Source: a virus (lineage: Duplodnaviria > Caudoviricetes). From it: a DNA stretch of 34,170 nucleotides. Positions 1-34,170 of the stretch are shown in pieces. The DNA lies in the IMG/VR virus record IMGVR_UViG_3300010043_000007, positions 1 to 34,170 of that record, one strand, 5' to 3'. Each line of letters starts with the position of its first letter. The first letter of the stretch is position 1. Made by a program: the position numbers and the translations under genes. Below the pieces are notes generated by a model. It ran no database searches, was not told where the DNA came from, and worked only from the letters and a program-made list of their open reading frames with translations.

Positions 1-3000
1 GGCGGCGGCGGCGCGGGTGGTCCATCCGGTGTCGGCGCGGCGGGCGGTCCCGGTTCTACTGCCGCAAGTGGCGGTGGTGGCGGTGGTGGCGGTGCTAACA
101 ACGGCGCGGCTGGTGGTAATCCTGGTTCGGGTCTTCCTGGTGGTGCGGGCGGCAATGGTGGCGGCGGTTCTGGCGGCGGTTTAGGCGGTCAACCCGGCAA
201 TGCTGGTACGAGTGGTGGCGGAGGTGGTGGAGGAACGGGCACCACTACGGCATCGGCAGTCAATATGTCTGGCGGTGCTGGTGGTAGCGACACCGCATTC
301 GACAGCACGCATGGCAGCGGCGGCGGCGGCGGCGGCGCTGGTTCATGCAACAATACTGGTACTTTCACCGGTCAAGCTAACGGTGGCAATGGTGCTAACT
401 ACGGCGGCGGCGGCGGCGGGGCAGCTTGTTACCGACCGACTGGCGCTGGCAGCACGGCGACTGTTGGCAGTGGTGGTGGCGGCCTCATTGTCATCAACTA
501 CACTGTCATCAGTGGACCCGTTAGTGGTGCAGGTTCGGCAAGTGGCACGGGTGCGGCTAGCGGCGGCGGTGCGCAGATCGCTGGCGCGACGGCGAGTGCA
601 TCTGGCGTTGGTGGAAGCTCGGTTGCTGGTGGTCAGACTGCGGCTGCAAGCGGAAGTGCGGCAGGCGTCGGCGGAAGCTCGGTTACTACCGCGATTGTTC
701 TTGCGAGCGTTGCTAGTAGCTCTGGTGTTGGCGGGAGCTCGGTAGTCGGTTTTGCCGCGCTTGTTCCTGACGCCTTCCAAGTTGGCGCGTTTCAAGCACC
801 CGATGCATTCCAAGTCCGCCTTCCGGGCTCTGCGGCGTCAGCGACCGGCACAGGCGCAGCGAGCGCTGTTGGCGCAGTAGTTAGCGCAGCCGTAGGTTCA
901 GCATCCGGTGTTGGCGGCAGTTCAGTCGCTACCGCGAAAGTCATTCCTGCTACGGCGGCCGCATCTGGTGTCGGTGGTAGCGTAGTCGCTGGCGGACAAA
1001 CAGCGGTCGCGACTGCAAGTGCATCCGGCGTCGGTGGAAGTTCGGTTGCTGGCGGAAAGATCGCCGCAGCGACAGCGAGCGCATCCGGTATCGGCGGCAG
1101 TTCTGTCGCTGGTGGCGAGATTGCAGGCGCAACTGCCAGTGCTTCTGGCGTTGGTACAAGTTCTGTCGCTGGCGGTGGTATCTCTGGTGCTGCTGCGAAT
1201 TCAGCAGGCGTCGGTGCAAGCGCGGTTGTCGGCAGAGGCATCGTCGTTTCGGTTGCTAATGCTTCTGGCGTCGGTGGAAGCACAGTCGCTGGTGGGCAAA
1301 CCGCAGCCGCGATCGCAAGTGCATCCGGCGTTGGTGCGAGTTCAATCAGTGGCGCACAGATCGCCACTGCCGCCGCGAATTCAGCAGGCATTGGTGCGAG
1401 TTCAGTTGCAGGCAATGGATTATTCCCAGCCACTGCGAACGCGGCGGGCGTTGGCGGTAGTGCATTTGCAGGCGGTGGAATATCTGGTGCTACCGCAAGT
1501 GCATCTGGCATTGGCGGGAGTTCAGTTGCTGGAGCGAGAGTCATTCCCGCGACCGGCGCTGCGTCAGGTATTGGTGGAAGCACAGTCGCTGGCGGTGAAA
1601 CGGTTGCTGCTGTTGCTAGCGCATCTGGCAGTGGTGCAAGTTCGGTCGCTGGTGGTCAAATTGCTACCGCAGCCGCGAATGCATCTGGTGTTGGTGCGAG
1701 CGCGGTTACTGCGGCAAGCATTATCGTTAGTACCGCGAGTGCATCCGGTATCGGCGGAAGTTCGGTTATTGGCGGCCAGATCATTGGGGCACTTGCGAGT
1801 GCATCCGGTATCGGCGCAGCCTCTGGTGTCGGCGTTGCCTTCGTCAAGGTACTGTGGCTTGATGAAATTCGACTTGTTCCTTATGCCGATGAAACGGCAC
1901 CATTCACACCGCCGAGCGCAGCATATACTCCGAATACAGATATAGCGGCGTTCACTGGCGGCATTGGTTTCGGAACTTCCGAAGGCGTTGGTACGGCATC
2001 TGGTCTCGGTACGAGCTCAGTTGTTGGTCGAAGCATCGCTACTGCGACTGCCACGGCATCTGGCGTCGGTGCGAGCGCAGCTACAAGTGGAAAGATCGCC
2101 ACTGCTGCCGCGAGTGCGGCAGGCACGGGCACAAGTTCAGTTGCGACCGTTCAGATCATTGCTGCTACAGCAAGCGCATCCGGTGTTGGTGGAAGTTCGG
2201 TCGCAGGCGGGGAAATTGCTGGAGCAATTGCTAGCGCATCTGGCACTGGCACAAGTTTAATTTCGACTGCGCAAGTTATTCCTGCTATTGGTGCGGCGAC
2301 AGGTATCGGTGCGAGTGCGGTCACTGGTGGTAAGATCGCCGTTGCCACAGCAAGCGCGTCAGGCATCGGCGCAAGTTCAGTCGCAGGTGCGGGGTTATTC
2401 CCCGCTACTGCCGCGGCATCAGGTGTTGGCGCAAGTTCAGTTACGGGCGCTGGCATTTTCCCTGCTACTGCGAGTGCATCCGGTATTGGCGCGAGTTCTG
2501 TTGCTGGCGCAAAGATTGCTGTTGCAACTGGATCAAGTGCTGGCACTGGCGCGAGTTCAGTTACGGGCGCTGGTCTTTTCTCGGCAACCGCAAATGCATC
2601 CGGCATTGGCGCAAGTTTTGTTGTCGGAGGTGAGATCGCTGCTGCGACTGGTGCAGCGACAGGTACTGGCGCAGCTAATGCTTCTGGCGCAAAGATTGCA
2701 GGCGCAATCGCTGCGGCCACTGGCACTGGTGTAGCAACAGGAATCAGTCAGCAAGGTGCAGCCACTGGAGCTGCGACTGGTGTTGGTGCCGCGACCGCTG
2801 TTGGTCGAACCATCATCGGCGCTGTTGGTTCTGCTGCTGGCAGTGGCACGAGTAGTGTCGCAGGCGGCGGAGTCAAACCAGCCACAGCATCGAGCGCAGG
2901 CGTCGGCACGGCAAGTGCTCAATCACCGACGCTTGCTACAGCATCGGCATCCGGCATCGGTTCTGCATCCGCCGTTGGTGCCAAGATTGCAGGGGCCGTT

Positions 3001-4689
3001 GCTGCTGCGGCTGGCGTCGGCGTCGGCTCTGGTTCTAGCTCAACCACTACAACCGTTAGCGGAACGGCTTCCGGTGCTGGCGTTGGCGCGGCCTCGGCAA
3101 CAAGCAGAACGATTGCTGGAGCAGTTGGTGCTTCTGCTGGCGTTGGTGCGGCTTCGGCAATTGGCAGGACGATTGTTGGCACTGTAGCTTCGGCATCTGG
3201 TGCTGGCTCAGCAATTGGTCGCTTCGGCATTTCAGGTACTCTTGCTTCAACTGAAGCAAGTGATGTAGCAGCCTTTGTTGGTGTTCTTGCTATTTCCGGT
3301 AGCTTGGCGACTGCTGAAGCGCCGGATATTGCGGTTTTTGTTGAAGGTGATAATAGATATGGTTCATTGGCAGCTAGAGACGCCAGTGATGTCGCAGCTT
3401 TTGTAGGACAGATTGTAAGCTCCGGTGCGTTTTCCGTAGTCGAAGCAATTGATATTGCGAATTTCCCCGGTCTTGTTGGCATTACCGGCGCATTGACGAC
3501 ACAAGAACTTGTTTTAGATCAGGCAAGTTTCGCTGGTTTAGTCGGTATTGCTGGCGCATTGGCCACGCAAGAAACTGGTGGTCCTGATCTTGCGAGTTTT
3601 GCCGGTCGAATTGAATGGTATGTCACGCTTGCCGCATATGAAGCGGCAGACACTGCAACTTTCCAAGGACTAGTTGCTCGCAGTGGTACATTAGCTGCGA
3701 TTGAAAGTAGCGACACTGTCGCTATTGCTGGTTCAGTCGCATGGCTTGGAATACTAGCAGCCATTGAAGCACATGACACCGCAGCATTCTCAGGTGTCAC
3801 TGAAAATTATGGTACTTTCGCAGGTCATGAAGCATCAGACACTGCGGCGATCTCAGCTAGTGTGGCTTGGGCAGGATCGCTGGCCGTTGTTGAAGGCGCA
3901 GATCACGCTGCGTTTGTCGGTCTTGTTAGCGCGATTGGTGCTCTCACAGCGGTTGAAGCAAGCGATATCGCAGCTTTCCCTGGTCTAGTTGGTCGCACTG
4001 GTAGTCTTGCTGCGGTTGAAGTTGATGATAATGCAGCATTCGTTGGACTGATTGGTCATACTGGTAGCTTTGCTGTTGTCGAGATTGGCAGTGATACTGC
4101 CGCGTTTACCGCGAATGCGGCATTTCTTACTACTCTGGCTGCGACTGAAACGCCGGATAAGGCCACATTCATTGGCCTGACTGCGGCACTTGGCGTATTA
4201 GCTGCAATTGATCGAGCAGATGCGGCGTCGTTTACGACAACGATGGGTATCGTTGGTCATCTTGCGGCACTTGAAGCAAATGACATTTGTCATATTCAAG
4301 GCTTCTCGTGGTCGCTACAAGGTACGCTTGTTGTTCGTGAGAATAATGATACAGCAAGCTTCGCTGCTACGCTGTTGACTTATGGCAGTCTAGCTGCTGT
4401 TGAAGCACATGATACCGCAGCGTTCTCTGCTAGATTTGAAGCCAAACTGGCTGCGACTGAAGCCGCAGATATAGTTGGATTCACCGGTGAAATTGTCAAA
4501 ATTATTTCACCGTCTCCGGTTGCCAATTTTATTGGTAAATGGCCGCACATTGAATTCTATGGACAGTATAAACCTACAGTCTTTATCGGTACATGGACGG
4601 AACCAGCTAAGAATGTGACTGGATCACAATCAAAACCATCCCCGGCTGCGGGGCGTTATAAACCATCGAAGTCAACTGGAACAGTCTAA
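1..4689 (+). CDS. Giant Gly/Ala/Ser-rich repetitive virion protein (fibre/whisker-like), 5'-truncated by the window edge
   Basis: Frame 1 has no stop from base 1, so the Met at 265 is probably internal. A poly-Gly domain is followed by 20-aa (60-bp) repeats such as ASGVGGSSVAGGKIAAATAS, then ~21-aa repeats G.LAA.E..D.AAF.G. Stop at 4687-4689 abuts the next ATG. Confidence 0.8.
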   Translation, partial: GGGGAGGPSGVGAAGGPGSTAASGGGGGGGGANNGAAGGNPGSGLPGGAGGNGGGGSGGGLGGQPGNAGTSGGGGGGGTGTTTASAVNMSGGAGGSDTAFDSTHGSGGGGGGAGSCNNTGTFTGQANGGNGANYGGGGGGAACYRPTGAGSTATVGSGGGGLIVINYTVISGPVSGAGSASGTGAASGGGAQIAGATASASGVGGSSVAGGQTAAASGSAAGVGGSSVTTAIVLASVASSSGVGGSSVVGFAALVPDAFQVGAFQAPDAFQVRLPGSAASATGTGAASAVGAVVSAAVGSASGVGGSSVATAKVIPATAAASGVGGSVVAGGQTAVATASASGVGGSSVAGGKIAAATASASGIGGSSVAGGEIAGATASASGVGTSSVAGGGISGAAANSAGVGASAVVGRGIVVSVANASGVGGSTVAGGQTAAAIASASGVGASSISGAQIATAAANSAGIGASSVAGNGLFPATANAAGVGGSAFAGGGISGATASASGIGGSSVAGARVIPATGAASGIGGSTVAGGETVAAVASASGSGASSVAGGQIATAAANASGVGASAVTAASIIVSTASASGIGGSSVIGGQIIGALASASGIGAASGVGVAFVKVLWLDEIRLVPYADETAPFTPPSAAYTPNTDIAAFTGGIGFGTSEGVGTASGLGTSSVVGRSIATATATASGVGASAATSGKIATAAASAAGTGTSSVATVQIIAATASASGVGGSSVAGGEIAGAIASASGTGTSLISTAQVIPAIGAATGIGASAVTGGKIAVATASASGIGASSVAGAGLFPATAAASGVGASSVTGAGIFPATASASGIGASSVAGAKIAVATGSSAGTGASSVTGAGLFSATANASGIGASFVVGGEIAAATGAATGTGAANASGAKIAGAIAAATGTGVATGISQQGAATGAATGVGAATAVGRTIIGAVGSAAGSGTSSVAGGGVKPATASSAGVGTASAQSPTLATASASGIGSASAVGAKIAGAVAAAAGVGVGSGSSSTTTTVSGTASGAGVGAASATSRTIAGAVGASAGVGAASAIGRTIVGTVASASGAGSAIGRFGISGTLASTEASDVAAFVGVLAISGSLATAEAPDIAVFVEGDNRYGSLAARDASDVAAFVGQIVSSGAFSVVEAIDIANFPGLVGITGALTTQELVLDQASFAGLVGIAGALATQETGGPDLASFAGRIEWYVTLAAYEAADTATFQGLVARSGTLAAIESSDTVAIAGSVAWLGILAAIEAHDTAAFSGVTENYGTFAGHEASDTAAISASVAWAGSLAVVEGADHAAFVGLVSAIGALTAVEASDIAAFPGLVGRTGSLAAVEVDDNAAFVGLIGHTGSFAVVEIGSDTAAFTANAAFLTTLAATETPDKATFIGLTAALGVLAAIDRADAASFTTTMGIVGHLAALEANDICHIQGFSWSLQGTLVVRENNDTASFAATLLTYGSLAAVEAHDTAAFSARFEAKLAATEAADIVGFTGEIVKIISPSPVANFIGKWPHIEFYGQYKPTVFIGTWTEPAKNVTGSQSKPSPAAGRYKPSKSTGTV
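541..3230 (+). repeat. Degenerate 60-bp coding tandem repeat (20-aa unit)
   Basis: gcatc(c/t)gg(t/c) or close variants recur at exact 60-nt spacing (901, 961, 1021, 1081, 1141...), with a few interruptions. Confidence 0.85.
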
Positions 4690-5034
4690 ATGACAGCATC
4701 ACACAAATTGCATTCGTTTTTTGCTGCTGACGACTGGACTATCAATGGCACGCTATATGATATTTATGATGATCCGCTTAACCCGACTGGCTACACGATT
4801 GAATGGGGTTTATATGATTTCAATCTTGTGCCAGTGATCAACACTGGTGATGTTATCATTACGATTGCTGATGCTGTCAATGGAAAGATTGTGATCACGG
4901 TGCCGAGTGAGAAAACACAAATAGTTGTTCCTGGTGATTATACTGATGCTTTGCGGTTGACAAAGAATCAAAATACTGGGACAATGTGGACAGGTCCAAT
5001 CATGGTTAAGAAAGCGCGTTTTCCGGCAATCTAA
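4690..5034 (+). CDS. Phage structural protein, BppU N-terminal-like beta-sandwich
   Basis: Pattern ADDWTINGTL..D.PLNPTGYTIEW...DAVNGKIVITVP..T...PGDY is typical of this family; directly abuts the upstream gene. Confidence 0.5.
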   Translation: MTASHKLHSFFAADDWTINGTLYDIYDDPLNPTGYTIEWGLYDFNLVPVINTGDVIITIADAVNGKIVITVPSEKTQIVVPGDYTDALRLTKNQNTGTMWTGPIMVKKARFPAI

Positions 5035-5049
5035 AAGGAGAGGTTATCG

Positions 5050-5718
5050 GTGACAACGCAACACATCCTAAATGTTATCCAAGAATGGACTACGCAAGAC
5101 TTGTTGACACTTGATGAACTCAAGGTGCAATTGAGAATTGCTACGGGAGATACATCAAGAGATGCTGAGTTGATTTTGATCATAAATGGTGTTTCGGCAC
5201 AGATAGCAAGCATGGTCAATCGTGTATTTGGTTATGAAAAAGTGCGGGAAACTTTTTATGATGTGCAGGGTAGGAAACTACTTTACTTTTCGCGCTGGCC
5301 AGTTTTGAAAAGTGACATTGTAAGCATGACATTAGATGGTGTTGATATTCTTACGAGTACTGATTGGGTGCTTGAAGAAAAAACTGGCACGCTTTATACT
5401 CCACCTTCGAAAGGTCGTGTGTGTTGGAATGGTGATTTAGATATCATTTATAGTGGTGGCTACAAGATACCGGAAGAAGCACCTGATGATCTCAAGAAAT
5501 GTTGTAGTGTTGCTGCGCGCGAAGATTATTACACCTATGTTCGAGGAACAGTGTTATCTGGTGTGCGTATGATTAGTCATAAGAGTGCACGTGTCATGTA
5601 CTATCCCCCTGGTCAAGTTAGCACGACTGGCGGTGGCGGCGGTGCACAAGCACAGTATGGACCAACTTGGCAAGCTATTCAAAATGTTTTGCGAAAATAC
5701 TTCAGGCATTGGGTCTAA
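5050..5718 (+). CDS. Head-tail connector (adaptor) protein, HK97 gp6/phiE125 gp8-like
   Basis: LLTLDELKVQLRI..DTSRDAELILII..VSAQI...NR.F N-terminus and YSGGY..PEEAPDDLK motif; RBS AAGGAG upstream of GTG. Confidence 0.8.
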   Translation: MTTQHILNVIQEWTTQDLLTLDELKVQLRIATGDTSRDAELILIINGVSAQIASMVNRVFGYEKVRETFYDVQGRKLLYFSRWPVLKSDIVSMTLDGVDILTSTDWVLEEKTGTLYTPPSKGRVCWNGDLDIIYSGGYKIPEEAPDDLKKCCSVAAREDYYTYVRGTVLSGVRMISHKSARVMYYPPGQVSTTGGGGGAQAQYGPTWQAIQNVLRKYFRHWV

Positions 5719-6009
5719 ATGGGTATTCAAGCTGACCTTTCTGACTTCAATTGGTTGCCAGAATTGTTTGAGCGACGGCTGAATCTAGTACAAGATCTAG
5801 TCGAAGAAGGTCGCGTATTTACTGATGCTTATGTTGCTACTAAGAGTCAAAAAGAAGAACAAAAAAGAAGTGAAAAGCCTCAACGTCATGATTTTAGAAC
5901 GCGGCGGCTAGTTCGTCGTATTCGTAGAGCGACGGGAAATCAATACGCGCGTGGTGTTGAAATCGTTGCGTATCACAAGTTTGTTGATTGGTGGAATCGA
6001 AACTGGTGA
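5719..6009 (+). CDS. Hypothetical protein (neck region, Arg-rich C-half)
   Basis: ORF packed tightly between neighbours in the operon. Confidence 0.55.
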   Translation: MGIQADLSDFNWLPELFERRLNLVQDLVEEGRVFTDAYVATKSQKEEQKRSEKPQRHDFRTRRLVRRIRRATGNQYARGVEIVAYHKFVDWWNRNW

Positions 6010-6017
6010 GGTGACTC

Positions 6018-6914
6018 ATGGCTTATGAATACACTACGGGCACATTGCCCAATGAGAACGTTGTGAAGGCTGATGGTGTAGGCCCATTGCCAGCCGATAA
6101 TCGCGCGCTTCCATTTAATGCTAACATCAGTACGTTATTGCATGAGCTTTGGCTGGTCAGTGATAATCCATTGATCTATCCCGGAATGTTTACCATCGGC
6201 GGGACATGGGCCGAAGGGGACGAAGCAATTTGTGCTGTGAGATGGGGCGATGTATCGATTGGGTTTTCTCATATCGCTAAGGCTGGTGAAGGCGCGCGGC
6301 AAGTGGCTGAGGGTTTACGTAACCAGATGGCCGCAGATGCGACGTTTGCGCAAACGCCCATCTTCGTCATGCCGGTCGGCGAATACGGCGGCGGCTCAAG
6401 CTGGCATATATGTCCGCCTTGGAAATGTTGGAACACCGAGCCGAAAATTGTCCTGACCACGGGCAAGACTAGTGTCAACGGCAACGTCAGCATTGGCCGC
6501 CAGCCGGAAGATGTACTTGATACGCCAGCTTGCACAGTGACCATTGCCCATGCGGTGCCAGGGCGTCCTGCGAAGATGAATGATCTTATTGGTGAGTTGC
6601 GCTATATGGGACAGACTGATAAGATTGAAGGACCTGACGATAAAAATATTCGCCAAATTTTTGCGAATTTGCAGGTTTATATCAAGCGCCCGAGCAATAG
6701 TGCACCAATGGGGCGGTGGCAGTTCCAGAACGCGAGTGGAAACGAGAACAACGTAGTGAATGCAATGATGCTCGCAGATGGTCTTGTACTCTGCGACGCT
6801 AACGGTGCACATCCACCCGGTGGTTCAGATGGTGAAGGATTTATGGGAGCTGGAACTATTCATCTTCCCGAAGGCGGCTCGATCTGGATCGGTGGCAAGA
6901 AGGTGCTTGGTTAA
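6018..6914 (+). CDS. Hypothetical virion-associated protein
   Basis: 298-aa ORF with GAGGTG RBS; stop overlaps the next start (TAATG). Confidence 0.6.
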   Translation: MAYEYTTGTLPNENVVKADGVGPLPADNRALPFNANISTLLHELWLVSDNPLIYPGMFTIGGTWAEGDEAICAVRWGDVSIGFSHIAKAGEGARQVAEGLRNQMAADATFAQTPIFVMPVGEYGGGSSWHICPPWKCWNTEPKIVLTTGKTSVNGNVSIGRQPEDVLDTPACTVTIAHAVPGRPAKMNDLIGELRYMGQTDKIEGPDDKNIRQIFANLQVYIKRPSNSAPMGRWQFQNASGNENNVVNAMMLADGLVLCDANGAHPPGGSDGEGFMGAGTIHLPEGGSIWIGGKKVLG

Positions 6915-7348
6915 TGGCCGTTGACTTTGCAGTATGGGTCTATAGTCCCTGTTTCGATACTTTTGCGAGACAGATTATGTATTTTCCGATTGTGAGTCAA
7001 CCCGGTGTATCTGGGTTCCCTGCGCGTGGCATCTTTGATACTAATGATGTTGACGTGCAGGCGCTTGATGGTTCTATCTACACAGATGCACGTACTGAAC
7101 TTGATATCTTTCAGCCAGAATGGGCTGTTTATCCTTTACAAGGTGACATTGTTGATATTCCGTGGGAAGATGATGTTGATGGTGGTGTCTTTACTGTTGC
7201 TGACGTGCATGGTCATGGCAATGCTGGTGGCGAACTAACGCTTACCTTGCAACGTTATGAACCCGGTAAGACTGGACTCGTGTTCACGGCGTGGCCTTAC
7301 ACGCTTAAATCTCCTAGTTTCGCTAAACCAGTATTGGTGGTGACATGA
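6914..7348 (+). CDS. Head-tail joining/closure protein (lambda FII-like)
   Basis: DTFAR...Y.P.......ARGIFD......P.QGD.VDI.......FTVADV...G.GE.TLTL pattern; position between connector and tail-completion genes. Confidence 0.65.
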   Translation: MAVDFAVWVYSPCFDTFARQIMYFPIVSQPGVSGFPARGIFDTNDVDVQALDGSIYTDARTELDIFQPEWAVYPLQGDIVDIPWEDDVDGGVFTVADVHGHGNAGGELTLTLQRYEPGKTGLVFTAWPYTLKSPSFAKPVLVVT

Positions 7349-8289
7349 CCATTCCAGTCTATGCAATGACAGATGTCTGGGCTAATCCAGCTCAGCTATT
7401 CACTGCGTTGCGCATGGACGCGCAAGATAGTGGTCACGCATTTGGATCGCTGCTGCTTGATTTGTTAGTCAATGGTACGTCACGTTTCAAATTTGATCCT
7501 GATAACAATCAGGTAATACTTCAGACAACAAAGTATGGACCAGATCCAAGTGGCATAGCTGGTGGGGATATTCTTGCTCTGCGCAATGGCAGTCGACCGC
7601 AAGCAATTGTTGCCTATAACACGTGGACCGATACGCTGAACTGGGAACGCGGCGGGATGGGCTGGTTGCTTAATCCAGGCGCATTCACCATCGGTACGTT
7701 CAAGGCTGGAGGAGGTCAGCTTAAGCCGGTCTTCTTCACCGGCACGAATTTCTATGTTGGTGCTAATGATCTTGCTTTCAATCGTGCGGCCCCCGGCGTG
7801 TTCGAGATCAACAACGGCTCGCCCGGTGTCGATACGGGTTGTTACATGACATGGGGTGGCACGGCGCGGGCCAGTGCTGATGTGAGTTATACGAGCACTG
7901 CGACGCTTGCGACTATCGGTGGCATGACAGTCAATGTTGCGGCTGCTCGAACTTATTCTTTTGAGATTGATCTCCCATTCACTTGTGCGGCGGCTGGCGG
8001 AATCAGAGCAGCGATTAGTGGCACATGCACGGCCACTAACATCATTTACGATGGTTGGATCATTGATAGTGGCAGCAATGGTATCAAGGGCAATGCGCAG
8101 GCGACTGCACTTAACGCAGTTGTCGCGAATGCGCCGACCACTGGCACTGCTGGTCATGTTAAGATCAGTGGTACGATCACGGTTGCTAATGCAGGTACGC
8201 TTACGGTGCAGGCTGCACAGTCAGTATCGAATGGAACTGCTACTATCGTAAAGCGCGGTGCGAAAATGATCGTGGATGATATCACATGA
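7345..8289 (+). CDS. Putative virion structural/fibre-like protein
   Basis: Thr/Gly/Ala-rich beta protein with C-terminal jelly-roll-like pattern (..ISGTITVANAGTLTVQAAQSVSN..TIVKRGA); ATGA overlaps on both sides. Confidence 0.55.
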   Translation: MTIPVYAMTDVWANPAQLFTALRMDAQDSGHAFGSLLLDLLVNGTSRFKFDPDNNQVILQTTKYGPDPSGIAGGDILALRNGSRPQAIVAYNTWTDTLNWERGGMGWLLNPGAFTIGTFKAGGGQLKPVFFTGTNFYVGANDLAFNRAAPGVFEINNGSPGVDTGCYMTWGGTARASADVSYTSTATLATIGGMTVNVAAARTYSFEIDLPFTCAAAGGIRAAISGTCTATNIIYDGWIIDSGSNGIKGNAQATALNAVVANAPTTGTAGHVKISGTITVANAGTLTVQAAQSVSNGTATIVKRGAKMIVDDIT

Positions 8290-8990
8290 GCTATCGCCCA
8301 CCGTCATCTCAGTTCACGCCAGACCTGCATAGTTATAGCTTTATTATCCGTGATGGCTGGCTTGCTCGTATTAAGGTGCTGCCAACATTTCAAAGCGTCA
8401 AGCGTTGGGCGACCACGACAGCAAACCGGATTCAGCCGGAGCAATTACCATTCTTTGGTTGCTACATTATGGACGAACAGTTGCGACCAGATGGTGATCC
8501 AAATGCTGGTGAACCACGCTTTGTCAATGAGATGAAACTTGGCTTTTCGGTCATAATACAAAATAGTGATGATAGTGTAGCTGAGAAGAATCTCGATACA
8601 GCATATCAAATGCTCATGGGGCTGTTGACTTATCAAGGATGGCACAAGTTTCCAATGCCCGCACCATGGCCAGCCGTAGAGATTGAAGGCATCTCGCGTG
8701 GCTCACGTCAGTTCAAGTATGGCAATGCGGGCAATAATCAAGAAACGCCTATCGCTGAACTGCGCTTTGATCTTACTTTCCGGCATCGAACATTCTTCCC
8801 GCCGGTTGTCACTGATCCGTTAGAACGTATTCATGTCACGGTTGCTTATCCTTGGCCGTATGAACAAGGTGCTTATGATCCACCCTTTACGGTTCAGTAT
8901 GACTTGCTGCAAGAAAAGTCTACGATGCCGTATTCACTAGATAGTCCAACTTTCGCTACGCCGCGATTGCGTAAGTCGCAGGAATTCTAA
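8286..8990 (+). CDS. Tail completion/terminator protein (lambda gpU/Mu gp37-like)
   Basis: Immediately upstream of the DUF2635-like and sheath genes; IRD...ARI.....I..EQLP..G.Y..DE pattern. Confidence 0.6.
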   Translation: MSYRPPSSQFTPDLHSYSFIIRDGWLARIKVLPTFQSVKRWATTTANRIQPEQLPFFGCYIMDEQLRPDGDPNAGEPRFVNEMKLGFSVIIQNSDDSVAEKNLDTAYQMLMGLLTYQGWHKFPMPAPWPAVEIEGISRGSRQFKYGNAGNNQETPIAELRFDLTFRHRTFFPPVVTDPLERIHVTVAYPWPYEQGAYDPPFTVQYDLLQEKSTMPYSLDSPTFATPRLRKSQEF

Positions 8991-9004
8991 ACCAGGAGGC
9001 AGCT

Positions 9005-9214
9005 ATGGTAAAAGTCTATGCTCTAAAAGAGAACGTCAAAAGGGATATCAAATATCCCATCGGCAATATCGGCTTCGACGAAAATGGCGAGGCAGACTGG
9101 CCGCACGATCAATTCACGCAGCGCCGTATCAGAGATGGTGACATCTCACTTGATCCTCCAACTAAGCAAATTGGAGGAACAGAGCGCAAGACGGTGCCGT
9201 CAACTAAGACCTAG
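9005..9214 (+). CDS. Mu gp38-like small tail protein (DUF2635-like)
   Basis: G..WP.DQFT.RRIRDGDI motif directly before the sheath gene; GGAGG RBS. Confidence 0.7.
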   Translation: MVKVYALKENVKRDIKYPIGNIGFDENGEADWPHDQFTQRRIRDGDISLDPPTKQIGGTERKTVPSTKT

Positions 9215-9264
9215 TCGCATTTGCGCTTTGGTTGTTCTAACGCTTAATCTAGAGGAGGCATACC

Positions 9265-10830
9265 ATGCCCGTCAGCTTTAATAATATCCCGAGTAACTGG
9301 CGTCAACCGTTGTACTGGGTGGAAGTGGATGGAAGCATGGCGGGCTTTCCCGTATCGCACATGCGCATCCTTCTTGTCGGTACGATGATCACGTCGAACA
9401 CGCCGCCGTCGCCGCTCAATGGAACTGCGACACCTGATATTCCCGTTCCTGTTGGAAGGCAAACGGATGCTGATCATTTCTTCGGCAAAGGAAGTGAACT
9501 TGCGTGCATGTTCCGCGCGAGTTTCGCGAACAATTTCTCGTCGGAGATTTGGGCCTTGCCTGTTGCTGAACCGACAACGGGTGGCGCGCAAGCGCAAGCT
9601 ACGATTACGGTTGCGGCTGCACCAACAGATTACGGAACTCTTTCACTTTACATCGCCGGGTATCCCATAAATGTGAATGTCGCTCTCACTGATACTGTCA
9701 ATATGGTCGCAACCAACATTGCTGCTGCGATTAATAATCCTCCTGCTGGTACACCCTATTTGCCGGTTACGGCAACCGCAGCGACTGCGACTGTTACAAT
9801 CAAGTGTCGCTGGAAGGGAGTCAATGGCAATATGATCACTATTCGCGATTCTTATTATGGTCGCATTGGTGGTGAAGTCATGCCTCCCGGTTTGTCGCTG
9901 ACCTATTCAAGTTTCACTTTGGTTGGCGGTACTGGTGTGCCGAGCTTCGCGAATGGAATCTCAAATATGGGTGAGACTGAGTTCGAGTTTGTCTGTATGA
10001 CATACACTGACTCGCAGTCACTTGCAGCTTGGGAACAAGAATATGGTTTTAGTGACTCAGGCAGATGGGGATGGATGCGCCAGCACTTTGGTCATCTCTT
10101 CAGTGCAAAGCGCGACACGTATTCGAATCTCGTTACGTGGGGTCTCACGCGCAATGGCAAGGTGTTGTCGGTTCTTGCTATTGAGCCAACATCACCATCG
10201 CCTGAATATGAATGGGCGGCTGCATATACGGCGAAGGCGGCTCGTGGCTTGACCAATGATCCTGCACGTCCGTTGCAGACATTGCACATGGAAACGATCT
10301 TGCCCGCACCGTTCCATGATCTCTGGAACCTGCTCGAGCTCAACACGTTTGCCTATAGTGGGCTTGCGACACAGAGAACCATTGTGCTTAGCGATGGTCC
10401 AATGATCGCTCGCGAAACCACGACGTATCAGGTGAACGAGTTTGGGTTTGGTGATGACGCGTTTGAGCTTGTGACAACTCTGGCAACGTTGGCCAAAGTG
10501 ATCCGCAATCAGCGTTATGCGATCACCACCAAGTTCCCACGTCATAAGCTGGCGGATGATGATACTCGCTTTGGCCCCGGTCAAGCCATCGTGACGCCGA
10601 AGATCATTAAGGCTGAGTTGATCGCTGAATATGCGCAGGATGAATTCAATGGTCTAGTCGAGAACCTGCGTGAATTCAAAAATCACCTCATTGTCGAGCG
10701 TGATCCAAATGACCCAAATCGCGTGAACGTACTGTATCCGCCCGATCTTATCAATCAGTTGCGTATGTTCGCGGTGCTTGCTCAGTTCAGGCTCCAGTAC
10801 AATCGCGGTATCGACCAAGCGATTCTCTAA
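9265..10830 (+). CDS. Contractile tail sheath protein (Mu gpL-like)
   Basis: MPVSFNNIPSNWRQPLYWVEVD start; FGKGSELACM; KFPRHKLADDDTRFGPGQAIVTP; ERDPNDPNRVNVLYPPDLINQLRMFA; GAGGAGG RBS. Confidence 0.96.
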   Translation: MPVSFNNIPSNWRQPLYWVEVDGSMAGFPVSHMRILLVGTMITSNTPPSPLNGTATPDIPVPVGRQTDADHFFGKGSELACMFRASFANNFSSEIWALPVAEPTTGGAQAQATITVAAAPTDYGTLSLYIAGYPINVNVALTDTVNMVATNIAAAINNPPAGTPYLPVTATAATATVTIKCRWKGVNGNMITIRDSYYGRIGGEVMPPGLSLTYSSFTLVGGTGVPSFANGISNMGETEFEFVCMTYTDSQSLAAWEQEYGFSDSGRWGWMRQHFGHLFSAKRDTYSNLVTWGLTRNGKVLSVLAIEPTSPSPEYEWAAAYTAKAARGLTNDPARPLQTLHMETILPAPFHDLWNLLELNTFAYSGLATQRTIVLSDGPMIARETTTYQVNEFGFGDDAFELVTTLATLAKVIRNQRYAITTKFPRHKLADDDTRFGPGQAIVTPKIIKAELIAEYAQDEFNGLVENLREFKNHLIVERDPNDPNRVNVLYPPDLINQLRMFAVLAQFRLQYNRGIDQAIL

Positions 10831-10877
10831 ACTAGAATCGTTCACTCAACTTTTAATCATCATAGAAGGAGGTCGCG

Positions 10878-11243
10878 ATGGGACAACGCATCGCTGGAAT
10901 AGCTTTCCTGAAAGTTGACGGCGACTTGTATCCGCTTCGCGGCAACTTTACCGTCAGTCCATCACCAACGGAACGCGCGGGCATTGCTGGACAAGACTAT
11001 GTTCATGGTTTCAGCGAGCTCCCGCGCGTGCCATACATCGAGGGTGATATCTCACTGGTGCCAGAACTCTCGATGGAAGATGTAGCCTTGATCTTTGACT
11101 CCACAGTTACAGCGGAGTTGGCAAACGGCAAGGTCTATGTCCTTTATCAAGCATGGTGCCGTGCAGCTTTTGAACTGAATACGCGTGAAGGTCAAACGCG
11201 CGTTCGGTTTGAAGGCACATCGTGCGTTGAACAAAATCCATAG
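10878..11243 (+). CDS. Tail tube protein (Mu gpM-like)
   Basis: RIAGIAFLKVDG...GQDYVHGFSELPRVPYIEG...TVTAELANGKVYVL; AAGGAGGT RBS; follows the sheath. Confidence 0.93.
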   Translation: MGQRIAGIAFLKVDGDLYPLRGNFTVSPSPTERAGIAGQDYVHGFSELPRVPYIEGDISLVPELSMEDVALIFDSTVTAELANGKVYVLYQAWCRAAFELNTREGQTRVRFEGTSCVEQNP

Positions 11244-11269
11244 TTTGTCCTCAATATAGGAGGCGTGCA

Positions 11270-11539
11270 ATGAACGCGACGGCTGAAAATCTCGCGCGTC
11301 AAGGTCGCCTCATTGAGGCAGGCTGGACTGAACTTGAGCAGACGATGCCGCCATCATCTTATGCGTGGAAAAATGATATGCGAACGGCATACTTTGCTGG
11401 CGCACAGCATGTTTTCCAAAGCATGGTTGCTGCGGCGCGTGGCAATAAAGATGTGCAGTTGTCTGAGATCAAGCAGGAACTGCAAGACTTTATGAATGAG
11501 CATGTGTTGCGTAATGCTCCAGTTGCGGGCAGTGCGTAG
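11270..11539 (+). CDS. Hypothetical helical protein inserted between tube and chaperone
   Basis: 89-aa ORF with strong AGGAGG RBS. Confidence 0.7.
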   Translation: MNATAENLARQGRLIEAGWTELEQTMPPSSYAWKNDMRTAYFAGAQHVFQSMVAAARGNKDVQLSEIKQELQDFMNEHVLRNAPVAGSA

Positions 11540-11554
11540 AAAGGAGAATAAGCA

Positions 11555-12022
11555 ATGGCAGAAGAACTAAATCCTCCGGCTGGATTTGCAGCAGTCCCTC
11601 CTGTTAATCAGTCGCCACAGCAGCAAATCAATGGTGGACCACAGCCACAGCCACAGCAACAAGCTAAACCACAGCCACAAGTTGAATACCCACCTGAACA
11701 GGAGCCAGTTCAGCGTGATGCTAGTGGCACGCCAGTTTGGGATGGCAAGCTTATTCTGCGCAAGCAAGTTGTCGCCAATGGTGAACCGACGCTTGAACTC
11801 AAGTTTCGTGAACCGACGGCTGGTGACATCGAACGCATCGGTAATCCTGTCACTGTGGGCATGTACGAGAATAATCCAAAAATTCACTTCGATGCTTCGG
11901 TGATGACTCAAATGATGTCACGGTTGGCTGGCGTGCCGCCATCAACAATTCGTGCGATGCATCCTAAAGATTGGAACAATGGAGCTTGGTTGCTCGCAAA
12001 TTTCTTCATGCCAGATCTGTAG
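11555..12022 (+). CDS. Tail assembly chaperone (Mu gp41-like)
   Basis: ELKFREPTAGDI...MSRLAGVPPSTIRAMHPKDW motif; lies between tube and tape measure. Confidence 0.85.
   Translation: MAEELNPPAGFAAVPPVNQSPQQQINGGPQPQPQQQAKPQPQVEYPPEQEPVQRDASGTPVWDGKLILRKQVVANGEPTLELKFREPTAGDIERIGNPVTVGMYENNPKIHFDASVMTQMMSRLAGVPPSTIRAMHPKDWNNGAWLLANFFMPDL
11998..12004 (+). other. Putative -1 programmed ribosomal frameshift site A AAT TTC
   Basis: X XXY YYZ heptamer in the correct phase of the chaperone ORF; the -1 frame is open to 12180. Confidence 0.75.
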
Positions 12023-12180
12023 ATGAAATGATTTTGGATTGCTACAGACTGGCAAAATTCTACTCAGTAGATCCAAACGTCTTCTTGAAAAAACCGATGT
12101 CACAACTTAACCGCCATTTGGAGTGGACCAACCGACTGATCGAACGAATAAATATCGAGCAGTCTGTGGATAATGACTGA
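11998..12180 (+). CDS. C-terminal extension of tail chaperone (gpGT-like, -1 frame)
   Basis: ILDCYRLAKFYSVDP..FL..P.S.L helical ORF whose stop overlaps the tape-measure start. Confidence 0.7.
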   Translation, partial: KFLHARSVDEMILDCYRLAKFYSVDPNVFLKKPMSQLNRHLEWTNRLIERINIEQSVDND

Positions 12181-15100
12181 TGGCTGATGAACATGCAAAT
12201 ATCACGTTAACTTTAACCGACGAGATGTCGGATAAGTTGCGTGATATTAATCAGCAGGTCGATACGCTCCGCAATCGCTTTGAGAATCTTGGTGCTTCGT
12301 CAAATCAAGCATTTAATCAAGCACATCAAGCAGCAACGAGGATACCGGAGAAGCTTTCTGATATTGAAAAGCTGATACAGAAAACTTTTGGCCGTGATGT
12401 TCGCCATCAGTTAGAGGAATTTTCCCGCTCGATGGGGAACATTGCAGGCCAGACGCTTGGTATGTCAAGTGCTGTAGGCACTGCTTCAGCCACCGTTACT
12501 CGCCTCGCTTTTGCGATTGGTGGTGCAGTGAGTGTAACGACAGCATGGGTGACTGCTCTTATAGCGGGCGGTGTTGCTGTCTACAAAATTTCAGAAGCTA
12601 TTAATCGGGCGCACCAAGAGAGTTTGAATTTCCAGAAACAAATTGGTGCTTCTGAGACTCAAATTAGATCCTGGACTATTGCTGCTGAATCTCTTGGCAT
12701 GTCGACCGAAGAGGCTCGCGGTAGTATGCAACGGCTTACTTCGCAGGTTCAAGATCTCGTTCGTGGTACATATGCGCCGCTTGCTCGCGAACTTATGAGC
12801 TTCGGCGAGAAAGGCGTAGCTGCCTGGGATGCTGTTAGGACCGCACAAGAGCAAGGACAAGATAGTTTAGAACAGACTGCGGTCTTACTACGACACGTTT
12901 CTACGTGGAGCGAAGCGGCACAACGAAGTTTCGCTCAATATAGTGGTATGAATATTCGGCAGCAGCAACTGCTGATTGATCGTTTAAGAGAAGTACAAGC
13001 AATCGTAGATAGTCCACGAGCTCGGGCTGCTTACGCCTATCAGGAGGAGCAAAGCGGCAAGGTTGCAATGAACTGGTTCAAGATCAAGCTTGAACTGGAG
13101 AGGCTGCGACCATTGTGGGACTATGTCAAGGGTGGTTTCTTTGAAGTCGTTAATGTGTTGGCAGTTGCTCTTCTTAATACGTTGAAGGCCATCAATTTTG
13201 TTGTTGATCTAGTTGCGCTTGCATTTGGCAAAGTCAAGGATGTGGTGAATTGGCTGATCGAACATACACCAACATGGCTGAAGTATTTGTTCATGTTCAA
13301 TCCTGCCGTTCTCGCTTATAGACTTGGTCGAAAGCTGACTGAAGAAACGCCGGAAGAGAAAGAGCAACGCGAGCGTCAGGACCGACCAGTAGGATCGCGT
13401 CCGGCCCCGCCGATGACACCTCTACCTGGAGGTATTCCGCGCAGCACTGGTCCGGCCGCTCCGCCAATGACACCATTGTATTTCGCTGGCAGTGGCGGTG
13501 CTGGTCAGTTTCGTCCTGATCTCGGTTGGGCGGGTGGGTTGCACGGTGAAGAATCTCGGAATATCGAGGATCGCAGAAATCTGGTAATAGGCGAAAGAGA
13601 CCAAACGTCGTATCTGCGTGAGATACGAGATGTCCTCGTCTGGATGCAAATGCAGATGGTGGGGCCTGAAGATCAAGGGAAAGGCACGCCACAACGCTTC
13701 ACTGGTGGTGGTGGATTTGGACGTGGTGGTGGTCTTTGGGGTGGCGGTGCTGGTGGTCTTGGTGCTGGTGGCGGAGTTCTTGGTGGTCGAGGCGGCGGCG
13801 GTACTACTGGTCTTGGTTCTGGATCTGCTCCATATGCTCCGACTCAACAGGCACGCATCGGTATGCCGGGAGGCGAGTTTGATCGACCGACATTAAGTGG
13901 TGGTTTGCCAGAGGGTGGCCGTGGTGCGGCACCTCCACCACTATGGCTGAGTCCTGAAGGCGCTGATCGATGGAAAGATCAACTTGGTGGTGGTAGTCAA
14001 GGCGTAACTTCCGGCGGCGTTGGCGCTGGCGGTACGTCGACTCCAATCGCTGCTGAGCGTGCCCGTGTTATGGCACAACTCAATGAGCCTGCAACACGCC
14101 AACTTGCAGCATGGATGCTTGGACAAGAGCATGGTGCGAGTCTTGAAACTCGTTCTGACGTCTTAGAGTCTCTCGTCAATCGCGCTGTCGTTACTGGCAA
14201 ACATCCACGTGATTTGCTACTGGGTGGTTTCTATGGGCCAATCAACCGTTATCGCAATAAGCATGGCGGGCAACTACCGTCTAGTGACGCGCGTGGACTA
14301 GAGTTATTTGATCAGGCAGCGAGAGATGTTGGGGCTGGTCGAAACGTGCTCGGTGGTCGCACAGACCAGGGCATGATCAATGAGGTCAAGCGTCAGGGTC
14401 GCATGGAGTCTCGCGGCGAGTATTACGGCTGGATGGGTCTGAAAGGTGAACAGCAGACAGCCGCCGCACGGGGCGGTCCCTCAGCGATGCCGACACGAGT
14501 GGCTGGACCTGGACAACCACCCGGTTTGCCACCGAGCGTTGGCGCTTCTCCTGATCAACGAGGAAGACCAGACTACTATGGCGGCACGGTCAGCGTTGAT
14601 GGACAGACTTTCCACTATGGCACTGGTGGCGGTCGAACTCCGTCGATGCCATTTGGAACGTTCAATATCAATCCTGCTTGGACAGGTGAGGGGGTGCTTG
14701 GCGACGTCGGTAAGAGCATCGGCTCAATCGCAACAGTCGGGGGACGAGGTGGTGAAATTTGGGATCCGCGAGAAGGCCGCACGCGTCTTGGTATTCAGAT
14801 TCATGCTGCGAATAGTGATGATCTTGATCGACTTTATTCGGCTGGATGCTTTGCTGTCGCGAAAAGCGAATGGCCTCGTTTCAAGGCGGCTTTGATGAAG
14901 AAGGTTCAGCGCGACGGTCCGCTCGCTGTCACCGTGCTTCCAAATGGGCAAGCGGTTGTTCATGCACGCGGCGCGGCTCCCGAGAACGCTACTCAATATG
15001 CTGCCAAGGCTGTTCGCACCGAGAAGATAACGTCAGGGGCGACGGCAGGACCACCGCCCGGAGGCGGTCCATCCATGACCCTCCCCGGGGCTGGTGCTAC

Positions 15101-16013
15101 CGCGCCAGCGACCGGTCGATTTACACCAGGACCCACTGGTGACGTGTCACCGCATACCGCACCTCCGCCAACGCCGCCGTCAGCTACGCGTGACACGCGG
15201 ACTGATCTGCAAGTTCTCGAGGCCGCAGAAAGATATTATGGTATAACGCCTCCTGGTGGCGGTGGTCGTTCTCGACCGGTCTCCTTGCCGCGAGGGCAAC
15301 AAGGTGCAGCGCCTGTCCCGATGACGATTACTGGGACATCGTTTATGGGTGAACAGCAGCGTGCGCAGCAGGCACGTGAAGCGGATGCAGCGACTGAACG
15401 TCGTCATGCGCTTGGGATTTATACGACTGAAGAATTGCGAAATATGACACCAGAGCAGTGGGAGCGTGTCGCACCCAAGCTCGGACGAAGTACGAGTGGT
15501 CGTGCCGATCCAGTTGGCACTGATGAGCAATGGGTCCACTCCGCGGGAACTTTTTCTTCTGTAGGCCATATAGGTCGTATGGCTAGATTGACTAGGCTTG
15601 GAAGACTTGGAATAAGTACAGCAAGAGGTATGCAGCAAGAAACAGGACACATGGCAGGTTCAACTGCTCGCGACCAAGACAAAGATACACATGCTGCGCA
15701 TGATAATGACGAAGCAAGATCTAATCGCATGGTCACCGGTCGACAATGGGCGATGCATCGTGGGCAAGCGCAGCCGGTTGCAGATCGTACTGCCATCGAC
15801 CGTTCCATCGCTGGCCAGCAGAATGCTGGTCGTATTGGCAAAGGTCGTCTTGATGTTCACTTTTGGAATGCGCCGCGCGGTATGCGCGCAAAAGGCAGTG
15901 GTACTGATGCATTAGAAGAAATGAATATCAAACAGACACCGCACATGGCGAGATCCCCAGGAACACAAGCTCCGCCAGGAACTGCTAAAAAAGATTATGC
16001 TGACGAGGAATAA
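12180..16013 (+). CDS. Tape measure protein with C-terminal peptidoglycan-active domains
   Basis: 1277 aa after the chaperone; N-terminal ITLTLTDEMS.KLR and helical Ala-rich region; later E..VLESLVNRA..FYGP and IQIH...YSAGC segments. Confidence 0.88.
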   Translation: MADEHANITLTLTDEMSDKLRDINQQVDTLRNRFENLGASSNQAFNQAHQAATRIPEKLSDIEKLIQKTFGRDVRHQLEEFSRSMGNIAGQTLGMSSAVGTASATVTRLAFAIGGAVSVTTAWVTALIAGGVAVYKISEAINRAHQESLNFQKQIGASETQIRSWTIAAESLGMSTEEARGSMQRLTSQVQDLVRGTYAPLARELMSFGEKGVAAWDAVRTAQEQGQDSLEQTAVLLRHVSTWSEAAQRSFAQYSGMNIRQQQLLIDRLREVQAIVDSPRARAAYAYQEEQSGKVAMNWFKIKLELERLRPLWDYVKGGFFEVVNVLAVALLNTLKAINFVVDLVALAFGKVKDVVNWLIEHTPTWLKYLFMFNPAVLAYRLGRKLTEETPEEKEQRERQDRPVGSRPAPPMTPLPGGIPRSTGPAAPPMTPLYFAGSGGAGQFRPDLGWAGGLHGEESRNIEDRRNLVIGERDQTSYLREIRDVLVWMQMQMVGPEDQGKGTPQRFTGGGGFGRGGGLWGGGAGGLGAGGGVLGGRGGGGTTGLGSGSAPYAPTQQARIGMPGGEFDRPTLSGGLPEGGRGAAPPPLWLSPEGADRWKDQLGGGSQGVTSGGVGAGGTSTPIAAERARVMAQLNEPATRQLAAWMLGQEHGASLETRSDVLESLVNRAVVTGKHPRDLLLGGFYGPINRYRNKHGGQLPSSDARGLELFDQAARDVGAGRNVLGGRTDQGMINEVKRQGRMESRGEYYGWMGLKGEQQTAAARGGPSAMPTRVAGPGQPPGLPPSVGASPDQRGRPDYYGGTVSVDGQTFHYGTGGGRTPSMPFGTFNINPAWTGEGVLGDVGKSIGSIATVGGRGGEIWDPREGRTRLGIQIHAANSDDLDRLYSAGCFAVAKSEWPRFKAALMKKVQRDGPLAVTVLPNGQAVVHARGAAPENATQYAAKAVRTEKITSGATAGPPPGGGPSMTLPGAGATAPATGRFTPGPTGDVSPHTAPPPTPPSATRDTRTDLQVLEAAERYYGITPPGGGGRSRPVSLPRGQQGAAPVPMTITGTSFMGEQQRAQQAREADAATERRHALGIYTTEELRNMTPEQWERVAPKLGRSTSGRADPVGTDEQWVHSAGTFSSVGHIGRMARLTRLGRLGISTARGMQQETGHMAGSTARDQDKDTHAAHDNDEARSNRMVTGRQWAMHRGQAQPVADRTAIDRSIAGQQNAGRIGKGRLDVHFWNAPRGMRAKGSGTDALEEMNIKQTPHMARSPGTQAPPGTAKKDYADEE

Positions 16014-16016
16014 GAA

Positions 16017-17279
16017 ATGGCGAACGGAATTATCGAGTTACCGGAAGTCGTCGTTTCTTCAGAGCAGCCGGATACTACGAGTTCAGGATTGCCGCCGACT
16101 AATGGCGGTGTCGGGATGCAGACTACGCCGATGATGGCTGGTGATGGTGCTGGTACGGCTTATCCATTTGGCTTGCCGACCGGTCGCTACTTCGACAGCT
16201 TTGATGTCCCAGAATTTAGCGACAAGGTTGTAGTTATTGTCGGCGGTCAAATCTACGCCGAGTGGGAGTCGGTAACGGTTACGCTCAAGCTTAACGATCC
16301 ACCCAATACGTTCGAACTGCGGACAAGCGAGCAAGAGCCTTGGCCGGAGGACTGGGCGTTCCTGCGCATCAAGCCACACGATGAGTGTGCTGTTTATCTT
16401 GATGGCCAGCTTGTTATCAGTGGCATGGTGATCACGCGCCAAGTCTACTATGACGCCAACCAACATACTATTCAGATTCAGGGCGTGGACTGGACAAATA
16501 GGCTAGGACACTCGGTCGGTGATACTAAAACCAATGAATTCAAACAGCAATCAGCAGAACAGATTATCAGTGCCCTTGCAGGTGCCGCTGGTGTCGGTGC
16601 TGTCAAAGCTGGCGATATGTTTAATCAAAAATTTCCTCGCTTCTCGATTCATCCGGGTGAGTCTGCAAGAGAAGCTATCGAGCGTGTCTCGCGTGCCGCA
16701 GACCTTATGCTTGGAGCGAACAAGCATGGGCAGTTGATGGTCATTGGTGGCAATGCGATTGCTGCTGGCTATGACGCAGTGATTGAGGGTGTCAATATTC
16801 TGATCGGCCAGGAGTTAATCCACGCGAATATGATGGGTGGCAATCTGTTGACGACGGGCCAGAATCCGGTGAATGACGACAATAACAACCCGGCCGAAGC
16901 ATCACAGATGAGCAACCAGAATAGTGGTAGTGCGGGAAACGGTACTGCTAGCGGCGGTTTCGGGATGGGTGTACCGCAACGTGTTTTGTCCGAATTACCG
17001 GCATTCAGCATTGATCAGCTTATCAAGCGCGCCCAACTCAATCGAGATATTGACAGTATGGACGAGGTTACTGCGTGGATCACCGTGCTCGGCTGGCAAC
17101 GGCATGGCAGTGGAGGGCTGTGGTCACTAATGGATCATGTCTATGTGGATGCACCGATGCTGATTCTCAAAGAAGAACTCATATTGCAGGCGGTGACATT
17201 CACGCAAGACAATACGACAGGCACACGTTCGAAGCTTGAGTTGGTTAGAAAAATAGGCAAGGGACAACCAGAAGCATGA
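16017..17279 (+). CDS. Baseplate hub protein (Mu gp44/GpP-like)
   Basis: VGGQIYAEWESVTV...C.VYLDGQLVISG.V..RQ.YYDA..H.I.IQG; F.I.PGES..EAIER; V.GWQ..G.LW. Confidence 0.9.
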   Translation: MANGIIELPEVVVSSEQPDTTSSGLPPTNGGVGMQTTPMMAGDGAGTAYPFGLPTGRYFDSFDVPEFSDKVVVIVGGQIYAEWESVTVTLKLNDPPNTFELRTSEQEPWPEDWAFLRIKPHDECAVYLDGQLVISGMVITRQVYYDANQHTIQIQGVDWTNRLGHSVGDTKTNEFKQQSAEQIISALAGAAGVGAVKAGDMFNQKFPRFSIHPGESAREAIERVSRAADLMLGANKHGQLMVIGGNAIAAGYDAVIEGVNILIGQELIHANMMGGNLLTTGQNPVNDDNNNPAEASQMSNQNSGSAGNGTASGGFGMGVPQRVLSELPAFSIDQLIKRAQLNRDIDSMDEVTAWITVLGWQRHGSGGLWSLMDHVYVDAPMLILKEELILQAVTFTQDNTTGTRSKLELVRKIGKGQPEA

Positions 17280-18696
17280 TACGGACAACATCGAAGAGAG
17301 CTGGTCGCCAAGCCGAGACAGCGATCTCATATTGCACGCTGCGTGAGTTTGATGACGACCACAACAGAATGCAGATCAAGACGGCAGATGTGTTCAAGAG
17401 CGAATCGCCGACAGATGTGCAGCGGATGCAACAGGCTGGCATGACCGTGCATCCGATGAGACAGGATCAACAGCAAGGGCAACAGGGTCAGCAAGGTCAG
17501 GACGGACAACAAGGTGGCGGTCAAGGTGGTGGTGGTGGTGGTGAGAGTGGCGGTGGCGAATTTCCGGGCAATAAATCGCCATGGAGCAATCAACAGCCGA
17601 AAGGTGAATCTGCCGAAGGCGTCATGTTATATCTCATGGCTCGAGATCTCATCCTGTCTGCATTAGCATCGATGACGCGCGCTGCCGACCTTACAACATA
17701 GAGGAGGGCGGAAGTTTCTTCTATTCGGTCGATCATAAGAACCCACAATATGGACAGTATCTGCGCCGCAAGAAAGATGGCAAGGATGGCGTCTACGTTA
17801 TCGCGATGGACCTTGAGAACCAAGATCAGCAAGGCGGCGGCGGTGGTGGTGGTGCTGGCACGCAAGCGGCAGGCGGCGGCCAACAAAAAGATGATCGTAT
17901 CTCGCTCGCTCATGTCGAGAAGAAGAAACAGGATCGCAAGAAAGGTAAGAAACAACAGCAGGCGGGCGGGCAAGGTGGCGGCAGTGATGGTGGACAGAGT
18001 GGACAGAGCGGACAAAGCGGCGGCCAGAAAGATTATTTGCATGAGGGTGATTCGGTGAACACCGAGGTTCGCCTGACCAAGAAGCGCATTCAATTTTTCA
18101 AAAAGACAAAGGACAGTGGCGGCGCGGGTGCACAGGCCGCAGATGGTGGCGGCGGTGCTGGTGGAGGTAAGAACCGTAAAGATGGTGAGCTTCGTGGTTA
18201 TTGGGACAATGAGTTGACAAATTGGTGGTGGAAGGCGGATAAAGATATTCAGAACGAAACGGGTCAAGACTATACGGTCAAGGCCGATAGACACATTGAT
18301 ACTCAGACGAAGCAAGACTTCAAGATCAAGGCTGATGGTAAGACCCATTTTACCGCGAAAGAGCATGTACGTATTGGCAATCTAAAGCGACAGGGCAATG
18401 AATATCTCAGCGGCATCGATGTCGCGGCTGATCATGTTTCTGGCAGTGTCAGTGTCCCTCCAACTGGAAGGGCTGGCGAAGAGATTATTACTGGTGTTTC
18501 GCTACTCGATGTTGGAGCACGAGTGACTGCGCTTGAATCCGCCGCGCGCGAAGGTGGCGTGAGCAAGCTAAACAAGCTAGCTGATATTTTTGTCATAGAT
18601 GACGCCGGGAACATTACTGTGAATGGTGACCTACGAGTAACAGGGAATTTGACGGTTAACGGTGTCATCACTGCACGTGATTTTGTGAGAAGCTGA
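17276..18696 (+). CDS. Baseplate central spike (Mu gp45-like), interrupted by a 1-nt frameshift near 17636
   Basis: The first frame gives ...SAEGVMLYL. The -1 frame continues GSRSHPVCISIDDARCRPYNIEEG (conserved gp45 motif) into the 17806 ORF, which ends in beta-repeats GNITVNGDLRVTGNLTVNG. Confidence 0.8.
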
Positions 18697-18697
18697 A

Positions 18698-19618
18698 ATG
18701 GCGCAAGTTCCTAGTCGAGGCGCACCAACTGGTAGTCCGACTGCGTTCCAAGAGAACAGTCGTATTCCAAGTCGAAGACCGCCGCCATCTAGCACAGTTG
18801 AAACAAATGTAAGTGTTCCGCTTCGTGGTCCACCGCTGCATCCGCTTGCGCCGACTAATCATATCCCGTTGCAAACTCCATGGCTTGCGCCACGTGATCC
18901 ATTACCAGGATTGCCGCCGTTGCCTGTTGGTGAGCGGCGGATGGGGATGTCGGAAAATAAAATCTTTTCATGGCGGGAGAGATTTCGACTTGCTTCATTC
19001 AAGGATCAGCCATTTTACGTTGAGCAGCAAGGACGATCTAGTGGTCGGCGTACCGTGCTTCACCAATATCCAAAACGTGATATTCCATATGCCGAAGACA
19101 TGGGTCGTGAGGCGTTGCATTATGCCATTACTGGATATCTGATTCAGGCTCCGCTAAAACCATACAGCGATACAGATACCAATTATCGCGGAATGCCTCG
19201 TGACTATGACGTAGCGCGTGATAAGCTTGAATCGAAGCTGATGGAGAAGTCACCTGGTCGGCTTCTCGATCCGTATAATCCTAGTCTTAATCTTTCAGGT
19301 TATGGTGTTGGTTTTCCACTTTTGTTCATGTGTGAGAAATACACGATCACAGAAGCGCGAGAACGTGGCGGTTATTGCACTATCGAGATGAGCTTCGTTG
19401 AAGCTGGAATGCCTGGAAATAATATCTCGACACAAGCACCGCCGCCGATGACTGTTCTCAAAAGTTCGGTTGCAGGTGCACAGGCGGCGGCTGCGGCGCA
19501 ACTCAACGCGCAACAAGAAGCCCTCAACGCGGCAGCGAAAGAAGAGCGGGAGCGGCTGCAAAAACAGATCGAGCAAATGCAGCAGGAGTTTATCAAGCGA
19601 GGCATTCCGCAGTTCTAG
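18698..19618 (+). CDS. DNA circulation protein N-terminal domain (Mu gp43/N-like), stand-alone
   Basis: WRERFRLASFKDQPFYVE....GRRTVLHQYPKRDIPYAEDMGR ... GGYCTIEMSFVEAG. Confidence 0.88.
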   Translation: MAQVPSRGAPTGSPTAFQENSRIPSRRPPPSSTVETNVSVPLRGPPLHPLAPTNHIPLQTPWLAPRDPLPGLPPLPVGERRMGMSENKIFSWRERFRLASFKDQPFYVEQQGRSSGRRTVLHQYPKRDIPYAEDMGREALHYAITGYLIQAPLKPYSDTDTNYRGMPRDYDVARDKLESKLMEKSPGRLLDPYNPSLNLSGYGVGFPLLFMCEKYTITEARERGGYCTIEMSFVEAGMPGNNISTQAPPPMTVLKSSVAGAQAAAAAQLNAQQEALNAAAKEERERLQKQIEQMQQEFIKRGIPQF

Positions 19619-19655
19619 TCGCGTTTTCCCAAATCAGAGAGAAGGAGATCCTGCC

Positions 19656-20036
19656 ATGGCGGGTAAGTGCAATTCATGGGCTCTCGACAATGGTCTCGTC
19701 GGGTTGAAAAACACGGCGACACACATTTATCTGTGCAGCCAAGAACCTGTTGATTTCACTGGTGCGACATCGACCTATGCTCTGGGCAATCAGAGCTTTG
19801 GCGCGGGCAACACGCTCACAGGTCCAACTGATCGTTCGCCCAATGGGCGCAAGGTTACAACTGTCGCAGTAACCAATGGAACGATTACCGGCAGTGGCAC
19901 GGCAACACGATGGGCGATTGTTGATTCAGTCAATAGTCGTTTACTTGTTGATAATGACCTAGCAGCTTCGCAAGCCGTGACCGCTGGTAACGTATTTTCA
20001 CTTCCTGCCTTCGACTTTGGTATTCCGGGTTCGTGA
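19656..20036 (+). CDS. Small beta-rich phage structural protein (126 aa)
   Basis: Start reassigned to ATG 19656 behind GAAGGAGA; LDNGL.....IYLCSQEP...NGRKVT...GTAT.WA.VD pattern is familiar from phage virion proteins. Confidence 0.7.
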   Translation: MAGKCNSWALDNGLVGLKNTATHIYLCSQEPVDFTGATSTYALGNQSFGAGNTLTGPTDRSPNGRKVTTVAVTNGTITGSGTATRWAIVDSVNSRLLVDNDLAASQAVTAGNVFSLPAFDFGIPGS

Positions 20037-20062
20037 TCGGCAATCGCTTCTAGGAGTCGGTC

Positions 20063-20857
20063 ATGGTAGCGAAAAGTCTAAAACATGCGTTTGTATCCGG
20101 TGTCGCCGACGGTGCTGATACGACGCTCGTGCGGCCGTCCAACTGGAATGCCGACCATAACTTCTTCCTCGGCTATCGGACCGTTACGATTACAACTGAT
20201 ACGATAGCGGATACCGACAACTTCTCGCTGATCACGTATAACCAAGCTGGCGCGGTCGCAGTCACCATTGCGCAAGCAGGCGCGGCGTCGCAGTTCCTCT
20301 CTGGTTGGACATGCTTTATCCGCAACCGTGGCGCGGGCGCGGTCACGATCACGCCGACGACCTCGACCATTAACGAGGCTGCGACGCTGGTCCTTCAGCA
20401 GAACGATTACGCCCAGATCTTCAGCGACGGCACAAACTATCAGGCCTTCCGCAATCGTGATCCGACGAAGGTGCCCTTAGACGGTACAATCGCGATGACC
20501 GGCAGGCTCGTGCTGCCAAGCGCAAGTCTTCCACGCGTCGATAAAGGTACAGTCAGCAGCGGTACGGTGACATTCGATGTTAGCGCCGCGACTCGGCAGC
20601 GGTTGCAAGTCGGTGGTGCGCTCACGGTCGCCTATAGCAACTGGCCAGCAAGCGGCAACTATGGCGAGATCATGATTCAGTTGGTCAATGGCGGTGCATT
20701 CACCGTCACGTGGCCAACGACCAACTGGATGGTCGGCGATGGCACTTCCTCGACTACGTTTTCGGCTATGGGTGTGACGTTGGCAACCTCTGGCACGAAT
20801 TGGGTCACCGTCTGGACGCTCGACGGCGGCACTACCTTGTACGGAAGGGCGATGTAA
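20063..20857 (+). CDS. Putative virion fibre/decoration protein
   Basis: KHAFVS..ADG.D..LVRPS.WNA.H N-terminal motif; fibre-type modules (NRGAGAVTITP..TIN; L.NGGA.TVTWP; T.DGGTTLYG); AGGAG RBS. Confidence 0.65.
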   Translation: MVAKSLKHAFVSGVADGADTTLVRPSNWNADHNFFLGYRTVTITTDTIADTDNFSLITYNQAGAVAVTIAQAGAASQFLSGWTCFIRNRGAGAVTITPTTSTINEAATLVLQQNDYAQIFSDGTNYQAFRNRDPTKVPLDGTIAMTGRLVLPSASLPRVDKGTVSSGTVTFDVSAATRQRLQVGGALTVAYSNWPASGNYGEIMIQLVNGGAFTVTWPTTNWMVGDGTSSTTFSAMGVTLATSGTNWVTVWTLDGGTTLYGRAM

Positions 20858-20858
20858 A

Positions 20859-21518
20859 GTGAGCGGTATACTCGTCTCTCCTGCGCAAATGATGGCTGGC
20901 GGTCTAGCCTCGACGTGGGACCCGGTCCAGAAGAGTAGCTTCATAACGCTGGACTCAACCAAGCTCGTGGCGACGTGGAACAGCGGCAATCCATCTCCCG
21001 CCTCCATCAATATACGATCAACCAAGGCGAAGAATAGCAAGTTTTACTGTGAGGTTGTCTGGCACGCGATCGGCACCTTAACGAGTAGCTCCGTTATCAC
21101 GTGCGGCGTCTGTACGTCAGGGTATGGCATAACAGGTGACCATTGGCTCGGTGAGGCGGGTAGTGTGAGCGGCGGTTTCTGGAACGACACCAACTACGAT
21201 TGGGCCGGTTCAGCATTTGCGTATAGTGGAACTGGGTGGAGCAGCCAAGCCGATCCGACTGTCATAGGTATTGCCTGTGATCCCGTGGCGGGTAAGATCT
21301 GGGGCAGAACGGCGGCAGACTCTATCTGGAACAACAGCGCCTCTGCTAACCCGGTAACGGCTGCGGGCGCGCTTCTCTGCCCGGCGGCTAGCACGTTGTA
21401 TATCGCGGCGTGCTTTTATACGACGGGGAATGCACCCTTTGGCCAGTGGACATTGAGGCGGCGTGCTTCCGAGTTCACACTAGGTGTGCAACCCGCTGGA
21501 TTTCCGGCGTTTGGTTAA
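20859..21518 (+). CDS. SPRY/concanavalin-like beta-sandwich protein
   Basis: TWDP..KS..ITL.......RST....KFYCEV.....GV.......VIGIACD..GKIW pattern. Confidence 0.65.
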   Translation: MSGILVSPAQMMAGGLASTWDPVQKSSFITLDSTKLVATWNSGNPSPASINIRSTKAKNSKFYCEVVWHAIGTLTSSSVITCGVCTSGYGITGDHWLGEAGSVSGGFWNDTNYDWAGSAFAYSGTGWSSQADPTVIGIACDPVAGKIWGRTAADSIWNNSASANPVTAAGALLCPAASTLYIAACFYTTGNAPFGQWTLRRRASEFTLGVQPAGFPAFG

Positions 21519-21524
21519 AGCGCG

Positions 21525-22811
21525 ATGTCCGGCGACCCCGCATTTCAAGGTAGTCCGAAGGCGTGGGTCGTCACCGCGTTCCAGGCTGGCATCCAGACCG
21601 TCGCGTCACCTTACTCGCTCGGCACACCCGTCTTCGCGACGCCTGGGCCGGTCGGTATCAAGTTTGTCTTTAGCAGTCCTGCCTACTCGCTCGGCCATCC
21701 GGTCTTTGCTACACCTACTGTCTCTCGTTTTGCAAGCCTTACGGTATTTCATGCTAATACTTATTCGCTTGCATCACCTGTCTTCACAGCAGCACCATTC
21801 ACGCAAAAGCGTGTCTTTCATGCTAATCCGTTTTGGCTAGGTTCGCCGGTCTTTGTTCGTCCGATCCCCGGTATCAAGTATGTGTTGTTCACAAACGCAT
21901 GGGCCGTCGGCTCGCCGATTTTTGCAAAAGCAACTTATCAATTCAAATATCAGATCGCAAAGCCAGCCAATTATTCGCTTGGTCCACTCGCATGGCCAGC
22001 GGTTGGACCGGTCATTGTTCAAGATCTCGTGCACGCGAATGACTATTCGCTCGATAGCCCACGGTTTGCCGCTCCAAGATTGCAGACAGAAGCCGTTGAT
22101 CTCGGTCTACCGATGCCATATCTAACATCGGTCGAAGAAGCTACAGACGTGTTGATTGGCACGTTAAACCGCTTGCTCTCAAGTATTCCTCCACCACCAT
22201 CACCGGTACGTAATAATCTGCGCATCTTAGTTAGCGTGCTGCGAAACAATGCTGCTGAAGCTGTTCGCGGCACTGCGCTAGGAACACAGCTTCAGGAAAT
22301 TTTTACCGCTGCCGATCAAGCTGGTGCAACATTTCCTGGCGTTGAAATAACACGTCAATTTCTTATGGCGCAAGCTGGTAGCTTATCACTCCATACACAA
22401 ATACTGTTCCGCTCGGCACTTATTATGACACTCGGCCTTGAATGCAATATCATCGGTCGGCTTAAATTCAAAACTCGCGATGATGTTCAACAACTCATAT
22501 TGCAACTGCGCGAATCATTTGAATCTGCCAAGGCACTTGGTATTGACGAAATCGATGTTTTGGTTTATCAAAGCTTGAACACGATGGGTGGGGCTATTAT
22601 CAATCTGCTATCACGCAATCAACTCAAGCTTCCGCGTTTTGTCTCTTGGCATAGCAAGTCTCCAATGCCTTCTCTCTATCTTGCTAATCGTATTTATGGT
22701 GACGCAAGTCGCAGCTACGAAATTGAAGATGAGAATGATGTAATTAATCCGGTGTTTTGCCCAACACGATTGCGCGTGCTGAGTTATCCGCCAGTGTGGC
22801 CCACGAGGTAG
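21525..22811 (+). CDS. Repeat-bearing protein carrying the C-terminal (LysM-like) part of the DNA circulation protein
   Basis: N-terminal YSLxSPxFAxP repeats; C-terminus LP.......PSLYLA.RIYGDASR..EI..EN..I.P.F.P is typical of Mu gp43 C-termini. Confidence 0.75.
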   Translation: MSGDPAFQGSPKAWVVTAFQAGIQTVASPYSLGTPVFATPGPVGIKFVFSSPAYSLGHPVFATPTVSRFASLTVFHANTYSLASPVFTAAPFTQKRVFHANPFWLGSPVFVRPIPGIKYVLFTNAWAVGSPIFAKATYQFKYQIAKPANYSLGPLAWPAVGPVIVQDLVHANDYSLDSPRFAAPRLQTEAVDLGLPMPYLTSVEEATDVLIGTLNRLLSSIPPPPSPVRNNLRILVSVLRNNAAEAVRGTALGTQLQEIFTAADQAGATFPGVEITRQFLMAQAGSLSLHTQILFRSALIMTLGLECNIIGRLKFKTRDDVQQLILQLRESFESAKALGIDEIDVLVYQSLNTMGGAIINLLSRNQLKLPRFVSWHSKSPMPSLYLANRIYGDASRSYEIEDENDVINPVFCPTRLRVLSYPPVWPTR

Positions 22812-22820
22812 GAATGATCC

Positions 22821-23348
22821 ATGGATCCAAGAATAGTACAGTCACACGATTTGCGAATGATCACGGAGGCAGATTGGTATCTTATGCCAACTGGCTTCTT
22901 GGACGAGCGCGAAGAGATTTGCAATTACGTCAAGGTCGCACTAATGACCGACGGCATCTCCGACCCAGGAGAGATTCTTCCAGATCCTGACTCAACTGAT
23001 CGTCGTGGCTGGTGGGCGGATATGGACTCTGTGGCAATTTGGCAGGGTTGGCCAATAGGCTGCAAGAATTGGCTCTTAATGCGTGCCAAGATTAGTGATC
23101 CAAATTCGTTCGAGGGCGATACTGTGGTCCGTGCACAATTTTATACTCGCTTGGCATTACAGCCGCTCATTGACATGCGACTGTGTAGTGCGATTGATGT
23201 TCATGCAAGGCGTGTTGGTGTAGATCGTATCGATGTTAGTATCGTCATTTTCCGTGGGCCTAATCCAGAAATTGAACTTATCTTCCAAGATATGTGGAAC
23301 CAGCTTCGTATCTATGAACGGTTTTCACCTTACGGGGGATCAGTCTAA
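22821..23348 (+). CDS. Baseplate protein, Mu gp46-like
   Basis: V..ALMTD......DPDSTDRRGWWAD.....IG.K.WLL.RAK...Y...AL.PLID. Confidence 0.9.
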   Translation: MDPRIVQSHDLRMITEADWYLMPTGFLDEREEICNYVKVALMTDGISDPGEILPDPDSTDRRGWWADMDSVAIWQGWPIGCKNWLLMRAKISDPNSFEGDTVVRAQFYTRLALQPLIDMRLCSAIDVHARRVGVDRIDVSIVIFRGPNPEIELIFQDMWNQLRIYERFSPYGGSV

Positions 23349-24458
23349 ATGCCGTGGCAAACTCCAACACTGCGGCAATGTCGAGAGATGGTGCGAGACG
23401 ATATAACGACATCGCTCGCAGGCAGCGTCGTTGTCGGCAATACCGTCTTGCGTGTGATGGCCGACGCGATGGCTGGTGTTGGTCGGCTAGTCTTGAAGTA
23501 TCTAGATTGGCTAGCGTTGCAGCTTATGCCAGATACTGCGGAACGAGAATGGCTAGACCGTCATGGACAGATCTGGCTGGTCAACGCGGATGGTACGCTA
23601 GGTCGCAAGAATGCGCAGCCAGCCGATGGCACCATTGGGTTGACTGGTACTCCTGGCACGACCGTGCCTGAGGGCACTTCATGGGTTTCACCAACAGGTG
23701 TCACATATCTATCTGTCGAAGATAAGACCATTGGTCAAGTCGCAGATCAACCTACTGAAGTTGCAGTGCTGGCGATCAACCCTGGTACTCCCGGCAACTT
23801 GCCATCAGGCACACCTTTGACTATTACTTCGGGACAGGGTGGAGTTGATAATACAGCATTGACTATTGATCTGCGCGGCGGCACCGATATAGAAACTGAC
23901 GAGGCACTTCGTGCTCGTGTTCTTGCACGCATTCGTCAGCCTCCCATGGGCGGTGATGCTGATGATTATGTTCATTGGGCTATGAGTATTCCCTCTACAA
24001 CGCGCGCTTGGTCGGCTCCGCGTGAGATGGGCATGGGCACAGTTACAATTCGTTTTATGTGCGATGCGTTGCGCCCCGAGACCGGTGGCTTCCCAACAGC
24101 AGAAGATATCAAGGTGGTGCAAACTTATTTAGATAAAGTTCGACCTGTAGCTGTGCGTGACTTTTATGTGATGGCTCCAGTGCCAGAACCAATAGATTTC
24201 GGCTTATCACTGCACAATGATTCATTGGCGCTTCGTGCTCAAGTCGAGACATCAGTTGCAGCTATGATCGACGATAGAGCGGCTCCTGCACATGCGGTTG
24301 ATGGCACGCTGGTAGCAGGTACAACGATCATGGCGTCATGGGTCTCAGAAGCTATTAACCGTGTTACCGCTGACTTTGATCTGACAATGGAAGACCACCC
24401 GATGCCTCACAATGGGGCGCTGGCGGTCCTAGGCACAGTTACGTATCCAGTGCCATGA
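23349..24458 (+). CDS. Baseplate wedge protein J / Mu gp47-like
   Basis: QLMPDTAEREWLDRHG; GGTDIETDEALRARVLARIRQPPMGGDADDYVHWA; GMGTVT. Confidence 0.93.
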   Translation: MPWQTPTLRQCREMVRDDITTSLAGSVVVGNTVLRVMADAMAGVGRLVLKYLDWLALQLMPDTAEREWLDRHGQIWLVNADGTLGRKNAQPADGTIGLTGTPGTTVPEGTSWVSPTGVTYLSVEDKTIGQVADQPTEVAVLAINPGTPGNLPSGTPLTITSGQGGVDNTALTIDLRGGTDIETDEALRARVLARIRQPPMGGDADDYVHWAMSIPSTTRAWSAPREMGMGTVTIRFMCDALRPETGGFPTAEDIKVVQTYLDKVRPVAVRDFYVMAPVPEPIDFGLSLHNDSLALRAQVETSVAAMIDDRAAPAHAVDGTLVAGTTIMASWVSEAINRVTADFDLTMEDHPMPHNGALAVLGTVTYPVP

Positions 24459-26218
24459 CAAATGGCTTTGTTCCAAGTCCGCCACAACAACCGACGCAGC
24501 CATTGCCATTGGACTATGCGCCGCTTGCACCGCCGCTGGCGCTAGATCACCATGTAAGGCGCGGCCAAGAAGAATACGCTTTTGGTCTTGCTGCGCTACT
24601 GCCGCAAGGTATTGCATGGCCACGCTGGTCCGAGAGCACTTTTATGAAAGTGGTCTATGGCCTCGCCGGCATCATGGGATGGGCGGATGGCCGTGCTGCT
24701 GATTTGCTAGAACGCGAAAGCGATCCAAGACAAACGACCGAAATGCTGGATAGCTGGGAAACAGCATGGGGTCTCCCAGAACCTTGTCTTTTCGGCAAGC
24801 AGTTTAGTGTGGCTGAGCGCCGCAATATGCTGGTCATGAAGATGACCTTGCTAGGTGCACAGTCTCGTGAATTCTTCACTGGTGTTGCAGCCTGGTTAGG
24901 CTATCCAATCACTATCACTGAATATCGACCGTTCATGGTTGGTGTTGATCGATGTGGTGATAGTCGTTCATTGAAATCTGATGGCACTTTCGGAGATTGG
25001 CCATGCCAGATTGGCGACCCGCTTATGAGGTTCGCGTGGACCATACACATTGCACAGACAAAACTTGTATGGTTCCGCGCGGGCAGTGGGCAAGCTGGTA
25101 TTGATCCGCACCTACGCATTGCTCGTGCAGAGGATCTTGAGTGCATTATCAGGCGATGGTCTCCTGCTCATAGTCAAATTTTGTTTGATTATTCTGGCAT
25201 TAGTGATCCGTTTGCTGGCACAGATCGGTACTATCTTACGGTGCGTGCTGGTGACTATATTGTCACACGCAGCGGTGAACAAATTGTGAGTGGACGGGCA
25301 GGGGCAGTTATTTGGCAACCACCCTTCGTACCTTTCGCAGTTGGTTCACCGACATTCGGCACGCCATCACTCATTGTATCAATGTCACCGCCGGATGTTG
25401 CAACCCAAGCATGGCTCAATACTGTGGCGCTGCGTGGCGGCGTTGTTACCAATCGGCAGACGGTGCAAACTGACCTCCTGATCAAAGGTCTTAAATACGA
25501 TGGCTTGTGGCCGATCCTTGATCGAGTGTGGCTCGGCGCTTGTGAGAGCAATGAAGCGGTCGGCACTGTTGATATTGTCAACAATGGAATCTTAACCAAC
25601 GTGGTTGGACTCGCTGGTCCTTGCACATGGACATTGCTCAAAGGTTTCCGTGGCGATGGTCAGTACAGCTATCTCAATAGCAATTTCAATCCGGCCACAG
25701 CCCTTACGCCAAATTTCAAAGCTAATAATGGCTGCATCGGTGCTTGGATCAACGTCGGGCAGTATCTTGTGCAGAAACCGAATAACTACATCATCGGTGT
25801 AGCTGAAAACTATGGCACTTACATCGATGTGCTCGATTCGACCGGTGATAATCTGTATTATTTCGCGCTGAATGATCAGATTGGCACACAGTATAATTTC
25901 TCTTCAAGCGGTGCTCCTATTGGAGCCGTCGGACCTTATCTTGCTGTTGATCGCAGCGGACAGGCTGCGAGCACCGCTTACTGCAATGGCGTGCAAATTC
26001 AGTTTAGCTCAAATCCGTCAGCATCGACGACATTTAATTCCAATATTCTCTTCGGCCGCGCATCTCCGAATACTCACTACTTCAGCTCGGAGCAGTTTGG
26101 CATCATGTACATTGCTAAGAGTTTAACGGCACGTCAACATGCGCTGCTCTATAATCGGTTCCGCAATTATCTAACAGGAATGGGACAAAATCCTGGCACG
26201 CCATACGTACCAACGTAA
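24455..26218 (+). CDS. Mu gp48/YmfQ-like baseplate protein fused to a C-terminal lectin-like domain
   Basis: LAALLPQGIAW...LL.ESDP..T.EML..WE..WGLP...LECII.RWSPAH; about 330 extra aa follow. Confidence 0.85.
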   Translation: MTNGFVPSPPQQPTQPLPLDYAPLAPPLALDHHVRRGQEEYAFGLAALLPQGIAWPRWSESTFMKVVYGLAGIMGWADGRAADLLERESDPRQTTEMLDSWETAWGLPEPCLFGKQFSVAERRNMLVMKMTLLGAQSREFFTGVAAWLGYPITITEYRPFMVGVDRCGDSRSLKSDGTFGDWPCQIGDPLMRFAWTIHIAQTKLVWFRAGSGQAGIDPHLRIARAEDLECIIRRWSPAHSQILFDYSGISDPFAGTDRYYLTVRAGDYIVTRSGEQIVSGRAGAVIWQPPFVPFAVGSPTFGTPSLIVSMSPPDVATQAWLNTVALRGGVVTNRQTVQTDLLIKGLKYDGLWPILDRVWLGACESNEAVGTVDIVNNGILTNVVGLAGPCTWTLLKGFRGDGQYSYLNSNFNPATALTPNFKANNGCIGAWINVGQYLVQKPNNYIIGVAENYGTYIDVLDSTGDNLYYFALNDQIGTQYNFSSSGAPIGAVGPYLAVDRSGQAASTAYCNGVQIQFSSNPSASTTFNSNILFGRASPNTHYFSSEQFGIMYIAKSLTARQHALLYNRFRNYLTGMGQNPGTPYVPT

Positions 26219-26230
26219 GAGAGGATAACT

Positions 26231-27508
26231 ATGCGTTACTCGCAACCTTTCGGCACACCGACTCCGCCGCTTGGATCTTATCCGCGCTATATCAATGGCA
26301 ATCCGGTTACAGGCACCGAGGGCAGTATTCCACCTGCGAGTGCGTTCGATGAAGACCAGATCGAGATTGTTACTGTTATCGCCAATGTTGGTTTGACGCC
26401 GGACCATAGTGACCTCACACAGTTGTGGCAGGCAATACAACTTCTGATCCAGCAGAAATACATCACGGCACCAATTGTCAAAAAGGTGCATGGTCCTGGT
26501 GCGGATTTCGTTGATCTGTATGCCGCATTAGCATGGCTTGGCAACTATATCATCACGCCGACTGGAACAGTTACGTTTCTAGTCGCCAATGGTAAATGGA
26601 CTTATCTCAGCACACTTGAGCTCAGTCATCCAAATATCAATAGAGTCACAATTCAAGGTGGTGCATTGCTCGGTGCTTCGCCGCAGCCGGGAAACATTTC
26701 GGTCACCGGATATTCGCTCTCGAATGATAAGACAAACCAGATTATCTATTTGCGTTCGGTTTATGCAACAGAATTGTCTTTTACTGGCGGTGTCAGTGGC
26801 TTTCGATCATTTGCTGGTGGCTTGACGTTGCGCTACTTGCTTATCAGCGGCAGTCAAGACATCGCCAGTCCTCCCAATTATGGCAGAGCGGGATGCGGGT
26901 TGGATGCTTATGAGTTTTTTAATGTTGATGGCTGTGCGTTCTGGGGCTTCGGTGATACCGGCATCGCTATTGAGGGCACGATGGTGCAAATGACCAGTTC
27001 ACTATCGTTAACCGTATGTGCGTGCGGTATCTCCGGCATTGAGGCTAGGGCAGGATATTTTATCGGTAATGGAATAGTCATAACGGCGAGCTGCGGTGGG
27101 CAAGGAGTCTTGTCGGCAACTTCGTACAGCCATTTCCGGGCAGGACTCAACAGCAAAGGCAATGGCACTCCGACCGGATCAGTCGATGGTTATGGCATTA
27201 TCATGTATGGAGGCGGATACATCCGCATCAACGTTGGCGGTGGAAATATGCAAATCAATAAGCGTGCTGGTGCGTGGGTTCAATCTGGTACGCTCGAGGG
27301 CGAAGGGAACATATATTCCAACAACGGTCAGTACGGTGTCTACATGGATGGCGGCAAAGCGTGGATTAATAACTCGACGCTATCAGGCAATGGCACTCGT
27401 GACGTGAACCTGCAAGGCGGCAGTGACATGGAATTGATCGGCTCGTCGTACACGAGCACACAGCCGCCGATCAACACCGAACAAAACAACTCACTCATCA
27501 TCTACTGA
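26231..27508 (+). CDS. Tail fibre/tailspike with pectin-lyase-like beta-helix
   Basis: N-terminal anchor YINGNP.TG..GSIPPA.AF...Q.EI..VI...GLTP..SDLTQL.QAI; C-terminal Gly/Asn-rich repeats (SNNGQYGVYM, NNSTLSGNG). Confidence 0.85.
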   Translation: MRYSQPFGTPTPPLGSYPRYINGNPVTGTEGSIPPASAFDEDQIEIVTVIANVGLTPDHSDLTQLWQAIQLLIQQKYITAPIVKKVHGPGADFVDLYAALAWLGNYIITPTGTVTFLVANGKWTYLSTLELSHPNINRVTIQGGALLGASPQPGNISVTGYSLSNDKTNQIIYLRSVYATELSFTGGVSGFRSFAGGLTLRYLLISGSQDIASPPNYGRAGCGLDAYEFFNVDGCAFWGFGDTGIAIEGTMVQMTSSLSLTVCACGISGIEARAGYFIGNGIVITASCGGQGVLSATSYSHFRAGLNSKGNGTPTGSVDGYGIIMYGGGYIRINVGGGNMQINKRAGAWVQSGTLEGEGNIYSNNGQYGVYMDGGKAWINNSTLSGNGTRDVNLQGGSDMELIGSSYTSTQPPINTEQNNSLIIY

Positions 27509-27518
27509 GGATAAAGCT

Positions 27519-27716
27519 ATGTCAGATGTAATTCCATCTAGTGATCCGCTTATCAAGTGCAACTTGTGCGGCTTGGAATTTCATCGCGGTGGTCATGTTG
27601 ACCATACGCGAGAAGAGTGGCTGCAATACAAGCAGACCAATGGTCTGCCGGACAATTTTCCGCGCTATACATCAATTGATCCGCCACCCTCGACTGGAGA
27701 GGTGCCGCCACCCTAA
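27519..27716 (+). CDS. Small hypothetical protein with CxxC...H..H motif
   Basis: CNLCGLEFHRGGHVDH; GAGG RBS; stop overlaps the next start. Confidence 0.6.
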   Translation: MSDVIPSSDPLIKCNLCGLEFHRGGHVDHTREEWLQYKQTNGLPDNFPRYTSIDPPPSTGEVPPP

Positions 27717-28744
27717 TGCCTAAGCTTCTTACAGCGCCTTTTCAAAATCCATCATATCCCCAAGATCAGGATATGACGCCGGATGAGATGGCGGAAGCGG
27801 CTCGCGCTGCATCAATGGCGCGTGCACAGTCACCCAATCCACTGACGTGCGTTATTGAAGGCGTATGGTCGAGCGTTGATCAATTCCATGCTCATCCATT
27901 CAATGAGTGCATGGACTATCGACATAATAATGTGATTGCTGATGGCGCACCTTGGATTTATTGGCAACTTCTCGATGGGCCGCTGATTGGTCCAGCTACA
28001 CCTATTCCAGATCTCCCTGGCGGAATCAGGGATTGGGTGTCGAGGGCGAGAGTAGAGCCGCCAAAACCATTGCCTCCAGTGATCCCTGTCGAAGAGGAGG
28101 AACCAGTGCTCGTTCTGACGACTATTTTTGATACTCCTGGTCAGTTCGGTGTTTACTCAACGCCGGAAAATTGCGTCAAGCTCGAAGTGCAAATGGTCGG
28201 CGGCGGTGCTGGCGGCGCGGGCGGCGGTCAGACCGGCGCGTCATGGGGTTTTCAGGGCGGCGATACGACATTCGGTACGACAATCGCCGGAGGAGGCCGT
28301 CCGATCATAGCCCATGCGTATGCTACCGGACCTTTCCAGGCTTGGAACACACCGGGCGGCATGGGGACCGCTGGCGGCGAGTCAGTCGGCACTACAGAAG
28401 GCATTGGCGCGGCAGGTGGAACAGGCGGTGCATCATTTTACGGTCAGGGCGGCGGAGGTGTCTATCAAGCGGATGGTCAGTTGGCGGAGGTTTGGGGTGC
28501 AGGTGGTGGCGGTGGCGGCGTCGATGGCACTGTCGTCGCTGCGGCTGGTCGAGGCGGCGGCGCTGGTGCCTTCGCTTTCCTGCGCATTCAGGGCCTGAGC
28601 ATAGCTCCTAACTTCACCTTCTCAGTCGGCGCTGGCGGCAAACGTGGCCCACAGGGCGTCGGCGGTCATTACGGAGGTGACGGTGCCGGAGGGCGCATCA
28701 TCATCGAGGCATATATTTCAACGCCACCAGTGACACCGACATGA
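27716..28744 (+). CDS. Glycine-rich domain tail-associated protein
   Basis: TPG..VY.TP.....LEV.MVGGGAGG...GG.T.FG...F.FSVGAGG..G...GDG.GG.IIIE, the typical phage Gly-rich domain. Confidence 0.75.
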   Translation: MPKLLTAPFQNPSYPQDQDMTPDEMAEAARAASMARAQSPNPLTCVIEGVWSSVDQFHAHPFNECMDYRHNNVIADGAPWIYWQLLDGPLIGPATPIPDLPGGIRDWVSRARVEPPKPLPPVIPVEEEEPVLVLTTIFDTPGQFGVYSTPENCVKLEVQMVGGGAGGAGGGQTGASWGFQGGDTTFGTTIAGGGRPIIAHAYATGPFQAWNTPGGMGTAGGESVGTTEGIGAAGGTGGASFYGQGGGGVYQADGQLAEVWGAGGGGGGVDGTVVAAAGRGGGAGAFAFLRIQGLSIAPNFTFSVGAGGKRGPQGVGGHYGGDGAGGRIIIEAYISTPPVTPT

Positions 28745-28751
28745 GGACCAG

Positions 28752-29300
28752 ATGGACGGCATATTGGGTGGATACATTGATCGAACATTTTGCGTTCGCA
28801 TTGAGCGGGATGCGATTTGGCCACTCAACGGAGGCTTTGCTACGCGCGTGACATTGATGGGTGAATTCATCGTTGAGAATCTCTACATAGGTCCGGTAAG
28901 CACAAAGGGTCCAATGATCGCTGCGCATCTCTATCCGCTTACATTTAACGGCGGTGATAAAACTGCTCACGTCTACATCGACGATGAGGGTACGCTTGTG
29001 CCAATGATCACTGATCCACTGCCAATTGGACTTGACGGAAGTCGAGGCTTGATCGTCACCGGATATGTTTCCATTGATAGCAGTGGTGTGGTTGGAACAC
29101 AGCTTGAACAAGAAGGTTGGAGCGCTTTTTACACGCAAGGCAATGATGCTGGCAATGTCGACAAAAGCAAGAGCGATATAGACGGCAAGCCTTATACGCC
29201 AGCAGGTTTGGCGTCTATTGCTGTTGAAATGGTTGAAGCTTATTACACTCCGCCAAAAGAAGCGACAGGATTCTATACCCCGCCACATCCCAGCCCATGA
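28752..29300 (+). CDS. Hypothetical protein
   Basis: 182-aa ORF with GAGGA RBS in the operon. Confidence 0.65.
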   Translation: MDGILGGYIDRTFCVRIERDAIWPLNGGFATRVTLMGEFIVENLYIGPVSTKGPMIAAHLYPLTFNGGDKTAHVYIDDEGTLVPMITDPLPIGLDGSRGLIVTGYVSIDSSGVVGTQLEQEGWSAFYTQGNDAGNVDKSKSDIDGKPYTPAGLASIAVEMVEAYYTPPKEATGFYTPPHPSP

Positions 29301-29310
29301 AAGCAGTCTG

Positions 29311-29451
29311 ATGAAACCGCTTAATCAACAAACTCTTGGTCAGCGTATCGCTCTTACCATGGTCATCGTGGTCGTCATCTTGTTTGCGCTTGCCTTTATC
29401 GGTTGGGTGACGGGTGGCTGGGAAGTGATAATGGTGCCTAAAGAGCCATGA
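29311..29451 (+). CDS. Small single-pass membrane protein (46 aa)
   Basis: MKPLNQQTLGQRIALTMVIVVVILFALAFIGWVTGGW; ATG at 29311 avoids overlap with the upstream gene. Confidence 0.55.
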   Translation: MKPLNQQTLGQRIALTMVIVVVILFALAFIGWVTGGWEVIMVPKEP

Positions 29452-29901
29452 ATGGCCAAGACTGTCCAGTTCAAGCTTGGTGGCACGCTTACTCTTTTAG
29501 AAGAGGAAGCTGGCTACTGCTTGGTTACAGTGCGCTATGGCGCTTTCACAATTACAGCAAGAGGAAATCACATGTCGTATACGCTTCCATCTAGAATGCA
29601 AGTTCATGCTCAAGTCGCTTACGTTGATGCTGCTGGCAATCCAGCCGTTGTCGATGGTGATGTGACTTGGGCTTCATCCAACGATCTTATCGTTGCAGTG
29701 ACAACCAACACCGCGGATACAACCAAGGTGCTGATAGCTGGCGTTGGTCTGGCAGGGCAAGCGCAAGTCACTGCGACCGCTGACGCAGATCTTGGTGACG
29801 GTGTACGCACGCTGGTTACAACAATGGATGTTGAGGTTATCGCCGGCGAAGCCGTTGCCGGAACCATCACACCCGTTGGTGCTGCGGAACCGATTTCATG
29901 A
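29452..29901 (+). CDS. Ig-like domain protein
   Basis: YVDAAGNPAVVDGDVTWASSN..IVAV......G..GQAQVTATADAD, an Ig-like (Big_2-type) pattern. Confidence 0.65.
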   Translation: MAKTVQFKLGGTLTLLEEEAGYCLVTVRYGAFTITARGNHMSYTLPSRMQVHAQVAYVDAAGNPAVVDGDVTWASSNDLIVAVTTNTADTTKVLIAGVGLAGQAQVTATADADLGDGVRTLVTTMDVEVIAGEAVAGTITPVGAAEPIS

Positions 29902-29916
29902 ATGGGAGACTACACA

Positions 29917-30312
29917 ATGATCCGCTTCGTGCTTGGCATTCTGATCTTGCTCGCGCTGGCGATCCCGGCGGAAGCGCAGCACTCGTGTGATAGGCTTTCA
30001 TTCTTTCATCATGTCAACGCGACCGGCCCAATCGAAATAATTCCGGCCGATCCGACAAAGCGCATCTATTTTTGCGGCTTCATGCTCACGCAAAAGGGTA
30101 ATACGCTCGACTTCGAAATTTTGCTAGGGCATGGCACCAATTGTGACACCGATACGCAATCAATGATGTTCTTAGAGCTTCCAAATGACTTTGCGCTGAC
30201 TAATCGTATCGAACAAGTTGGCCCGGTCACTGAATATGGTTGGGCGTTGTGCATCAAGACGAGTGGTAGTAATGCCAAGCTTGGCGGTGTTATTTATTGG
30301 GCACAGTTTTGA
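29917..30312 (+). CDS. Secreted Cys-containing protein with signal peptide
   Basis: MIRFVLGILILLALAIPAEA|QH Sec signal with an AxA site; GGAG RBS at 29905. Confidence 0.65.
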   Translation: MIRFVLGILILLALAIPAEAQHSCDRLSFFHHVNATGPIEIIPADPTKRIYFCGFMLTQKGNTLDFEILLGHGTNCDTDTQSMMFLELPNDFALTNRIEQVGPVTEYGWALCIKTSGSNAKLGGVIYWAQF

Positions 30313-30506
30313 TGAAATCACAAACGCATAACGTCGTCATCGCTGGCCTTGAGCAAGGGCTGAAGAATCGGATAGCAAAGATATTTGAGAATCTATCTAC
30401 GGCGGGGGAAGGCGAACGCGAAAAGCGCTTCCGTACCGGGGTTGCTAATGCGGTGGCAGCTTTCGAGCGAGCTTACGAGATTGTCAATGAGGATGTTTCG
30501 TCGTGA
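30312..30506 (+). CDS. Small helical hypothetical protein
   Basis: TGATG-coupled start; resembles the repeated domain of the 30706 ORF. Confidence 0.55.
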   Translation: MKSQTHNVVIAGLEQGLKNRIAKIFENLSTAGEGEREKRFRTGVANAVAAFERAYEIVNEDVSS

Positions 30507-30736
30507 ATCCTGGTCTTCCAGAAGAAGCTGGCCTGACCGCGCGGAGCGTCACTGACGCACTCAAATCTACTCCGGTCGTCTTGGCGCTGGTTATCTTCAA
30601 CGTACTCTTCATGTTCTTAATTACCTATGCATCAATCCGTCAGGATCAGAGCAACGATTCTGAACTAGCACGAATGCACGAGTTAATTGCGACTACTTTG
30701 CGCACGTGTGTGCCGTCGTCAAAACAAAGCGACTAA
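30503..30736 (+). CDS. Membrane protein, holin-like candidate
   Basis: One hydrophobic helix PVVLALVIFNVLFMFLITYASI, close to the endolysin; GTGA overlap. Confidence 0.5.
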   Translation: MNPGLPEEAGLTARSVTDALKSTPVVLALVIFNVLFMFLITYASIRQDQSNDSELARMHELIATTLRTCVPSSKQSD

Positions 30737-31191
30737 TTACGCTCGCGCTTGCGGCGTTCCTGACAATGCAGGTCAGTTTTGATTCTGCGCAATATAGCGA
30801 GGAATTAAAAGAAGCTGCACGGCGGATTGAGAGCGATGCATTGGATGATACTTTGCGCAATTGGGTCGTTCAAGTTTTCACGGTGTGGTTGCGTGATCCA
30901 GATGGTCAGCCGCACCGGGCGGTAACTGGAGTCCGTACTGCAATCGCGGCTTATCATTTCGGACGAAACCGCATAGATCTGGAAACCGCGTCGAACGAGC
31001 ACATCAAAAAGATATTGAGGGAAGGATTGGATGAAGCATTGATGAAATATCTCACCAATCTTTTCAACGCCTGGATGCATGACACTGGTGGTCGCCCTAG
31101 TGCAAGTCATCAAAAGCTCAAAGACAATGCCGTTACATCGTATTTGAGCGCACGCGAGAATCTAGATCGATTGTATGAGGAAGCAAAATGA
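30706..31191 (+). CDS. Membrane-anchored/secreted protein with a duplicated helical domain
   Basis: N-terminal hydrophobic stretch; two LD..L......F..W..D..G.P copies; ATGA overlap with the endolysin; start uncertain. Confidence 0.6.
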   Translation: MCAVVKTKRLITLALAAFLTMQVSFDSAQYSEELKEAARRIESDALDDTLRNWVVQVFTVWLRDPDGQPHRAVTGVRTAIAAYHFGRNRIDLETASNEHIKKILREGLDEALMKYLTNLFNAWMHDTGGRPSASHQKLKDNAVTSYLSARENLDRLYEEAK

Positions 31192-32726
31192 CAGATATCA
31201 AAGCGAAGGTCGATGCGGCGGCGGCCGACATCAAGTGCGAGACTGGCGAGCCGAAGTGGCTTCTGGTGATGCGCGCAATTACCGGGCTGACTGAGGAACC
31301 TGGCGATCCAGACAATCCGAAAATCCTGGCGATGGCGAGATACATTGGGCTGAAATTTCCTGATATGAAATCATACACCGATGTTTATCAGCATGATGAA
31401 ACCGCTTGGTGTGGCCTCACCGCGGCATTCTGCATGAGCGTTGCCAATATTCGTCCACCATTTGGACCCACGGACACAGATAAATTCTTGTGGGCATTGT
31501 CATGGGAAAATTGGATGGATGGAATGACGAAAGGCGGCGGCAAGATTATTGGTTCGCCGGTGCTAGGCTGTGTTGTTGTGATGACACGTTCAGGAGGTGG
31601 GCATGTTACCTTATTCGAGAGCGTGGACGGAAATGGTAACTATCGATGTCGTGGCGGGAATCAAAGCGATGCGGTCAATGTTCAATCGTATGATCCGGAT
31701 GATGTGGTGGCGCTAGTCTGGCCAACTGCTGCTGGTGACGTGCCACAAATTCCGGTCGAGCAGCGGCCTCTTTTGGTCGAAGGCGACAGCGGGCCGGATG
31801 TTTTCGACATGCAAAGTATGATCCCGAATTTTACTGGAGACATTGATGGTGACTTCGGGCCACAAACCGAAGAAAACGTGCGACGTTATCAGGCGTCGCG
31901 TGGTCTTGATGTCGACGGCGAATGTGGTCAGCAAACGTGGACTGCTCTCTACGAGAATACACCGCCACTGCCGCCGCCACCCGGAGCATTAACCTATGAA
32001 CAACAATCGGAGGTTATGAAGATAGCAAATGAATCTGCTATCGCTGATTATGGCTGGAGAGACCGCGGCATTGCGCCGACTGGATATACGCAAGGCATGG
32101 CTCTGGCCTTCGCCCAGAGCTATAAGAAACTCAAAGCTGGTCATGCTGCCGTTGTGCAAATGGCGCGTGCCAGAACTTCATCTGATAAAGATGCATTGAA
32201 TGAATACCGCGAAGATTTCGAGGCTCTGAATATGTCGAATGAGGAAGATGGTGCAGATACTTTGCGTCACCTGTACGCACTGATGCTTGGCCAAGGAATG
32301 AGAGAATCATCCGGCCAGCATTGTGAAGGTCGTGATATGTCTGCGGATAATGTGACAAGCGACACAGCGGAAGCTGGCTTGTTCCAAACCAGCTACAATG
32401 CTAGCAATGCTAGTGAACCAGAATTCGACATTCTTATGGATGAATATCTGGCAGGGCTATCGCCCGGTTATCTTGAAGCCTTCAGCGAAGGTGTATCATG
32501 TTCAAGCAGCGATTGGGAAAACTATGGGTCAGGCCGCGGAGAAGCTTTTCAAAGATTGTGCAAAGAGGCTCCTGCGTTCGCTGCCGAGAGTTGCGGGCTA
32601 ACCTTGCGAAACTTGTGCAACCACTATGGACCAATCAATCGGCACGAAACCGAACTAAAGTTGGGGGCTGATGTGATGTTCCAAGCAGTGCAGGACTATA
32701 TGGATGAGAGTGAGGCAGTGGCATGA
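31188..32726 (+). CDS. Modular endolysin: NlpC/P60-CHAP-like (TIGR02594-type) + peptidoglycan-binding + lysozyme-like domain
   Basis: DETAWCG....GGGHVTLF...GGNQSDAV; GDSGPDV..Q....DGDFGPQTE..VR.YQ..RGL.VDG.CG.QTW; GMRESSG....AEAGLFQTS. Confidence 0.9.
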   Translation: MTDIKAKVDAAAADIKCETGEPKWLLVMRAITGLTEEPGDPDNPKILAMARYIGLKFPDMKSYTDVYQHDETAWCGLTAAFCMSVANIRPPFGPTDTDKFLWALSWENWMDGMTKGGGKIIGSPVLGCVVVMTRSGGGHVTLFESVDGNGNYRCRGGNQSDAVNVQSYDPDDVVALVWPTAAGDVPQIPVEQRPLLVEGDSGPDVFDMQSMIPNFTGDIDGDFGPQTEENVRRYQASRGLDVDGECGQQTWTALYENTPPLPPPPGALTYEQQSEVMKIANESAIADYGWRDRGIAPTGYTQGMALAFAQSYKKLKAGHAAVVQMARARTSSDKDALNEYREDFEALNMSNEEDGADTLRHLYALMLGQGMRESSGQHCEGRDMSADNVTSDTAEAGLFQTSYNASNASEPEFDILMDEYLAGLSPGYLEAFSEGVSCSSSDWENYGSGRGEAFQRLCKEAPAFAAESCGLTLRNLCNHYGPINRHETELKLGADVMFQAVQDYMDESEAVA

Positions 32727-32887
32727 TCAATCTTATCTTAAACTTGAATTCAACGCGCCGCGCGTCCAAGGATCGTAGTCTTGACGAGAGAACTATTGTG
32801 AAGCGACAGCGTCGTGTGATTCGTGTGATGCATCCAGTCAAGCCCAAGCCACCTAAAGTTATTCGTGCTATGGGAAAGCTTGAATAA
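32723..32887 (+). CDS. Small basic protein (54 aa), not in the ORF track
   Basis: MINLILNLNSTRRASKDRSLDERTIVKRQRRVIRVMHPVKPKPPKVIRAMGKLE; ATGA overlap upstream and TAATG overlap downstream. Confidence 0.6.
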   Translation: MINLILNLNSTRRASKDRSLDERTIVKRQRRVIRVMHPVKPKPPKVIRAMGKLE

Positions 32888-33153
32888 TGACAGATGATGA
32901 ACTGATTATTCTTTGGCATACTGATGAGACTGCGAACAACTTGGCGCATGAATTTGGAATAAAGCAGCAGACACTAATAATGCACTGGCGTCGCTTGAAG
33001 AATGAAGGGAAATTGCCGCAACGGGTGCGCCAGATTTCTGACTGGGGTCAGCGACAGCCTGACCGCGGCTATGATGGGAGACCAAGCGTTGGTGATTATG
33101 AAGATCCGTTGCTAATGAAGTTGTTTGAAATTCATCCTGAGAAAGCACCATAG
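32887..33153 (+). CDS. Helix-turn-helix-like protein
   Basis: LIILW...ETANNLAHEFGIKQQTLIMHWRRL resembles an HTH. Confidence 0.6.
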   Translation: MTDDELIILWHTDETANNLAHEFGIKQQTLIMHWRRLKNEGKLPQRVRQISDWGQRQPDRGYDGRPSVGDYEDPLLMKLFEIHPEKAP

Positions 33154-33155
33154 CC

Positions 33156-33185
33156 CGCCTCACGTAGTTAACCTTGCGTGAGGCG
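33156..33185. terminator. Hairpin between the late operon and the array (possible bidirectional terminator)
   Basis: Perfect 9-bp inverted repeat CGCCTCACG (33156-64) / CGTGAGGCG (33177-85) just after the last stop; U-tract is weak. Confidence 0.6.
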
Positions 33186-33196
33186 AATGATTTTGT

Positions 33197-34170
33197 CGGC
33201 GCGCTAGTGATTGCCGGGGTCTTTGCGGATATCCGGCACGCTCCAACTCTCCGGAACAATTTGGAGTGGCGGCACGCTATGACTCTACGTACTAATGTTG
33301 CTGCTCGGCACGCTGATGGACATCGAGTCTATTTGCACAACACGGCACGCTAGTGATCGCCGGGTCTATGTGAATATCCGGCGCGCTTCAGCACGCCAAG
33401 TCTATTTAGAAATTCGGCACGCTCCAATCGCCCAAGTCTATGTCAAAGTTCGGCACGCTGTTTTGTTTCAGAACAATAGCCGCGCGCGGCACGCTACGGA
33501 ATGCCGGGTCTCATTTGCAGTTCGGCACGCTTCCCAATGTCAATTCTTTGCCTCCTTCCGGCTCGCTGGTGGTTCTCAAGCCTATTTTACAATCACGGCA
33601 CGCTACGGAATGCCGGGTCTCTCTTGCAGTTCGGCACGCTTCATCTCCCAAATCTTATGCGTCGACCGGCACGCTCGCACCTCCCAGATCTATAACATGA
33701 ACCGGCACGCTTTCGATCTTCAGATCTAGGAATCTCGTCAGCACGCTGCTGGTCTCCCAGTTCTATCTTGAGATGCGGCACGCTTATGGTCATCAGGTTT
33801 ATCAGCCAACTCGGCACGCTAACATGAATCATATCTTTTATTGATCACGGCACGCTTTGGTTCTCCAGTTCATTAAATGCTCACGGCACGCTGGAACCTC
33901 CCAGTTCAATCCATGTTTGCGGCGCGCTTTCTTTCCCCAGTTCAAAGTCGCCCGGCTCGCTAAGCGTCGGATCGCGTAGCAGTCCGAAGAGATTCGGCAC
34001 GCTGTCGGCGACCGTGATCTATAAAGTGCGGCTCGGCACGCTAGAGCTATTCAAATCTTATTTGCCATTTCGGCACGCTAGGCATGGCCTGGGTCTATAG
34101 TAGATAACGGCACGCTCCATGGACCCACATCTGTTTGCTAACTCGGCGCGCTTATTGATGACGGGTCTAA
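33197..34170 (-). ncRNA. TIGR-like dual-repeat guide-RNA array (>=27 units, ~36-nt period), truncated by the window edge
   Basis: CGGCACGCT (variants CGGCGCGCT, CGGCTCGCT, CAGCACGCT) at 33197, 33234, 33270, 33306, 33343, 33379, 33415, 33451, 33487, 33523, 33559, 33596, 33632, 33667, 33703, 33739, 33776, 33812, 33848, 33884, 33920, 33953, 33995, 34034, 34071, 34108 and 34144. A second 9-nt repeat (~CRRNTCTAT) sits midway, with ~9-nt variable spacers on each side. Strand is inferred. Confidence 0.85.

Follow-up and report, generated by a model that had tools for sequence, protein, structure and literature searches.

A few guides of a phage TIGR-TasA array resemble strong gene starts

What are the guides of a TIGR array aimed at in nature? 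The available parts of both main TIGR papers give natural targets and spacer origin as unknown; the accessible text of Faure et al. (2025, PMC12045711) names no natural TIGR targets, and that of Xu et al. (2026, bioRxiv 10.64898/2026.09.09.750476) states that they cannot yet be determined. The question is raised by the window analyzed here, the 34,170-nucleotide stretch of IMG/VR record IMGVR_UViG_3300010043_000007, which covers 34 kb of a contractile-tailed phage genome, with genes for tail sheath, tube, baseplate, and endolysin, and ends in a repeat array. A first-pass annotation of the letters alone took this for a TIGR array in which some guides resemble ribosome-binding sites with their start codons. 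The only run listed with the window is a soil metagenome, and a search for close cultured relatives of the phage found none, the best match having 42.5% sheath identity; of 401 Pseudomonadota genomes sampled, 8 hold the best tail-sheath matches, at 33–42% identity, and tas matches at 30–41% were obtained in five MAG contigs.

The array occupies positions 33197..34170 on the minus strand, with 26 complete units in the window, and is open at the contig end. Read on the minus strand, a unit runs from the edge repeat AGCGTGCCG through spacer A and a 9-nt loop (about ATAGAYCYG) to spacer B, mostly over 36 nt; this is the dual-repeat layout of TIGR arrays (edge and loop repeats of 8–12 nt and two spacers of ~9 nt), and 23 of the 26 units measure 35–37 nt. 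Box D and C motifs are present as AG...CCG in the edge and mostly as AT/AG...CCG, CTG, or TTG in the loops, which are more variable than the edge repeat. The boxes described in the available text of Faure et al. are UG and CCA, whereas here they are AG or AT and CCG, CTG, or TTG, a divergence that the TIGR definition given there permits. The array closes with a truncated edge at 33197–33205, followed by a hairpin at 33156..33185 (12 pairs, z −3.8), a likely terminator between the array 3' end and a convergent lysis operon, with a U-run on its plus strand side only. That operon, comprising an endolysin gene (CHAP + PG-binding) and two short ORFs at 31188..33153 on the plus strand, is not part of the system, and the same convergent arrangement of endolysin and array is found in the relative L010.

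Three units at 33920..34033 on the minus strand are irregular (33, 42, and 39 nt), and the 42-nt unit (window 33953–33994) recurs in the L010 array, where a 19-base core and the variant edge that follows it are held in common with L010:4555–4608 in an array that is otherwise different; the unit may be a fixed structural element. The array also varies within one population: unit 34071 (34071–34107) is absent from an overlapping contig, L042, and from one run contig, and another run contig differs around 33701–33740 (window 33703–33747). Among related phages, G001, G002, and G005 carry several arrays each, with more than 100 units in G005 and with some arrays of G001 remote from tasA and on the opposite strand.

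The tas gene lies outside the window and was found on L042 and in the sequencing run of the window itself, related loci having been gathered by a repeat-pattern scan and protein searches. L042 and the window end have three units in common. A 3193-nt contig of the run matches L042:1900–4103 with 2 differences, and a 694-nt contig covers L042:4096–4536 and then continues into the irregular unit of the window; the two overlap by 8 bases only, and the link across position 4100 rests on L042 itself. The resulting order is tasA (L042:2415–3437), an HNH-like ORF (3430–3912), and an array of 40 units, including 14 upstream of the window, so that an adjacent, co-oriented, Nop-domain tas gene is present through L042 and the same run. 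The edge repeat of the window array also matches arrays that adjoin Tas genes in relatives. The L042 Tas protein has sequence matches to TaTasR and SpTasH, and both sequence and fold matches to 9mty and 9w04; in the predicted model (pLDDT 90.6) the top 10 fold matches are TasH or TasR. Only 7 open codons lie upstream of the aligned Tas start, and relatives likewise have no room for a nuclease. Because the coiled coil of the model begins at residue 3, the protein is a TasA, a solo-Nop effector with no N-terminal RuvC or HNH domain, which is what the first-pass annotation had proposed to check. The available text of Faure et al. describes TIGR-TasA dual-repeat systems that share with this locus the 36-nt units, the edge and loop repeats, the two 9-nt spacers, the position of the array downstream of a solo-Nop tas gene, the truncated 3' edge with terminator, and the location in a phage; the HNH ORF between tas and array sets the present locus apart from them. 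Array anatomy, strand, and the tasA link are shown, and the initial reading of a TIGR array with split-guide geometry is supported.

In the accessible text of Faure et al. (PMC12045711), spacer A and spacer B pair with opposite strands of the target, in an order left unspecified, and the 3' overhangs reported there would fit only one join, spacer A followed by reverse-complemented spacer B. When the minus strand is read, this join reproduces all six sites that had been reconstructed from the letters, unit 33739 requiring a 10-nt and unit 33632 an 8-nt spacer B. Independent support for the join comes from related arrays: in 972 36-nt units from relatives L001–L207, the last bases of spacers A and B are complementary in 35% of units versus 24% after shuffling (z 8.2 with within-array shuffles), the strongest cell of the 9 × 9 table. 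Covariation at this position fits spacer 3' ends that meet at the target centre, whereas Faure et al., in the text available, report no obvious spacer covariation. It may mean that the two halves of some guides share one base pair in the middle of the target, giving a 17-bp site, or that the two bases pair in the RNA.

In the same 972 units, neither a genomic junction signature (z −0.6) nor a reading-frame signature (z 0.2) is seen in the joined sites, against z 16 and 8.7, respectively, for real phage DNA as positive control. When the guides were split by overlap class, 17-bp sites gave z 1.1–2.3 versus 8.7 for real DNA, weak support for the shorter site. From the missing signature it follows that many guides may have a true site other than the exact 9 + 9 join, that spacer pairs may have recombined, or that the targets may be unlike phage coding DNA. 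The same absence bears on how spacers are acquired.

Six guides of the window had been read as a Shine-Dalgarno (SD) motif followed by ATG. We scored each spacer pair by its anti-SD pairing energy (kcal/mol) upstream of an ATG, with an assumed anti-SD motif; the gene-start pattern itself was first chosen by eye. Three of the six guides, all six of which lie on the minus strand, proved strong: unit 33667 (33676..33702), with the strongest SD and ATG (−12.9); unit 33523 (33532..33558), with a strong SD in spacer A and the ATG from spacer B (−11.7); and unit 33884 (33893..33919; −10.5). A fourth, the 37-nt unit 33739 (33748..33775), is moderate, with its SD 12 nt from the ATG (−6.4). The remaining two are not convincing and were not counted as gene starts: unit 33848 (33857..33883) has a weak SD (GAGA only; −2.7), and the 35-nt unit 33632 (33641..33666) yields no score, its ATGs lying 0 and 3 nt from GGAG, which is too close.

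A 5-mer SD with an ATG at 4–12 nt occurs in 3 of 26 window guides, compared with a mean of 0.53 when spacer pairings are shuffled (P 0.0037) and 0.08 when letters are shuffled (P 0.0003). A permutation test of the kind suggested at the outset gives SD plus ATG less often in shuffled pairings than in the observed ones when starts are limited to ATG. At −8 kcal/mol or stronger, a level reached by 0.27% of genomic 18-mers, the count is again 3 of 26 (pairing-shuffle P 0.003), and in the full array, once two near-duplicate units are removed, it is 3 of 38 (P 0.0027). With GTG and TTG starts allowed (4-mer SD), 3 of 26 guides stand against a mean of 2.0 (P 0.33), and the pairing signal is gone. The claim that the pattern appears only after flipping one half holds for the A + B join and for the join of reverse-complemented B with A, both 0 of 26, but not for unflipped B + A, in which the palindrome CATG still yields 2 of 26. 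In style, the joined sites are like the strong gene starts of the window phage itself.

The strong guides are not all independent of one another. Those of units 33523 and 33884 represent nearly one site with orientation swapped, at an offset of 3 and with 13 of 15 positions alike, a likeness seen in 1.3% of the pairs that can be formed from 43 comparable phage gene starts. The guide of unit L042:4126 overlaps that of 33884 at a further offset (10 of 12 alike), a 10-base word around the ATG is held in common, and the ATG falls in one place for all three; L042:4126 can also be read as a weaker SD and ATG in the opposite direction. As different registers cannot be obtained by copying a whole unit, repeated sampling of one real gene start is favoured. 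Units 33523 and 33884, and perhaps L042:4126, overlap one apparent gene start, which leaves two independent strong sites. Across the family, overlaps at an offset are not enriched (53 versus 46 ± 5). Elsewhere in the array, units 33487 and 33596 contain a near-duplicate guide; reverse-complemented and shifted by one, its B half equals the A half of the first unit (L042:3912), and these three guides could tile one site.

We looked for the gene-start signal in the rest of the array and in its relatives. Of the 14 array units that lie upstream, none reaches −6 and one reaches −4. Related TasA arrays contain 6 guides of 1194 at −8 or stronger, versus 2.6 after shuffling (P 0.03), and random phage DNA would be expected to give 3.2 (P 0.10); at two looser cut-offs the counts are 13 versus 10.0 and 31 versus 27.6 shuffled, the expectation from random phage 18-mers at the three cut-offs being 3.2, 10.0, and 22.6. 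Motif counts of SD plus ATG behave similarly in 1193 de-duplicated units, for which the false array L011 was excluded and near-duplicates within 3 of 16 letters were merged (6 versus 3.3 and 24 versus 20.7). None of 31 other arrays with at least 15 units exceeds 2 matches at −6. The window array is an outlier against its relatives (Fisher P 0.0007; 0.02 after correction for 32 arrays), and with the overlapping trio counted once, 2 of 36 guides remain (shuffle P 0.013; Fisher P against relatives 0.021, or 0.49 after 32 arrays). The gene-start signal is therefore local to the window array, and there is no clear family-wide bias. What stands of the claim that guides are aimed at gene starts is this local excess; against it, only 3–5 of 40 guides are concerned, the strong guides reduce to two sites, and no target was found in the DNA searched. 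A gene-start reading, for which we see about even odds, covers at most a tenth of the guides.

The strongest competing explanation, which we consider a serious possibility though short of probable, is that chance and shared descent produced the pattern: a spacer B carrying GGAG would have been copied by half-unit recombination and met CAT-bearing partners, and a striking array was then picked from a family that has no gene-start bias. GGAG stands at spacer B positions 1–4 in 4 of 40 units, all within 33632–33919, versus 6 of 1194 units in relatives, and this fixed position suggests shared descent of half-units. Within single arrays of relatives, spacers are re-used with new partners in 7 A pairs and 12 B pairs, versus ~0.1 each by chance; re-use is seen in L004, L043, L051, L070, L124, and others, with one B spacer present three times in L043, and the pattern points to recombination of half-units. 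The loss of significance on collapsing the trio with the 32-array correction, or on admitting GTG and TTG starts, together with the lack of a clear family-wide excess, favours the same explanation. It is opposed by the pairing shuffles, which retain the spacer sets and still give P 0.001–0.004, and by unit 33523, whose SD comes from spacer A and whose site overlaps that of 33884 in a different register. Moreover, the SD units are only 2–10 of 18 identical in the same register and are not duplicates of whole units.

A search of databases with the joined 18-mers, which the first-pass annotation had advised, produced no credible target, either in related phage DNA totalling 2.1 Mb or in exact scans of IMG/VR. 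Against about 2.15 Mb of related loci, among them five records rated complete, 1229 guides gave 4 one-mismatch matches in the true geometry and 6, 8, and 3 in control geometries, and the one exact match in the true geometry is in a locus that had been fetched with that very pattern. Junction gaps of −2 to +3 still gave no excess over control geometries (2.1 Mb). Scanned exactly against IMG/VR, the 33667 sequence matched two contigs, in both cases at a gene start; neither contig has a blastn match to window 28000–34170. Since any SD plus ATG string falls at gene starts, and the contigs appear unrelated, we read these matches as chance and rejected them as the true target. Neither 33884 nor 33523 had a match in exact scans, and the degenerate trio consensus had none either; sites of 17 bp or with mismatches would escape such scans. 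A degenerate motif gave 3 two-mismatch matches over 16 related virus records. We also rejected a 2-mismatch match of L042:4126 in the related phage L141, which falls within a gene and is no better than chance.

A more specific version of the gene-start reading, which we put forward only tentatively and regard as rather doubtful, would have the phage direct TasA several times, each time in a different register, to the ribosome-binding site and start codon of a single competitor gene encoding a protein that starts Met-Phe-Gly. An SD half-guide would be re-used in modular fashion with gene-specific halves, the sites would often be 17 rather than 18 bp, and this would be the first natural TIGR target class.

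It is improbable that the guides serve self-regulation by silencing early genes of the phage that lie outside the window. The likeness of the joined sites to the strong starts of the phage speaks for this, as does the fact that only the 34-kb structural and lysis part is fully searchable; against it, no match better than 3 mismatches exists in the window outside the array, there is none in L042, and in five relatives rated complete (G001, G005, G008, G010, and G011) no guide matches its own genome at 0–1 mismatches.

Slightly less probable still is that guides aim at gene starts and the outcome is cutting, the HNH ORF and TasA together forming a split TasH. The product of this ORF, 160 residues long, is HNH_3-like but falls under the family cut-off (E 1.3e-4); the ORF overlaps the stop of tasA, separates that gene from the array, and is present in the run of the window. 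In the other loci examined (135 records with a tas hit, redundancy included), however, no homolog of it was found. L010, a 91%-identical relative, has its array straight after tasA, and the C-terminal residues of its tasA product are the C-terminal residues of the HNH ORF; judged by this combination, the ORF looks like a recent insertion, homing-endonuclease-like, into the terminal codons of tasA. No intron or other credible Rfam match was found over the insertion. The suggestion of gene silencing in place of cleavage is favoured by a TasA that has no nuclease and by published repression, with the HNH ORF between tasA and the array as the point against it. A reading in which the guides bind mRNA was rejected: of the two 9-nt halves, a single one is antisense to the message, and TasR is reported, in the available part of the published work, to be inactive on RNA.

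The reading that we prefer, and to which we give an even chance, is that a few guides aim nuclease-free TasA at start regions of strongly translated genes in a rival phage or in the host, where it blocks transcription and does not cut. The array transcript would be processed into 36-nt guides and loaded on TasA dimers, and loaded TasA would bind competitor or host DNA on both strands with the spacer 3' ends at the centre; guide processing and this mode of binding are taken from the available parts of published TIGR-Tas work. Bound TasA would then block RNA polymerase, and for the guides on gene starts (two or three sites among 40 units) the block would stop a whole gene or operon. Most guides in this array and in its relatives aim elsewhere than at gene starts. 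That the joins are real targets, that they belong to genes of a rival phage or the host, and that silencing takes place in nature is what we infer.

Repression of transcription by TasA in E. coli is described in the accessible text of Xu et al. (2026, bioRxiv 10.64898/2026.09.09.750476), where TasA and dead TasR act as repressors; nuclease-free Tas and guide-dependent transcriptional silencing are the common ground with the present proposal, whereas that work used engineered guides in stem-loop systems and we are dealing with native guides in a dual-repeat array. By analogy, a natural precedent for phage-borne guided repression is TldR (Wiegand et al., bioRxiv 10.1101/2023.11.30.569447), which, according to the part of that source available, is likewise phage-borne, nuclease-dead, and RNA-guided, and represses a gene from its upstream region. 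TldR is derived from TnpB, uses one guide, needs a flanking motif, and has native targets that overlap promoter elements; here, in contrast, a Nop protein is combined with many split guides, some of which match a ribosome-binding site with its start codon. In a search covering mainly the main text of open-access papers and preprints, we found no literature that ties TIGR or tigRNA to the Shine-Dalgarno sequence, and on natural targets of tigRNA only the two main TIGR papers.

Repression by TasA is already published; this locus adds a lead to natural targets from native guides, which is plausible and unproven. The covariation of last bases in 972 guides bears on the design of any TIGR target search. 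If the bias is due to chance, this is an ordinary TasA locus. If the guides are real, they provide a short list of testable native TIGR targets and hint that arrays are filled by repeated sampling of one site and by re-use of half-guides, and phages would be using TasA to shut down selected genes at their start regions.
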